Shown here piece by piece: positions 1 to 64,000 of a DNA stretch of 64,000 bases; the stretch's first letter is position 1, and each line of letters begins with the position of its first letter. The DNA comes from a virus, in IMG/VR virus record IMGVR_UViG_3300033182_000538, positions 1-64,000 of that record; one strand, written 5' to 3'. The position numbers and the translations under genes were made by a program. Below the pieces are notes generated by a model, which ran no database searches, was not told the origin of the DNA, and saw only the letters and a list, made by a program, of their open reading frames with translations.

Positions 1-1203
1 ATCTTTAAAAGAAAGTTTCTTCCAAGTTTTGTAATCTACAAATTCAACAGCATCATCGGTTTTGTAGTATCCAAAGTGAAGTTTACCTTTACCATCGGAG
101 AATACAGTTTTACCAACTACATCGGCTTCGTTTACTGATTCGTTCATATATTTCTTCCAATCAGAAAATTCAGGTGCTTTATCGACGGACTTTGCGTTTC
201 TCATCAAATCTTTGTTTTGTTCACCACTTCTTGGATTGGCGATATCAGATGCGAATTTGTTTTTGATGTCTACATAGAAGTGTCTACCAAAGTAATCTAT
301 GATGTAAGCGCCTTTCTTACCCTTGAACGTGTCGTATTCGTTATGAAGTAATACGCCGGGAACTTCTAATCCGATTCCCGAATGTCCTGAAATATATTTG
401 ATTGGTGTGTCTTTGGTTAATTGATAGTAGTTGTGTCCTCTTTGTGGAGTAATCATCTTTTCATCAATACTCTCTTTTTTAGAAAACTTGTCTTTCAATC
501 TTTGAACAAGTGACTTTGCTTTTCCGTGAGCAGGGTGTTGTTTGTCCTTCAATGCGGTTGTTACTCTTACATCCTTTTTAGTTTCAGGATTCTTTACCTT
601 TTGGTCAGCAATTGCCTTAGCGACCATCATATGAACGGCAAAGTTTTCATTTGTGTTTTCCATTGATTCTCCAGCACATTGTTTCCAACCACCGCCGGCG
701 GCTTTGTATTGTTTAGATGCCCAACCATTTGCGTATGCGGATGGGTATACATCAAACTTTTGTTTTGCCTGTGATTTGTAGTAAGACCACTTAGAAGCGT
801 CAGTAGGACAATTCTTTTCATCAAGTCTTTCACCCTCACTCACTAATGACTCTTCTAATGATTCTTTTAGTGACATCAATCTATTTCCAAATGACCCCCC
901 AATTGACATACTCAAGTAAAATGCGAATGCGTCAATGATGTCGTGACCATCCCACTTTGCCATTTTAGCAATATCTATACCCTTATCTTCAATTACATCT
1001 TCCATTGGAGTGCCAATGTATTTCTTACTAGCTTTTGGGAAGTACTTACCTAATTCTTTAGCTTCACTATGGAAGTTAGCATCAGTTAATGCTCCTCTCA
1101 TAACTAACATCACAGCTTCGTGGTGTTCTGGTGAGTTTTTCTTAGTATCTCTAAAATACGAGTCTAAATACTTTTTAACTTTTTTATTGAGTTGAGGATT
1201 CAT
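1..1203 (-). CDS. Partial (runs off window) multi-domain protein, probable head-packaged polyprotein
   Basis: Not in ORF track because it has no stop in the window. Manual translation from ATG at 1203 (MNPQLNKKVKKYLD...) is open to position 1. Contains FDVYPSAYANGWASKQYKAAGGGW and Glu-rich linkers. Confidence 0.8.
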   Translation of the reverse strand, partial: MNPQLNKKVKKYLDSYFRDTKKNSPEHHEAVMLVMRGALTDANFHSEAKELGKYFPKASKKYIGTPMEDVIEDKGIDIAKMAKWDGHDIIDAFAFYLSMSIGGSFGNRLMSLKESLEESLVSEGERLDEKNCPTDASKWSYYKSQAKQKFDVYPSAYANGWASKQYKAAGGGWKQCAGESMENTNENFAVHMMVAKAIADQKVKNPETKKDVRVTTALKDKQHPAHGKAKSLVQRLKDKFSKKESIDEKMITPQRGHNYYQLTKDTPIKYISGHSGIGLEVPGVLLHNEYDTFKGKKGAYIIDYFGRHFYVDIKNKFASDIANPRSGEQNKDLMRNAKSVDKAPEFSDWKKYMNESVNEADVVGKTVFSDGKGKLHFGYYKTDDAVEFVDYKTWKKLSFKD

Positions 1204-1211
1204 AGTACTCC

Positions 1212-1511
1212 TTAGTTGATATATGCGTTAAGTTCAAACCCGTTCTTCATACCATATACTGAAATCTGAAGTGCCTTTCTTTGTGGTTTACCACCTTTGA
1301 GTAGACCTACTGTAAACTCGTGGGTCTTACCTTGGCTTGGTCTTGATTTGATGTTTCTACCACCCATTACGATTTGAGAGTTCCAATCATCTTCATCGAT
1401 TTCATATCCTCTCTTCTCGGCCATCTCCTTTGCAGCTCCTGCTGCTGAAGTAAATGTCTTGTGGTATACTTTGTAATCTGCTTCGTTTAATAAGTCTTTT
1501 AACTTAATCAT
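1212..1511 (-). CDS. Hypothetical protein with MIKLKDLLNE leader (probable internal head protein)
   Basis: Track ORF 1212..1583. Start moved to 1511, directly after the upstream stop at 1513. LxE-type propeptide. Confidence 0.7.
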   Translation of the reverse strand: MIKLKDLLNEADYKVYHKTFTSAAGAAKEMAEKRGYEIDEDDWNSQIVMGGRNIKSRPSQGKTHEFTVGLLKGGKPQRKALQISVYGMKNGFELNAYIN

Positions 1512-1512
1512 A

Positions 1513-1923
1513 TTATGCCCCAGTTTTTGAGTATGTAGGTTTTTTACCCTTTGTACGATTTCCACCTTTTTTAGAATCCCCACCCTTTTTTTGTGCGGCT
1601 CTTTTTCTTCTTACGAATGATGCTCTTCCCTTTGGGCCGAGTTTAGCGGCTTTTTCAGCAGATAAACAAGCAGCGTATGCGCCGCCCCTTTCACCATCAC
1701 CACACTTACCTAACTTCTGACCATCGCTTCCGTATCTATCCCAACCACCTTTGGATGTACCACCTGAACCACCTTTACCAAACCATTTACGAAGGTCTTC
1801 AGTCATTACACCTTCTGAACATAGTTTTTCATATACATCAGAAATGGTATACTCCATAGCTAATGTATGAGGTACACCATCGGTTTTATATGATTCGTAA
1901 GTTTCTTTAATGAATTTCTTCAT
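1513..1923 (-). CDS. Conserved basic phage protein (EDLRKWF...KCG...CL...RRKR type)
   Basis: ORF; motif pattern recurrent in T4-like aquatic phages. Confidence 0.7.
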   Translation of the reverse strand: MKKFIKETYESYKTDGVPHTLAMEYTISDVYEKLCSEGVMTEDLRKWFGKGGSGGTSKGGWDRYGSDGQKLGKCGDGERGGAYAACLSAEKAAKLGPKGRASFVRRKRAAQKKGGDSKKGGNRTKGKKPTYSKTGA

Positions 1924-2503
1924 TATCGGTCTCCAGCTTTTGGATAAAGTTTTCTCTAAATAATTGAAACTCGTTATCTATTTTCTTTTCCATCTCATCC
2001 CACGACATACCATCCCATTCCTCAACAGAACCATCCTCGTTGATGAATTTAGCATTTAATGCTGCTTTCAAAGCTTCTTTTTCAAGCTCAGCTTGTTTTA
2101 ACCAAGCAGTCGCATTGTCTAATATTTTCTTTCGTTCGTACTCTTTGAACTTACCTTCGATTTTGAGTTGATGTTCCATATCAATCACACAATCGAAACA
2201 CATTCCGTGAATGGCCTTCATTTTGTGGTCATTACGTTTTGGGTTCGTACAAGTACAAACTTCTTTTGGACACTTTGAGAAAGTGTTAAGTTCTTTTCTT
2301 AACTCTGAAAGTTTACCAAGTTTTACTTTGTATCCTTTCTTTTGTTCCCAAGTGTTCCCTTCATCATCAGTCCATCGTTCACCGATTTCCCTCTTAACAA
2401 AGTTTTTAGTCTCACCAAATCCGATTGTGGTTTTAGTTTGACTTTTATGTGTTCCAGCAATCATTTCTTTGACTGCTTTGATGTTTTTTAATTTTTTAGA
2501 CAT
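1907..2503 (-). CDS. Hypothetical protein with Cys/His cluster (CPKEVCTC...HGMCFDC)
   Basis: ORF in operon context; putative Zn ligands. Confidence 0.7.
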   Translation of the reverse strand: MSKKLKNIKAVKEMIAGTHKSQTKTTIGFGETKNFVKREIGERWTDDEGNTWEQKKGYKVKLGKLSELRKELNTFSKCPKEVCTCTNPKRNDHKMKAIHGMCFDCVIDMEHQLKIEGKFKEYERKKILDNATAWLKQAELEKEALKAALNAKFINEDGSVEEWDGMSWDEMEKKIDNEFQLFRENFIQKLETDNEEIH

Positions 2504-2539
2504 AACTCTAATTTAGTTCAATATATAAATATACAAAAA

Positions 2540-4867
2540 TTAATAGAAAAGTCCAAGGATTTGATTAAGAGATGCAAACGTACCTGTTAACTTCATTGTG
2601 TATCCCTTGTAAGTAAACACAATACCTTCGTTTGGTACAATCTTATCTCTACCACCAACAGCGGCCAATCTTTCCAATTCCATTTTTAATTTTGCTATCT
2701 TTTTAGCATCACCTGATTTCTTAACATCCTTAATTGTTTGGTCTAATCTTTTCTGAATATCTCTAAGTGCTTTCTCAGGATTTACAGTTAATGCTGAAGA
2801 CATAAATGATAATACCTCTGCGCCAACTCCTAAGAAAATATCTTCGAACTTTCTCATATTCTCTTTAGCAATTCTAGCGTGGTCTTGTTTATCAGTCTTC
2901 TTCGCCCAATCTAATGTTTTAGTATCAGAAATGTTTTTCTTATCTAAACGGAATGACTTATCGTAAAATGCCCATCTACGAACCAATCCCATTTTTGTTT
3001 TATTATCTAAAGTTGATGGTGAATTTTTATCTACATAAGATTCCCACCATCTTTGGTGATACTCAGCAACACCATCTGAATCTTTCAACTTGAATTCTTT
3101 TTGAACTTTAGATAGTTGTCCAAAAAACTTTGATTTTAATTTGGATAATTCTTGATTTTGTGGTAACTTTACAACAGGTGGCCCTTGGATTGTATATTTG
3201 TCTTGTACATCCGCGTTCACTTGTTTAATCATACCAGCCAAGATTCTCGCATCAGAAGTATCAGCTCCGATAGCTTTTCCGCTCTCATCATATTCCATTG
3301 TTCCGTGGAAAACTAATAGCGGTTGACCATAAGGTATTACGTTTACTGACTCCGGCCAGATGACTTCGATGTTCATAAATTTTGAACCATCTTTGAAGAC
3401 CTTTTTTCTTTGTGCATCTGAAAGTTTTGAAATCGCTGATTCCAAATCTCTCATAGCGAAATTATACGCATCGGTCAACCCTCCTCTATTAGCAAACTTA
3501 TCTGAGACACCTTTAATGTCTAATGCGTTAAGTCCTCTATCCTTGAGGTGTGATTTATTTCTTGCAGCGATGATACCCCTATCTTTTCTATATGAGATAG
3601 CGAGTGCTTGTCCATCGGTTTTTTCTCGTGTAAACTCTAACTTACCATTGAGTGCCCCATCGATGATTAATTTTAAATCACCAAATGTTAATCCCAACTC
3701 AGTATCAAATGGGTGATTCATATGACCATATGCACCACCTTCGTTTAGAACACCTTCTTTTAAAAGTCCTTCCATATGAAGTTCTTTTTTCTTTAACTCT
3801 TTTGCCTTTTGTTTTTCAGTATCAATTTTTGGAGTAAGGTTGTCAAGTTCTTTTGGTTCAGCAAACTTAACAAATTGCATACCTAAACGAAGAGCAACTC
3901 TTTTAATGTGTTTTGCCCATTTTCTATAACCAGGACGACCTGTAATGTCTTTACCATATCTTTTAGACTGACCATCCATCGTATCACCCGTTGGGAAGAA
4001 TGATACACCTAAACGACCTGGCCCTTTAGGATACTGAGTATCTCTGAAGGATTCCATAGAATCATCATCCATTAGATATGATATAATTTCCCAACCCAAT
4101 TTTTCAGTTACTTCTTCAGCTTCTTTTCTGAATGTATTCATATTACCATAGAAAGCACCCGGCCCATCATCTACAATACCTTTACCACTTACTGGAATCT
4201 GAGATGCTTCGTTGATTAATTCATTCATATCAAATGTTTGAAGAAATGATTCCATTACCGATTCTACTTTAGCAATACGATTGGATACTAAATCAAAAAT
4301 CTTTTGGTTGAATTTTGGATATACCGACTTGAAGAACTTCATTCGTTTCTTCTCATCGGGGTCAGACATCCCAGCTCTTACTTCAGTTCCTGATATACCT
4401 TTACCTTGTGGTGGTACGATATAAACATATCCTTTATCAGCAAACCCTTGTGTTACATTGTCTTTTTTATATGGGTCAAAGTATCTACCTTTACCCATAC
4501 CCAATCTACCTGCGTCTTTTTGACCTACAACTGTTATGAAGGCTGTGGTCTTTTCATCAAATGATTGTAAGATTTCTTTTGGAGCGTATGGATTCTTTAC
4601 TTGGTATATTTTATTTTTTGGGATACCAAACATAGTAGTCATTATCTGAACCTTTTCCTTGAAACGGAATGGTGACTTTGGTAATTGTACTTTATCGGAT
4701 GTACCAATATACACATTGTCTTTACCAAACTTTTTTACTAAATGTTGATATACTGCGTTATGGCCTGAGTGGAAAGGGTGGAATCTTCCTACATAGGTTA
4801 CGACTGTTTTCTTTATGTCTTCAGTAAGTATTGATTCCAATACCCAATCTTTAATCAGTTTTCCCAT
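2540..4867 (-). CDS. Fusion: HxGH nucleotidyltransferase (NadM/NMNAT-like) + ATP-dependent ligase-like domain
   Basis: N-term GRFHPFHSGH and ISGTEVR. C-term EKTDG (motif I), NIEVI, LVFHG, NEGIVF (motif IV), MKLTG (motif V). Confidence 0.75.
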   Translation of the reverse strand: MGKLIKDWVLESILTEDIKKTVVTYVGRFHPFHSGHNAVYQHLVKKFGKDNVYIGTSDKVQLPKSPFRFKEKVQIMTTMFGIPKNKIYQVKNPYAPKEILQSFDEKTTAFITVVGQKDAGRLGMGKGRYFDPYKKDNVTQGFADKGYVYIVPPQGKGISGTEVRAGMSDPDEKKRMKFFKSVYPKFNQKIFDLVSNRIAKVESVMESFLQTFDMNELINEASQIPVSGKGIVDDGPGAFYGNMNTFRKEAEEVTEKLGWEIISYLMDDDSMESFRDTQYPKGPGRLGVSFFPTGDTMDGQSKRYGKDITGRPGYRKWAKHIKRVALRLGMQFVKFAEPKELDNLTPKIDTEKQKAKELKKKELHMEGLLKEGVLNEGGAYGHMNHPFDTELGLTFGDLKLIIDGALNGKLEFTREKTDGQALAISYRKDRGIIAARNKSHLKDRGLNALDIKGVSDKFANRGGLTDAYNFAMRDLESAISKLSDAQRKKVFKDGSKFMNIEVIWPESVNVIPYGQPLLVFHGTMEYDESGKAIGADTSDARILAGMIKQVNADVQDKYTIQGPPVVKLPQNQELSKLKSKFFGQLSKVQKEFKLKDSDGVAEYHQRWWESYVDKNSPSTLDNKTKMGLVRRWAFYDKSFRLDKKNISDTKTLDWAKKTDKQDHARIAKENMRKFEDIFLGVGAEVLSFMSSALTVNPEKALRDIQKRLDQTIKDVKKSGDAKKIAKLKMELERLAAVGGRDKIVPNEGIVFTYKGYTMKLTGTFASLNQILGLFY

Positions 4868-4900
4868 ATTAATAAGTATTTGTTTTAACTATTAAACACA

Positions 4901-7900
4901 TTACAATTCTTCTTGGACTCTCATTATTAGAGCTATGTCATCAACCGATAAATTCACGTTACTGACTTGTATTTTCAACATAAGCGTATCACCCGCTTGG
5001 TAACTTACATATGATGATAATACAAGATTACCGCCGCGGTCACCATTATACCAACAGGGTATAAGATTCTGATACCCTTGGCCTAAGATAAATTGTTGGA
5101 CATTATTTTTCCAAATTCCAACTCTAAGATATCTACCAGATAACCCACCACTCACAACATCACATTGCCCACTTAAATGTGTAATTTTTCCACCAATTGG
5201 CATTCTATAACCTTGACCATTTGTTACTCCGTTTACTGTTGTAACTTCTGTGAACGAAGATGCATTATTAAAAGTTGGGTTATATCCATATTGTAAATAT
5301 TGTGAAGACCCACCCCAAAATGATTTGTATTGAGATGAAGATTTACCAACTGAATATATGTCTGTGGTTAACGGATAAATGTTACTTGATGATACTGCGT
5401 TTTTGTCTACAAAAAACTTAGTGGTACTTCCATCAAATAATTGCATCTTTCCATTCATATAGAAATCTTTCCAATATCGTTGGAATCCTTGATACAATGA
5501 ATTTTCACCTAAACTATATATACCACTTTCCTCTGGAGTTATATTACCATTTATTACCATTACAGGTTGAACGCTATTCGATGTAGTTATTTCACGACCA
5601 GTTATTGCTACCTTATTGTTTACAGACAACATACCAACATTTAAAGATGTAGAACGTACACCTTTTACTATTCTCATTTCTGAGAGTTTGATTTGTGTTG
5701 CAACACCCGGCGAACCACCACCAAGAATAGTTTTTTGATACCAAGATACTCGTATTCTAAATACATCAACAATTGATGGCGCATAACTTGTAACAGTTCT
5801 AAGAGTTTGTGATAATGGTATATCGAATTGTAAAACGTGTTTTGGATTATTTGATATTTGTTCAAAAGTACCTAATACAGTACCACCTTCAGTTAAAATT
5901 TCAGCTCTAACAATAAATCCAAATCCATCCCAGTTTCCACTAAAAGATGCGTCAAATTGTAGTGTTAACACATCTGATAATGTTATCTCTTGACCTATAA
6001 CAATTGGGTCAGAAGTAATACCAATTCTATAATTCTCACCTATGTTCGAAGTATCCATATACCGTGGGAATATACCTTGTATTTTACCATTTCTTGGTAA
6101 GTTTCTAAGTATAGGTTTTAAAAACGAAACAGCGTCGTTGAATAATTTTTCAGACCCACTCCAAGAACCAGAGCTCACATATATTGGTTGTTCATAATCT
6201 TCTATATCACCACCCATAGAAAGGATGGTTCTAAATTGCTTTGTACTTTCAATTGAGCCATAATCATTAGCACCCCTTGCTGCATTGGGGCCAATCCCAT
6301 AACCTCGAATTGCTTCAAGAGTTAAAGATGCTGAATAATGTCCTATTTGGTAATTTCCGGATATGGCGCCAACTTCAGCAGTTCTAAATCTATTCCAAAC
6401 ATTTTGACCACCAAATAATTTACCATCACTACCAATTGTATGTTTTGCTACCGCACCAGTACCAACGCCTGAACCAATAACATCCTTCAATTGCCAGTTA
6501 TCAGCCACTGTTACGGCGGGGTTTGATTGTGTTACCCAAGTTTCTACCCAAAGTGGCGCATCTGAAACTGTTATTGGTTCTTGACCTGGATATATTGGAT
6601 AATCTAAAAGAGTACCAGTAGAGCTTCTATATTTCTCAGTTACATTATGTGACCCACTTGCTCCAAGTTGAACATTACCCCCTAATACATTAACATCTTT
6701 AAACGTACCCGTTTCAGCAGTAATATCACCTTTTACAGTAACATCACCAGAAGATGATAAATGGAAGTTAGAAGCACTAATTTCAATATTACCATCCGAA
6801 CCACTAATATAAGAAGCGTCCGAACCTCCGATTTGACCCAATATAAATTTAGATACTCTAATGTCAACTAATGAACCTGTAATCGTAAGTGTATCATTAT
6901 CCCAAACTAATCTATCACCTAATGAAAAGTTTGAAGATGAATCAACATAAAATCCAGTATTACTATTTCCGTGAGTTCCCGTTCCTATGAAGAGTTTACC
7001 AGCCTCCATATTAATACCACCAATAGAACCCGTTCTAGCGATGATACCACCTTGAAGGAACACGTTATCAGTAGCTATACCAAATCCTGGATTAGAATTA
7101 CCATATACTAAGTCATTACCAGCAATACCACCTAAATCACCAATTCTGGCTTTCAGAGCAACATCGTATAACCCACTACCAGTTCTTTCAACAATATCAA
7201 TAAACGGAGTTGAAGTATCATTTGGATTAGCGTTCATTTTTATGTAACCAGTATTCAACTTACCAGTTGATACGATTACTTGACCATCTTCATATGCTTG
7301 AGCGGCAGATGCAAGGTCTCCAACAAAATTTCCTATTGCAGATTCCCCACTACCATATGCACGAGTAACCATTATTCGACCGTGGGTTTCATCTTCACCA
7401 CTATTGTCACCATCGATAGAGGCTGAATCTAATAAAACGTATTCAGTTTGGAATCCAGTACCATCAACACGTTTAATTAAAAGAATTTCACCTTGAGAAA
7501 ATCCACTAGCATTTTTTACTGACATAGTGGTTTCGGTAGAAAGTACTGAACCTGTGATTGTAGTAGCGTTTGCTATCCATAGCTGACCACCTACAGCGTT
7601 TACTGATTCTTTTTCAAATGTAGTTGTTCTTAACGTACCTCTAATTCTTACGTTTTCAAATTCTGCAGTACCATTACCCTCAGAAGATATTTTCCAACCC
7701 TTTAATCCACTAGCAAAATTTCGTGTTTGTAGAATACCCTCGGGTCTCATTATAAGATTACCACCTTCAATTGAACCTGTTGTAATATCCCAACCACCAA
7801 TTGAGGCTGATACAAATCTTGCGAAACCATCCGACTTAATAGATGATGATGCATTTGCTTCAGTAGATGGTGCTCCATTTACAACCGCCGGAGTTCTTAA

Positions 7901-9526
7901 ATTATCAACACTTAAATCTGATAAGATTGTAGCGTTAGCCCCAATAATCAAACTACCATCACCACCATTTGCCGCAGGGTCTAAGTGGAAAATGGATGAA
8001 CTAATTTCAATATTACCATCCGAACCACTAATGAATTGTGTATTTAAAGTTCCTACAAAAAACTTGTCTGTTTTAACATCTAGCAATCCACCATTTTCAG
8101 TTGTAAAGATAAAGTGTCTATCATCATTGTCACCAATCATCTGCATACCAACACCATTTAAGGTATCAGCACCAACTTGTAGATTACCACTACCAGAGTA
8201 GAATATGAATCCACCTGGCCCAAGACCTAACGAAGCTGATGTTTGTCCATCAAATCCAACCGACCTAATGAATCCACTACTTGCACCACCGATTTCAATA
8301 CCACTACCTAATGCGTTTGATATAAAGATAGAACCCGTTATGAGAGAGTTTTGTCCACCAATATATGAATTAGCCCCTTCAAAGATTACATCTTCAATTA
8401 AGATAACACTATCGGATATTTCACCATTCTTATTTAAGAATTGAATCCTAAGTGTTTTTGGGTCACCAATATGTTTTGATGGAATCTTTACCTTATACGT
8501 TATATTTGTATCAGTTGTAATTCTCGTGTTGGCTAATATTTCAAAATCACCACCAAATCCTTTTGATTTGATTGAAGTGTTTAGACTATAAACATTACCA
8601 AGAATTGGTGATAAGTTTGGAATTGTGATATTAGCAACCGCTTCAAAGTTTTCAGTTGATGCGTTTGAAGCCGATGAGAAGAATATAATACTACCACTAA
8701 TATCAGCGGTATCTGAGTAAATATATGTGTGTGTAGACCCATCACCTCGTGGGTCACTTGCTGTAATTGGTGCGACTAATCTAATAATATCACTACCACT
8801 AATAGCTTTTATACTACCCGTATAATCGGTTGGTTGACTTGTACCTTTCGATTGTGGGTATAATGTTATGTCTGATAAATCTAATCTAATTTCACCATCA
8901 ACCATTTCACCTGTAAAGTTTGAGCCGAAAGACCCACTTCGTTGTAATGAAATGTCTTCACCATAATTTGATTTTATATATTTTACTTTTGTAGATTGTG
9001 TTGTCAATGATATACCATCAGCGGTTTGTGGTATACTGCTATACGAATCTAAACTAGCAGAACACGTTGCCGTTGGTAGATTTGGCGATTGAAAGATGAT
9101 TGGAGCGATTGATGGCTCAGTAGGTCTAATTGGTATACTTCGTGTCCATCTAACTAATTGGTTGTCTCTTGTTATACCGACAATAACAATAGTACCAACT
9201 CCTTGTGGAGTGTTTTCTCTCGAAACATCTCTACCTGAATAAATCCATACTGTAACTAATCGTGACCCATCAGTAGCTTGATAGTTTGGTATTTCGTGAT
9301 ATATCGCGTTACCCTTAGAATCGAGTACTTCTATTTTAATTTCAGAATTAGGTGCAAGTAGGTCTGAATCAGAACCTAAAATTCTAAATGCGTTCTTACC
9401 ATTCCCAAAATATTCTGGAATAGAAGATACCCTAAAGTAATCAGGGGAATTAGCAGATGTGTCAATTACACCTGCTTCGTATCTTAGTAAGTTTTGTTTA
9501 CTACGCTTCTTGTACTCTAATGCCAT
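4901..9526 (-). CDS. Large virion structural protein, tail fibre/baseplate-associated
   Basis: 1541 aa, Gly/Ser/Thr-rich beta repeats (e.g. ISGSDGNIEIS twice, SIGGWDI, GWKISSEGNGTAEFENVRIRG). Confidence 0.7.
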   Translation of the reverse strand: MALEYKKRSKQNLLRYEAGVIDTSANSPDYFRVSSIPEYFGNGKNAFRILGSDSDLLAPNSEIKIEVLDSKGNAIYHEIPNYQATDGSRLVTVWIYSGRDVSRENTPQGVGTIVIVGITRDNQLVRWTRSIPIRPTEPSIAPIIFQSPNLPTATCSASLDSYSSIPQTADGISLTTQSTKVKYIKSNYGEDISLQRSGSFGSNFTGEMVDGEIRLDLSDITLYPQSKGTSQPTDYTGSIKAISGSDIIRLVAPITASDPRGDGSTHTYIYSDTADISGSIIFFSSASNASTENFEAVANITIPNLSPILGNVYSLNTSIKSKGFGGDFEILANTRITTDTNITYKVKIPSKHIGDPKTLRIQFLNKNGEISDSVILIEDVIFEGANSYIGGQNSLITGSIFISNALGSGIEIGGASSGFIRSVGFDGQTSASLGLGPGGFIFYSGSGNLQVGADTLNGVGMQMIGDNDDRHFIFTTENGGLLDVKTDKFFVGTLNTQFISGSDGNIEISSSIFHLDPAANGGDGSLIIGANATILSDLSVDNLRTPAVVNGAPSTEANASSSIKSDGFARFVSASIGGWDITTGSIEGGNLIMRPEGILQTRNFASGLKGWKISSEGNGTAEFENVRIRGTLRTTTFEKESVNAVGGQLWIANATTITGSVLSTETTMSVKNASGFSQGEILLIKRVDGTGFQTEYVLLDSASIDGDNSGEDETHGRIMVTRAYGSGESAIGNFVGDLASAAQAYEDGQVIVSTGKLNTGYIKMNANPNDTSTPFIDIVERTGSGLYDVALKARIGDLGGIAGNDLVYGNSNPGFGIATDNVFLQGGIIARTGSIGGINMEAGKLFIGTGTHGNSNTGFYVDSSSNFSLGDRLVWDNDTLTITGSLVDIRVSKFILGQIGGSDASYISGSDGNIEISASNFHLSSSGDVTVKGDITAETGTFKDVNVLGGNVQLGASGSHNVTEKYRSSTGTLLDYPIYPGQEPITVSDAPLWVETWVTQSNPAVTVADNWQLKDVIGSGVGTGAVAKHTIGSDGKLFGGQNVWNRFRTAEVGAISGNYQIGHYSASLTLEAIRGYGIGPNAARGANDYGSIESTKQFRTILSMGGDIEDYEQPIYVSSGSWSGSEKLFNDAVSFLKPILRNLPRNGKIQGIFPRYMDTSNIGENYRIGITSDPIVIGQEITLSDVLTLQFDASFSGNWDGFGFIVRAEILTEGGTVLGTFEQISNNPKHVLQFDIPLSQTLRTVTSYAPSIVDVFRIRVSWYQKTILGGGSPGVATQIKLSEMRIVKGVRSTSLNVGMLSVNNKVAITGREITTSNSVQPVMVINGNITPEESGIYSLGENSLYQGFQRYWKDFYMNGKMQLFDGSTTKFFVDKNAVSSSNIYPLTTDIYSVGKSSSQYKSFWGGSSQYLQYGYNPTFNNASSFTEVTTVNGVTNGQGYRMPIGGKITHLSGQCDVVSGGLSGRYLRVGIWKNNVQQFILGQGYQNLIPCWYNGDRGGNLVLSSYVSYQAGDTLMLKIQVSNVNLSVDDIALIMRVQEEL

Positions 9527-9545
9527 TCATAGACTCCATCATATA

Positions 9546-12500
9546 CTATAAATATGAAACTTTTGAGAACCCTCTAACTTTATTGATATCAATGATTTGG
9601 TCTACCATATCTCGTGTTTTGTCAATATGTGATATCGTAATGATAAAGTCAAATTGTGTCTTCAAGTAATCAAATAATAAATATAAAGAATTAAAGTTAT
9701 CCGTGTCAAGTGAACCAAATCCCTCATCAATGGCTATGAAATTAGGTCTTGGTAAATTAGATACGTTGATAAGGGCTGTTCTAATCGCTATGGATGAAAT
9801 AAACTTTTCCATACCACTTGTCAGTTCTAACGGCCAATATTCATCATCACCATATGCTATATATGAGTTGATGTTTTTACCATCGGTATTTAACAAGATT
9901 TGGAAATCTACGATTGGAGCTAAGATGTTGTTTATCTCAACTTCTAATTTTGGTAGAACTTCAGAAATTAAGTTATATGGAATACCATCTCGTTTTACAC
10001 ATTTAAGATAATACTCGTAACCATCAAATCTGATTTCCATATCTTTTAATTTGTCGATTGAATCATTTACCATTTCAATTGTTTTCTCAGCTAATTTTAT
10101 ATCCGAGTTTACATTCATAATTTTTGTGGTAACGGATTCTATATCTTCTTTCAATTTGTCTCGTGTGACTTTAAAAGATTTTATCTTTTCTTGAACTTTA
10201 GCATTATGGCTTACGGCTTGCTCTTGGTCTTTTGCTCGTTTTACCTTTTCCATTAATGCTTTTAACTCAAGGGTCATCTTTTCTACAAGAAGTACACATC
10301 CTTCATAATTGGATTCGTACTCTCTTAGTTCTTGATAAGATTCTTGAGATTCTAATACTAAATCTTCGTACTCATCAATCTGAGAGCTTACATCCAATTT
10401 AGTTCTTTGGTCAATAACCTCTACTCGTTCGGTTACCAACTTAGAATATTGTTCACCTAATAATTGTATTTCTTTTTCTAAACTTTCTGATTGTTTAGCA
10501 AATGGTGTGTTTTTATTCTTTACACAATGTTCACAATTATCATCAAATGTTAAAGAACCAATTCCTTCTAAATGTTTAGTTGCGTGGACAATCTCTGATT
10601 CTACCTTATCCATTTCGATGCCCAACTCGTTAAACCTTTTATCTAAAGAATTGTATTCCTTTTGTTTAGCATACAAATCATCTTTATCCATTTTTTTAAG
10701 TTTGGATTCAATGTCTTTGATATCGGTTTTAACTTTTTTGATTTGAGTTAAGTTAGAATCACACGAAATCTTTTGTTTCTTGATTGTTTCTTTGGCTGTG
10801 TTTACATCATTTTGTAATTCAGATACATCTCCTAAATCTTCAACGGGTTTTAATCTACCCATCTCAAATTCAATCTTTGTATTTACATTATCACGCTTGG
10901 TTTCTAAATCAGCCTTTCTATCTTGTAAGGTGGTTAACGAACCTGTGATAGATGATAAAGTATCCTCAGCATCAGCAAGTTGACTTGGAAGGTCTTGATT
11001 TTTATAGTCCTTCAGAAGAGCTGATAATTCCTTAATCTCCTCACTTGCGATTTGGTATAATCCTTCAAAGACATCCATATCCAAGAATTGTGCGAGGAGT
11101 TCCTTTCGTTCCTTTTGCGACTTTTCGATGAACCCACTGTTGTTTGATTGGGTTGACATCGCTGTGAGGATGAAGTCATCGTATGTTCCAACATATTCCC
11201 TAATTATTGAGTTTGTTTCTCTTCGTTGTTCACCATTCAGAGATTGCTTTTGACCATCTACCATACGATAAAAATCAACATCAACTTTTACAGTTCCTCT
11301 CTTTGGTGATTTTTTTGCTTTTCTCTCTATCGTATAATCAGTACCATTCAATTCAAATGTAAACTTACAATCAAAGTTCATCTTTGAGTAATTCATTACA
11401 TCTTCAGCTTTGTTGGTACGAGAACATTTATCAAAGATACAAAATGATAGAGCATCCCATAAGGTAGATTTACCACTTGCGTTTGGAGCAAAGATTCCAT
11501 ATGCCCCTTTCATTTGACTAAAGTCTACGACATTGTTAGTACCATACGAGAACATATTTGAGAATTCAAACACCTTTGGTATCCAAGTCGAGTTGATAAT
11601 CGCTCTCTGACTTCCGAGTTTTGTATTGATATCATTGTTAATACCTTTAACAACTTCAAGTTGTTCTTCGGTGAGATGTTCTGTTTCATTCAAGAAGTCC
11701 TCAATAAGTTTGTTTTGGAAAGCGGAGTCTCTAACATTCTGAAGAATAATCTTTTCGTGTTCTCCGTTTTCTTTTCGTGTAATAACCTTTTGAATAGTAA
11801 GTTCTTGTATTGACCTACCCTTCTTTAGTTCAGCTATGATTTTATTTAAATCAGAAGCTTTTGTGTCTTTTACACGAACTCTCATTCGTGGCTTTTGAGG
11901 GATTGGCATACTTGATACAATCTTACCCTCTTCTATATCTATCGTTACATATCCATAATCATTTGGAATATTCACAAATTTATTTGTACGAGTTTTTACA
12001 TCCCATACCAAAATACCGTGATTTGGATATTTAGCTTCTCCGTGATTCTGAACAATTAGTGAGCCAGGATATTTGATAGTCTCTACACCTTGAACTGTAT
12101 TATTTGGCTTGTGAATATCACCAAGAAGAACCATATCATATCCATCAAAGTTTGCTACATTGATATTTTTGTTCTCAATAGCAAACCCGTGTTCAGTTTC
12201 AATTTTGTCAACAGGCCCGTGGAATACAGCGATTTTAGTATCACCTTTGTAATTACCCGATATTGGAAAGCCGGGTGACTTATCCCATACCGATTGGTGA
12301 ACAAATGTAACATCACCTAAAGACCAACCACCCGTATCTTTTAGATAAATTAATTTAGGTAGGTTAAGTGCTTTGATGATTGGTGATAACGCATCAAGTC
12401 TTGAAGGGTTGTTAAGATTAGCATCGTGATTACCCGGTATAACAATCGTTGGTAGTAAATCTGACAATCGAGTGAAGAACTCTTGCGTCAAATCAATTAC

Positions 12501-12713
12501 CTCAGGTGTCATATCGGTTTTTGCGTGTACAATGTCACCAGCAATTACGATGATGTCATTTTCCTCCATTGTAGTCAATATATGACCATAAAGGTGGGAA
12601 AAGACATCACGATACTCTTTGTGTCTTTTTAAGTTTCTAATGTGTACATCGGCGATATGATAAATTTTATTTACCTTATCAATACCGACATTAATTTTCT
12701 TGAGTCTTTTCAT
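9546..12713 (-). CDS. Mre11/SbcD nuclease fused to Rad50/SbcC ATPase (gp47-gp46-like)
   Basis: DVH, GD, GNHD, GDIH phosphoesterase motifs; Walker A APNASGKS; coiled coil with CEHC hook; TSGMEK signature; IAIDEG Walker B. Confidence 0.93.
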   Translation of the reverse strand: MKRLKKINVGIDKVNKIYHIADVHIRNLKRHKEYRDVFSHLYGHILTTMEENDIIVIAGDIVHAKTDMTPEVIDLTQEFFTRLSDLLPTIVIPGNHDANLNNPSRLDALSPIIKALNLPKLIYLKDTGGWSLGDVTFVHQSVWDKSPGFPISGNYKGDTKIAVFHGPVDKIETEHGFAIENKNINVANFDGYDMVLLGDIHKPNNTVQGVETIKYPGSLIVQNHGEAKYPNHGILVWDVKTRTNKFVNIPNDYGYVTIDIEEGKIVSSMPIPQKPRMRVRVKDTKASDLNKIIAELKKGRSIQELTIQKVITRKENGEHEKIILQNVRDSAFQNKLIEDFLNETEHLTEEQLEVVKGINNDINTKLGSQRAIINSTWIPKVFEFSNMFSYGTNNVVDFSQMKGAYGIFAPNASGKSTLWDALSFCIFDKCSRTNKAEDVMNYSKMNFDCKFTFELNGTDYTIERKAKKSPKRGTVKVDVDFYRMVDGQKQSLNGEQRRETNSIIREYVGTYDDFILTAMSTQSNNSGFIEKSQKERKELLAQFLDMDVFEGLYQIASEEIKELSALLKDYKNQDLPSQLADAEDTLSSITGSLTTLQDRKADLETKRDNVNTKIEFEMGRLKPVEDLGDVSELQNDVNTAKETIKKQKISCDSNLTQIKKVKTDIKDIESKLKKMDKDDLYAKQKEYNSLDKRFNELGIEMDKVESEIVHATKHLEGIGSLTFDDNCEHCVKNKNTPFAKQSESLEKEIQLLGEQYSKLVTERVEVIDQRTKLDVSSQIDEYEDLVLESQESYQELREYESNYEGCVLLVEKMTLELKALMEKVKRAKDQEQAVSHNAKVQEKIKSFKVTRDKLKEDIESVTTKIMNVNSDIKLAEKTIEMVNDSIDKLKDMEIRFDGYEYYLKCVKRDGIPYNLISEVLPKLEVEINNILAPIVDFQILLNTDGKNINSYIAYGDDEYWPLELTSGMEKFISSIAIRTALINVSNLPRPNFIAIDEGFGSLDTDNFNSLYLLFDYLKTQFDFIITISHIDKTRDMVDQIIDINKVRGFSKVSYL

Positions 12714-13645
12714 ACTCTAAATAGTTCATACTCTACCAACTTTCGTAGGTCTAATGGTGGAGTGTTATATATCATTTCATTAATCCGTTCATAGCCCATA
12801 TCGGATGGGTCTTCATCACCCAAATCTACTAAATGGGTCTGAATTCCATACGACATAAACTTCTTCGCCAACCCCAAAGCATTCTTTAGGGCATCCGAAT
12901 CTAAACAAATATACAATTTTTTTACATTATTTCCAAGAATTTTCTTCTCTAATTCAGATTGTATACTTTTTCCAAATAAAGGAATGGCGTTCCTACGAAC
13001 TGCGATTGCATCAAATGCACCTTCGCAAAGAACCAAAGGGGTGTCCCAATTTATCAGTAGGTCGAATCCTACAATGTCCTTGGATACCTTTGGATTTTTA
13101 TGTTTATACTTTGTCTGATAGAATGACCTACCAACAAAGAAATTTAATTTACCTCTTTCATCATACGATGGTATGATGATTTTATCTTCATACTCGCCCT
13201 CTTCACAATATCCTATATTATATTTTACGATATCCGATGGCCTCAGTCCCCTACCTAACAAATAGTTTAGTGCGTGTTTTCTCTTGTAAGAGTTGGATGG
13301 CTTATATAATGGAATGAATTCTTTTGGAAGTTCAACTTGGTCGTTAACTTGGTCGTTAACTTGGTCGTAATTGTAACGATTTATTCTACTGAAAATTGAG
13401 TTATACTCATCCCAAGTTGATTTAGATACACGAAGTTTTTTGAAAAGAGTTTTGATTGTTCTACCTTTTTCATCCGATATCCAACAATGCCACGGATTCT
13501 GACCCTTAGAGTTTATTCGTATGTTAATCTCTAACTTTGGTTTATAGTGGTCAACAAATGGTGAGTAAAAGGCATAATTATCCCCACTTGTTTTCTTAGA
13601 TTTTCCGAGAACGGACTCCAATAATTCGAGTAGTCTATCTTCCAT
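12710..13645 (-). CDS. DnaG-type (TOPRIM) DNA primase
   Basis: YLLGRGL, IIIPSYD, FFVGR, CEGAFDA, LDSDA, DPSD motifs. Confidence 0.88.
   Translation of the reverse strand: MEDRLLELLESVLGKSKKTSGDNYAFYSPFVDHYKPKLEINIRINSKGQNPWHCWISDEKGRTIKTLFKKLRVSKSTWDEYNSIFSRINRYNYDQVNDQVNDQVELPKEFIPLYKPSNSYKRKHALNYLLGRGLRPSDIVKYNIGYCEEGEYEDKIIIPSYDERGKLNFFVGRSFYQTKYKHKNPKVSKDIVGFDLLINWDTPLVLCEGAFDAIAVRRNAIPLFGKSIQSELEKKILGNNVKKLYICLDSDALKNALGLAKKFMSYGIQTHLVDLGDEDPSDMGYERINEMIYNTPPLDLRKLVEYELFRV
13334..13369. repeat. 12-bp tandem repeat x3 (aacttggtcgtt) encoding DQVN repeats in the primase linker
   Basis: Seen directly; third copy has one mismatch. Confidence 0.9.
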
Positions 13646-13663
13646 CGTACCTAATATACAAAA

Positions 13664-14095
13664 TTATTTTGAAAAATCAAAGAAATTTTCTTTAGGTTTT
13701 TCATCTATCCATTCTTGGGGTATTTCTTTTTTAGCCCATTTGAATCCATTCTTCTCACACCACATAGCGTAAGTGGTCTTAGAACCTTTGTATATTTTTC
13801 CGTTTGGGGATTGTAGAACAAATCGTAAATCCATCTCTGGATTTTGTTCCTTGATTAGTAAATGCTTCTTTCTATCCTCAGGTAAAAACCACCCTTTTGA
13901 CTCAATAAAGATTCCATTTGGTAATCTAAAATCAGGTTTATAAGTGTGGTGAGTCGCTGGTACAGTATATGAAACTTCGTGTTTTTCATACTCACCATCG
14001 ATACCGAGAATATTTAACTGCTCGTTGATTTTAGTCTCAAGGCCAGATTTGTGACCTTTCATCTTTTGGATGTGACTCCAATTTCCTTTTGCCAT
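13664..14095 (-). CDS. T7 endonuclease I-like Holliday junction resolvase
   Basis: KSGLE, YKPDF, IESKG, DRKKHLLIKEQ, TTYAMWCEKNGF. Confidence 0.9.
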   Translation of the reverse strand: MAKGNWSHIQKMKGHKSGLETKINEQLNILGIDGEYEKHEVSYTVPATHHTYKPDFRLPNGIFIESKGWFLPEDRKKHLLIKEQNPEMDLRFVLQSPNGKIYKGSKTTYAMWCEKNGFKWAKKEIPQEWIDEKPKENFFDFSK

Positions 14096-14096
14096 A

Positions 14097-15779
14097 TTAT
14101 TCTAAATCTAATCTAATGTCGAGTGTTACATCAACATCTTGTCTTTTCTTTAGAGGTGACCCTAACTTACCGACTGCAAGTAAGTCACCAGTGTCGTTGT
14201 ATAATCCAACTTGTGTAATGTATGGTCTAAAATTAGAACCTGTTACAAAACCTTTTAGTGTATTGTTAGTGTCATCACCACTTTGTCTAAGTGTATTATT
14301 GGATGATACATTAAATTCGTTTCTACCAATCTCACATAAGTAAGATAGTTGTTCAATTTCTTTTGTAGATTTGTATTTAAATTCAAAACCTCTACCCGTG
14401 TAATCAAAGTCACCATTACCTAAAAAACAATTTTGATACTTAGGTCTTGGGTCAGAGACTACGATTAATCCAGTTCTATAAAAAACATACCCAACATTCC
14501 TTGTTTGATATGCCGACCCACTTATGATGTGGTTGTTACTCAATGAAGTTACATTATCAGAACTAAATGTAGTATGATACATTCTTACCTCATCAATAGA
14601 ACCACTTGTACCTGTAGCATTTATATTGTTACACATAATTGTAACATCGGAATTATTCGAGAATCCTCTTCTTGTTTTAGCAGTACCAAGAGAATTACCA
14701 TCTAAAAATAATTCAAAACTACCAGTGTCTTTACCACTTGTATGTTTTAGAATAATATTATGCCAATTGTTGTCGTTTATAGAAGTAGTACTTTGTATAC
14801 TTACAGTTTTATCTGAAGGGCCATCATCAAAATCAAAAATAATTTTACCGGCGTCAGCACCAGCAGTTTGATTATATGTTCTGATTGAGAATGGGTAAGT
14901 AGCGTCATTTTTACCTGTATCAATTGCGTGTTTGTCACGAGAATACAAATATGGATTTCTCTTCTGATACCTTTGTTGTATCAATGGGTTTGTTGTAGAA
15001 TCCGTGTAAGATTGACTTGTTGGTAACTTTACCCAAAACGATACACCAAAGTCTTGAGATTGATTTAAGAATCCTAATCTACTCTCATTATACTCAACAT
15101 ATAACGATGAAGATATATCAGAGGTTACAGCGTATCCACTGGCGGTAATTTCACCAGTAGTGTCAATTCCATCTACTACCGTTAAATTAGTAGCAAATAC
15201 ACGATTGTCATATGGTGAATCATCATTTGTATAATTCCACTTTTTATTTTTTGTACCATTTTGGAATCCCAAGTACAATTTAGAATACTTATCGGATACA
15301 AAAGATGTGTGGTCAATATCATCATCATACAAATACCCAAACTCATCAGTATGTTTAGATTCACTTAATGTTAATGTTGTAGCATCGTGTGAGTTATCCG
15401 TAATAGTTACTGAATTTGGTTTGATTCCGGCACCCATCTTGTAATATGGTATAGATACAATCGATGCGGTTGGGTGTAATAATCTATCTGAGTTTTTGAA
15501 ATGTGTTGAGTTTACTCCACTCCAAACAATTTCTTGAGGAATCTTATTTAGTTCCCTACTAATTGCGCCAGAGCCAGTAATCAATGATGTATCATATGTA
15601 ACACCTTGATGTTTAGATGTAGAAACTTCAGTTAATACACCATTATTAGATACACCTCTTAAAATAGATATTTCAAAGGATGATGAGTAATTAACATCCG
15701 TGACTTCATAATTTTTATGAGCCTTATAGGGATATGCAGTTACCCCTTGAGTGAATATCCGTTTGAACACATTTGCCAT
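14097..15779 (-). CDS. Virion protein with LamG/concanavalin A-like domain
   Basis: VSFWVK, INDNNWHNI, LFLDG, GSIDEVRMY; C-terminal PYITQVGLYN...LLAVGKL shared with the next gene. Confidence 0.75.
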   Translation of the reverse strand: MANVFKRIFTQGVTAYPYKAHKNYEVTDVNYSSSFEISILRGVSNNGVLTEVSTSKHQGVTYDTSLITGSGAISRELNKIPQEIVWSGVNSTHFKNSDRLLHPTASIVSIPYYKMGAGIKPNSVTITDNSHDATTLTLSESKHTDEFGYLYDDDIDHTSFVSDKYSKLYLGFQNGTKNKKWNYTNDDSPYDNRVFATNLTVVDGIDTTGEITASGYAVTSDISSSLYVEYNESRLGFLNQSQDFGVSFWVKLPTSQSYTDSTTNPLIQQRYQKRNPYLYSRDKHAIDTGKNDATYPFSIRTYNQTAGADAGKIIFDFDDGPSDKTVSIQSTTSINDNNWHNIILKHTSGKDTGSFELFLDGNSLGTAKTRRGFSNNSDVTIMCNNINATGTSGSIDEVRMYHTTFSSDNVTSLSNNHIISGSAYQTRNVGYVFYRTGLIVVSDPRPKYQNCFLGNGDFDYTGRGFEFKYKSTKEIEQLSYLCEIGRNEFNVSSNNTLRQSGDDTNNTLKGFVTGSNFRPYITQVGLYNDTGDLLAVGKLGSPLKKRQDVDVTLDIRLDLE

Positions 15780-15789
15780 ATTTCATCAT

Positions 15790-17052
15790 TTAAAAGTCTA
15801 ATTTAACCTTTATTAAAATTTCGTTAGAGAAAGATTTTAATATTGGTTGAGATAACTTAGCAATAGCTAATAATTCGTTATCGTTGTTATAGAGACCAAC
15901 TGATGTGATATATGTTTTAGGGTCACCAATAAATGTATTTTGCGCCAATCTTCCTTCAGAGCCAGATACATATGTTGGGTTATTACTAAAATTATACTCA
16001 GCATTTTTAGCTCTTACAAAGTAGAATGTAGATTTAACCTCTTCTTCATTTCTAGCTTGGAAACCATCATCAGAATCTTCTACAGCCGCACCACTAATAG
16101 CAGTAAATAATCTATTGTGGTTTTGTTGGTCAGTTTGACTTCGTACTGTTCCAAGTGAGGCAGATGAATCAAGAGCGGCAGCCCCTAATACAATGATACC
16201 TTGTTGTGGGTATACTTCACCAAATATAGAAGTTGAATTTACAACACCACCTACAAGAGAACCAGATACAACATTGTATTTAGTTTGTCTTGCGTTACCT
16301 GATTGGTTAGTGTCACCACTATCATCGATTAATCTAAGTGTTTCACCACCTGAACCTGAAAGAACTAATTCCCAATTTCCTGGGTCTAATCTATCTTTTA
16401 ATCTTGCTCTATTGATAGCGATTACATAAACATCATCTTGATTAGTATCTTCCCATCTAAAGAATTTTTGGTTAGATGGTAACAACACTTGTTGCATTTG
16501 TGAATATATTGCCGATGAAGGTGAATCTTCATTAGTACCGGCAGAACCACTACCAGCGTAGTGACCATATGCTACTGAGAACTGAGGTTCATTTGTTGAT
16601 ACCGTTGGTAATCCGTTATAGATTTCGTAGTAGTATGATTTTTGAGTACTTGATTGGTAAGATGAGGTGTGGAATACATCTAATTCACCACTTCCACCTG
16701 ACCATAGTCCTCTTGTTACTCTTTTAGTACCACCCTCTACGATATCTTCAATTGTAAAAGCAGTAAAAACTTTACCACTACCATAATCGTATGCGCCTGC
16801 TGGAATTACAGGAGTATCATTAGTTGCGATGTCATCGCTTGTTAGTACATCAATTGGAGTTACTCCACCAGAACTACGAGGACCCGATGATAATACAGGT
16901 GTGGTTCTTCCACCACCAGCATTAAGGTTTTGTGATATTACATTTCCACCACCGCCGCCACCAAAGCCGCCTATAAACTCAGCACCATTGTTATAAAATC
17001 CGTTACCAGCAGCTGCTCCACCAAAATAATTATTATTACTGAAAAATGCCAT
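15790..17052 (-). CDS. Baseplate/tail-collar-associated virion protein
   Basis: C-terminal TYITSVGLYNNDNELLAIAKL paralogous to 14097..15779; Gly-rich N-terminus. Confidence 0.65.
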   Translation of the reverse strand: MAFFSNNNYFGGAAAGNGFYNNGAEFIGGFGGGGGGNVISQNLNAGGGRTTPVLSSGPRSSGGVTPIDVLTSDDIATNDTPVIPAGAYDYGSGKVFTAFTIEDIVEGGTKRVTRGLWSGGSGELDVFHTSSYQSSTQKSYYYEIYNGLPTVSTNEPQFSVAYGHYAGSGSAGTNEDSPSSAIYSQMQQVLLPSNQKFFRWEDTNQDDVYVIAINRARLKDRLDPGNWELVLSGSGGETLRLIDDSGDTNQSGNARQTKYNVVSGSLVGGVVNSTSIFGEVYPQQGIIVLGAAALDSSASLGTVRSQTDQQNHNRLFTAISGAAVEDSDDGFQARNEEEVKSTFYFVRAKNAEYNFSNNPTYVSGSEGRLAQNTFIGDPKTYITSVGLYNNDNELLAIAKLSQPILKSFSNEILIKVKLDF

Positions 17053-17063
17053 AGTCTATCTCC

Positions 17064-17708
17064 TTATCTCTCAGTTACCTTGGGTGTTAATGTTATATCA
17101 ACCTCAGCTCTACCACCAGTCTCATTACCTACTATGATAACTCTCGTAGTAGTAGTTGTATTGACAGGAAGATTATTTGTTGGTGTAAATGTAAATTGAT
17201 TTAAACCATTTACAGCGATTGCCTTATTGGTTGCGTAAGAATTTACATTTATAATAGGAGTTACTGTACCAGGTACACCGGCGTTCCCTTGAATTGCGCC
17301 AACATCACTATTAAGTAATATAGCGGTATATCCTAATTGTGAATTACCACCATTTTTAGTAGTTACGTTAATAGTTACAGGTGTTCCTTCTTCCGTTGCA
17401 GAAATTGTAGTTGTTGAAAGTTCGATAAATGGTAGCTTTACCGTAGATTTAGGTAAAGATAACAATTTATACTTCATTAAATAGTTTTCATCAGTAATAG
17501 CCTCCAAGATTGGCATATTCTCGATGATGATTCCGTAATAGTCACTACCTAATGAATGCGCAGGATTCCAAAGGTCATAATCAACCTCATCATCCGCAAG
17601 TGCGAATTGGGTAATTTGAAATTTGTCTCTACCTTCCGCGAGTAACTCTCTTCCTCTCTTGGTAAGGATAGCGTCTATTGTTACAGATGAATTATCTAAA
17701 AATCCCAT
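17064..17708 (-). CDS. Tail-collar/fibre-attachment-like virion protein
   Basis: AILTKRGRELLA...ITQFALAD motif typical of collar/fibre N-termini. Confidence 0.6.
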   Translation of the reverse strand: MGFLDNSSVTIDAILTKRGRELLAEGRDKFQITQFALADDEVDYDLWNPAHSLGSDYYGIIIENMPILEAITDENYLMKYKLLSLPKSTVKLPFIELSTTTISATEEGTPVTINVTTKNGGNSQLGYTAILLNSDVGAIQGNAGVPGTVTPIINVNSYATNKAIAVNGLNQFTFTPTNNLPVNTTTTTRVIIVGNETGGRAEVDITLTPKVTER

Positions 17709-17767
17709 ATTGTTTCCTCTTTTGTTTCAATATATAAATATTGTTTTTTTTATTTTTAAATGATTTT

Positions 17768-20700
17768 TTAAAATCTACTTCTTCTTCTTTGTCTTTTACG
17801 AAGTTGTTGATTTATAACTTGTCTTAAATTATCTGGATTTGGTACTGGTCTAACTTCCGGTGGATTAGTACGACTTTTACTAAATACAGGCGTTGATTTT
17901 AAGATACTACTTTCAGATTGTCTATCAGTAGCTTTACTTATTGTATCGTTATCTTCGTTTTGTTTTATGTATTGTTGAACCGCAACTAAATCTTGAGCTG
18001 GGGTACTTCTAATCTGCTCTACTGTCTTAGGTCTCTTACCACCACCTCGACCAGAGCCAGCACCACCACCTGAACCAACACCCACACCCGTTGTGGTTGT
18101 GTTGTATATCAATGTATTTGGGTCTACCGTTGTAACAACGATAGCTGGTTCACCATCAGGCGTATCTAATGAGTCGGTAGTTAAAGAATCACTTGTGACC
18201 TTACATCCATTGTATATCAGATTTTCCATAGCCAATGATAAACGTGTATCTTGTATTTGTGCTAAATGGAATGATGCTGAATTAGCGAACTCAACTCCCA
18301 TAGAAGCGCTCTCTTCGGTACTCCAAAAATATTTTGGTTCTAAATAATATCTTGACAATCTTGAATCTAAAATATGAGAACCTGTTGGAGAATATTCCCA
18401 ATATGGATTTGTATCCGTAAAGTATTCACCTGAAGAACTAAGTCTTTGAATATCCGTGTACTTGTAAATAGATGCGGCAAATGCGTCTTTTTCTATTGAA
18501 CTTGTATATGTTAAATAAGAACCTGTAATAACATTTAATACACTTATCGGAGCGGGTTCGTTGTCATATTGATTTTGAGTATATGTTATTGTGTCTGGTC
18601 TTTTATAATTGTTTCTTTCAAAAACGTGTGGTTCAATCAAGATACCTTTATGCCAATCGGCTCTAGCAGGAACCAATTGTTTCATTGAATCAAATATAGA
18701 CATATCATATCTTGATAGAATATCCATAATCAAATCAAGAGCAGTACCACTTGTGTACTTTTGGAAATAATTTCTTGCACGATAGTCTAAATCATCATAC
18801 CCATCAATGTTTCTTACATCAGTATCACCAATTAAATCATCTGCTTCGAAATATCCCTCTGAAGCATATATGTCAAAGTTTATAGTGTCAGTTGTTGAGA
18901 AATATGTTCCAAGTAAATTTGAATCCGTACTTGCAAAATCGTATTGACTTAATTCGTTTGATTTATCAAATTGTAACGACCCTCTTAGTGATGATGATTC
19001 AATTCTAACTTTTTTATTTGATAAGTTTAAAGCACCTACCGATGGAATAGTTACAAACTGAGTATCAACTTCACCAACCAAATCCAATGGTTTCATATTG
19101 ATTAGAGACGCTGATAATACCAATCCGCTATCACTTGCCGTAAATTTTTGGTTTGGATGAATTGAACTTATAGAAGATGTATTAGTGGTAAAACTACTAT
19201 CAGGGAATATACGATACATTAACTTATCATACGATGTATCAATATCTAAGTCAGTCGTGTTATCATCACTAAAGTATGCTTCTCTATTTTTAGCGTGAGC
19301 TTCTATAATCTCATTTGTAATACCATCACGATAATATCTAATCTCTTGAATACTTGCCGTTTCATAAGAATTTACGTTTCCATCAGTAGTTGGGCCAGGC
19401 ACTCGTACCGTACCATTAGCCGACCAAACACTTTGGAAATCGGAATCGTTACCAGACTTAGATGCAGTTGGATTACCTAACAACCTACCCCAATCATCGA
19501 CCCAAGCGGCTCTAATATCAATAGATGATGAGTTTAATGTGAATACAACTTCTCTACGATTTACATATGGTACATAACTTGAACTTATAGCACCATTAGG
19601 CCAAGTAGCTCTAATTCTAGCAGTTTGGTCTCCTGAGTTGTAATCCCAATAACAATCAATATTACCACCCGTACTATTTAATCTAAGGATGTGATAATTT
19701 TGTTTTGGTAATTTACCTATAACTTCAATCGAATCTGGTCTATCTGATTGTATATCATCCCACGGATTCGAAATATATTTTGATGGAGATGCTTGAAGCT
19801 TGTATACAAATCTCTCGTGTTCATATTCATTTTTATCATCTTGAATTCTTGGCCCACCATATTCTCTAATTTTTAAGAATGTTTGTGGTACACCATAAGA
19901 TGCTACTAATGTTTTAAATGAACGAGCAGTACCCTTTGATTTGTAGATATCAGGTAAGTTGTTTACCAACCTTCTCCAAGTTTCCTCTACAATTTGTTTA
20001 GTTGGTTTAGAATACAATGAGCCCGATTGTAATGGACTACCATTTGATTCCAACCCTAATTCATATTGCCACAATGACCTATCCGAATATCCGTTGTACA
20101 ATTTCCAGCCCATAGAGCTAGCTACATACTCTAACAAATCATTTGAGATACCATCTAATGGATGTTCTTCTCTATCATTTATACTTGTTATTGCTTTTAT
20201 GTAGTTCCAATATATATCGAAGTGCTGACCTAACATATCAACAAATAATGAATACTCTATATTTTTTTCATCCTCTTGAATGTTTACAGGAATGATTCTT
20301 GATAATCTATTTTGGTTTGTAGCGTCATATACCGAAGCGCTTTCAATTGTACCAGTATACCAAGTTTGTGCGTCAGCCGATGTAAAGTCGTAAAGAGTAT
20401 GTGGGTCTCTACTTACTTTTGGATATGGTTGAATTGAGTATGCTGATGATGAGTAATGGGTATAGAATGTATTGTCATTACTATAATACATCCAATGTTC
20501 AAAGTCATCAAATGTACCAATCAAAGCATCTCTTCTTTTTATTGAAGATGATATGTTTGTTAATGCCTCAGAACCACTAACCCCTTGTAGTAAGGTGATT
20601 CTAGCATCATACTTTTCAATTTCTTTTATTTTATATGTAAAGTTTTCAACACGTTCTTTAGCTGATGAGAAGTTTACGAAGTTATCAAATGATGAATAAT

Positions 20701-22051
20701 CAATGTTTAACTTTACATTACCCAATGAGCCACTAAACAATTTATCTACTATTTTTTGACTCGTAGGGTATCCACCATCTAATAATGTATTCCAATTTTC
20801 AAATTCACCACTACTTCCTCGATTCGAATCAATATCTACTTGGAAATTTGGGTCAGAGAAAAAGTCTGGTTCTATTTGGTTTGTTAATTCAGAATATACA
20901 ATTATTTTTTCTATATAAGAATTTAATAACTCCAATGATAGCTTTGAAGTATCATTTATATTTACTTCATCTGGTAGTGGTGTGTATAACTTGATTATAG
21001 CCTCATCAATTCGTGTGAAATTGGTGTCTAACGCTCGATATGAAATTTCCATACTCTTACCACCAATTGGAACATAAATACTTGAACCAGGATTAGCGGC
21101 AACGCGTAAACTATCAGATACATCCGATGGTACTTCACTTTCACTTAATGGTCGGTTGTCTCCCTTTTTTATCCAAGACAAAGTGCTGTCAGGATTTTTT
21201 AATAATTTAAATTTATCAAAATTACCAGTAGCTTTAACATAAACTGTAGATGGGCCTGTTGTGAAATTATAATCAGATAAGGTTATCGGATTTTGCCCTC
21301 CTACTACTCCAACCTGAGATATAGCCTCTCCTAAATTTACCTCAACAAATGTTTGATAAGGAGTTTCATTAGTATCGTTACCAAAAAGATTACCTTCAAG
21401 TGCGTTTTGATTTATTGGTAACCATAAAAATTGCCCATTAGTTGAACTCGGATATCTAAGTTTAGCTTGGAAAGTACCACCAATTGGCCCAAAGAAATCC
21501 GCATTTAAAATTGGTACAAGCTTGTTATCACCAAGATTTAAATTTACAGGTAAATGTCTATCGGTACCAGAAAATGTATTTGTTGTAGCATCGAGGCCGG
21601 TTTGTTTTAAAAACAAATCTCTAAATGCACCTAATCCATTTGGATAAGTTGATTGAATTTTAACTTCAGTTCTATCTCCCGATATTTCTGCTATCTTAAC
21701 ATTACCGATGTTATGTAAAAAGTTATAGACTACGCTGTATGTACCACTGTTATACCCAGCGTCTCTAATATCCTTTTCAGGTCTAACACATATTGTGTAT
21801 CCTAATGAAGAGTTACCTTCGGTTTCTATTGGAAGGTCATATGTAGATGATAGTAATGCTTCATCCGCATAGTAATGTCGTTCAACCGCAACTTGTGATA
21901 AATTTGGCAACCCTTCTATGTCGAGTCGTTTTACTCGTGGTAAATTTACGTTATTACCCAGTATAGATAAGTCGCTTGGTGAAAATGTATCACCAAATGT
22001 CGGAGCTTTTGAAAGTACCTCGCTTGTATTTGTAAATCTATCTAAGGGCAT
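17768..22051 (-). CDS. Large baseplate wedge-like protein
   Basis: 1427 aa; LPDIYKSKGT motif (P2 gpI/gp7-like wedge); baseplate context. Confidence 0.65.
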   Translation of the reverse strand: MPLDRFTNTSEVLSKAPTFGDTFSPSDLSILGNNVNLPRVKRLDIEGLPNLSQVAVERHYYADEALLSSTYDLPIETEGNSSLGYTICVRPEKDIRDAGYNSGTYSVVYNFLHNIGNVKIAEISGDRTEVKIQSTYPNGLGAFRDLFLKQTGLDATTNTFSGTDRHLPVNLNLGDNKLVPILNADFFGPIGGTFQAKLRYPSSTNGQFLWLPINQNALEGNLFGNDTNETPYQTFVEVNLGEAISQVGVVGGQNPITLSDYNFTTGPSTVYVKATGNFDKFKLLKNPDSTLSWIKKGDNRPLSESEVPSDVSDSLRVAANPGSSIYVPIGGKSMEISYRALDTNFTRIDEAIIKLYTPLPDEVNINDTSKLSLELLNSYIEKIIVYSELTNQIEPDFFSDPNFQVDIDSNRGSSGEFENWNTLLDGGYPTSQKIVDKLFSGSLGNVKLNIDYSSFDNFVNFSSAKERVENFTYKIKEIEKYDARITLLQGVSGSEALTNISSSIKRRDALIGTFDDFEHWMYYSNDNTFYTHYSSSAYSIQPYPKVSRDPHTLYDFTSADAQTWYTGTIESASVYDATNQNRLSRIIPVNIQEDEKNIEYSLFVDMLGQHFDIYWNYIKAITSINDREEHPLDGISNDLLEYVASSMGWKLYNGYSDRSLWQYELGLESNGSPLQSGSLYSKPTKQIVEETWRRLVNNLPDIYKSKGTARSFKTLVASYGVPQTFLKIREYGGPRIQDDKNEYEHERFVYKLQASPSKYISNPWDDIQSDRPDSIEVIGKLPKQNYHILRLNSTGGNIDCYWDYNSGDQTARIRATWPNGAISSSYVPYVNRREVVFTLNSSSIDIRAAWVDDWGRLLGNPTASKSGNDSDFQSVWSANGTVRVPGPTTDGNVNSYETASIQEIRYYRDGITNEIIEAHAKNREAYFSDDNTTDLDIDTSYDKLMYRIFPDSSFTTNTSSISSIHPNQKFTASDSGLVLSASLINMKPLDLVGEVDTQFVTIPSVGALNLSNKKVRIESSSLRGSLQFDKSNELSQYDFASTDSNLLGTYFSTTDTINFDIYASEGYFEADDLIGDTDVRNIDGYDDLDYRARNYFQKYTSGTALDLIMDILSRYDMSIFDSMKQLVPARADWHKGILIEPHVFERNNYKRPDTITYTQNQYDNEPAPISVLNVITGSYLTYTSSIEKDAFAASIYKYTDIQRLSSSGEYFTDTNPYWEYSPTGSHILDSRLSRYYLEPKYFWSTEESASMGVEFANSASFHLAQIQDTRLSLAMENLIYNGCKVTSDSLTTDSLDTPDGEPAIVVTTVDPNTLIYNTTTTGVGVGSGGGAGSGRGGGKRPKTVEQIRSTPAQDLVAVQQYIKQNEDNDTISKATDRQSESSILKSTPVFSKSRTNPPEVRPVPNPDNLRQVINQQLRKRQRRRSRF

Positions 22052-22619
22052 TCTTTAAATCCATATAGTTACCATTATAAATATTTTCTCTCATTCTTTT
22101 TCTGACTTTTGATGTCGTATAATAATCATACCCTTCTATTTCAAATAAACCGGGAATTATTTTAGTAACATTTAAAGATTCAGGAAGTAACCTTCGTTCT
22201 AATGTAATTCCATTACGAGTCTTTACACTGTAGTTGTGATTTTTGACTCTTTTAAATTTGTTCAACTTTGATGGTCTATCACATTTTTTTCTAAGTCCAA
22301 GGTGTTCAGCCCACAAGGTTTCACAACTCCACTTTATATCTACAAACATTTTGGATTGAAACCCAAGTACCATAGCGGTATCCATAATGTTTTTTAACTT
22401 GTATGGGTCTTTGATTTCATTTCTTAAAACAATATCAACATCCATAGTTTGAATATTAGCCCCATACATATTTTCGGCGAAAGACCCTACTAAATAACAT
22501 TTATAGTCCGATAAATCTACCGATGAATTGAACTTATTCCACCAACCTATAAATCTATCTTTCCTTGGGGCTTCCCAAGGAGTAGTTGTTTCAATATCAC
22601 CGATTCTAAAGTAAAACAT
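22038..22619 (-). CDS. Pol-beta-superfamily nucleotidyltransferase-like protein
   Basis: YLVGSFA...MDVDIVL...FVDIK (GS + DxD + D). Confidence 0.6.
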   Translation of the reverse strand: MFYFRIGDIETTTPWEAPRKDRFIGWWNKFNSSVDLSDYKCYLVGSFAENMYGANIQTMDVDIVLRNEIKDPYKLKNIMDTAMVLGFQSKMFVDIKWSCETLWAEHLGLRKKCDRPSKLNKFKRVKNHNYSVKTRNGITLERRLLPESLNVTKIIPGLFEIEGYDYYTTSKVRKRMRENIYNGNYMDLKNALR

Positions 22620-22632
22620 CTTTTATCCGTTT

Positions 22633-23100
22633 TTAATAAAAATTACCATAGAAGCTGTCATAACTATCTCCGTTATACCAACCACCAGAACCACCACCAG
22701 TAGCTCCACCGCCAGATGGGCTACCCGTAGAACCTCCGCCGGTGTTGTTACCACCACTTGGATTTCCTGCGGCACCATCACCCGAACTTTGCGCTGTAAT
22801 AATTTCTACTCCCACATTGAATGTACTTATAACATTTACATTCGACCCTACGTTTGGAAACTGAAATGACAATTCAGAAAAATTAGTTTCAAAGTTATTG
22901 ACAATATCGTTTCTACTAAATCGTTCTACAACTGTTGGGCCATTTTCACCGGTATCCATATACACCTTACCATATTCAGGCGTATCTACCGTAGAATCGG
23001 TAGACGCTGGTATTGTATATGATACAATTTGCCCTCTAATGTTTCGTGTTATTTCTCTACGAATTGGTGTACCCGTACTTGTATTTGTGTCTACAGCCAT
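22633..23100 (-). CDS. Hypothetical virion protein, Gly-rich C-terminus
   Basis: ORF in structural operon. Confidence 0.6.
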   Translation of the reverse strand: MAVDTNTSTGTPIRREITRNIRGQIVSYTIPASTDSTVDTPEYGKVYMDTGENGPTVVERFSRNDIVNNFETNFSELSFQFPNVGSNVNVISTFNVGVEIITAQSSGDGAAGNPSGGNNTGGGSTGSPSGGGATGGGSGGWYNGDSYDSFYGNFY

Positions 23101-25190
23101 TATCTAACTACCTTAAAAAAGAAATTATCATCAAAGTATCGAGTTGTTCCATTTTGGTCAACTCTAAATATAAACTTGTAAAATCTTTCAGGTTGTAATC
23201 CGTTAAACCAAAATTTAAAATAGTTACCTTCAGAATCACAACTTAATTTAGTATAATTAGTATCGAATGGAATAATTACTTGTTCCGTTTCAGCATCAAC
23301 TACCGAGTAATATGTGGTAGTTGGTAAGTATTTTACCAACGTATAATTTGATGTAGTTGAGAATGTTCTTGCTGGGAATCTTTCTCTACCAAATACTCTA
23401 ATCTTACCTTTAGATGATTCTTTGTACTCAGTTCCAAGATTCTTAACATATAGAATTATATCATCAGAATCTAATGCGTCTAATGAACCTGTAACGAATG
23501 ATGAATCATCCCAACGAACTTCTAATACTGGTGGGTAGATTGTATTTGTATCTGAAGAGAAAAACTTGATTGAACCAAACTTAGTTGTTGATTGTTCATC
23601 AGTTTTAGATTTCTTAATAATAAATCCATTGTTAGTTCTTGTACCATCAATCCACTCACTAACATAATCAGTAACTTCTACATTAAGGTCATCCGTATAT
23701 TTTGTGAATGATTGTTTGTAGTGTCTACCATTAGCAAACGAAGCGGTGTACCAAGTACCACCACCTGTTGTTTTAGCCCAATGAGCATCGTAATCAAAAT
23801 CAGTATATCTTGCGTCAGATGAAACATCGAATGAAGATACTTTAAAGTTATCTAATGAACCACTAAAATCACCACTACCACTACCAAAGATTGTAAATCT
23901 AAAGTTGTGGATTCCATCTTGTTGTGCTGTAAAGAATACTGATACGTTTTGTGATGATGTTAATGCTGATACATATGAGCTTTGTAAATATTCAGATGAA
24001 TCTAATATTCTACCATCTGGCTCTTGAATATCAAAAACAATACCTTTAGCATCACCCTCAGCCGATTGTGTGTGAATTGTACCGGGGTCGATTGCAAAGC
24101 TAGCCGTGTATACAGCATCTTCTTGTAATGTTACTTTACGATTTAATGTAGACCCACCAAAGTTAGAAGCTGACATTATTAGTTTGAAGTCTCTAACTAC
24201 TTGACTCTCTTGTGAATTACCTTGATTTAAAATTCTATTATTTACAACATATGTACTTGGTATGTCACCATCAATATTAAATTGGTCATATACAATTACT
24301 TCAGGACCTAATACTGAGTAAATAAAGAAGTTATCCAATGACCCAACCGAACCATCCGCACCATTGTTGTCAAAGTATGTGAACTGAATTTTATGTACAT
24401 CATTGTCACCAACAGCAGCTGAACCGCTGAATGTCATTTTGTATGACCTATCACCCTCAAGAGTATCAAAGTATCCTGTTACTTCGGAGTCATCATAATA
24501 AGAACCATCTGGTTTATATACTCTAAAGTCTATACCAGATAATGTTAATTTATTTGCTTCAAATTCTAAAGTATACACTACATCCTCTTGTAAAGATGCT
24601 GATAGATTGGCGGTAGCACCTCCATAGTTGGATGCTGATAATATTAATAATCCACCACTTACAGCTAAAGAAGGAGATTCATTTTGAGTCCCGTTTATAG
24701 GTTCTACCATTTCAAATCCACCTACATTAGCAGCAAAATTATAGTACGCTTCTAAGGCAGGAATTTGTGATGGGTCAGTTGGTCTATCAACTGTAGCGTT
24801 TGTTGTATCCCAAGCATCTGATAAACTTCTACTTACCCAACTAACGTGTTCGGTATTATGTGGCGTGTCTGCTTCAGACCCAAGACCCTCAGTAAATCCT
24901 TGATATAATGGATATACATATAAATCATAGTTAGATGAGATTTGATTACTTTCTATATTCTCTAATCGTAATCTATATTGTGGTGATGTAATATCGCCAG
25001 ATACAATAGATTGTGAGATTGATGATAAATCAAACTCAACCACAGCCCTACTATTACCCAATAGAGTAGTATTATCGGTATCATAGAATTTACCGATTTC
25101 GAGAATCTCATCTTTACCCGTGTTTTGTAACTTACGAGATGAGTCTTCGTATAAGGTTGCGTCTTTACTTGGATATATTCTATAAATCAT
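23100..25190 (-). CDS. Virion protein with DNRLRE-like ends and two internal carbohydrate-binding-like repeats
   Basis: YPSKDATLYE, NNGFIIK, FFSSDT, PVLEV; duplicated internal unit (SASN.GG...LQED.VYT...GSLDNF). Confidence 0.6.
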   Translation of the reverse strand: MIYRIYPSKDATLYEDSSRKLQNTGKDEILEIGKFYDTDNTTLLGNSRAVVEFDLSSISQSIVSGDITSPQYRLRLENIESNQISSNYDLYVYPLYQGFTEGLGSEADTPHNTEHVSWVSRSLSDAWDTTNATVDRPTDPSQIPALEAYYNFAANVGGFEMVEPINGTQNESPSLAVSGGLLILSASNYGGATANLSASLQEDVVYTLEFEANKLTLSGIDFRVYKPDGSYYDDSEVTGYFDTLEGDRSYKMTFSGSAAVGDNDVHKIQFTYFDNNGADGSVGSLDNFFIYSVLGPEVIVYDQFNIDGDIPSTYVVNNRILNQGNSQESQVVRDFKLIMSASNFGGSTLNRKVTLQEDAVYTASFAIDPGTIHTQSAEGDAKGIVFDIQEPDGRILDSSEYLQSSYVSALTSSQNVSVFFTAQQDGIHNFRFTIFGSGSGDFSGSLDNFKVSSFDVSSDARYTDFDYDAHWAKTTGGGTWYTASFANGRHYKQSFTKYTDDLNVEVTDYVSEWIDGTRTNNGFIIKKSKTDEQSTTKFGSIKFFSSDTNTIYPPVLEVRWDDSSFVTGSLDALDSDDIILYVKNLGTEYKESSKGKIRVFGRERFPARTFSTTSNYTLVKYLPTTTYYSVVDAETEQVIIPFDTNYTKLSCDSEGNYFKFWFNGLQPERFYKFIFRVDQNGTTRYFDDNFFFKVVR

Positions 25191-25199
25191 AATCTACCT

Positions 25200-27113
25200 T
25201 TAAAATAACGGAACTACTCTACCTCTAATATCTGTATCAGGATATTTGATTTCAAATAAAGATGGGTCTTTTGGTGGGTAAACTACTCCGTTCTTTGTAG
25301 CCGTTTTCATATCGTATCTATGTTTTGAATATGTTCCACCATATTTGTTTACAATTTGTAAACCACCAAGACCATCACTATTAGGTCTAACCACGGATTG
25401 AACTCCATCAATTTCATCTAACATAACATATATGTCTGATAATAATATTGGTTGGTTTATTTGTCTTTTATCTATACTAAAATAATTTTTTACTTTTTCT
25501 ATACATTTGAGTAATACTTCATTTGAGTTGTAGTTTGGTTTTACAATTATCTCAAAATCAACACCAATGTTTACAATATAACCATTCTTGATATTGATAG
25601 CATCCGTAAGAACTCTATAATATGATAGATAGTTTGCTAAGTTTTGTTTGGTTGCGTTGTTTAGTAATGCTAATTTTTTGTCAGCGTCATATCCCAACAC
25701 ATATAAATTTACAGCTAATGGATTAGCTATTCGGTCATTACCATCATCTAAGAGTGTGTTTATCTGAAAATCAGGAGCGACAAACGCTTTTGCAACAGAC
25801 CCAAACTGAGGTGGCATAGCGTATGCTCTTATAAGATAATCTTCACGAGTTACACTTCTATTTTGTGCACTAAAATATGCTTTAGCGTTTTCTCTAACCT
25901 CTTCCATCTCCTCTTCAAATCGACCACCTCTAGCAGGCGCTTCGTTTGTAACAGCGATAGAAGATACTGAAGAGTCGTATTGTGCGTTGTCTAATCCCGT
26001 GTTTGGAGTTTCTACTACCATCTCAGAAATTTGTGTTAAGTCTTGTGATACCACATTATCAACTACACCATTACTTACTCTATACGTTACAGTTAGTGTT
26101 GTGTTAGCTGGCGCTACTCCATATGTTTTAGAATACATAAAGTTTGATGGGTCTATACCTTGATTGATATCACCCGTTGAATTGTATAACGCTGAACCTA
26201 CGTTGTCGGGATTCGGTAATAACTCTTCATCAGAGTTTGCTGATACACCAGCGCCGAATTGAACTACAATTTCACCATCATCAGTTATCCGTGTTATATA
26301 TCTCTTTGGAACTTTTTTAAGTTTTAAAAGAGCTGGGGTGTCGTTGTTATAAGCTGAATGTTCTAATGAATACTCGGAAGTATTTGGTGTTTCTTCAAAT
26401 ACCGTGTCTTGACCTAAGTAATCAACTTTTGTCCATTCATCACCATCATCGTCTGTAATCTTAATTACATCAATTAACCCATCTTCATCTTGGATTCTAA
26501 TCTTGTCGTATATCTTTGGAGATTCAAATGTAAATTCAGCTGTTCTTTCTTTACCACTAACGGCTTTAACATATTTTTTTAACAAATATTGAATTGGTTC
26601 ATTTGTGTTATCATCGATTTGATATACTGACACCTCAGTTGGGTCGAATGATGATGAATAACTAAATCTCACTTTTTGTGTTGTACTGAATTCAATCTCA
26701 GCATCTGATTCAGCGGTTACCTTCATACCTTCTTTTAAAGTAAGAGCGTATGAGTAATCCGGCCTAACATTATCACCACTACCAACCGCTGGGACTATTT
26801 GGTATACACTTAATGTCGTTGTAGCTGGTACATTAAGTTTGGGTTTGTAACCAAATGCTTGTGCGATTGCAAATATATTCTTTTTCTCTTGAGCTTGCTC
26901 TAAGATAGATTCTCTTAATTGAATATCAGTATAGTATGAAAGAACATCACCAACATATGAGGCAAGTTCAAGAACCATCATACCCGGCGATGATTCATTA
27001 AAATCATTATAGGTTTGTGGGAAATATGTTTTTGTGAAATCAACAAGATTATCTCGGATTTCACCAAAGTCCCTACCTATTAAGTTTACATTCTTTTTTA
27101 TTTTGTCAGCCAT
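25200..27113 (-). CDS. Baseplate wedge subunit (T4 gp6 / baseplate J-like)
   Basis: RDFGEIRDNL, YNDFNESSPG, LASYVGDVLSYY, VQFGAG, AQNRSVTREDY. Confidence 0.88.
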   Translation of the reverse strand: MADKIKKNVNLIGRDFGEIRDNLVDFTKTYFPQTYNDFNESSPGMMVLELASYVGDVLSYYTDIQLRESILEQAQEKKNIFAIAQAFGYKPKLNVPATTTLSVYQIVPAVGSGDNVRPDYSYALTLKEGMKVTAESDAEIEFSTTQKVRFSYSSSFDPTEVSVYQIDDNTNEPIQYLLKKYVKAVSGKERTAEFTFESPKIYDKIRIQDEDGLIDVIKITDDDGDEWTKVDYLGQDTVFEETPNTSEYSLEHSAYNNDTPALLKLKKVPKRYITRITDDGEIVVQFGAGVSANSDEELLPNPDNVGSALYNSTGDINQGIDPSNFMYSKTYGVAPANTTLTVTYRVSNGVVDNVVSQDLTQISEMVVETPNTGLDNAQYDSSVSSIAVTNEAPARGGRFEEEMEEVRENAKAYFSAQNRSVTREDYLIRAYAMPPQFGSVAKAFVAPDFQINTLLDDGNDRIANPLAVNLYVLGYDADKKLALLNNATKQNLANYLSYYRVLTDAINIKNGYIVNIGVDFEIIVKPNYNSNEVLLKCIEKVKNYFSIDKRQINQPILLSDIYVMLDEIDGVQSVVRPNSDGLGGLQIVNKYGGTYSKHRYDMKTATKNGVVYPPKDPSLFEIKYPDTDIRGRVVPLF

Positions 27114-27124
27114 CTTACGCTTCC

Positions 27125-27562
27125 CTATGCTATCGATACACCAGCTTGTTCATCGACATTTAATATAATTATCTGATTTGTTCCACTTTCACCAACTGAA
27201 AAGGTTATTGATACGTTCATTCGGTTTAGGTCTGCCTCTTCCGTAACTGAAATATCTTTTATGTTTATGTATGGTAACCAAAACTTTATGTCTTCTTCCA
27301 AACCAGCTTCCAATCTTCTTAAAAGTGGAATCTCAATATTTTCAAACAACATTGAAGGGATGTCTGTTCCAAACAAAGGTTGGAATGGTCGCTCACCTTT
27401 TCGTGTTAATAATAAATTTTTTAAATTAGATAATGCTTGTTCTTCAGTTGTGTAAGTACTGCTGAAAATAGGAACACCCCCCAAAGGAAACGGAATTCCA
27501 ATTGCCGTATTCTTTTGTAGGTCTAACGGATTAATTCTCTTACTTACACGTTGTCTAGCCAT
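27125..27562 (-). CDS. Baseplate gp25-like protein
   Basis: NLKNLLLTRKGERPFQPLFGT...LFE motif. Confidence 0.9.
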   Translation of the reverse strand: MARQRVSKRINPLDLQKNTAIGIPFPLGGVPIFSSTYTTEEQALSNLKNLLLTRKGERPFQPLFGTDIPSMLFENIEIPLLRRLEAGLEEDIKFWLPYINIKDISVTEEADLNRMNVSITFSVGESGTNQIIILNVDEQAGVSIA

Positions 27563-28032
27563 TATTTACCTTTTTTAGTATTTATAGCTTTCATTAAACC
27601 AGAGTAATCTCTTGTTAATGCGCTAACTACTGCCTGACCGGCTTCCGTTTTTTGTAACTCTTGTGTAGATACTTGTCCACCTTCAGGCGTTTGTAATACT
27701 GAAGATTGTGGGTTCATCATACTACCAAATCCTTGAGCGTGTGATGAGTTGAATACTCTTGGCCCACCATCCAGATTTCTCCACTCACCACTTTGGGCAG
27801 TTTCGTTTAACATAGTATTTAACATACTGTTTTTGGTAAACGACTTTTGTTCTTTTCTTTGTTCAAAGATGTGGTCTACATCAAGCGGGTCTTTTTCAAC
27901 AACTTTTGGTTGTGATTGTTTAACTTCTTTAAGGATAGATTCACGAATAGCCTTCTCACGTTTAGCTACTTCCTTCTTCACTTCTTCCTTAATAATAAGT
28001 TGAATTGCTTTTATTAGTTTCTTTGTATCCAT
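27562..28032 (-). CDS. Hypothetical protein (IIKEE / LNETA sites)
   Basis: ORF; late-type motif immediately upstream. Confidence 0.7.
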   Translation of the reverse strand: MDTKKLIKAIQLIIKEEVKKEVAKREKAIRESILKEVKQSQPKVVEKDPLDVDHIFEQRKEQKSFTKNSMLNTMLNETAQSGEWRNLDGGPRVFNSSHAQGFGSMMNPQSSVLQTPEGGQVSTQELQKTEAGQAVVSALTRDYSGLMKAINTKKGK

Positions 28033-28076
28033 AGTTATAAATATTATTTATCTATAATTATCTAATTAATTAATAA

Positions 28077-28556
28077 TTAACTCCAAGGTAATAACGTAGT
28101 ACCTATTGTGTAAGTACCAGTTCTCATATAAATGTCCACCGCATTTGAAAATTTAGTAGCAAATTGTTCTCTTGAGTTTGGTATGGGTCGTTGTGGCGTT
28201 CCCCATATCGATATTAATGATACCTTTAAAGCCGCTAATCCGGCGGGTGGAGTTGCGGCTGTTGCTCCTGCTGCTATCATACCTGCTGGGAATTGTGCCG
28301 TATATGCTGCTAACCAATTAGCGAAATTTATCATAAAATAACCATTACTCGCTGGAGGTATTCTACTCAGTCTTAAATTGGCTCTAAACGATTCATCCAT
28401 CGGAGGTTTACCATTTACAGCATATATGATTGGATTACTATATGTGATTATAGCCTCACCAATAGTTTCTGCTGCGGAGTCATATACTTTACCACCATCC
28501 ACTTGATTAAAGTATCTTAGTATTTCACTTTTTAATAAAGATTTTACTAAAGGCAT
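28077..28556 (-). CDS. Hypothetical virion-associated protein
   Basis: ORF following the spike gene. Confidence 0.6.
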   Translation of the reverse strand: MPLVKSLLKSEILRYFNQVDGGKVYDSAAETIGEAIITYSNPIIYAVNGKPPMDESFRANLRLSRIPPASNGYFMINFANWLAAYTAQFPAGMIAAGATAATPPAGLAALKVSLISIWGTPQRPIPNSREQFATKFSNAVDIYMRTGTYTIGTTLLPWS

Positions 28557-28563
28557 CAGACTC

Positions 28564-29514
28564 CTATTGTGATATTTTTTGTTTTAATGCTTTAACTTTA
28601 GTAACAGCAGGCGCTAATGGGCCCGTAGGGCCAACTGGAGTTGGGTATTTACCATTAGCGATTGTTTCAAGAATATCCAATAGGTCATCCAAGTATGAAT
28701 TTAATGCTACCTTATAATCTGATGTGGATAACCCAATATCACTTTTTGATGATAGTATCACCGAATCAGTTTTGGAGTTTATAGCAACTTGTTCAGAGTT
28801 AAGTATAATCTGAGAACCTTGGTATGTTGATGCTGGTGTTAATCCGCTACCAAGATTTGATGTGGATAAATTTACTTTTTGACCAGATGTAAGATATATT
28901 GATGAATCATCATCGTTAACATCTTCTATCACAAACTTGTTCCAACCGCTTGAGTTTTGTGTATTTCTAATAATAGTGATTGGTGATGTGGGGTCTCCTT
29001 TCCAAGAAGGTGATTGTGTGGTTTTTGAATTTGATGGAGTGTATCCTAATCTGATTGATTGTCCAAATCTACCCTCTATCAACACATCACCACTAAATGG
29101 TTGTAACGCAGATACATCCTTTACCTCTTCAAATCCAAAGTCAAACTTAAATGGTGTATCTGTATTTGATTCTGGATTTCCAGCTCCAGCCGATTGATAG
29201 TCAGATGCCCCAGCAGCACCTTGAAATGGTGTATTTGATTTTGGTAATGCATTGTGGTTTACGTTACGTTGTAACGATACTGAAGATATGTAGTAGTAGT
29301 TTTGACTTCTATGTTTACCAGAAGCGTTTGGTGATTGGTTCTGGACCAAGTATACTAACTCACCTATTACTGGCACCCGTTTGATATTAGTGTCTAATGG
29401 GTACGCTGTTATATCTACGAATGTCTTAGATAAGTTATTTACACTAACAACTATAGCGTGTAGATTATCGCTATCACTATCTTGTAGTTTTACTTCTTTT
29501 ACGAGGCCAACCAT
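28564..29514 (-). CDS. Baseplate hub/central spike (gp5-like, no lysozyme domain)
   Basis: OB-fold-like PVIGELV, GDVLIEGRFGQSIRLG, beta-helix-like C-terminus, PTPVGPT. Confidence 0.7.
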   Translation of the reverse strand: MVGLVKEVKLQDSDSDNLHAIVVSVNNLSKTFVDITAYPLDTNIKRVPVIGELVYLVQNQSPNASGKHRSQNYYYISSVSLQRNVNHNALPKSNTPFQGAAGASDYQSAGAGNPESNTDTPFKFDFGFEEVKDVSALQPFSGDVLIEGRFGQSIRLGYTPSNSKTTQSPSWKGDPTSPITIIRNTQNSSGWNKFVIEDVNDDDSSIYLTSGQKVNLSTSNLGSGLTPASTYQGSQIILNSEQVAINSKTDSVILSSKSDIGLSTSDYKVALNSYLDDLLDILETIANGKYPTPVGPTGPLAPAVTKVKALKQKISQ

Positions 29515-29876
29515 TATTCCTCATCTCCATCTTTATTTGGTAAGTCTTTTTCAACTTCATCAATAGCATCCATCAATTGGCGCTTTTCTTCTTCAGATAA
29601 CATAAATCCACCACCTTCAGCGGTGTTGTTATCTTTCATCATTCTTTGAACAATAGCGGCCAGTTTGATTAGGGCATCATCGTTCTTTACGGATATCTCA
29701 AGATATTCCTTTATTAATGGAACAACTACTGACGCATCATTTAGATTCTTAACCATTGGTTCAAGTTGAGCTATCAGTAGTTTTATTTGTCGGTCTTTCT
29801 TTTTTTGATTCGAGTAGATGTCAGACATCAAACTTGAAAAAGATTTACCTTTGAAAATTTCATCATCTTTAGTCAT
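29514..29876 (-). CDS. Conserved hypothetical protein
   Basis: ORF in operon. Confidence 0.7.
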   Translation of the reverse strand: MTKDDEIFKGKSFSSLMSDIYSNQKKKDRQIKLLIAQLEPMVKNLNDASVVVPLIKEYLEISVKNDDALIKLAAIVQRMMKDNNTAEGGGFMLSEEEKRQLMDAIDEVEKDLPNKDGDEE

Positions 29877-30585
29877 CGAATTCCTCTATCCTATGATTCA
29901 GTTTTAAAAATCCATCAACTGAGTAATCGGTGTATAGTTCTCTGTACAATATTTTTAACTTACCAATAACTTTTGTTATGTATTGAGTTTGTACACCAGT
30001 TCTCTCTCTAATAAGTATGTAAAGAGCCTTTTTGTTGTACGAATACAAATCTTGTCGAGTTCTAAATAACTCATTCACAGCATCAGCAATTTTTTGGTCT
30101 CTATCTTTTGCAAACAACTTATATAGATTGGCATCAATGTATCTTACATAATAATCAAAAAAATCTGAAACACCATCTCTTACTTGTTTATCGTAAACTT
30201 CATTTGTTATGTTACGAGTTGTATCAATGTAATTAACATCGGTTTTTTGTTTCATTCTCTGATAGTTCTGATTGTTCTCGTTGAATAAGTAGTTTCTTGC
30301 TACTACCGTAAAATACGAAAACGCTCTACCATTGGCTCCATTAAATTTATGAATCTTTTGATTTAGAAAAGCTACAACATTGGCTTTGACATCATCATAT
30401 GGTACATCAAAGTAATATGTTTTATAAGTGTGAATTACATTCTCAGCAAGTTTATCAAATGGTTTGTGAATGAATCTATTATAAATTTTATTTTTAAGTT
30501 TTTGGTCATCACAACTATTGTATGCGTTTATAGCAATCTCAGTAATTTTTGTGAAGTACCTTTTTTTAGTTCTCTTCCTTGGCAT
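29869..30585 (-). CDS. Late-transcription sigma factor (T4 gp55-like)
   Basis: KRYFT...AI and KFN...GRAFSYFTVVARNY resemble gp55 region 2; lies next to the structural module. Confidence 0.7.
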   Translation of the reverse strand: MPRKRTKKRYFTKITEIAINAYNSCDDQKLKNKIYNRFIHKPFDKLAENVIHTYKTYYFDVPYDDVKANVVAFLNQKIHKFNGANGRAFSYFTVVARNYLFNENNQNYQRMKQKTDVNYIDTTRNITNEVYDKQVRDGVSDFFDYYVRYIDANLYKLFAKDRDQKIADAVNELFRTRQDLYSYNKKALYILIRERTGVQTQYITKVIGKLKILYRELYTDYSVDGFLKLNHRIEEFDD

Positions 30586-30844
30586 AGTATTTTTCTAATT
30601 CGGAAATAATTTCATATAGGTTTTTAAATATAAACCCTGTTTCATCATCAGCCTCAAATGAACCTTTGGAATCTAACTCCTTCATTTTAGCCATAGCATT
30701 GTCAATTTTAGAAGCCATAGTTGAAATTATTTCTTCTTGTTCTAAAATAACATCTTCAGAAGCTTCGTTCTTACGAAGAAGATTCCAAGTTGTAAATGCA
30801 AACGTGATTGTCGCTACTGACAATAATATAATTGTTATAACCAT
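30566..30844 (-). CDS. Small membrane-anchored coiled-coil protein
   Basis: N-terminal TM helix. Confidence 0.65.
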   Translation of the reverse strand: MVITIILLSVATITFAFTTWNLLRKNEASEDVILEQEEIISTMASKIDNAMAKMKELDSKGSFEADDETGFIFKNLYEIISELEKYYAKEEN

Positions 30845-31623
30845 TATTCTACAATATCTTTAAATGCGTCAAATACACTTTTAGTATCAGTAGTACTATT
30901 AGCAAAAGTTTCACTTAGGTTACCCTTCTTTGGTCTACCACTTTTTTTTGTACGAGTGGATTTTAAAGGGTTCATCTCATTCTCCCATCTTTTGTTTTCA
31001 TAGATAGCAGCCATTTGGTCAGCTGTATGCATTATAAATGGGATTGAAGTAGCAAGTCTATCATCATTATTGTATTTGATGTAGTACTCTTTATTATTCT
31101 CATCGTAAAGACCATCAGTCAATCTCATACCAATCATTTCTTCTTCAGTATATTTCACACCAAAGTGTTGGAGATTGTACATTGTTCGGTCATTAAGATT
31201 CATCCAATGAATATTTGGATTTGTTTTATAAATCTTACCTTGATTTTTTACGTGCCACTCAGAATCATTCTTGATGTAATAATCAGCATCAGGCGTTCCT
31301 AACTTTCCTAAGTCGTGGTGGAGTGCTGTAAAGATGAGAGTCTCTTTGTCAAACTCTTCCATAATCATACCAAGGTCTTGCCATAGGTCATACACTTTCA
31401 AAGCGTTACGAGTTACACGAAGAACGTGGTCAACGTATCCACCAGGAAAAGCATTATGGTAATGTTCAACTGAAGATGCTGGTGTGTAAATCATTCTCTC
31501 TTCAAAATGGTCGTACATCTTGTTAAGAGCTTCCAACCTTTCACCAGAAAAAGTTTGGTTAATTAATTTGCGGAACTTCTCGTAATTTGCTACGAGCTCC
31601 TCTGCGGTGAAAAAATCTAACAT
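30844..31623 (-). CDS. HD-domain phosphohydrolase (YhaM-like)
   Basis: PAS..YHNAFPGGYVDH, HHDLGK, HTAD. Confidence 0.85.
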   Translation of the reverse strand: MLDFFTAEELVANYEKFRKLINQTFSGERLEALNKMYDHFEERMIYTPASSVEHYHNAFPGGYVDHVLRVTRNALKVYDLWQDLGMIMEEFDKETLIFTALHHDLGKLGTPDADYYIKNDSEWHVKNQGKIYKTNPNIHWMNLNDRTMYNLQHFGVKYTEEEMIGMRLTDGLYDENNKEYYIKYNNDDRLATSIPFIMHTADQMAAIYENKRWENEMNPLKSTRTKKSGRPKKGNLSETFANSTTDTKSVFDAFKDIVE

Positions 31624-31626
31624 AAC

Positions 31627-32253
31627 TTAAATAATTTTATCAATGATACCTAAATCTAAAGCCTTTTCGGCTGACATAAAGTAATCTGAAGATGAAATGC
31701 CTTCCCAATACTCTTTGTCTTTATTTGTATTGTCAGCCATAAGTTGATTACAATCGTTCTCCAACTCCTCACTAAACTTAGCGTTTGATTTTACATCACT
31801 CAACTTACCAACCACAACAGTTGACAATTGGTGAACCATAATCTTAGAGTGTTTAGATGCGGCACGGATGCCAGTACCACACGTTAGAAGAAGTGCAGCG
31901 GCTGACATAGCTGCTCCTCTTACAATGATATTAAACTTAATACCTTGGTCTTTTTGTGATTTAATATAATCAATCAACGCAAGGGTCTCAATAACATCAC
32001 CACCTGGTGAATTGAGTAGAACATTAATGGTATCTAATTCACCATTAATTTTTTTGAGTAGTCTAACTTTAGATACTATATCAAATGTAAGTCCAGCTTG
32101 AATCTCATCTTGAATCAAGATTACATTATCAGTTGTATCAATACCATAGTCAAATTCTCTATAATATCTACGTTGTGTATCATTGCCATCTACTGGCTCA
32201 TAGTTTACTTCCATATTACCAGCCGATGTCGTGCTTCCGTATAATTCATCCAT
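31627..32253 (-). CDS. clpP: ClpP-like serine protease
   Basis: LNSPGGDV, GAAMSAA (Ser), IMVHQ (His), DYFMSAEKALDLGIID (Asp). Confidence 0.88.
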   Translation of the reverse strand: MDELYGSTTSAGNMEVNYEPVDGNDTQRRYYREFDYGIDTTDNVILIQDEIQAGLTFDIVSKVRLLKKINGELDTINVLLNSPGGDVIETLALIDYIKSQKDQGIKFNIIVRGAAMSAAALLLTCGTGIRAASKHSKIMVHQLSTVVVGKLSDVKSNAKFSEELENDCNQLMADNTNKDKEYWEGISSSDYFMSAEKALDLGIIDKII

Positions 32254-32316
32254 TATAAACGATATTTTTTTATTTTATTTAACTAAATATACAAAAATTA
32301 TTTGAATAATCCAAAC

Positions 32317-33408
32317 TTATCTTCGGTATATATGTTTTATTCTTTTTTGAGATTTCTCGCCATATAGTTTTTTGGCTTCATCAGTTGTGGGTATAAACTC
32401 TACATCTGACTTTTCAGTTTTTGTTTTTTCAGAAATTTCTGATACTTCTTCCACTTTTTCTTTTGGAGTTTTGCTTCCCTCTTCTCCCACTTCATCTTTA
32501 AGTATTGATAGTTGCTCCCCGCTCGAATCAACATTGGGTGTAGGTAACACTTCATCAGTATCGCTGATATCAGTACTCCGAATATTATCTTCAATTCCAT
32601 CCTCTTCCTTTTTTGTTAATTTGTTTAGTGCTATTACCATAGCAATCGCTAATGGGTCAAACACAAATACGATTAGTAATGTAAACCAATTTACAATCAC
32701 ATTCATTGGTCTACCTGTTATTTGAGACATATATCTCAATGGGCCAATTTCACCCGCTACTTCATTGTTTGATTCTAAATCTAAAATTTGTAAATCTAAC
32801 TTAGTTATAGAATCAGTTACAGCTTCCATTTTTATAGAAACTAAATTTCGTTGTTCTTTCATATCATCTAACTGAGCATTCAATACTCTACGAGTTGATG
32901 AAGATGTTGTGGTGATAATCTCACCCGTTTCTTTATCTTTGTATTGAATAGTATTGTTAGATAACCCTTTCGTTAACTCTGATATAGATGTGTTTAGTTG
33001 TTCTCTTTCAATCTTATAACCATCTAATGATTCCGAAAACCTATCTTTCTTTAACTCAATTACGTTTATTTGTTTGTCCATAATTCCTAACTGGTCGGCT
33101 GTTTTTTGATATGCCGATGTTAAGAATCCATATATACCTGCGGATGTGATTACCATTAGTACACCAACCGCTATTGTTAGATACCACTTCATCCACCCAG
33201 CCTTTTTCCAATTGTTATGTAGGTATGATGCTACTACCAACTTAGATAACTCTAAAGCCCCAGCCATAATAATCACCTCGAATCTAGCTCCAGCAAAAAG
33301 AGAACTCAATCCGAAGACTGAGTAGTATGCCGCTGAACCAGCCAAGGCGAATGTACTTATAATCATCAAGAAGACAAAACCATTCCTCTTGTTAAAAAAT
33401 TTTTTCAT
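32317..33408 (-). CDS. Membrane protein with long coiled coil
   Basis: 3 N-terminal TMs, coiled coil, IGPLRY, IVFVFDPLA TM. Confidence 0.75.
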   Translation of the reverse strand: MKKFFNKRNGFVFLMIISTFALAGSAAYYSVFGLSSLFAGARFEVIIMAGALELSKLVVASYLHNNWKKAGWMKWYLTIAVGVLMVITSAGIYGFLTSAYQKTADQLGIMDKQINVIELKKDRFSESLDGYKIEREQLNTSISELTKGLSNNTIQYKDKETGEIITTTSSSTRRVLNAQLDDMKEQRNLVSIKMEAVTDSITKLDLQILDLESNNEVAGEIGPLRYMSQITGRPMNVIVNWFTLLIVFVFDPLAIAMVIALNKLTKKEEDGIEDNIRSTDISDTDEVLPTPNVDSSGEQLSILKDEVGEEGSKTPKEKVEEVSEISEKTKTEKSDVEFIPTTDEAKKLYGEKSQKRIKHIYRR

Positions 33409-33541
33409 TTTCTTTCCAAAATATAGTTTTATTAACTTTTAAATCTGTACTTATTATCAAACTACGTTTCGCTAAGCAGCTCAAGCTAATAACTTTTTGA
33501 TACACATAAATATCAAAAAACTTAATAATAAATAATTAAAA

Positions 33542-34471
33542 TCAAGCTTTCCCCATACTATGCCCTTTTGGGTGTTTACCAAAATTGGAAAGATAATCTA
33601 ATACAGTCAGTTCTTTCATCTTAGCCTCGACCTCAATATCGAGAGAATGACCATATGTGTTAATTTCAGAATAGATGTAATCAGAGTGAGCTTGTGGTTT
33701 TACACCCTCTTCTTCTAAGGTACGAGATTCAGAATAGTGTACCAATGGTTTGTAGTCACCCCAAGTTGACATAGCCAACTCAAGTGCCTCTTGTTCACTC
33801 AGTCCACCAGTATTGAACTTATGGTGGTGATAGTCAAAGGTAATCGGAATACCAATTCTCTCGTGTAGATACATAAGGTCTTTGACTGAGTACATACTAG
33901 CCTTGTCATCGTTTTCTACAACCAATCTTGATTGTACTGACTCAGGTAACCTTTCAAAGTTTTTACAAAACCTATCCATAGCGGATTGTTTGTCACCATA
34001 CACACCATTACAATGTATATTGATTGGGTTGTAGTGACTTCTCTCTAACCCCATAAGGTCAAAGTGTTCTCCGTGTATAGATAAGTCTTTGATGGTGTTG
34101 TCTACGACTCTCTGATTGGGAGATACAAGAACATTGAATGGGCCAGGATGTGATGTGATTCTCTGACCATACTTTTTAGCCAAAGTACCTGCTCCCTTGA
34201 GTACGTTACTAAACTTCTCATAGTCTGGCATATCCGACAACTTGAACTCACTAGCCCAAGGAACTAAGTCAGAAGACATACGAAAGAGTTTAAAGCCATT
34301 TCTTTCATTCCATTTGATAATCTCCACAAGGTCTTTTGCGTTTTGTAGAGCAAGGTCTGATGACCTTGTGATACCTTCTTTGAGGAAAGTCTTTTTAATC
34401 ATACTACGATTAGTAGTAATCTTGTCTTTCCGAAGGGTCATATTGATACAGCAATATCCGAGATTTGTCAT
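33542..34471 (-). CDS. uvsE: UV damage endonuclease
   Basis: LGYCCIN, LFRMSS, SHPGPF, RLVVENDD, FDYHHH, HYSE, AHSDY, EAKMKE. Confidence 0.93.
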   Translation of the reverse strand: MTNLGYCCINMTLRKDKITTNRSMIKKTFLKEGITRSSDLALQNAKDLVEIIKWNERNGFKLFRMSSDLVPWASEFKLSDMPDYEKFSNVLKGAGTLAKKYGQRITSHPGPFNVLVSPNQRVVDNTIKDLSIHGEHFDLMGLERSHYNPINIHCNGVYGDKQSAMDRFCKNFERLPESVQSRLVVENDDKASMYSVKDLMYLHERIGIPITFDYHHHKFNTGGLSEQEALELAMSTWGDYKPLVHYSESRTLEEEGVKPQAHSDYIYSEINTYGHSLDIEVEAKMKELTVLDYLSNFGKHPKGHSMGKA

Positions 34472-34500
34472 ACTTTTTTATTTTACTATATAAAAGTACA

Positions 34501-34527
34501 AAAAAAAGGGGACTTATACAAGCCCCC
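34501..34527 (-). terminator. Rho-independent terminator overlapping the uvsE promoter
   Basis: Minus strand GGGGCTT-GTAT-AAGTCCC followed by a T-run. Confidence 0.75.
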
Positions 34528-34560
34528 AGTGTTAAATAATTGTTAAATTTTAAACAAGTA

Positions 34561-34845
34561 CTACGTTACCTTCAATCCGGTTTTAGCAGTTATTCTCCCC
34601 CACAATGCGACTACTTGTCCAACAAAGAACATTACACCAGCAACCACATTGTCAGCTGACTCAACAACATTGTCAGCATTTAAAATTTCATTTGTAGCGC
34701 CTTGGATATCAACATTACCATCTGTCATTGAGAAAACGATAGCTGATACTGATGATATAACTAATCCAATTATAGTTTTGGATTTATACCAAGCTTTTGC
34801 TTCATTAAACTTTTCATTAACAATTCCATCCATAAAAAACTCCAT
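34561..34845 (-). CDS. Small two-TM protein (holin-like)
   Basis: KAWYKSKTIIG motif, two hydrophobic helices, GRITAK end. Confidence 0.55.
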   Translation of the reverse strand: MEFFMDGIVNEKFNEAKAWYKSKTIIGLVISSVSAIVFSMTDGNVDIQGATNEILNADNVVESADNVVAGVMFFVGQVVALWGRITAKTGLKVT

Positions 34846-34970
34846 AGTTTTACGATACGAATATCAGATTAATAAATAATTTCACCGATAAGTAGTTCTA
34901 AAAAATTACCAAAAACATCTTTTTGGATAAAATTATACTATACGAACTAACTTAGATAAAATAGTATATA

Positions 34971-34998
34971 AAAAGGGGGATTCAAAAGAACCCCCCTT
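34971..34998 (-). terminator. Rho-independent terminator after the hsp20 unit
   Basis: Minus strand GGGGGGTTC-TTTT-GAATCCCCC-TTTT. Confidence 0.8.
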
Positions 34999-35012
34999 AT
35001 GTTAAGTCCGTT

Positions 35013-35204
35013 TCAAATATCTTCCCACTCGACATCCGTAACTTCTTGGCAAAAATAGAAAAAGCCATCTTTTCGTAATACAATATCAGCGTTCAAGTGG
35101 GATTTCCAGGTAGCGACAATTGGTAAGTGGTCTTCTCTTATTTTCCTTAAAACCAAATAGAGTTTGTCATTAAATGTAACCTTGTCGTACCTAAACCAAT
35201 TCAA
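35013..35204 (-). CDS. Hypothetical protein
   Basis: ORF abutting hsp20. Confidence 0.6.
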   Translation of the reverse strand: MNWFRYDKVTFNDKLYLVLRKIREDHLPIVATWKSHLNADIVLRKDGFFYFCQEVTDVEWEDI

Positions 35205-35205
35205 C

Positions 35206-35553
35206 TTACTTAACTTTTACTGTAATACTTTTGGATTTACGGTCTTCGTATTTTGGAATTTCAATACTCAACAACCCATCCTTAGCAACAGCACTTGTCT
35301 GATTTAAATCAAAGGCATCGTGGATTTTAAATTTCTTTTCAAACTTTCTATTACCACTTTCACCCTTGATAAGCAAGAATCGGTCTTCTACTTTCACCTC
35401 GATGTCTTTGTTTGACAAACCAGGAACTTCAAATTCCATAGTCAACACATCATCAAGAACTCTAGCGTTAGTAGTTGAAATTCGTTGGTCTTCTAAATCC
35501 CAATTCAAATAGGAATCAAAAACCTTGTTAAATGTAGAATCAAATAGTGTCAT
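35206..35553 (-). CDS. Hsp20/alpha-crystallin small heat-shock protein
   Basis: EVPGLSNKDIEV, LLIKGE, AKDGLLSIEIPK. Confidence 0.9.
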   Translation of the reverse strand: MTLFDSTFNKVFDSYLNWDLEDQRISTTNARVLDDVLTMEFEVPGLSNKDIEVKVEDRFLLIKGESGNRKFEKKFKIHDAFDLNQTSAVAKDGLLSIEIPKYEDRKSKSITVKVK

Positions 35554-35590
35554 ATATTACCCTTTTTAATGTTAATTTGTTATTAAAAGA

Positions 35591-35652
35591 ACAAAAGTAA
35601 TACCAATAGTGTATTTTATTACACTTTGTCAGGTTGTCAGACATTTTGTCAG
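35591..35652 (-). promoter_or_regulatory. Candidate sigma54 promoter with upstream TGACA boxes for hsp20
   Basis: Minus strand TTGG-TATTACTTTT-GT (GG-N10-G spacing); CTGACA x3 at 35627-35652. Confidence 0.5.
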
Positions 35653-36044
35653 TTCATTGACACTGGATTACTATGACCAATCAAATTGTAAATCATAACA
35701 TCATCGCCGTTTGAATCTAAGTACTCTAATATAAAACCATCCATCATAAACATTCTAACAGTGTTTTCCAAAACTGTTCTATTAGGACATTTTATAATAA
35801 ATGTTGTGTCATCGATAATCACATCTACGGCTACTTTACGAGATTTCTCTGAATCTTCTAAGTAGGAAATGTCATCCTCATCGAGTTCAAAATCTACCCA
35901 AGGTTCATCTTCATCTAATTCTAATTCACCATACAAGTAGTCGTGAAGATAATAAACTTTAGTAACATCATCTAAATGCATAAAGTAGTTGTATTCAGAC
36001 TCATCCCAATCCATAATATCTCCTTTACTATAAATATTACTCAT
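35649..36044 (-). CDS. Very acidic hypothetical protein
   Basis: ORF, D/E-rich. Confidence 0.65.
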   Translation of the reverse strand: MSNIYSKGDIMDWDESEYNYFMHLDDVTKVYYLHDYLYGELELDEDEPWVDFELDEDDISYLEDSEKSRKVAVDVIIDDTTFIIKCPNRTVLENTVRMFMMDGFILEYLDSNGDDVMIYNLIGHSNPVSMN

Positions 36045-36390
36045 ACCTAGCTTTCCAAAGATTATTTAAAAAATACAATGCTTCTTTGTTTAAAACACCT
36101 TTATCTGAATTGATAAACTCTTTAAAGATGTCAATGAGGTTTAGTACATATTCAGAAGTATGAACTGTTGTTATCCTTACCAACCTATCGTTAGCGTTGT
36201 CTCTATAAGTTAAATTAGATTCGGATATGGTTTCATCTCGAATGATATTTTTTATGTTGTTCTTAGCTAATGTATAATACGGGTCTTTTTTTTCTACAAT
36301 AACATCCCGTACTGTAATTAGATAATCGGACAAGCCGCTAGACTCATCCGATTTATCAAACATACTAAAAATATCAGTTTTCTCAGACAC
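36037..36390 (-). CDS. Hypothetical protein
   Basis: ORF overlapping its neighbours. Confidence 0.65.
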   Translation of the reverse strand: MSEKTDIFSMFDKSDESSGLSDYLITVRDVIVEKKDPYYTLAKNNIKNIIRDETISESNLTYRDNANDRLVRITTVHTSEYVLNLIDIFKEFINSDKGVLNKEALYFLNNLWKARYE

Positions 36391-36676
36391 CTAACCTATA
36401 CTTTTTCCTTGCGGTATCCATCGCTTGGGAAACAGTATGTAAAATACGATTACACTCAGCGTATGTTAACTCAACCTCAATGTTACCTAAATGTAGATAC
36501 CCTATCTTTTGAGGGCCGGATGGGTATTCATCGAAGTCAAAATCTTCGTGCATTTGAAAGTCGATAGTTGGCCATAACTTACCATATCTCTTTTCTTGCT
36601 TCTCCCTAAACTCTTCAGTAATACCGAATGATTGATTTACAAAACCACCTCTGTGTTTTTTGTTGAACTTCTTCAT
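36383..36676 (-). CDS. Hypothetical protein
   Basis: ORF; TATTTATA upstream. Confidence 0.65.
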   Translation of the reverse strand: MKKFNKKHRGGFVNQSFGITEEFREKQEKRYGKLWPTIDFQMHEDFDFDEYPSGPQKIGYLHLGNIEVELTYAECNRILHTVSQAMDTARKKYRLGV

Positions 36677-36727
36677 AAACTAAAAATAATTTGTTTCCTA
36701 TAAATAGTTTTTAGAAGATTAATAAAC

Positions 36728-37024
36728 TTACTTTTTTCTATTTCTTCGAGAAACTCTATTAAATTTCTTTTCATCAAAAGACATATCGCTTCTCATTGGG
36801 TGGGTTCTATTTAAATTTTGTTCCAACTGAACAGTTCTTGAAGCCCAATACCAAGCCATAGCAACATCTTTTTGTGGTGGAATCATAAACTCATCACCAA
36901 CCGTTGAACCAAATCCATCGGATATATAAAACTCACCAGATGAATTCATTTGTGTTTTAGCTTGTGGATATTTCTTTAGAACTTTTCTTTTGAAACTTTT
37001 AAACTTTTTAGTATCAATTTGCAT
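36728..37024 (-). CDS. Hypothetical protein
   Basis: ORF. Confidence 0.65.
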   Translation of the reverse strand: MQIDTKKFKSFKRKVLKKYPQAKTQMNSSGEFYISDGFGSTVGDEFMIPPQKDVAMAWYWASRTVQLEQNLNRTHPMRSDMSFDEKKFNRVSRRNRKK

Positions 37025-37226
37025 TGTTAAATTGTTTTGTAAGACTTCTACTTATGTGACACGATGAAAGGTCTTTGTTTACCGAACACCTGTCTACTAT
37101 CTTTCCGTTCTCCAAGAGGACTTCATAAATGAGCCCTCTCTTCAAACGAGTCTTCTTTAGCACTTCACCTACTCTGAAAGTACCATTGAGTTTTACTATT
37201 ACTGTATCACCTTTTTGGTATATCAT
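37014..37226 (-). CDS. Small SH3/KOW-like hypothetical protein
   Basis: YQKGDTVIV...GEV...YEV pattern. Confidence 0.55.
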   Translation of the reverse strand: MIYQKGDTVIVKLNGTFRVGEVLKKTRLKRGLIYEVLLENGKIVDRCSVNKDLSSCHISRSLTKQFNNAN

Positions 37227-37423
37227 TTAATAACACTCACGATTTTAGTTTCGACTACTGCCGTAACTTCGAATTCTAAGTTACTCCCTTCAAAGTCTTT
37301 TACAACCTTTGTCTCAGCATCAGTTACCGATACTGCGTTAACGAGGTACTGCTCAGTTACCTTCTTTACTCTACCTTTGTCATCTTCGTGATGAACTTTT
37401 ACTTTTGCAATATAATATGCCAT
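37223..37423 (-). CDS. DUF4494-like protein (Bacteroidota family)
   Basis: KKVTEQYLVNAVSVTDAE...FEVTAV.ETKI. Confidence 0.7.
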   Translation of the reverse strand: MAYYIAKVKVHHEDDKGRVKKVTEQYLVNAVSVTDAETKVVKDFEGSNLEFEVTAVVETKIVSVIK

Positions 37424-37440
37424 AATGTAATAATTAAAAT

Positions 37441-37659
37441 TTAGTTTATATAATTAGTGTCCAGCATTTGATTCAATTCAAATTCTGTAACAAGTTTGTA
37501 CTCTCCATTGGATTCTCCATAATGATAATCCTCAAAAATGGTGTGATAGTATTGAATCCACTTCTCACCATCGTGTTGTTTTCCGGCTGGTATAACTATG
37601 ATTGCATAATTATCACCATTGTCTTGGTATCTCTTACCCTCGAATTCAAATCTCTTCAT
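37441..37659 (-). CDS. Hypothetical protein
   Basis: Track ORF 37441..37716; start moved to MKRFEF to avoid a long overlap. Confidence 0.55.
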   Translation of the reverse strand: MKRFEFEGKRYQDNGDNYAIIVIPAGKQHDGEKWIQYYHTIFEDYHYGESNGEYKLVTEFELNQMLDTNYIN

Positions 37660-38008
37660 TACCCAACATTTTATTAGCGATATCGCCAAGTTCCGTAGTT
37701 TCATATACCAATTCACCTGATTGGTTTACTGACATCTTGATAAGTCCTTTGTCAATCAAATTCATAAGAGCCCTATCCGTTTCAAATATTTGATATTCTT
37801 TGTATGATGATGTCAAAATTTGAGATACGATATCAGCCATATCTTCTTTTGTAATATCATCAACATCAAGATTTGATTTAGAAATATTTGCTTTCAAAAT
37901 ATCTTGAAAGTCTTTGGGAGATTCAATCATATCCCAAACATCAGTACGAGACACATCATCCATTATCATAAGAGATAAAGTCTCAATTTGTTTATTAGTT
38001 AGATTCAT
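37646..38008 (-). CDS. Hypothetical protein, winged-helix-like C-terminus
   Basis: LMNLIDKGLI...YETTELG. Confidence 0.6.
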   Translation of the reverse strand: MNLTNKQIETLSLMIMDDVSRTDVWDMIESPKDFQDILKANISKSNLDVDDITKEDMADIVSQILTSSYKEYQIFETDRALMNLIDKGLIKMSVNQSGELVYETTELGDIANKMLGNEEI

Positions 38009-38180
38009 AGTTCTTTTTTAGTGTCTCCAAAAATTCAAATGAGTCAGTATTACCTACAAGAGCGTCTACCTTCGGCCCATAATATATTTTAAGTACATAC
38101 TCTGCTCCATAATCATACACGAGTTGTTTAAGTTTTTCTTTTGATGGCAAATGTCTTTTGTTAAATCCCATATTAATCAA
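37995..38180 (-). CDS. Hypothetical protein
   Basis: ORF (MGFNKR motif). Confidence 0.6.
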   Translation of the reverse strand: MINMGFNKRHLPSKEKLKQLVYDYGAEYVLKIYYGPKVDALVGNTDSFEFLETLKKNYESN

Positions 38181-38514
38181 ACCACTGTGTTCTATTAGTT
38201 TTTATATTTTTTATACCTTCATCTGAATGTTTAGGGTGATTCTTCTCATACTCAGCTATCGCTTCATTAGCTTTTTGTTCATTCTCCTTACCAACCTTTT
38301 TAGCAAACTCATATTCCTTATCAGTCATATCGTTACCACTCATCTTAGCAGCCATAGCAGCAAATCTTTTTGTGTGATATGAACTCAATGGTTTAGCGAA
38401 TTGTTTTAGATACTCGGTCTTAGAATCTAAGTACTCTAAGAACAACTCAAAGTCTTTTTCAGCCAACTCATCAATCTCTTTATCACTTAATGGGTTATTT
38501 GGGTCGTATTTCAT
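38173..38514 (-). CDS. Hypothetical protein
   Basis: ORF; sigma-A promoter directly upstream. Confidence 0.7.
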   Translation of the reverse strand: MKYDPNNPLSDKEIDELAEKDFELFLEYLDSKTEYLKQFAKPLSSYHTKRFAAMAAKMSGNDMTDKEYEFAKKVGKENEQKANEAIAEYEKNHPKHSDEGIKNIKTNRTQWFD

Positions 38515-38518
38515 AATT

Positions 38519-38550
38519 CAAATATACAAAAAAAATATTAAACATCCAAA
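38519..38550 (-). promoter_or_regulatory. Bacteroidota sigma-A promoter (representative; similar at ~13651, 32283, 45121, 47103, 52150, 55761, 60859)
   Basis: Minus strand TTTG-N20-TATATTTG, matching the -33 TTTG / -7 TAnnTTTG consensus. Confidence 0.75.
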
Positions 38551-38972
38551 CCTTTTCTACGCATTTTCTCTTGACAATAGTAATCGTAGAGTTCTTCTAA
38601 GTCCATTGGTTTTTCATTCATCATCTTGTCCCAAAGACAAAACCCAAATTCATTAGATAGGTCTTTTTTTAATTTTAACAATATCTTCTGCTCATCTTTG
38701 TAACCTTCTTCATCCAACTTTAGAGCTCTGACATTCTTCATTCTGGCGGTGTGTCTTGCTTCATTCTCATATTGAAAATATCCTTCACCGCCTTTGTACT
38801 TACTCATTATACTTTGGAAGATGGAGGAGTACTCTTTACGAGCCTCCTCCGCTTCCGCGTAATATTGAGAATAATCATAATCCCCATTTTGTATCTTGTC
38901 AAACAAGTGAGCGTTATGGGGCAAACGCTTTTTCTTTCCTTTAGTATACCATCTGAACGGATTGTATCCCAT
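38538..38972 (-). CDS. Hypothetical protein
   Basis: ORF (YNPFRW...KIQNGDYD). Confidence 0.7.
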   Translation of the reverse strand: MGYNPFRWYTKGKKKRLPHNAHLFDKIQNGDYDYSQYYAEAEEARKEYSSIFQSIMSKYKGGEGYFQYENEARHTARMKNVRALKLDEEGYKDEQKILLKLKKDLSNEFGFCLWDKMMNEKPMDLEELYDYYCQEKMRRKGLDV

Positions 38973-38986
38973 ATTATCTTTTTTAG

Positions 38987-39058
38987 TTACCCGATTAGGA
39001 TTCGAACCTAAAATGACTGGACCAAAACCAGTAGTGTTGCCAATTACACCATCGGGCA
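38987..39058 (-). tRNA. tRNA-Gln(TTG)
   Basis: Full cloverleaf TGCCCGA...ACTGG-TTTTGGT-CCAGT...GGTTCGAATCC; CCA not encoded. Confidence 0.95.
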
Positions 39059-39071
39059 GTTACTCTAACCC

Positions 39072-40337
39072 TTAAAAAGGATTAGAGATGTCATCAGTTT
39101 CAACGTTGAACAAATCCTCATCTTCAGGTGTTGAACCCAAGAACTTCTGAACGTATTGTTTCATATAAACTCGTTCTGAGTCAGCCCCACCACTTTGGTC
39201 AAACATTGGGTAGATGGTGATTTCAGCAGCCTCTTCAAGAGAGAACCCATCGTAAAGGAGAGACCCAATTTCAACAGCCGAACGGGTTGAAAGGGAGTTT
39301 GACAATCGTGGTGATTCAGACAACAAGTCAGTTCGAGTCATCGAAGTAATCTCAGCAACAGCCTTGAGAGTATCTACTTCTACTGAAGGATACATCATTG
39401 AAAGAAGAGAAGTTTCCTCATCCATAGTCAGAGTATCCATTTCAATGACAGTGAATCGGTCAAGGATAGCTCGGTCAAGAGCTTTGGTAGCGGTGTACTC
39501 ATTACCAATGTTAGCCGATGCGATGAAGGAAACACCTTCAGCAACCTTGACAACAGGCGAGTCAGCCGCCTCATCAAGTCGTAGGTATCGTTGACCTTGG
39601 TCAAGAACCGTCATCAAAATGTTGTGAGCCTCAGGGTGAGCTCGTGTCAACTCATCAAGGACAACCACGGTATTTGGAGTGGAGATTGCCTTGACAAAAG
39701 GACTTGGGTTAAAGACCGTACCCTTCTTGGCCTCAAACTGAGTATTACCAATCAGAGTAGTTCGTGGGTCTTGAGTAGCCCCCAAGTTAATAATGAAGGT
39801 GTTGTAACCCTCAATTGAATTTGCAGCCGCCTTGGCCGCCATAGTCTTACCACAACCGGCAGGACCAGTCATCATAATATTTTTACCTCGAATGATGTTT
39901 CGAATCAAGTACTTCCACTTGAGAGGATTCATAAACAACATTTGTGGTTTAAGACCCGTGGAGTCTTCGTGGATGAACTTGAGAATGTCATCACCCATCT
40001 CAGCCGAAACAACTGGTGGTGGGGGGGTCATCTCATATTTCAAAGCCACCAACCCACCATTAGGTTGGTTGAAGTTACCAACAGGAGTAGGATTCTCTTC
40101 GACCTTCTGAGCCGGAACACGAGTAAACCCAAGTTCACCATCAGACAATCGACCTACTACTCGGATTTTGAATCCGTATTTCTCGGGCTTCTTAGCCGCC
40201 TGGCGGGCCCGAACATAAAGTGAAGTTCCCTCTTCATTGAGTTGAGGAACATTGAACTGAACTCCAGCGGAGTCCTCGAAAAGGAACAAATCATCAACCT
40301 TGACAATCTTTCCAAAAACTGATTTTTGTGCTTTCAT
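39072..40337 (-). CDS. MoxR/CbbQ-type AAA+ ATPase
   Basis: GPAGCGKT, VVLDELTR, ASAN, LDRAILDRF, LSTR. Confidence 0.9.
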   Translation of the reverse strand: MKAQKSVFGKIVKVDDLFLFEDSAGVQFNVPQLNEEGTSLYVRARQAAKKPEKYGFKIRVVGRLSDGELGFTRVPAQKVEENPTPVGNFNQPNGGLVALKYEMTPPPPVVSAEMGDDILKFIHEDSTGLKPQMLFMNPLKWKYLIRNIIRGKNIMMTGPAGCGKTMAAKAAANSIEGYNTFIINLGATQDPRTTLIGNTQFEAKKGTVFNPSPFVKAISTPNTVVVLDELTRAHPEAHNILMTVLDQGQRYLRLDEAADSPVVKVAEGVSFIASANIGNEYTATKALDRAILDRFTVIEMDTLTMDEETSLLSMMYPSVEVDTLKAVAEITSMTRTDLLSESPRLSNSLSTRSAVEIGSLLYDGFSLEEAAEITIYPMFDQSGGADSERVYMKQYVQKFLGSTPEDEDLFNVETDDISNPF

Positions 40338-40377
40338 AGAAAACTGATTTTATTATTATTATCTCTCATTATTACTT

Positions 40378-40439
40378 TACTAAAGTACGAATAATTTTTG
40401 ATACTTCCAAATTTCTAATGTTAAGAAATTGTTAAATCT
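40378..40439 (-). promoter_or_regulatory. ~60-bp early promoter repeat, copy 1
   Basis: Identical to 42564-42625; TTAACA x2 + TTTG + TACTTTAG on the minus strand. Confidence 0.85.
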
Positions 40440-42546
40440 TTACTTCAAACTTTTTGTTCAAAGTCTTAGCGAGTAGAGTCATATTGTTGGTATCAATAAA
40501 CTCAGCATCCTTACCATACATTTTCTTGAACTGGTCGATTCCCCAATCCATACCACTATCAGAGACAAAGTAAGACAACACTTTGACGCCTGATTGTTTC
40601 ATCTTCTTAACTTGAGCAGCCGTATGTTCACAAGCTTGTTGACCACTATATGAGATTTGACTATTGTCGAAACCTGGCCACCCATCTGAGAAGTTGATGA
40701 GGTAAGTATCAGTACCATTCTTAGTTTTGGTAATCTCCTTCATCACAGCCTCATAACACAATCCTTCAGGAGTAGTACCATCGAAAGTGATGTACTTGAA
40801 CAATTGTTGAATCTTAGCAAACTTATCTTTTCGAGAATCATAAGCCACCAACATCAATGGTTGACAATTACTCCAATTACCAGCCGAGTAGTAGACACCT
40901 CGATAAGAAATCACAACATCAATGTTTTGAGTCATCGAAGCCGCCTTAGCGATAGCGACAGCAGCCGTTTGAGTGTTGTTCCATTTCTTACCACTCATTG
41001 AAGAACTGGCATCAATTGAAATGTGGAGGAGAACTGGAGTAGACTTGTTGACCAAGGTTTGTTCGAAGATGTTGAAGTTACCAAACCCAATCTCGTGAAT
41101 CATACTGCCGGTCAACTTACCACTCTTCATTCGTGGAGTTGTTAGAACTCGTTCCTCGTTTCGAGTCTTGAGTTTCTTACCAAGAAGAGTTCCCAACTGA
41201 ATACCTTTCTTGATATATTCGTTAGCTTTGTCAACTCTCCACTCGTGAGTACACAACATACCAACCAAGCCAGAGTTAATCAGACCTTTGTTCAAATTAT
41301 TGATTACATATGTCTGAACACCTTTTGAACCAAGAGACCAACTCGATTGACCAAAACCCTTACCAGTTACTTCAGACTTGATATCAGCTTTGTCAAGTTG
41401 GTCAATCTTATTTTTGTCAGCCTTAGAAAGTTTCTTCTTCTTAATCTCACCATCCATAAACTCTTCTTGTTTCTTGATAGCGTTATCCAACATTTTCTTT
41501 TGTCGGTCTGACAATGGTTGATACTGACCACCAGCCCCATTAGGATTACTCATCCCACTTGGAACACCACCTTTGTCGGTAGTTTCTTCAGACTCTTGAC
41601 CACCCTCAGCGTCACTCTTAGAAGTATCTCCACTACCTTGAGAAGACATACCACCACCACTTTGTTGGTCGTTAGTGTCACCAGTCATCGGTGAGTTACC
41701 ATTTTGGTTACCACCTTCTTGTTGGTCACTCTCATTGTCTGAAGATGATTTACCATTTTGAGAAGATGATATTTCAAGATTCTTTTCAACAACCATCAAA
41801 ATCTGACCAGCCACATCAAGTGCATCCCAAGATGATTTTAGTCGTGAAATGTTACCAAGGTCAAGAATCTTCCAAATCTCACGAAGACCTTTCAAAGCGT
41901 TGAGGTCACGATTCTTATTGGTCAAGTTGATGATGCGGAACATATAAGAGTCCCAATCCTCAGTACGATACTCAGAAGACTGAAGACCTTTGTCGATTAA
42001 CTTAGAGTGGAAGTACTTATCGTACATCGACTCGTAGTAACCACGATAGCCAGGAGCCGAAGCGTAAATGTGGTTATCAATTCTTCGGTCTTCAACATAG
42101 TTAAATAGTGACTTCAACTTATCAGAAATAATAAGCGGAAGTTCATTGTACAAACATTGATATCGTTGAGTCATCCAATCCGTATCAATAGTAGATGGGA
42201 TGAATCCGTGTTTCATTTTTGTTAAGGTTTCAAAATCGGTCAATGCGATGTGAGACCCCTCGTGGAGAGCCAGACCAACAACAGGGTCAAACTCTTTATC
42301 ATCCAACTTAGCCGAGATAACCACTTGGTTACCATCGGTATAAGAATCATCACCACGACCATCAAAGGTCACAGGAATACTCTTACCAGTTACGATAGAA
42401 ACGAAGTTACCGATGCTTCTCTTATAAGACATCAACTTCATTAGGTCATTTGACTTTTTCTCGACAATTGTCAAGTCATCGTTTTCCTCATCCCAAATGG
42501 ATTTGTCAAGCCAGAACGATGAATAGGACATTGATTTTTTACTCAT
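40432..42546 (-). CDS. vWA-domain partner of the AAA+ ATPase with N-terminal HExxH domain (CobT-like)
   Basis: HEGSH, NYVEDRRID, low-complexity linker, MIDAS DASSSM, TPE, SDG. Confidence 0.85.
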   Translation of the reverse strand: MSKKSMSYSSFWLDKSIWDEENDDLTIVEKKSNDLMKLMSYKRSIGNFVSIVTGKSIPVTFDGRGDDSYTDGNQVVISAKLDDKEFDPVVGLALHEGSHIALTDFETLTKMKHGFIPSTIDTDWMTQRYQCLYNELPLIISDKLKSLFNYVEDRRIDNHIYASAPGYRGYYESMYDKYFHSKLIDKGLQSSEYRTEDWDSYMFRIINLTNKNRDLNALKGLREIWKILDLGNISRLKSSWDALDVAGQILMVVEKNLEISSSQNGKSSSDNESDQQEGGNQNGNSPMTGDTNDQQSGGGMSSQGSGDTSKSDAEGGQESEETTDKGGVPSGMSNPNGAGGQYQPLSDRQKKMLDNAIKKQEEFMDGEIKKKKLSKADKNKIDQLDKADIKSEVTGKGFGQSSWSLGSKGVQTYVINNLNKGLINSGLVGMLCTHEWRVDKANEYIKKGIQLGTLLGKKLKTRNEERVLTTPRMKSGKLTGSMIHEIGFGNFNIFEQTLVNKSTPVLLHISIDASSSMSGKKWNNTQTAAVAIAKAASMTQNIDVVISYRGVYYSAGNWSNCQPLMLVAYDSRKDKFAKIQQLFKYITFDGTTPEGLCYEAVMKEITKTKNGTDTYLINFSDGWPGFDNSQISYSGQQACEHTAAQVKKMKQSGVKVLSYFVSDSGMDWGIDQFKKMYGKDAEFIDTNNMTLLAKTLNKKFEVKI

Positions 42547-42563
42547 ATCTCTTAATCTTACAC

Positions 42564-42625
42564 TACTAAAGTACGAATAATTTTTGATACTTCCAAATTT
42601 CTAATGTTAAGAAATTGTTAAATCT
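42564..42625 (-). promoter_or_regulatory. ~60-bp early promoter repeat, copy 2
   Basis: Direct repeat seen in sequence. Confidence 0.85.
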
Positions 42626-42774
42626 TTTTTGTGTTTCTCTTTACGAGAATACGTTTTCTTGCTTTTGTGAGTCTTCGCAGTAGTCTTCTTACCAATATGA
42701 TGTGCTGCTTCACCACGAGTCCACTGCCCGTTGAAGTCAAGTTTTTCTTGGTATGTCTTTTTCTTCTTTCCCAT
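42607..42774 (-). CDS. 55-aa basic peptide with ArfA-like KKxYxRKxKH motif
   Basis: Manual translation MGKKKKTYQEKLDFNGQWTRGEAAHHIGKKTTAKTHKSKKTYSRKEKHKKDLTIS; own promoter at 42785-42854. Confidence 0.7.
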   Translation of the reverse strand: MGKKKKTYQEKLDFNGQWTRGEAAHHIGKKTTAKTHKSKKTYSRKEKHKKDLTIS

Positions 42775-42849
42775 CACAAATACATACTAATGTAATGAAA
42801 AAAGCTTAGACTGCCAAATTCTAAATGTTAAAAAAATGTTAAAAAAATG

Positions 42850-43161
42850 TTAAAGTTTTCCTTCGGAGCGAAGTTGATTTCGAATCTTAGTAGCGGATAT
42901 TTCCTTAATTTCTTGCGGAGGAACGTGTTCGTTTATATGATAACCAACACCTCTACCATAATTTACTGATTCAATGTCTGGTATAATCATTAACTTTATT
43001 CTACCTTCCTTAGAGTAGTCAGTATTATTAAATATACTTCTCATCTCATCACCATCAATGTGTTGTACAACTCGGTGATTGTTGTACTCTAAGTGTTCTT
43101 TCAATGCTCTTGCCAACGTAGTCTTTCCAGCACCAGGTTGACCATAAAACCAATATATCAT
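42850..43161 (-). pseudogene. Chimeric remnant: APS-kinase N-terminus joined to a nucleotidyltransferase C-terminus
   Basis: WFYGQPGAGKTT...IDGDEMR...DYSKEGR switches abruptly to IPDIESVNYGRGVGY...ISATKIR; only about 103 aa. Confidence 0.7.
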
Positions 43162-43163
43162 AA

Positions 43164-43451
43164 TTAAAATGGTGGTTCTAATAACCACTCCTTAATGTCT
43201 TCCTTTACAGATTTATCTTTTTGAAACTCCCAAGCTACATCCCATTCTTGGCGTAGATACTTTCTATGATGTTCTAACAATTCATCACCACGTTCAAGGT
43301 AAGATACAATACCTTTTATTACAGCGTATATTTTTGTTTTACGAGATTCTTCGTGAGTTGAATTATCAATAAGTTGATACATCACCAATACGATTTCCGC
43401 TGGTGATTTCTTGTTCCATAATTCTTTAACACGTTTAGCTTTAGTTGTCAT
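43164..43451 (-). CDS. Hypothetical protein
   Basis: ORF. Confidence 0.65.
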   Translation of the reverse strand: MTTKAKRVKELWNKKSPAEIVLVMYQLIDNSTHEESRKTKIYAVIKGIVSYLERGDELLEHHRKYLRQEWDVAWEFQKDKSVKEDIKEWLLEPPF

Positions 43452-44073
43452 TTAACCACGAATCTAATTCATCTATTTGTATTAACCCAAGGTCTTCTTC
43501 ACGATTAGCATCCATAATATTAAACTCATAAAATGGATTATGATTCTCTACAAGTTTAGTATCGAGAGATTCATTTTGTTTAACGATACCAATACCCCAA
43601 TCAGTATCAACAACACACACTCTTAAATCAGTCCTTCGTGTTCTTAGATTGTATATCGCTTTCCAAACAGTACCATTCCAAGGTTCGTAATGACCATTTA
43701 CCAGATAATCCTCTCGTGCCATATGACTTGTTGGTGGATTACAATCGTGTAATAGAATATAACCATTTGGATTTAAAAACTTCAAGGAATTCTCAATGTC
43801 CTTTTTTACTTGATACGATTTATGTAATCCATCAATAAAAACTACATCATACGTTCTGTTAGGGTCATTCTTTTCTAACCATACAAAGAACTCATCAGAA
43901 GTCATTTTGTATTCAACAGGATTCTCTTCAAACTCCACACCGGGGTCTACACCGTGTTTAATTTCACAATCTACTAAATCAAAACAATGTCGTGGGTCAC
44001 ACACTCCGATTTCAAGGTAACGTGTAAACTCGTTCTCACTAATTATCTTATTGATGATGTCGTATCTAAACAT
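43441..44073 (-). CDS. Class I SAM-dependent methyltransferase (Methyltransf_24-like)
   Basis: YLEIGV, GVDP, TSDEFF, DVVFIDGLH, LHDCNP, DWGIG; start set at MFRYD to avoid the tRNA. Confidence 0.85.
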   Translation of the reverse strand: MFRYDIINKIISENEFTRYLEIGVCDPRHCFDLVDCEIKHGVDPGVEFEENPVEYKMTSDEFFVWLEKNDPNRTYDVVFIDGLHKSYQVKKDIENSLKFLNPNGYILLHDCNPPTSHMAREDYLVNGHYEPWNGTVWKAIYNLRTRRTDLRVCVVDTDWGIGIVKQNESLDTKLVENHNPFYEFNIMDANREEDLGLIQIDELDSWLNDN

Positions 44074-44088
44074 ACTTTTGGACTTTTG

Positions 44089-44161
44089 AGCGAAAGACCG
44101 GGTTCGAACCGGCGACCCTAACCTTGGCAAGGTTATGCTCTACCAACTGAGCTACTTTCGC
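44089..44161 (-). tRNA. tRNA-Gly(GCC), canonical
   Basis: GCGAAAGTAGCTCAGTTGGTAGAGC...CTTGCCAAG...GGTTCGAACCC...CTTTCGC-T. Confidence 0.96.
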
Positions 44162-44166
44162 AAAAT

Positions 44167-44244
44167 GAGGATAGACATTTGCAACTATCTACCCTCGTAA
44201 AAGACTTACCCTGGTACGCTAATCTAACGAAAAGCGTGGTAAGT
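44167..44244 (-). ncRNA. Unidentified two-hairpin RNA between tRNA genes
   Basis: ACTTACC-ACGCT/AGCGT-GGTAAGT and an 11-bp GAGGGTAGATA/TGTCTATCCTC stem with G-U pairs on the minus strand. Confidence 0.5.
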
Positions 44245-44251
44245 ACTGTTG

Positions 44252-44323
44252 AGCGGAGAGGTGGCTCTGCCCCACCATCTTCGTACTGGAAGTACAACGA
44301 GTTTCTCTTAACTCCTCCCCCGC
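44252..44323 (-). tRNA. Non-canonical tRNA-Gly(TCC)-like RNA, copy B
   Basis: GCGGGGG-AG-GAGT-TAAGAGAA-ACTC-G-TTGTA-CTTCCAG-TACGA-AGAT-GGTGG-GGCAGAG-CCACC-TCTCCGC-T. Confidence 0.85.
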
Positions 44324-44329
44324 ATTGTT

Positions 44330-44415
44330 AGGTAGTAATAGCCGGTAACCCATACTTTAGGCAAGGCCTTTAGCAATCGATGTAACGGCTTTATCCACAC
44401 CTTTAATTACTACCT
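44330..44415 (-). ncRNA. Unidentified ~86-nt rod-like RNA between the two atypical tRNAs
   Basis: 10-bp terminal stem AGGTAGTAAT/ATTACTACCT, AGCCG/CGGCT stem, apical TGCT-AA-AGGC-CTT-GCCT-AA-AGTA. Confidence 0.55.
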
Positions 44416-44418
44416 TTG

Positions 44419-44490
44419 AGCGGGAGGTTGGTACTGCCCCAACACCTCCTATCTGGATGATAGGCGACTTTCTTTTAAGTCTTCTCCCGC
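44419..44490 (-). tRNA. Non-canonical tRNA-Gly(TCC)-like RNA, copy A
   Basis: GCGGGAG-AA-GACT-TAAAAGAA-AGTC-G-CCTAT-CATCCAG-ATAGG-AGGT-GTTGG-GGCAGTA-CCAAC-CTCCCGC-T. Confidence 0.85.
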
Positions 44491-44496
44491 ATTTAG

Positions 44497-44581
44497 CAGA
44501 GGAAGAGGGATTCGAACCCCCGGTACCTTTCGGTACGCTGGTTTTCAAGACCAGTCCATTCGACCACTCTGGCATTCCTCT
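44497..44581 (-). tRNA. tRNA-Ser(TGA)
   Basis: Cloverleaf with long variable arm (GTACCGAAAGGTAC), CTGGT-CTTGAAA-ACCAG, G73. Confidence 0.95.
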
Positions 44582-44588
44582 AACTGAA

Positions 44589-44846
44589 TTACCCTTTTAG
44601 TAATTCCTTATCGTTATCATCAAACCCCCCATACTCATCACCAAAGTTATCACGAAGTGTGTGTAGTCTGCCAGTAGCTGATTCTAACTGACCTAACAAC
44701 TTATCAATCTCTTCAGTATGTTGTGGGTGTTCTCCGATTGCCACGGGTGATTCAAAGTATACGGATAGTCTTGCTCTAGCATCCATAATGTCTGCTGTAT
44801 ACTTAGCTTCTAACGCTTGAAATAGTCTTCTCGAAATTTTACTCAT
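44589..44846 (-). CDS. Conserved small phage protein (AIGEHPQ motif)
   Basis: ORF; TATTTATA 21 bp upstream. Confidence 0.75.
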
Positions 44847-44910
44847 AACTTTACAATTTAGTCTTATATAAATAGTTTATTCAAATTTAATAAACATAGT
44901 ACTTTATTTG

Positions 44911-44982
44911 TACCTCCACCTGGACTCGAACCAGGAATAGAGCTTTAGAAGAGCCCGGTTATATCCCTTTAACTATGGAGGC
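44911..44982 (-). tRNA. tRNA-Arg(TCT)
   Basis: GCCTCCA...GGGCT-CTTCTAA-AGCTC...GGTTCGAGTCC...TGGAGGT-A. Confidence 0.93.
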
Positions 44983-44990
44983 ATACTCGT

Positions 44991-45013
44991 ATATCCAGCT
45001 GAGCTACGGGTTC
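44991..45013 (-). pseudogene. 5' fragment of a deleted tRNA (Arg-like D arm)
   Basis: GAACCCGTAGCTCAGCTGGATA with no anticodon or T arm. Confidence 0.65.
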
Positions 45014-45021
45014 ATATCTTG

Positions 45022-45107
45022 TACCAGAGGCCGGACTCGAACCGGCACGAACATTACTGTTCAAGGGATTTTAAGTCCCTCGTGTCTACCTATTTCACCA
45101 CTCTGGC
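45022..45107 (-). tRNA. tRNA-Leu(TAA)
   Basis: GCCAGAG...AGGGA-CTTAAAA-TCCCT, long variable arm, GGTTCGAGTCC. Confidence 0.95.
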
Positions 45108-45157
45108 ATAACTTAGGATACAAATATACGAAAGAAAAATTTAAGAACCAAACACCT

Positions 45158-45538
45158 TTACCAATTGTTTTCGTATTGGCCATTTGCTTTTACTTCAAAC
45201 CCACCATACTTAGTCCACTCTGGGTTTGGTACACCTACTTGAATCCAAGACTCTTCACCTTTGTTACGAGAATCAAAGAACGCTTCCATATCGTACACCT
45301 CTTCCATACACAACTCGTATACCTCATCTTTACCATATACTTCTATGTTGGTTTCATTATCGTAGAAGTCATAGTTCATATACACATTATCAAATAGGTA
45401 TTGTGCCAACTCCTCATCCGAGTTACCCTCGTATGGTGGTTCACACTTACGAAGTGCCTCTACATTAACCTCAATCGGTTCACTTGCTGCTGAGATTGTC
45501 CAAGTCTCTACTTTACGGACATACACCTTTTCAGACAT
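45158..45538 (-). CDS. Acidic hypothetical protein
   Basis: ORF. Confidence 0.65.
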   Translation of the reverse strand: MSEKVYVRKVETWTISAASEPIEVNVEALRKCEPPYEGNSDEELAQYLFDNVYMNYDFYDNETNIEVYGKDEVYELCMEEVYDMEAFFDSRNKGEESWIQVGVPNPEWTKYGGFEVKANGQYENNW

Positions 45539-45541
45539 ATC

Positions 45542-45859
45542 TTAGTACTTATTTAATTGTTGTTTTATTTTTACTTCAAGGTCAGAATCAGTTATGTATG
45601 GTAAGACCTCATTTAATAAATTCTGAATAGACTCTTTACTCTTTCGTTTTGCGTGTATACGATTTTCCTTCTCAACCATATACAACTTAAAAGCAATCTC
45701 ATCAGTATCTCTTAGTTTGTTTTCATACTTTGAAATACGACTATCTACAATACGATTACTCGTTGAGGTGTTATGTGGTACATAACCTTTGTAAAGTTCA
45801 TCCAATCTACCTTTAAGGTATTGGATTTCCATCAACTTATTGATTTCATTATCAGTCAT
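45542..45859 (-). CDS. Hypothetical protein
   Basis: ORF (YLKGRLDEL). Confidence 0.65.
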   Translation of the reverse strand: MTDNEINKLMEIQYLKGRLDELYKGYVPHNTSTSNRIVDSRISKYENKLRDTDEIAFKLYMVEKENRIHAKRKSKESIQNLLNEVLPYITDSDLEVKIKQQLNKY

Positions 45860-46598
45860 TGGTTGGTTGTGTTAATGAGTTATTAAACATTTCAGTTCTT
45901 AATTGTTCTACTACTTGTTTATTTAATGAGAAAGCATTTATGTCTTTCACGAATATGTTATTTAATTCCTCTCTTGGTGTCCAACTATATAGCGCGGGCA
46001 GAAACTCATCGACAGGAAACAACATCTTTTTATAAACAGGTAAATGGTTTTCTATAATTTTTTTGATACCACTCTTACTCAACATATATCCGTGAGTTTG
46101 ATACGAGTAGCCAGGAATACATAAGTTATCATTTAATGGTTTATCAACCACTCCTCGGAAACCATCTTGAATCAATCTACCAAGATATAACAAATCGTAG
46201 TTTAGTGTTTGTGCTTCTTTTACGATATCCCAATCCATATCATTTACTTTGGTGATATCATCCTCATAAATCAAAATGTTTTCGTATCCATTTTTATATG
46301 CGTCTTCCCATATACCAATATGAGATAAAGCACATCCAACTTCACCAACAGTTACATCTCTATGCCAGAATCGGTTTTCATCATCTGATAGTTTAACTAC
46401 ATTGGTGTCAAGATTCCAATCCTTATAAATCTTATAACCATTCTCAGGCAGATAACTATCTTCTAAAAGATATCCATTAACACCAACAAACTCGTATGGA
46501 ATTTCGTGTGGTAGTCCGACACGGTTTACCTCTTCCAAAACTCGATTGATGTTCTCTTGAGTTAAATCGATTGATACAATATATAACTTATCTATCAT
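45852..46598 (-). CDS. Glycosyltransferase family 25
   Basis: GVNG, GEVGCALSH..IW, ILIYEDD, DLLYLG, THGYMLS, PVDEF. Confidence 0.88.
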   Translation of the reverse strand: MIDKLYIVSIDLTQENINRVLEEVNRVGLPHEIPYEFVGVNGYLLEDSYLPENGYKIYKDWNLDTNVVKLSDDENRFWHRDVTVGEVGCALSHIGIWEDAYKNGYENILIYEDDITKVNDMDWDIVKEAQTLNYDLLYLGRLIQDGFRGVVDKPLNDNLCIPGYSYQTHGYMLSKSGIKKIIENHLPVYKKMLFPVDEFLPALYSWTPREELNNIFVKDINAFSLNKQVVEQLRTEMFNNSLTQPTND

Positions 46599-46753
46599 AC
46601 TTTAATACTCCGTAAATATTTAAAAAACTTTTTAACGACAATTGTTTAATCTTAGAAAACTTCTTAGCAGCACCCAAACGACTTACAGCGTAAGTTTTAC
46701 TGATAGGTTCTTCAGTACTATCATTTTTTGAATAAAAGAAGAATTGTCTCATA

Positions 46754-47083
46754 TTAGTTTTTACGTTTTAGTTCAGTAATTAAATCAACAACGAAGTCAC
46801 CTGCGTATACTTTACCAGCAATATTCCAAGTAGACAACATTGTAGTGGTATATGTCTCATCATATGTTTTCCAATCATACAAAGTGAACACAGCGTTATC
46901 AGACTTTCTAATAAACACCCATTCTTTTTGTATTTTGTTGTCACCACTTGGTGTATCAAATGTAGGATTGCCAAAAGCGGCTACAAGTTGTTTGTAGTTC
47001 CAACCCACCAACCTATCTTTTAGAGATGTTCCTCCAATGTGTTTTAGGGCTTCTTCCTTATTAACTAGCTTTTTATATTTCAT
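46754..47083 (-). CDS. Conserved phage hypothetical protein
   Basis: LVAAFGNP...EW...FTLYDWK...WNIAG. Confidence 0.7.
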   Translation of the reverse strand: MKYKKLVNKEEALKHIGGTSLKDRLVGWNYKQLVAAFGNPTFDTPSGDNKIQKEWVFIRKSDNAVFTLYDWKTYDETYTTTMLSTWNIAGKVYAGDFVVDLITELKRKN

Positions 47084-47160
47084 AATTCTTAATTTACGAT
47101 ATCAATATACGAAAAATATTTGAGATATCAAAATTATTTTTGTTAAATTATCCAGCATTC

Positions 47161-47535
47161 TCATTTGTTCTTAAAGTACTTGATTAGGATATGACCCATT
47201 TTATAGTTTGTAGCAAGTGGTACATCGTGTACATCACACAATCTCATTAACATAGATACATCCACTTCGTGTGGGTGTTTCCCAAGTGGGTCTCTAAAGA
47301 ATACTACTCCATCAATCTTTCCACGAGTTACCATAGCAGCAATCTCAGCATCTCCACCAAGAGGGCCGGAGTGTACTTGTTCAACCTTGTCAACGCCAGC
47401 GTGTTTGATTCGTTCACCAGTAGTACCAGTTGTTACAATCTCTACATCTTCTCTATTAAAAAATTCCAATCGTTTCATAACGAAAGCAACCATATCTGCT
47501 TTCTTACCATCGTGTGCGATTAATGCTAACTTCAT
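47161..47535 (-). CDS. mgsA: Methylglyoxal synthase
   Basis: ALIAHDGKK, TGTTG, SGPLGGD, FFRDPL, HPHEVD, LMRLCDVH, LATN. Confidence 0.95.
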   Translation of the reverse strand: MKLALIAHDGKKADMVAFVMKRLEFFNREDVEIVTTGTTGERIKHAGVDKVEQVHSGPLGGDAEIAAMVTRGKIDGVVFFRDPLGKHPHEVDVSMLMRLCDVHDVPLATNYKMGHILIKYFKNK

Positions 47536-47665
47536 ATACTAAAACTTATTCCTCGGTTTAACCATCCAATAATTAATTCTAAATCACCATTCAAGGCTCT
47601 ATCGTGAGTGATTTTAACAAATGGGATAATATAAATTTGGTCACATACTTTAAATGTATTTATAC

Positions 47666-48070
47666 TCATATTGTTTCTGATATTAATTTTTTAAACTTCG
47701 TGGTTGACCATCCGTGGTCTCGATTCAAATAATGAATTGGAATATTTAATTCGAAGCCGGTGTATGTCTTACCTTTGTAATCATCCCCCAAGAATCTAAT
47801 ATCAGGCGATGTTGATTTCAACAAATCTAACAAGTCAGTTTCATAGGTATAGGTTTGTACACCATCGATATACTTTATAGATTCTAAGATTTCAATTCTT
47901 TCACCCACACTTAGTATTGGTTTGAGTTTGTGTGGTCTTTCGATAGATGGGTCGGTATGTAGTAGTACGATAAATTGATTACAATAATCTTTACACTCCT
48001 TAAACATCTTTATGTAGCCAGGATGAATCACATCAAAGTTTCCAGCTATAACTCCCTTTTTATACATCAT
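47666..48070 (-). CDS. Cytidylyltransferase-like (TagD/RfaE type)
   Basis: GNFDVIHPGY, KPILS..ER, GDDY, WSTT. Confidence 0.85.
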   Translation of the reverse strand: MMYKKGVIAGNFDVIHPGYIKMFKECKDYCNQFIVLLHTDPSIERPHKLKPILSVGERIEILESIKYIDGVQTYTYETDLLDLLKSTSPDIRFLGDDYKGKTYTGFELNIPIHYLNRDHGWSTTKFKKLISETI

Positions 48071-48639
48071 TTTAAAAACGCCATTATATCGTAGTAGAAT
48101 TCCTCACAATGATATCCGTTAGACATTAAGTAATTTCGGATTTCATCTTTTCTACCACTATGTTTATGTTCTATTTTAATAATCTTTGGTTGAATTTCTT
48201 TGAGGTCGATTTGTTTGAGGACTTCCCAATCGTGACCTTCAGTATCAATCTTTAGATAATCGATGTGGTTGATATCACACATATCAATAAGAGTTTCCCA
48301 AGTAATTGTTGGAACTTCAATTTTGTATGTGTGAACGGGCTTACCCTCATCATCCAAGAGCTCACCACCAGCTACACTACCATTATGGATGTCACGATAA
48401 AATGATGACATACCTTTGTAGTCGTTACTAATCTCGTGATATTCATCGGGACAAATCCACAAGTCTCGGTGACCATTCTTTGTATCAATCGCTGCGTTTA
48501 CATAATCAATACTTGGATGTTGCTCCAATCTATCTAAATATCTTTTTACAGGTTCTACAATAACTCCTCTCCAACCATCGTAATACAAATGATTCAGAGT
48601 CCCAAAATCACAAGAACCTATTTCTACAAATGTCTTCAA
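48067..48639 (-). CDS. FkbM-family methyltransferase
   Basis: FVEIGS, GWRGVIVEP, IDYLKIDTEGHDWEVL. Confidence 0.88.
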   Translation of the reverse strand: MKTFVEIGSCDFGTLNHLYYDGWRGVIVEPVKRYLDRLEQHPSIDYVNAAIDTKNGHRDLWICPDEYHEISNDYKGMSSFYRDIHNGSVAGGELLDDEGKPVHTYKIEVPTITWETLIDMCDINHIDYLKIDTEGHDWEVLKQIDLKEIQPKIIKIEHKHSGRKDEIRNYLMSNGYHCEEFYYDIMAFLK

Positions 48640-48797
48640 TATCTATCGTGTTACTTAAAAAATTTTTCGTGTGTCAAAAGGGAACTGGCGTTCCCCCCCT
48701 TTTCCCCTTAATGCCTTAATTCCTTGATATAGGACTTTAACCAATTCGCCTGTTGGGTTGTGGGACAATTTTAACTTTATGTCTCTATGTAAAGCTT

Positions 48798-49001
48798 TCA
48801 TTTGTTTATCCAACTCTTTATAAAGTTAAACCAAAATACAAAAGTAAATATGGGCCAGAGAAAAATCATTATGATTCTAAGGGGTGTTGTAAATTGGATT
48901 TTGTTTTCCATACCCCCTTCGATTCGTTTGTCCACGAAATCCAATACCCACTCGATAATGAATATGTTTATCGTTCCGTACATAAGATATAACCAAATCA
49001 T
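48798..49001 (-). CDS. Small membrane protein
   Basis: Two hydrophobic segments, LWP motif. Confidence 0.6.
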   Translation of the reverse strand: MIWLYLMYGTINIFIIEWVLDFVDKRIEGGMENKIQFTTPLRIIMIFLWPIFTFVFWFNFIKSWINK

Positions 49002-49447
49002 TTAACAATCTTTTTATATTCGGATTCTGACATCATAACTATCTCCTCGTATTCCCATTCGTTGAAGGGTAACTCAAGATGAACTTTATTTGCGTAATAG
49101 TCTAATATAAGGTCTTCTATACTATGTGACTTTAATAAGTCTGATATAGTAGGTTCTCCTACATCTATGTTAAATACTTCTAATTGTTCTGAAGTAATGT
49201 TGAATACCTCTGAATGTATAATAGAGTCACCGGAGTTGTAGAAGGTGATGATTCCTTGGAATGAATCTTTGATGTCACCAAATTTTTCATCACCACCACC
49301 TCGTTTTAGAATCTCTTGTTCATAGATTTGTTCTTGCCAATCCACAAATTCTTTGGATGATAAGAACTTATCCCACTCTTTACATTCCTCATCGGACATA
49401 ATAAAGAGTTCGGTATTGTCTCTATCTAACATTGATTTGTAATTCAT
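48998..49447 (-). CDS. Acidic hypothetical protein
   Basis: ORF. Confidence 0.6.
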   Translation of the reverse strand: MNYKSMLDRDNTELFIMSDEECKEWDKFLSSKEFVDWQEQIYEQEILKRGGGDEKFGDIKDSFQGIITFYNSGDSIIHSEVFNITSEQLEVFNIDVGEPTISDLLKSHSIEDLILDYYANKVHLELPFNEWEYEEIVMMSESEYKKIVK

Positions 49448-49621
49448 ATTAGTCGATGTATTGTTCAGTTACTATCTTGAAAGCTTTCTCATATGCTTCT
49501 ACTTTCCCCATACGAGGATTAGAACCCATAATTTTTCTTGCTTCATTCAGAACCTCAATCCGTAAACCAAACGAATGAGACTCCATTAAGATTTCTTCAA
49601 TTTGTTCTTCTTGTGTCATAG

Positions 49622-50008
49622 TTATTCCTTGTCTTTGTTTCTTAGACTAAACCAGTTAGATATAGATATTGTAGTTAATGTAATTAACATCATCCCAATA
49701 AGATATCCCAATCCAACATAATCACCAAGCGATTCGTGTTGTGATGTTATATATATTGAAAATCCACCAACAGCGAACAACCAAACAAATGGCCAGATAA
49801 AGAATGGTATTTTGTTTACCACCTTGCTTACTTGAACAACCCTACCATCGTGTACTACTCTTGATAGAGCATCTTGTAAGTCTTTCCCATAAGCTGGGAT
49901 TGTTTCTTGTGTACCATCTTCATTAAGAAGAGTTACTTCGTACTTCATCCAATTAGGAAAAGTTTCTGAGTCTTTACGATACGTTACGTTAATTACTTTC
50001 TTTTTCAT
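49622..50008 (-). CDS. Membrane protein (PAYGKDLQDALSR motif)
   Basis: ORF with two C-terminal TMs. Confidence 0.7.
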   Translation of the reverse strand: MKKKVINVTYRKDSETFPNWMKYEVTLLNEDGTQETIPAYGKDLQDALSRVVHDGRVVQVSKVVNKIPFFIWPFVWLFAVGGFSIYITSQHESLGDYVGLGYLIGMMLITLTTISISNWFSLRNKDKE

Positions 50009-50013
50009 ATCAC

Positions 50014-50901
50014 TTAATTGTTTAATGTCGCTTTTAATGTTGGGTGATGATTATAATCAGTTAGTTCATAATCAAATTCACCACCTAAAATATCTACATT
50101 GGATACCTTCAATTCAGGAAGTTCATATCCAACTCTATTGATTTGCTCTTTAGCTACTTCAATATGATTGTTATATATATGACAATCTCCAAGATTACCA
50201 ATCAGTTGACCTGGCTTATATCCAGTTTCTTCACATAGTAGTAAAAGTAATGTGCCATATGATGCGATATTAAATGGTAGACCAAGGAATACATCCACAC
50301 TTCTTTGATTCCACATCAACGATAATTCATCACCATCAACATAACATTGAAACGAATAGTGACACGGAGGTAGAGTCATTCGTGGTAGGTCTTCTACATT
50401 CCAAGCAGAAACTAAATGTCTCCTTGAATCAGGATTAGTTTTCAATCCAATAATCAAATCATTAATCTGGTCGATGTATCCCTTGTTACCCCAACTTCTC
50501 CATTGTTTTCCGTAAATGGGCCCAAGGTGTCCGTGATGATACCACATCGGGTCGTTTTGTACTTTATCAATAAATTCTTTTTTAGATAGAGGTACATCAA
50601 TACCTTTTGACTTTTCTTTGTCAAAGTATGCTTTGTATGCATCACCATCCCATATGTGACAATTGTTATCCAACAAGTATTGGATAGAAGAGTCACCCTT
50701 TAGAAACCACTTGAGTTCAGTCATCATAGTTTTGACTGCCATCTTCTTTGTGGTTAATAGAGGAAACCCATCACACATACAATGTCTAAACTGATATCCG
50801 AAGATTGATTTAGTTCCTACGCCAGTTCTATCAGTTTTATCAGAACCAAGCTCAAGGATGTTTTGTATTAGTGTTGCATATTGTGAATCTACTCTATTCA
50901 T
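50014..50901 (-). CDS. thyA: Thymidylate synthase
   Basis: DRTGVGT, FPLLTTKK, ELKWFL, LGPIYGKQWR, LPPCH, QRSVDVFLGLPFNIASY, DCHIY. Confidence 0.97.
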   Translation of the reverse strand: MNRVDSQYATLIQNILELGSDKTDRTGVGTKSIFGYQFRHCMCDGFPLLTTKKMAVKTMMTELKWFLKGDSSIQYLLDNNCHIWDGDAYKAYFDKEKSKGIDVPLSKKEFIDKVQNDPMWYHHGHLGPIYGKQWRSWGNKGYIDQINDLIIGLKTNPDSRRHLVSAWNVEDLPRMTLPPCHYSFQCYVDGDELSLMWNQRSVDVFLGLPFNIASYGTLLLLLCEETGYKPGQLIGNLGDCHIYNNHIEVAKEQINRVGYELPELKVSNVDILGGEFDYELTDYNHHPTLKATLNN

Positions 50902-51337
50902 TTATTGTCCTTTGTCATTTTATAATATAGATGTATCTCCCATAGTATAAGAATAGTACCAACGATTACCCATTCAAGAATTTGTAGTGTTTTCATTTCT
51001 CTTTAGTGTTAAAAATTATAGAGTAAGGTGTGAGGACTTTCTTTATTCCAAAAAATGGGTGGTTCTCCTCAAGCATTTGCAACTGCTCTTTACATATCAT
51101 ACCAACAAGTTTTGCCTTACTCATTTCTCTTTTGTTTTTGAAATAATATTACCATCATCATCAACCTCTGGTGCTATATGAATCTCATAAGCAATCCACA
51201 GCCATAAAACAAGTAATATGCCTACAACTATTTTTACCATCTTTAAAATTTACCCCAACCAGTTTTACCACTAAGATACAACTCAGTTGATAGTTTAAGA
51301 CCTAACCAACAATCCTTAAAAAACTTTTTTATCTTTT

Positions 51338-51571
51338 TCATTCTACTGCGTATAAGTCTACGTTATTCTCATTCATAATACGATTGAATTCTTCTCTTAC
51401 CTCTTCAAGTGCATCATATTTCTCTTGACTCATTTCATCAGGAGCATATTTGATTTGTGCTCGTAAGTATTGGCTCATCTGCCAACAAACGCATTTCCAA
51501 TCACTGCCTTGAAGTGCAGCGTTGAATTCGGGTCGGTCTTCAGGTAGATTGAATTCTAAGATTGCTTTCAT
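51338..51571 (-). CDS. Conserved phage hypothetical (MKAILEFNLPED)
   Basis: ORF. Confidence 0.7.
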   Translation of the reverse strand: MKAILEFNLPEDRPEFNAALQGSDWKCVCWQMSQYLRAQIKYAPDEMSQEKYDALEEVREEFNRIMNENNVDLYAVE

Positions 51572-51731
51572 TTCTCTTTGGTGTTTTCATTTCTCTCTCT
51601 TGTTTCTATTATTTCCTTAACTACTTTCATCACATCGTAAGATTCACTCTTAGTTAAAAAATATCCACTTTTAGAATGGAATGTATTACGAATCATCTCA
51701 TAGATTTCACAACCACCATCTTTTAACTTAC

Positions 51732-52130
51732 TCATTTCTCTATAACTATTTCGTACCCATTTTTGTTAGGGATAAATCCATTTACCTTACCTTCCATTTC
51801 AAAGAAAGACATATCAGCACCCTTACTGATATACGGGCCACCACTTGGGTCTACCATTGTAATGGTATTCCAATCAGAGTATACCAACTCACGATATGCT
51901 TCAGCAATCTTTGACCATTTACGAGTTTCCACATCGTAGTGGTGAACTTCCTTAATGAACTCTTTCATAGATAGTGTACCACCATCTTTCTTGTATTCAT
52001 TGTATGCATCATCATACACATTAGCAACTCCAAAGCGACAATTTTTAAAATTACCACTCCATTGGATGTTACCTTTCTCATTGTATTCAAACGTGAATAC
52101 ATCATTGTATCGGTTGATAAACTGTTTCAT
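51732..52130 (-). CDS. Hypothetical protein (NRY...MVDPSGGPYI)
   Basis: ORF after a sigma-A promoter. Confidence 0.7.
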   Translation of the reverse strand: MKQFINRYNDVFTFEYNEKGNIQWSGNFKNCRFGVANVYDDAYNEYKKDGGTLSMKEFIKEVHHYDVETRKWSKIAEAYRELVYSDWNTITMVDPSGGPYISKGADMSFFEMEGKVNGFIPNKNGYEIVIEK

Positions 52131-52338
52131 TTCTCTTTTATATTATATTACAATATACAAAAAATAATTTACATTTCCAAATTTGAATATTGTTTAAATC
52201 CAATAACTTTCACAGGCCCTGCCACCTTGAGTCTCCTCTTGTCAATAGCCAGTTTAGTTAGGTCTAACAATTCAACATCGGTTTCGTTGTCCAACCACTC
52301 GGTGAACAACTTTGTCAGTAGTTTTCTTTTTAACTTAT

Positions 52339-52830
52339 TCATATAACTTGTTTTGCGTATTTCTTGATTTCAGAACTTGAAAGTGAAGCCCCCAACCTTG
52401 GGTCTTTTTGTGCTTTCTTGTTGTGGAACGCCTTCTTGAGTTTAGGTACAAGACACGTTAACACATCATCACACGACATCTTCCAACACTCGACAATACC
52501 TGTACTATCAAATCTAGCGATGTAGTGATTCTTATACTTACCTATCTTTTCGTTGTGGAGGTAATTCAATTGTTCTTCCCAAGTGTTGTGAACTGATATA
52601 CCATTATACGTTCCACTAATTCTTTTACCAATCGTGGATTTGTATTCACACTCACCATCTTCATCAATACCATCAGCTCCACTTAGTGTGTCAGAAACTT
52701 TGTGACCAAGTTCAACGGCCATCAAAATCTCTCTACTCCTTGCGTATGAGAATGGGTCACCCCATCCACCTTCTGAACAGGCCTCCATCATAAGACCCCA
52801 TCCTTGTTTAAATTTCTCTGCTGTTGTCAT
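52339..52830 (-). CDS. PD-(D/E)XK nuclease-like protein (PvuII-like pattern)
   Basis: GADGIDEDGECEYKST, similar to G-x-D...E-x-K-S; YIARF. Confidence 0.5.
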   Translation of the reverse strand: MTTAEKFKQGWGLMMEACSEGGWGDPFSYARSREILMAVELGHKVSDTLSGADGIDEDGECEYKSTIGKRISGTYNGISVHNTWEEQLNYLHNEKIGKYKNHYIARFDSTGIVECWKMSCDDVLTCLVPKLKKAFHNKKAQKDPRLGASLSSSEIKKYAKQVI

Positions 52831-52833
52831 ATA

Positions 52834-53220
52834 TTAAATAAACAATTTATAATCCGATTCAGCCTTTATAGCTGCAACCTCATATGGGTGGTCGTTGTAA
52901 TTGTAACCCATATTGTAATATCTCTTGAACCAACTCGGACTTTGTAAGTAGTGTTGGTATTCGTGAATCAAGGTTTCGATAATCATCTTTCTACTTTTCA
53001 TCTGAGGCCAGTAGATAGTGATTTCGTTCATCATCCAACAATACTCACCGTCACAAGAATCCTCCTCACCTTGAGCACCTTCCTCACCAGAATACTTTTC
53101 GTAAATGTTCTTGTGTAACTCAATATAAGGAGTACACTCTTGAAACTTTGAGAATCCGTAGTGTTCTTCTATCTTCGGAAGAACCTCGTTAACTATCTCT
53201 TGAACTTTTGATTTTGTCAT
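52834..53220 (-). CDS. HExxH zincin-like protein
   Basis: TLIHEYQHYLQ...HPYEVAA. Confidence 0.75.
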   Translation of the reverse strand: MTKSKVQEIVNEVLPKIEEHYGFSKFQECTPYIELHKNIYEKYSGEEGAQGEEDSCDGEYCWMMNEITIYWPQMKSRKMIIETLIHEYQHYLQSPSWFKRYYNMGYNYNDHPYEVAAIKAESDYKLFI

Positions 53221-53237
53221 ATCTCTTAATCTTACAG

Positions 53238-53297
53238 TACTAAAGTACGAATAATTTTTGATACTTCCAAATTTTTAATGTTAAGAAATTGTTAAAT
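53238..53297 (-). promoter_or_regulatory. ~60-bp early promoter repeat, copy 3
   Basis: One mismatch to copies 1/2; shares the catatctcttaatcttaca leader with copy 2. Confidence 0.85.
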
Positions 53298-53451
53298 TTT
53301 TAGGACACATAGATAATACTACTACCTGAAAGAACTCATTGTAGTTATCTTTTAAGTTGTAACACTTTTCTTGTGCTTCTTCTAACTCGGTGTAGATGTG
53401 ACTGTTAACTAACTTATAATCCTTATCTACTATTTGATATACACTTTCCAT
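53281..53451 (-). CDS. 56-aa hypothetical protein ending in the promoter repeat (...NLTIS*)
   Basis: Manual translation MESVYQIVDKDY... Confidence 0.55.
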   Translation of the reverse strand: MESVYQIVDKDYKLVNSHIYTELEEAQEKCYNLKDNYNEFFQVVVLSMCPKNLTIS

Positions 53452-53458
53452 ATTAATT

Positions 53459-53767
53459 TTACTTTAAGTATGAGGGGCCGTAGAAACCCCATTGGTCAGT
53501 ACCTTTAAAGATATTACCTCTACTATGTTTAGCGGGAGCGTTCCAACCGGCAGCCATTAATAAATCTCCCATAGAAATAGGACAACCTTTAAGAACTCCA
53601 TCTTTCATAGAGACAAATCCCCATACTGAAGTTCCATCGATAATCTTAACATACTTCTGCCCCTTCTTAAAAGTTAGGGGTTGATACTCGGTGTGTGTGA
53701 AATTACTATCCCAATACACTTTTCTTTTTTGGTTGACTTCATCCAACCACTTTTCAAATTGTGTCAT
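53459..53767 (-). CDS. Conserved early phage protein (GDLLMAAGWNAPAKHSRGNIF)
   Basis: ORF; recurrent phage motif. Confidence 0.75.
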   Translation of the reverse strand: MTQFEKWLDEVNQKRKVYWDSNFTHTEYQPLTFKKGQKYVKIIDGTSVWGFVSMKDGVLKGCPISMGDLLMAAGWNAPAKHSRGNIFKGTDQWGFYGPSYLK

Positions 53768-53768
53768 A

Positions 53769-53924
53769 TTAATATACTATAAAATCAATTAATTCTTCTC
53801 CGATACCCACTCCATTCTTAGTGACCTCATAATTAGGGTCAGCGCCTGACTGAAGAACATAGTCAGTAAGTTCATCAATAGAATTGAAACTTTCGTTGAA
53901 GTGGGGATTATTTAGTGAATACAT
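53769..53924 (-). CDS. 51-aa acidic hypothetical protein
   Basis: Manual translation MYSLNNPHFNESFNSIDELTDYV...; first gene after the promoter at 53950-54010. Confidence 0.6.
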   Translation of the reverse strand: MYSLNNPHFNESFNSIDELTDYVLQSGADPNYEVTKNGVGIGEELIDFIVY

Positions 53925-54032
53925 ATCTTTTGTTTTTCTCATCATTACATAGTAAATGTAGTGATAATATTTTTAATAAACAAATTTTTAATGTTAAATT
54001 TATGTTAAATTTATCAACAAGTTATTAACACT

Positions 54033-54800
54033 TTAATCTTTGATTTCTCGTGAAGAACGGCTGTTTGATGTACTTGAACCCCTATTGATGTTACCTCTAT
54101 TGGGCACGGATGGGGGTGATACCCTATTTGAACGACTGTTGATGGTATTAGAGTTATTGTTGTTATTTATTGGATTTCCTCTAACTCCCCTATTTATTTC
54201 ATTTGAATTAAAATCAGGTCGTGAAATAAAATCAGTATCTCTTGGATTCACTCGTGTGTTATTGAAATTTATGTTACGATTTGGATTTGGGTATCTTCTG
54301 ATTTTTCGTTTCTCAGAGATGTTATCTTCTATATTACTATTAACATCAAACAATCGAGAACCTCTCCTACCATTGACCCTAACTATGTCTATGTCGCTAT
54401 TAAGAGGCGAAAATGTAACCCATTGATAATGAGATGGATAGAAATTTAACCAAGGTCTATACCAACTATTATGATACCACCAAGGTCGATGATACCACCA
54501 ATTATAGTTCCAAGACCAATCGCTCCACATCCAATTTGGAGAAAAATATAAATCAAATCTATTGTAAGGTCTCCAATACCAAGACATTGGCTGAGATAGT
54601 ACATAGGTTTCATAGTCCCATCTAAATCTAAAATCGTTTTTAAACTTCCATCTCAGTTCTGATAATGTGGTGATGGTCTCTACTTTTTCGTGAGTACGAT
54701 ATATAGAATCTATGTGACCTGTATGATTTAAAGTACTATACTGCCATTGTACACCACAACTTGTGAGGATAAAAAACACTATAAATAAAATATACCTCAT
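54033..54800 (-). CDS. Bacteroidota-type lipoprotein, Trp/Tyr-rich core and Arg/Asn-rich disordered tail
   Basis: Signal peptide ending ILTSC. Confidence 0.7.
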   Translation of the reverse strand: MRYILFIVFFILTSCGVQWQYSTLNHTGHIDSIYRTHEKVETITTLSELRWKFKNDFRFRWDYETYVLSQPMSWYWRPYNRFDLYFSPNWMWSDWSWNYNWWYHRPWWYHNSWYRPWLNFYPSHYQWVTFSPLNSDIDIVRVNGRRGSRLFDVNSNIEDNISEKRKIRRYPNPNRNINFNNTRVNPRDTDFISRPDFNSNEINRGVRGNPINNNNNSNTINSRSNRVSPPSVPNRGNINRGSSTSNSRSSREIKD

Positions 54801-54818
54801 ATACTAATATATATTATT

Positions 54819-55214
54819 ATGAAGAGAATAACACTAATACTACTCCTTTTACTCTATATACCTACACAAGGACAAACAAACTCTTATAATCCTACTATAC
54901 TATTACAAGAAGAAGATAAACAATTACACTTTGGAGCTGGTATGTTATCAGCAAGTATAGGATATCATCTATCATATAAGAAACATAAGAATAAGAAGAG
55001 GGCTCTTATCACAGGCATTTGTACAGCCTTCGCCACAGGGGTAGCAAAGGAACTCTTCGATGGAGGTATACAAAATGAATATGTAGACCCAAGAGATATA
55101 TGGGCAACTACATTAGGGGGTATGGGTATATCAGTAACCATTCCCATTCTCCAACCAAAAAAAATTCGATATAGAAAATTAGATAAATGGAATGGTGGTT
55201 ACGATTATAACTAA
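54819..55214 (+). CDS. YfiM-like membrane protein (the only convincing plus-strand gene)
   Basis: Signal peptide, DKQLHF.AG, AKELFD, D..DIWATTLG; fills the gap between minus-strand genes. Confidence 0.75.
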   Translation: MKRITLILLLLLYIPTQGQTNSYNPTILLQEEDKQLHFGAGMLSASIGYHLSYKKHKNKKRALITGICTAFATGVAKELFDGGIQNEYVDPRDIWATTLGGMGISVTIPILQPKKIRYRKLDKWNGGYDYN

Positions 55215-55477
55215 AAAGGTAGATTATCTACTTGTACTCTATACCAAGTATCGTACAACCGCTTAAACACATCCCTATATAGAGAGGGTAACTTATCATC
55301 CATCATAAAGGTCATAGGTGGAACAATATTGTCGTGATTACAATGTATGTACACTCGTGTCAAGGTACTATTAGAAGTTACCTCAACAGGTACTCCCTTG
55401 TAGTGTCCAAGGTAAGTATTATCCTTAGATGTAGATTGTGTCATCCTAATTAAGGCTTTCCATTCTTGTGTAGTCAT
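55211..55477 (-). CDS. Hypothetical protein
   Basis: ORF. Confidence 0.6.
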   Translation of the reverse strand: MTTQEWKALIRMTQSTSKDNTYLGHYKGVPVEVTSNSTLTRVYIHCNHDNIVPPMTFMMDDKLPSLYRDVFKRLYDTWYRVQVDNLPF

Positions 55478-55514
55478 AAAAAAAGTGAAATAAAAACAAA
55501 TTAGCTAAATACTA

Positions 55515-55754
55515 CTATATAGACATATACTCATTGTACATATAACGAAGATAAGTTAAATCTGTATTAGAAGGAGGAACATCCTTCTTTAAGGTTACTA
55601 TATGAGTAGGGTACTCTAACTCATAGTGGGAAGATACTTTACTTAACCTAACCTTCCCTATACTCAAAGATACATCTAAACTCCCATTAAGCCCTACCAT
55701 TCTTCGTAAAGCTTCCCATTGTTTGTCAGTCCAATACAAATATTCTTTCTTCAT
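55515..55754 (-). CDS. Hypothetical protein
   Basis: ORF after a sigma-A promoter. Confidence 0.6.
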   Translation of the reverse strand: MKKEYLYWTDKQWEALRRMVGLNGSLDVSLSIGKVRLSKVSSHYELEYPTHIVTLKKDVPPSNTDLTYLRYMYNEYMSI

Positions 55755-56014
55755 AGAATTACAATATACAAAATTCCTTACACATAACCAAATGTAGCTA
55801 AATAAATTTCAGCGCCATCGTGATTTCACGAGCGTGGAGGGGAGTTTCCCTAAGAGAGAAAAACCGGGCTCCGCATATAAATCGACCACAGCCCACCGTA
55901 ACTTATTGATAACCAGTGGATTACACTAAAATGCCCCACCCCCCCTGCGCGAGTATCTTTCATCGCCTATAACGGCTTATGGGGGGTTTCGGGCGGTTTA
56001 GTCTCTTCCCCTAC

Positions 56015-56212
56015 CTAATAGGTGGGATGCCCTAAGGCATTGGGGGTGTAGGGGGTTTGGGATTCCTTCACAACTTGTCTGGCGGTGAAGTACGCCAGTT
56101 TTTTAATGGCAAACTCGGCCTGTTCCAACTGACCCTCGTTGATGAACTTGTTCACCTTGTACTGCCAGTACTGAATCTTAGGGAGATACCCCTGTGGATA
56201 CTTCTTACTCAT
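56015..56212 (-). CDS. Hypothetical protein
   Basis: ORF. Confidence 0.65.
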   Translation of the reverse strand: MSKKYPQGYLPKIQYWQYKVNKFINEGQLEQAEFAIKKLAYFTARQVVKESQTPYTPNALGHPTY

Positions 56213-56239
56213 ATACTATATAATTTAGCTATTTAATTT

Positions 56240-56833
56240 TTATTTCACTTCAATTCCTAATCCCTCCAAGATAACCTTGGCTCTTTCTGGGTTCTTCTTA
56301 GTACTACTATCAGTATAGTACTTAACCACTTCAGAGAACTCACGACCCTCACTAATCACCTCATAGAGGATAGCTTCCACCGTACCGAACTTAGCTCGGT
56401 TGTTTACATTCACATACTTAACACCGGCTTGAATCTCGTTTCCGTTGTCAGACACCGCTCCGGATGACTCATAGCTCTCGTAGATGTCGAACATTCCGTT
56501 GAACTTACCATACTCCCATTGGTGGGCGAATCGGTTAATATTGTCGTAAATGTCTTGAGCGATGGGGTTACCCAATTTGTCGTGGACATAAACATCAAGA
56601 GAGTTACCACCACTAAAGGAGGATGAACTCACCTTACATACTACATTAGGATAATTCTTCTTAACAAATTGTTTCACCAAAGACCCAGCATCAGCGTGAC
56701 TGATGTAGATATACTTACCTTGTTTACCACTCCAAGAGGAGTAGTTACGAACACACTTGTCAGACAACTCGTAGATTTCACCACCGAGGGCGATTTGGAT
56801 TTTTTTGTTCTTCATAACTTTCATATTTCTCAT
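56240..56833 (-). CDS. LPD29-like (large polyvalent protein-associated domain) protein
   Basis: VSSSSFSGGNSLDV...GKFNGMFDIYE; start moved downstream of the promoter repeat. Confidence 0.6.
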   Translation of the reverse strand: MRNMKVMKNKKIQIALGGEIYELSDKCVRNYSSWSGKQGKYIYISHADAGSLVKQFVKKNYPNVVCKVSSSSFSGGNSLDVYVHDKLGNPIAQDIYDNINRFAHQWEYGKFNGMFDIYESYESSGAVSDNGNEIQAGVKYVNVNNRAKFGTVEAILYEVISEGREFSEVVKYYTDSSTKKNPERAKVILEGLGIEVK

Positions 56834-56841
56834 TCTTACAC

Positions 56842-56901
56842 TACTAAAGTACGAATAATTTTCCACATATACAAGCCTTTAATGTTAAATAATTGTTAAA
56901 T
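56842..56901 (-). promoter_or_regulatory. Diverged copy of the early promoter repeat
   Basis: tactaaagtacgaataatttt...aatgttaaataattgttaaa. Confidence 0.8.
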
Positions 56902-57133
56902 ATCACCATCGTACAGCCCAACGGTGGTGGGGGTTCGCACGGCTTTTTGTGCTCCATAAGCTCTTTTTTTTATATAAACAGCACTCCCACGATACTAATA
57001 TACGACAATATATGCAACCAGCCAAAAAAAGTATGTTAAATTTATGTTAAATTTTTGTTAAATTTTAGCTCTCAGGCCTGTTACAAATGTGACATCGTGT
57101 CAGGTTTTGTGTTACAATTGTAACCAAAAAAAG

Positions 57134-57142
57134 TTATCCACA
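57134..57142 (+). promoter_or_regulatory. Perfect DnaA box in a long non-coding region
   Basis: TTATCCACA; inverted degenerate box TGTTAATAA at 57149-57157. Confidence 0.45.
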
Positions 57143-57470
57143 AAGGGCTGTTAATAACTTCTCTGTCAGAAATTTTGCTTTTCCGCGCAAAAAACGTATG
57201 AGCCCTCCCCAATTTCTAGCTATACCTTATCACCCCCCTAATCCCTTTGTGTGTTTGTGTTAATTGTGGTAAAATTAAACCTTTGTGAGATTCGGTGGAT
57301 TCTTTGACCCTTACGGCTAGATTCCAATAATGGTAAACAAGGTGTTGTAGTGTATTAATAGTGTGGTGTTTTACTGTAAAGTGGTAAAAGGTGGGAGAAA
57401 ATGGGGGAAATAACACCCGATTTGTGGGGATTCGGAGGGATACGGAGGGCTGAAGGAAGATTTAAAGCAT

Positions 57471-57495
57471 AAAAAAGCCCTCGTGGTGAGGGCTT
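57471..57495 (-). terminator. Rho-independent terminator
   Basis: Minus strand AAGCCCTC-ACCAC-GAGGGCTT-TTTT. Confidence 0.8.
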
Positions 57496-57596
57496 GGAAA
57501 GTTTGGTGGTACGGAGGGGTCGTTCTACCCTTGTTCCAGCGTTATTCAGCTAAAATAATTCTTTCTAATTACGAGGTAATTAGTGTCTCGTAAATA

Positions 57597-57815
57597 CTAC
57601 TCTTGTAGTATTATACGACCGTAGTTATGGTCTTCTCTGAACCATTTATAGTCGTGTTCGTGTAGAAAGTTCTCTACTATCTCTATCATATAAGGTGAAT
57701 TGCCTGTAATGATTGACCATCCTTCAGTAGAATGGTATCCTAATAGGTTCTCTTCTAATAAGGGAATTACTTCTTTGTGTGTTACTCCGTGAAGGTCTAT
57801 TCTATTATTTTTCAT
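57597..57815 (-). CDS. Stand-alone Smr-domain-like protein
   Basis: IDLHG...IITGNS...NYG. Confidence 0.75.
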   Translation of the reverse strand: MKNNRIDLHGVTHKEVIPLLEENLLGYHSTEGWSIITGNSPYMIEIVENFLHEHDYKWFREDHNYGRIILQE

Positions 57816-57870
57816 ATATAGACCTTCTTTAAAGAATCCTCGTAGAGGATTATATGTAAATCTACTTGTC

Positions 57871-58071
57871 TCATACTATATGTCCCTTATACATTCTGTT
57901 CATATATTCATAATCCCACAAATTTCTTTCTATCCTATATTGATGGAAATATCTTAGAGACATCAACGAACCTTTCCATTTGAGGGGTCGTTCAATGTAA
58001 AATTGAATAGACTTTGTATGGTGGTCTACGTTAACCCATATCTCTATATCTTTTGGGATTCTCTGCTTCAT
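57871..58071 (-). CDS. Hypothetical protein
   Basis: ORF. Confidence 0.5.
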   Translation of the reverse strand: MKQRIPKDIEIWVNVDHHTKSIQFYIERPLKWKGSLMSLRYFHQYRIERNLWDYEYMNRMYKGHIV

Positions 58072-58256
58072 ATCTTGTATTTCTTCTTGTATTTATCCAC
58101 AAAACCTTCACCCATTCCTACATCCAATATCTCGTATTTATGAGGTATGGGAGGCTTTCGTGTGGTGGTGGAAATTATTCTATCAACCGTCTTATCATCA
58201 AAGGTCTCCATATATACCTTTCCACCCTTTCTTTTCCTATATGTAACTACAATCAT
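58068..58256 (-). CDS. Hypothetical protein
   Basis: ORF. Confidence 0.55.
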   Translation of the reverse strand: MIVVTYRKRKGGKVYMETFDDKTVDRIISTTTRKPPIPHKYEILDVGMGEGFVDKYKKKYKI

Positions 58257-58464
58257 ACTTTAAATCTTTGATTTATATTAGAGACGCTAGTCTCATTATA
58301 TATTAGTGTCTCCAAACCAGTCATCGTACTCATCTTTTAATCCATCCATTAAGGTGGAGTCCCAGTCCTGTAATTCATTTAGAATAGAAGGATTTGGAAG
58401 TTTATCTTCCAAATTTTTCTTGGACACACGATATCGTTCGTGTCCTCCACGATGTGGGTCGGTC

Positions 58465-58665
58465 TTACTCATCTCTACCTTGATTTAAATCATTAAGGAT
58501 TTCTTCTTCGGTAATCTTAATTGAAATGTAAGGTCGTTGTGCGTTGTCTACGATTCTTGACCATTCATCTTCTTGGACTTCTTCGATGTGGGTGTTTGTG
58601 GGCTGTGTCTTGTTTCCGAATGACTTCTTCTTGAACTCGTTGATTAGTTCATAGATGTTTTTCAT
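58465..58665 (-). CDS. Hypothetical protein
   Basis: ORF. Confidence 0.55.
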   Translation of the reverse strand: MKNIYELINEFKKKSFGNKTQPTNTHIEEVQEDEWSRIVDNAQRPYISIKITEEEILNDLNQGRDE

Positions 58666-58666
58666 A

Positions 58667-59065
58667 TTACTCCTTTGTTTTATTTAAAAATATATAATAG
58701 CTCCCTTTAACTATATGTATTACTTCTCTACTAATTGGAGTTAATTTATAGTCTTTTATTTCACTAAAAGTTACAAATTTAACAGACTGATGGTCATTCA
58801 TCTTTGCTTTCCCACTCTCGTACTTCAATAAGAATGGATACACCATTATATCTTTTATCTCTCGTTCGGGTATTAAGTAGTATGGTATCACCCCAATTTC
58901 TAACTCTTCCATCCACTCTCTTTTGACAGCCTCATCGGGCGTCTCATTGGGTTCTATTTTACCACCTGGCAATTCCCACAAATCTGGATATGATATATTG
59001 TCTGACTTTCTCTGACCTATAAGGAATCTATCCTCATCTATTAACATACCCGTTACTATTGTCAT
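58667..59065 (-). CDS. NUDIX hydrolase (MutT-like)
   Basis: WELPGGKIEPNETPDEAVKREWMEELEI Nudix box. Confidence 0.92.
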   Translation of the reverse strand: MTIVTGMLIDEDRFLIGQRKSDNISYPDLWELPGGKIEPNETPDEAVKREWMEELEIGVIPYYLIPEREIKDIMVYPFLLKYESGKAKMNDHQSVKFVTFSEIKDYKLTPISREVIHIVKGSYYIFLNKTKE

Positions 59066-59250
59066 ACTACTATAATTCCTGCTGCTTCGTAATCGAATGG
59101 TATTCCATATTTTTCACTTTGTGTAATCATTACCTCCGTAATCATCCACATTTTTTCTGGTTGTGTATTCCATAAAAGGGAAGTCACAAAGAACTCCCCT
59201 AATATACAATCATCATTTGGAATACCTGCGTAGTGTATCACAAATACCCC

Positions 59251-59628
59251 CTATCGTTTCAATTCTACTTCTACTTCATACTCACTCACGCGTGAGTGTA
59301 CGAATTTAATAATAGAAAGAGCTCTTTTATTGAATTTTGAATCGACAAGGACAAATGTAGCTTCTCTTACGATTTTACCATTATCATATGCCAATTCAAC
59401 CGCTGATAGTTCAGCACACAACTCCCCATTATAATACACATCCGTTCCATCATATGTTAGCCCACTTGTATCAACATTCTTTAATGGATTAACTGCACAA
59501 CTTGTTAGAAATAGAAAGAAAAGTATTAGAATCGCTCCAACGAAGCCAAGACCTACAATCCTATACGAATCTTCCATTTGTTTGGGAGTTCTCCCTTGGG
59601 TACTTCTATATTGTCTTTTATTATTCAT
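59251..59628 (-). CDS. Putative lipoprotein
   Basis: TM followed by FLTSC lipobox. Confidence 0.65.
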   Translation of the reverse strand: MNNKRQYRSTQGRTPKQMEDSYRIVGLGFVGAILILFFLFLTSCAVNPLKNVDTSGLTYDGTDVYYNGELCAELSAVELAYDNGKIVREATFVLVDSKFNKRALSIIKFVHSRVSEYEVEVELKR

Positions 59629-59637
59629 ATTATTAAT

Positions 59638-60243
59638 TTATTGTTCGATTATAAAACTAAACCAATCTTCACCAGCTACGTTAATATTTGGAAAATAGAA
59701 CTTCCAATGATTACCTTTGAAATGTATGGTCTTATAGAATCCTCTTGGGATTGCTGCACCACCTGGCACTCGTTCTGGATTTTCCGTGAAATCCACCTCA
59801 ACGACTACCACCACCTCAAAGAACTTAGCAAGGTCTCTCTCAAATCTCTCCAACTCTTTCCACGGCCCTCTATTGAGTCCTTCGTGTTGTAAAGCACAAT
59901 TTAGATAGGTAAATGTTTTTTTGATTGTTTCTTTATCACAATTGAACGCATTAGCGGGTGCAAGGTGACCTCTATCCCATTCGTTGTCTTTGTAATCTTC
60001 GTTATCTGAAGTATGAACATTATCATATCCATACCACGAGATTCCACTTCGGCCTTGTTCGCCAGTTGGACATTCTACTCTATATTTTAGTTTGATTGGT
60101 TGTTCATAATCCTCAGAGTAGGTAACTGTAAAGATATCAGTTACGATTGTTTTTCTGTCTTGGCCTACTGATGTAAATCCACAAGCCAAGGAGAATCCCA
60201 CAAACAATAGCAACACCCATTTACTCTTCATCATCATCCCCAT
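59638..60243 (-). CDS. DNA/RNA non-specific endonuclease (NucA/EndA type) with signal peptide
   Basis: WDRGHLAPA, TF.YLN.ALQ...LNRGPWKELE, IP.GFYK. Confidence 0.92.
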   Translation of the reverse strand: MGMMMKSKWVLLLFVGFSLACGFTSVGQDRKTIVTDIFTVTYSEDYEQPIKLKYRVECPTGEQGRSGISWYGYDNVHTSDNEDYKDNEWDRGHLAPANAFNCDKETIKKTFTYLNCALQHEGLNRGPWKELERFERDLAKFFEVVVVVEVDFTENPERVPGGAAIPRGFYKTIHFKGNHWKFYFPNINVAGEDWFSFIIEQ

Positions 60244-60784
60244 TTTCTAAATAAACATCCGTTCGTGCTTCTGCCATAAGTTCATCCTTAGCATCGGCTA
60301 CATTATCCCAAAGAGAGTCCCATTTTTCATCGTAGTTCTCATCTTCTGAATTTGGTATTTTATCACTCCAATCCTCAGAGTAATCAACCATCTCACCTCT
60401 CCACATACATCCACCTCCAATGAAGTTTAATCCCTCATCTTCAAATGTGAATGAAATCTCTACATCTTCATCGACCTCGGAAAGAACATTCCATAGTTGT
60501 TCAATCGCTTCCTTTGGCCAAGACCAAGCTGAAGTGGTGTTGATTTCACAATATTCATCTTCGATTTGGGAATCATCAATATAACACCATTTAGCTCCCA
60601 TATCTTCGGTATATTCTCCTCGGTCATATTCTACCGATTCATCAAGGTCGTATAATTTTTTATACCACCACATAGTTTGTTGTTGGTCTTCCCAACTGGC
60701 ACCTCTGAACATATCTATCATTTTTTGATAGACTTCATTGTTGTCAGATGTTACCTCAATCCAAGTCGAAACGTGATTTGCCAT
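60221..60784 (-). CDS. DUF1281/YubB-like acidic protein
   Basis: MANHV, GAKW, TSAWSWP, FEDEG. Confidence 0.65.
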   Translation of the reverse strand: MANHVSTWIEVTSDNNEVYQKMIDMFRGASWEDQQQTMWWYKKLYDLDESVEYDRGEYTEDMGAKWCYIDDSQIEDEYCEINTTSAWSWPKEAIEQLWNVLSEVDEDVEISFTFEDEGLNFIGGGCMWRGEMVDYSEDWSDKIPNSEDENYDEKWDSLWDNVADAKDELMAEARTDVYLENGDDDEE

Positions 60785-60877
60785 TTTATTTTGTATTTGT
60801 TGAACCACTTATTGGTGTAATATCATCCCAATAAATGAAAATTTGTTTATTATTCATTCTAATATACGAAATTATTT

Positions 60878-61533
60878 TTAATTATCCAAAAGTTTTGGGT
60901 CTTCTTTTTCTTCTGGCTTTAAATCATCAGGTAAGTCTTCATTAGAAACCTTTTGTTTGGTTTCTTCTTCTACACGTTTTACACAAAACAATCTATCCTT
61001 TTTATTACCAGTTCCCCATAACCATCCAATTGTTCCTTTGATTCTACTTATTTCTTCTTCTATCTGATTTAAATTCTTTTGTAATATCACCTCATCGTTA
61101 TTGTCTAACTCGTAATCAATATCATATTCCCCAGCGTAAGATAACATAGAGGCCAAGTCTTGTGATTGATATGCATTATTCAATTTCTGAAATGATTCAT
61201 CCGTACCACCTCGGTCAGGATGAAGTTTCGCGGCTAATTTCTTATATAGGTTTTTTACTTTTTTTGGAGCGTTTCTTAACAACTCACGTTGTTCTTCCAA
61301 CTCCTTTTGGCGAGCTTTTCTATCCTCTTCTGCTTTTTTGTAGTGTTCGGTTGGGTCTTCGAATCTGACCTCACCCGTATCTTCATTTACCCAAGCTTCC
61401 TTCGGAGATTGATAGTACTTGGAAAAATACTTATCAAAATCCGAAGTGTAAGTAATCATATCTTCTTTTACAATATCTAATTCAAGTTGGAGATATTCAT
61501 ACTTCAGTTGAAGCATTTTGAGTTTTTTGTTCA

Positions 61534-61534
<1 letters not shown>
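60878..61534 (-). CDS. J-domain (DnaJ-like) protein
   Basis: LYKKLAAKLHPDRGG...FQKLNNAY. Confidence 0.85.
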
Positions 61535-63132
<1,598 letters not shown>

Positions 63133-63729
63133 TTATTTACCTTTTTGTTTTTCTCTTGCTTTTTTAATTTGTTCTGCTCTCCATTGTGGTTGTTTACCAC
63201 GAAGGTTTCCTCTGAGATTGTGGAAACAATTATAACATAAAAATCTTATGTTGTCTTTTTTGTGATTTGTCCAGTCATCATCCATATGGTCAAGAATCAA
63301 TGGTATTGTACCATCAGTCAATCTTTTCTCATTGTAACCACATTGGTGACATTCGTGGGGGAAATCTAAATCTTTTTTATGTGAATTATTAATTAATCGT
63401 TTTTTCAATAGGAATACAGGATATTCAGGATATTTACCATCCAAAATGTCATCCAAAGCGTATTTACCTTGACTAACATTGTATGGTTTTTTAACACCCT
63501 TACCTCTCTGATTCTTGTGTAAGTCCCAAAGAGTTTTTCCTGTTTCTTCATCAATGTATAATTTGGAATACTTTTGATAGGTGGTCAAAGATACATTTAG
63601 GAATCTAGCACCACCTGAGTTTGACTTTGAGTTCTTCATAGCGTATCTAATCTGAGCCTCGGTCAAATTCAAGGGAGTTCTGCCTTTCCCAAGAACGTAT
63701 CCGTTTGATAATTTTTGACCTTTTTTCAT
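63133..63729 (-). CDS. HNH endonuclease-like protein with N-terminal HTH
   Basis: CHQCG...LDH.DDDWTN....NIRFLCYNC. Confidence 0.75.
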   Translation of the reverse strand: MKKGQKLSNGYVLGKGRTPLNLTEAQIRYAMKNSKSNSGGARFLNVSLTTYQKYSKLYIDEETGKTLWDLHKNQRGKGVKKPYNVSQGKYALDDILDGKYPEYPVFLLKKRLINNSHKKDLDFPHECHQCGYNEKRLTDGTIPLILDHMDDDWTNHKKDNIRFLCYNCFHNLRGNLRGKQPQWRAEQIKKAREKQKGK

Positions 63730-63759
63730 TTTCGTAACTCCATTTATAATAAATATGGA

Positions 63760-63999
63760 CTAAGCGTATTTTAAGACTATACTTTCTAAAAATTGGAAAT
63801 CTTTAAATGATAGTGTTATGTTATCCACTCTTACCTTTTGTTCCAAATCATACAACTTTCGTTTGTCTTTATAAGATAGTACTCCTTTTATATGTTTTGG
63901 ATTTGAATATAGTATTGATTTTACACCACTAATCATCATAGAGTGGCGATGTAGTTCATTATGGATAAGTTCACCTATTTCCATAACACTTGAATACAA
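63760..63999 (-). CDS. Hypothetical protein (5' end likely outside the window)
   Basis: ORF at window edge. Confidence 0.5.
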   Translation of the reverse strand: MYSSVMEIGELIHNELHRHSMMISGVKSILYSNPKHIKGVLSYKDKRKLYDLEQKVRVDNITLSFKDFQFLESIVLKYA

Positions 64000-64000
64000 A

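Follow-up and report, generated by a model that had tools for sequence, protein, structure and literature searches.

Phage tRNA-Gly-like RNAs associated with Mom as candidate non-decoding glycine carriers for DNA modification

A stretch of viral DNA carries two tRNA-Gly-like RNAs that we consider, with a probability of about 70%, to be non-decoding glycyl carriers for the DNA-modifying enzyme Mom. Both RNAs, copy A and copy B, lie on the minus strand of the window, by which we mean the whole 64,000-nucleotide stretch that was analysed (positions 1 to 64,000 of IMG/VR record IMGVR_UViG_3300033182_000538). The donor reading rests on association and on anatomy, since the RNA is fused to mom in one lineage and, in the T4-like lineage to which the window belongs, is found in genomes that also have Mom or DruA-family genes. 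A first-pass annotation of the window had suggested that such RNAs could channel glycine into DNA, virion or envelope modification, or could serve as decoys; comparative evidence now favours the branch leading to DNA and Mom, whereas the virion, envelope and decoy options found no support.

The window is part of a 166,988-bp viral record (G000, 87% complete), which was assigned to the T4-like phages by its Gp23 match (E 8e-79). By capsid, the cultured phages nearest to it are Microcystis phage Mel-JY01 (58%) and Flavobacterium phage immuto (55%), and the closest Mom to its own is that of a Polaribacter phage; on account of these relationships, a marine Bacteroidota host is likely. The two RNAs are found within a same-strand tRNA cluster, composed as follows:

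45107-45021, minus strand: tRNA-Leu(UAA), upstream member of the cluster (ARAGORN, Rfam tRNA)
44982-44910, minus strand: tRNA-Arg(UCU), upstream member of the cluster (ARAGORN, Rfam tRNA)
Between tRNA-Arg(UCU) and tRNA-Ser(UGA), in the minus-strand cluster: 85-aa ORF
44581-44496, minus strand: tRNA-Ser(UGA), its end 5 nt from copy A (ARAGORN, Rfam tRNA)
44490-44418, minus strand: tRNA-Gly-like RNA copy A (cloverleaf minimum free energy fold, covariance models R1 and R2)
44324-44417 (94 nt), minus strand: structured spacer RNA between copies A and B
44323-44251, minus strand: tRNA-Gly-like RNA copy B (cloverleaf minimum free energy fold, covariance models R1 and R2)
Between copy B and tRNA-Gly(GCC), minus strand: 89-nt spacer
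44161-44088, minus strand: canonical tRNA-Gly(GCC) (ARAGORN; Rfam tRNA, 69.6 bits)

The Rfam tRNA scores of the four neighbouring tRNAs are 53-70 bits. The gap of 5 nt between tRNA-Ser(UGA) and copy A implies that the two would be co-transcribed and that copy A would be released by tRNA-processing enzymes. The canonical tRNA-Gly(GCC), which the first-pass annotation had put 90 nt away, was found 89 nt downstream of copy B; it is the real glycine decoder of the phage and fits the dominant GGU codon (GGT accounts for 63% and GGA for 22% of the glycine codons in the window ORFs). For the minus strand of the cluster, a scan for sigma-70 promoters and terminators was of no help; promoters of another kind are used by the probable Bacteroidota-type host.

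We examined the structure of the two copies, which the first-pass annotation had described as 72-nt cloverleaves with differing stems that all pair. The minimum free energy folds on the minus strand are indeed cloverleaves, at -31.1 kcal/mol for copy A (z -4.5, none of 200 shuffles as good) and -27.7 kcal/mol for copy B (z -2.2, 6 of 200 shuffles as good). The 73-nt coordinates listed above take in C74, and the cloverleaf up to U73 measures 72 nt. Both RNAs are of tRNA length and have a 7-bp acceptor stem and a 5-bp T stem, which together with the folds and the covariation in all four stems identifies them as cloverleaves. The D stem could be refined to 5 bp, as pair 14-21 covaries (U-A/C-G), leaving a 6-nt loop AARAGA, and the anticodon stem to 6 bp, as pair 32-38 covaries, leaving a 5-nt loop NNCCA. 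The arms of the two copies are:

Copy A: acceptor stem GCGGGAG/CUCCCGC; D arm GACUU-AAAAGA-AAGUC; anticodon-arm stem CCUAUC/GAUAGG with pentaloop AUCCA; T arm GUUGG-GGCAGUA-CCAAC; 3' end U73, then CAA
Copy B: acceptor stem GCGGGGG/UCUCCGC with two G-U pairs; D arm GAGUU-AAGAGA-AACUC; anticodon-arm stem UUGUAC/GUACGA with pentaloop UUCCA; T arm GGUGG-GGCAGAG-CCACC; 3' end U73, then CAA

The glycine identity elements and the shared violations that had been read from the letters were all recovered. Both copies have G1-C72, C2-G71, G3-C70 and U73, with UCC at the anticodon position, and both have A8, C32 and G38, a D-loop without GG (UAAAAGAA in copy A, UAAGAGAA in copy B) and a T-loop that departs from UUCRANY (GGCAGUA in copy A, GGCAGAG in copy B); position 33 is A in copy A and U in copy B. 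The canonical core and decoding set (U8, G18G19, U33, the T-loop U54-U55-C56-R57-A58 and a 7-nt anticodon loop without a 32-38 Watson-Crick pair) is absent as a set. As had been anticipated of standard tRNA finders, ARAGORN reported neither copy and the Rfam tRNA model (RF00005) matched neither, even at E up to 10; with Rfam at gathering thresholds and at E up to 10, no family was found for copy A, copy B or the spacer. The covariance models built here give copy A 100.1 bits (R1) and 93.2 bits (R2), and copy B 92.3 and 88.7 bits, with E of about 1e-19 to 1e-22. The 3'-half pattern common to both copies has 0.00 expected occurrences in shuffles of the window, and a second viral contig, L005, holds a sequence identical to copy B.

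The 94-nt spacer between the copies is itself structured (fold z -2.2): its outer stem (GGUAGUAAU/AUUACUACC) is long, and its internal motifs are conserved. It is kept in 7 loci, where the outer stem shows compensatory substitutions, and processing of the cloverleaves on either side would probably set it free.

Two DNA patterns derived from copies A and B retrieved 21 and then at least 80 viral contigs, and a covariance model applied to these pattern-found loci gave at least 121 copies, at least 75 of them distinct. In total, the family comprises over 100 distinct sequences from viral contigs and 17 copies from bacterial genomes. Conservation and pairing statistics were calculated on the 62 distinct sequences that align without gaps. 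In these, 98.7% of the cells are paired and 17 of the 23 pairs change on both sides, compared with pairing of only 39-49% when the alignment registers are slid, and no shuffle approaches the observed value. In an independent set of loci selected through Mom, pairing was 95.1% with 13 covarying pairs, including the 32-38 Watson-Crick pair (C-G 31, U-A 4, G-C 2), which had been no more than suspected from C32 and G38 in the window. Near-complete pairing and covariation, repeated in the Mom-selected set, argue that the RNA is a real, selected cloverleaf characterized by the D loop AARAGA, the pentaloop NNCCA and the T loop GGCAGNN. The suggestion that selection rather than decay lies behind these RNAs is thus upheld, the covariation excluding decay, and the loop changes proved to be invariant rather than random across a large conserved family.

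We then compared the conserved positions with those read by glycyl-tRNA synthetase (GlyRS). Invariant in the 62 sequences are G1, C2 and G3, the alignment columns C69-G70-C71 (standard C70-G71-C72, the partners of G3, C2 and G1), U73 (alignment column 72), C35, C36, G10 and G45, and nearly so C25; A37, A44 and G53-C61 are likewise invariant or nearly invariant. Bacterial glycine identity is made up of U73, G1-C72, C2-G71, C35 and C36, with G10-Y25:G45 as a feature of the tRNA-Gly consensus (PMC9976931). The glycine identity set, with G3-C70 and G10-Y25:G45 included, is therefore invariant or nearly so in the family and present in copies A and B, which we take to mean that all that GlyRS is known to read is retained.

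Other positions depart from tRNA-Gly. A8 occurs in 71 of 75 sequences. The T stem of the family consists of G49-C65, U50-A64 or G-C, and U51-A63 or C-G, as against G49-U65, C50-G64 and C51-G63 in the tRNA-Gly(GCC) of the window, which was not matched by R2 at E up to 1. In the staphylococcal type of non-proteogenic tRNA-Gly, weak EF-Tu binding is tied to the T-stem pairs 49-65, 50-64 and 51-63; the absence of the G49-U65 pair from the family T stem would be in line with such weak binding, although this is suggestive only. The 3' trailers are CAA (33), CCA (27), CUA (17) and UUU (10). A near-canonical T loop is kept in a few members (L057:5445, L026:4963 and L374), and hence a stepwise descent of the family from tRNA-Gly(UCC) is suggested.

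The family occurs in Bacteroidota-type T4-like phages and in genomes of Planctomycetota, Verrucomicrobiota and Chloroflexi. At about three quarters of the lower-GC loci the RNA lies inside a tRNA cluster, and no tRNA gene was called beside it at the remainder (short contigs and G025-type phages); at loci of 51-69% GC it is the sole tRNA-like gene. Among 50,697 GenBank phage records, blastn gave no match for the window pair or for a member from the higher-GC loci, and neither this search nor a model search of Polaribacter phage P12002L turned up the element in a cultured phage.

Clustering of neighbouring ORFs revealed that, in the higher-GC loci, one gene always lies upstream of the RNA on the same strand, and that this ORF matches the Pfam family Mom (PF25680, E 6e-44). 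The RNA gene lies within the mom reading frame. It begins near nt 642 of the ORF, soon after the conserved YPK that closes the Mom domain, and the mom stop codon follows 12-119 nt past the RNA. One sequence thus appears both as coding sequence and as structured RNA where the RNA gene and the 3' end of mom overlap. With the Mom clade of the fused type as query, 538 viral loci were obtained, and 75 new ones were examined. The RNA was present at the same position of mom in 67 of these 75 (67 of the 70 untruncated); five misses were contig ends, and the other three were more distant loci (L156-158) with Mom and without the element. In a collection of prokaryote genomes, 47 DNA-pattern matches were found, of which 17, from Planctomycetota, Verrucomicrobiota and Chloroflexi assemblies, were confirmed by the covariance model. 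In 16 of the 17, mom ends at the start of the element or at most 6 nt from it, the seventeenth lying on a 1.5-kb contig, and no Mom was seen beside any of the 30 chance pattern matches. This result is not circular, as the Mom queries had been truncated upstream of the RNA.

In the window's own genome, the enzymes are encoded outside the window and next to replication genes, the DruA-like gene about 58 kb and the mom genes about 65 kb from the RNAs:

102247-103068 of G000: DruA-like (DruA-family) gene, beside the clamp loader
C1:109544-110221 of G000: mom gene, first of a tandem pair (E 7e-50)
C1:110304-110960 of G000: mom gene, second of the pair (E 1e-47)

The two Mom proteins score 165.6 and 158.4 bits against PF25680 (curated cut-off 27.1). 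Mom2 matches Mu Mom (PDB 8bv8) over residues 12-232 (E 2.7e-11) and is identical to it at H58, Y59, R111, S124, D149 and Y159; at the position of Mu R151, Mom2 has K and Mom1 has E. Since the RNAs are unlinked to mom in this genome, the Mom link here rests on co-occurrence among related phages, and fragment records say nothing about it, given the distance of some 65 kb from mom to the tRNA cluster. Two to three Mom genes were present in 10 of the 11 element-bearing records that are at least 90% complete. The exception, G025, is a pelagimyophage-like record with the element, a ribosomal protein S21 gene directly after it and no PF25680 match; it was considered as a case of the RNA without a Mom-type partner, which was resolved when two genes of the DruA family were located 4-8 kb away from the element. 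A record found through its capsid gene (G048, 90% complete) has one Mom gene and one element, and a Mom or DruA-family gene is present in all 17 of the most complete (at least 74%) element-bearing relatives. Four large records selected through Mom each hold a divergent copy of the element that ARAGORN missed. The two complete cultured relatives, the only complete negative controls, have neither the RNA nor Mom nor DruA. Because the genomes of this lineage are related, these counts are not independent, and the independent weight comes from the fusion to mom in unrelated phages and prophages. Three weak R2 matches (38-45 bits) in the Mom-selected genomes G074, G075 and G080 were considered as canonical tRNA-Gly(UCC) and were found to be divergent family members with no ARAGORN call. 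The idea of one RNA for each Mom paralog was also discarded, as 1-2 RNAs accompany 1-3 Mom genes in no fixed ratio.

The chemistry of Mom provides a use for a glycylated RNA. It was shown in 2026 that Mu Mom moves glycine from Gly-tRNAGly to the adenine N6 in double-stranded DNA, followed by a rearrangement to 6-NcmdA, and that it takes all three E. coli isoacceptors, rejects Gly-tRNAAla and depends on the tRNA 3' end (PMC13219725). The residues needed for activity are H58, Y59, R111, S124, D149, R151 and Y159, R151A being inactive. We propose that copies A and B descend from a phage tRNA-Gly(UCC) that was turned into a dedicated non-decoding glycine carrier. The RNAs would be transcribed with the tRNA cluster and excised by host tRNA-processing enzymes, CCA would be added (the genes encode U73-CAA instead), and host GlyRS would charge them with glycine, as the whole bacterial glycine identity set is kept. 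The changed core (a 5-nt loop closed by the 32-38 pair, and no U33, G18G19 or UUCRA) would exclude them from translation, helped by a T stem without the usual tRNA-Gly pairs. The glycyl-RNA would then serve the two Mom enzymes, and possibly the DruA-like relative too, for moving glycine to the adenine N6 of phage DNA, so that host nucleases would be blocked. From the comparisons above we infer that the RNAs are expressed, processed, provided with CCA, glycylated, kept away from EF-Tu and the ribosome, and used by Mom; RNase P or the CCA-adding enzyme might have difficulty with the rewired elbow. Mom does not require a private RNA, as the host tRNA-Gly isoacceptors suffice for Mu Mom. Mu, loci L156-158 and Polaribacter phage P12002L all have Mom without the element; in the last of these, the best cultured Mom relative (42% identity), a 105-nt gap follows mom and no element was detected at E up to 1.

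An RNA associated with Mom could also act with it in another capacity, as a regulator, an inhibitor or antitoxin, a scaffold or, inside mom, a processing signal that truncates the mRNA. Mom is reported to be toxic and tightly regulated in Mu; cleavage at the fused RNA would strip mom of its stop codon, and the conserved D- and T-loop motifs could form a protein-binding surface. However, binding to Mom alone needs no strict C35, C36, U73 and first three acceptor pairs, which are GlyRS determinants, and processing in cis is impossible in the window, where the RNA lies in trans, 65 kb from mom. We therefore regard a role with Mom other than as donor as unlikely.

Given their UCC anticodon position and their place in a cluster of mostly U34 tRNAs, the window copies might be thought to be working GGA/GGG decoders with an unusual core, which would supply an otherwise missing U34 glycine tRNA; most such clusters do contain Gly(GCC) and lack a canonical Gly(UCC). 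The anatomy of the family speaks against decoding, as position 33 (A 40, U 26, G 5, C 4) is not U in about two thirds of the distinct sequences, position 34 (U 43, C 18, A 12) drifts with genome GC and includes A, the covarying 32-38 pair leaves a 5-nt loop, and variants with 6-nt and 8-nt loops exist. Moreover, the higher-GC elements are the sole tRNA-like gene and lie inside mom, and two related records additionally have a canonical tRNA-Gly(UCC). Nor is GGA the top glycine codon in the window, where the top codon of each family (UCA, AGA, UUA, CAA, GGU) fits every canonical phage tRNA. A decoding role is thus very unlikely.

The RNAs could instead be decoys for host anticodon nucleases or tRNA-Gly-directed toxins, or could titrate GlyRS. 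Host defences that attack tRNAs are known to be countered by tRNA genes of phages. U73 and G71 are the features through which GNAT toxins such as TacT recognize their target, Gly-tRNAGly (PMC9976931). Decoys would, however, leave the fusion to mom and the co-occurrence with Mom and DruA unexplained, and the loop positions that a nuclease would read, 33 and 34, are the least conserved, which makes this explanation extremely unlikely. Decaying pseudogenes without function, as the rejection of both copies by standard tRNA finders might suggest, can be dismissed in view of the near-perfect pairing, the invariant non-canonical loop motifs and the compensatory changes in all four stems in phages spanning 31-77% GC.

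The glycine-carrier reading has its nearest precedent in staphylococci, in which the NP1-3 tRNA-Gly of S. aureus and S. epidermidis are the donors for FmhB, FemA and FemB, EF-Tu sequesters ordinary Gly-tRNA, the transferase recognizes its donors by determinants located in their D and T arms, and the NP-tRNA-Gly lineage is confined to this group (PMC7826273). Like these, the phage RNAs are extra tRNA-Gly(UCC)-type genes that would keep charging by GlyRS, with the T-loop UUC lost, the D and T arms altered and a 6-bp stem with a 5-base loop. They also pair with a tRNA-dependent GNAT-fold aminoacyl transferase, on the phage side the Mom and DruA-family GNAT genes by fusion or co-occurrence. The staphylococcal RNAs have lost pseudouridine and bind EF-Tu and the ribosome poorly, and the phage RNAs may do likewise. 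On the other hand, the phage RNAs form a separate lineage, borne by phages and mobile elements rather than encoded by the cell, and their acceptor would be DNA instead of a peptidoglycan precursor. Their changes are also far more radical (A8, no U33, T-loop GGCAG, a variable position 34).

With regard to Mu Mom (PF25680, PDB 8bv8), the partner enzymes in G000 are full-length members of the same family with the same proposed chemistry, but Mu uses host tRNA-Gly and encodes no RNA, whereas G000 has two tandem paralogs and a DruA-like gene, and R151 is not conserved in its Moms. In Dehalococcoides ssrA islands, a tRNA-Gly-like 'pseudo-tRNA' in mom homologues was noted in 2011 without a function (PMC3146451). 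By its description, it resembles the present family as a conserved cloverleaf of about 76 bp with the apparent anticodon DCC that overlaps mom on a mobile element; its place there is in the first 150 bp of mom, compared with the 3' end or an unlinked position here, and the report predates the knowledge that Mom uses tRNA. The tRNA-like structures of plant RNA viruses and the bacterial YrlA-type mimics are also tRNA-shaped, and the viral ones are aminoacylated without decoding, but these belong to larger RNAs that differ in architecture and in their partners, whereas the RNAs described here are free-standing, true cloverleaves of tRNA size derived from a tRNA gene. The Mom papers of 2023 and 2026 (PMC13219725 being that of 2026) make no mention of phage-encoded or tRNA-like donors, a jumbo-phage survey still took acyl-CoA as the donor of Mom, and our literature search found no paper joining the tRNA-Gly-like RNA in mom with the use of Gly-tRNA by Mom. 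What is new is probably the appearance of a non-proteogenic tRNA-Gly feeding a tRNA-dependent transferase in a form that is phage-borne and directed at DNA.

A wider interpretation, which we put forward tentatively and regard as possible but doubtful, is that the Mom enzymes and the RNAs together form a portable orthogonal aminoacyl-carrier RNA system. The AARAGA and GGCAGNN loops would be read by the transferase, and the same changes would insulate the RNA from EF-Tu, the ribosome and host defences directed at tRNA. The two to three Mom paralogs and two RNA types may form separate donor-enzyme pairs writing different DNA marks, and in the fused form, release of the RNA would truncate the mom mRNA and so limit a toxic enzyme.

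If the RNAs are glycyl carriers for Mom, mobile elements would carry a tRNA-dependent DNA-modifying enzyme along with their own translation-excluded amino-acid carrier, a dedicated arrangement so far known only from staphylococcal cell-wall synthesis. The family would set apart what the synthetase uses in a tRNA from what the ribosome uses, and an orthogonal glycyl carrier with its transferase could be of use for enzymatic DNA labelling. Many phage tRNA-like genes would escape the standard finders, and the RNA model may provide a simple marker for Mom-type DNA hypermodification systems in metagenomes.

The spacers beside the two tRNA-Gly-like RNA copies of the window are structured, and the one between copies A and B is conserved.

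44324-44417, minus strand: structured spacer RNA of 94 nt, between copies A and B
44162-44250, minus strand: spacer predicted to fold into two strong hairpins, between copy B and tRNA-Gly(GCC)

A comparison of seven loci revealed compensatory substitutions in the long outer stem of the 94-nt spacer and invariant motifs (UUAAAG, AUAA, CCG and ACCGG-UAU), and a search of Rfam matched no family. The spacer RNA is missing from loci where the two copies lie only 4 nt apart. For the second spacer, the predicted fold reaches -32.8 kcal/mol (z -5.95), and none of 200 shuffles folded equally well.

Protein genes of the tRNA cluster and its surroundings are also retained in related loci.

44589-44846, minus strand: 85-aa ORF within the cluster, between tRNA-Arg and tRNA-Ser
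39072-42546, minus strand: gene pair, a 704-aa protein followed by a MoxR/dynein-type AAA+ ATPase (421 aa)

Homologues of the 85-aa ORF, to which Pfam assigns no family, occupy an unchanged position in 26 related loci, and the pair adjoining the cluster, whose 704-aa member is likewise without a Pfam family, is kept beside it in 25. Also bordering the cluster are methyltransferase and glycosyltransferase genes.

The Mom-associated RNA family also has divergent members.

L034:7135-7425, plus strand: divergent family member beside a gene for phage ribosomal protein S21 (pelagimyophage-like genome, 146 kb)

This member encodes its CCA, with the S21 gene directly 3′ and a terminator-like hairpin 5′; its genome carries DruA-family genes and lacks a PF25680 Mom. 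Several family members (among L373, L375, L069:3631-3703 and L078:11-84) have the 8-nt loop CAUUCCAG, a 6-nt loop characterizes one clade, and L374 and L057:5445-5517 combine a canonical T loop with the loss of U33. These loop variants look like evolutionary intermediates.

In phages and prophages of higher GC content, mom is read straight through the RNA gene.

L022:4790-5575, plus strand: mom frame overlapping the RNA gene, as in about 90 similar loci

The cloverleaf thus forms the final ~25 codons of Mom. Position 33 of the RNA, which is variable, falls on the third base of a proline codon, and a loop shorter by 1 nt shifts the mom frame harmlessly. Freeing the RNA from such a transcript would leave a mom mRNA without a stop codon.

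In the viral genome record from which the window comes, the candidate users of glycyl-RNA lie outside the window.

C1:102247-103068: DruA-family (PF14236) gene
C1:109544-110960: two tandem mom genes

These genes sit among replication genes, namely those for a clamp-loader-like AAA+ protein and a MazG-like pyrophosphohydrolase, an arrangement suggestive of DNA modification coupled to replication in this phage.
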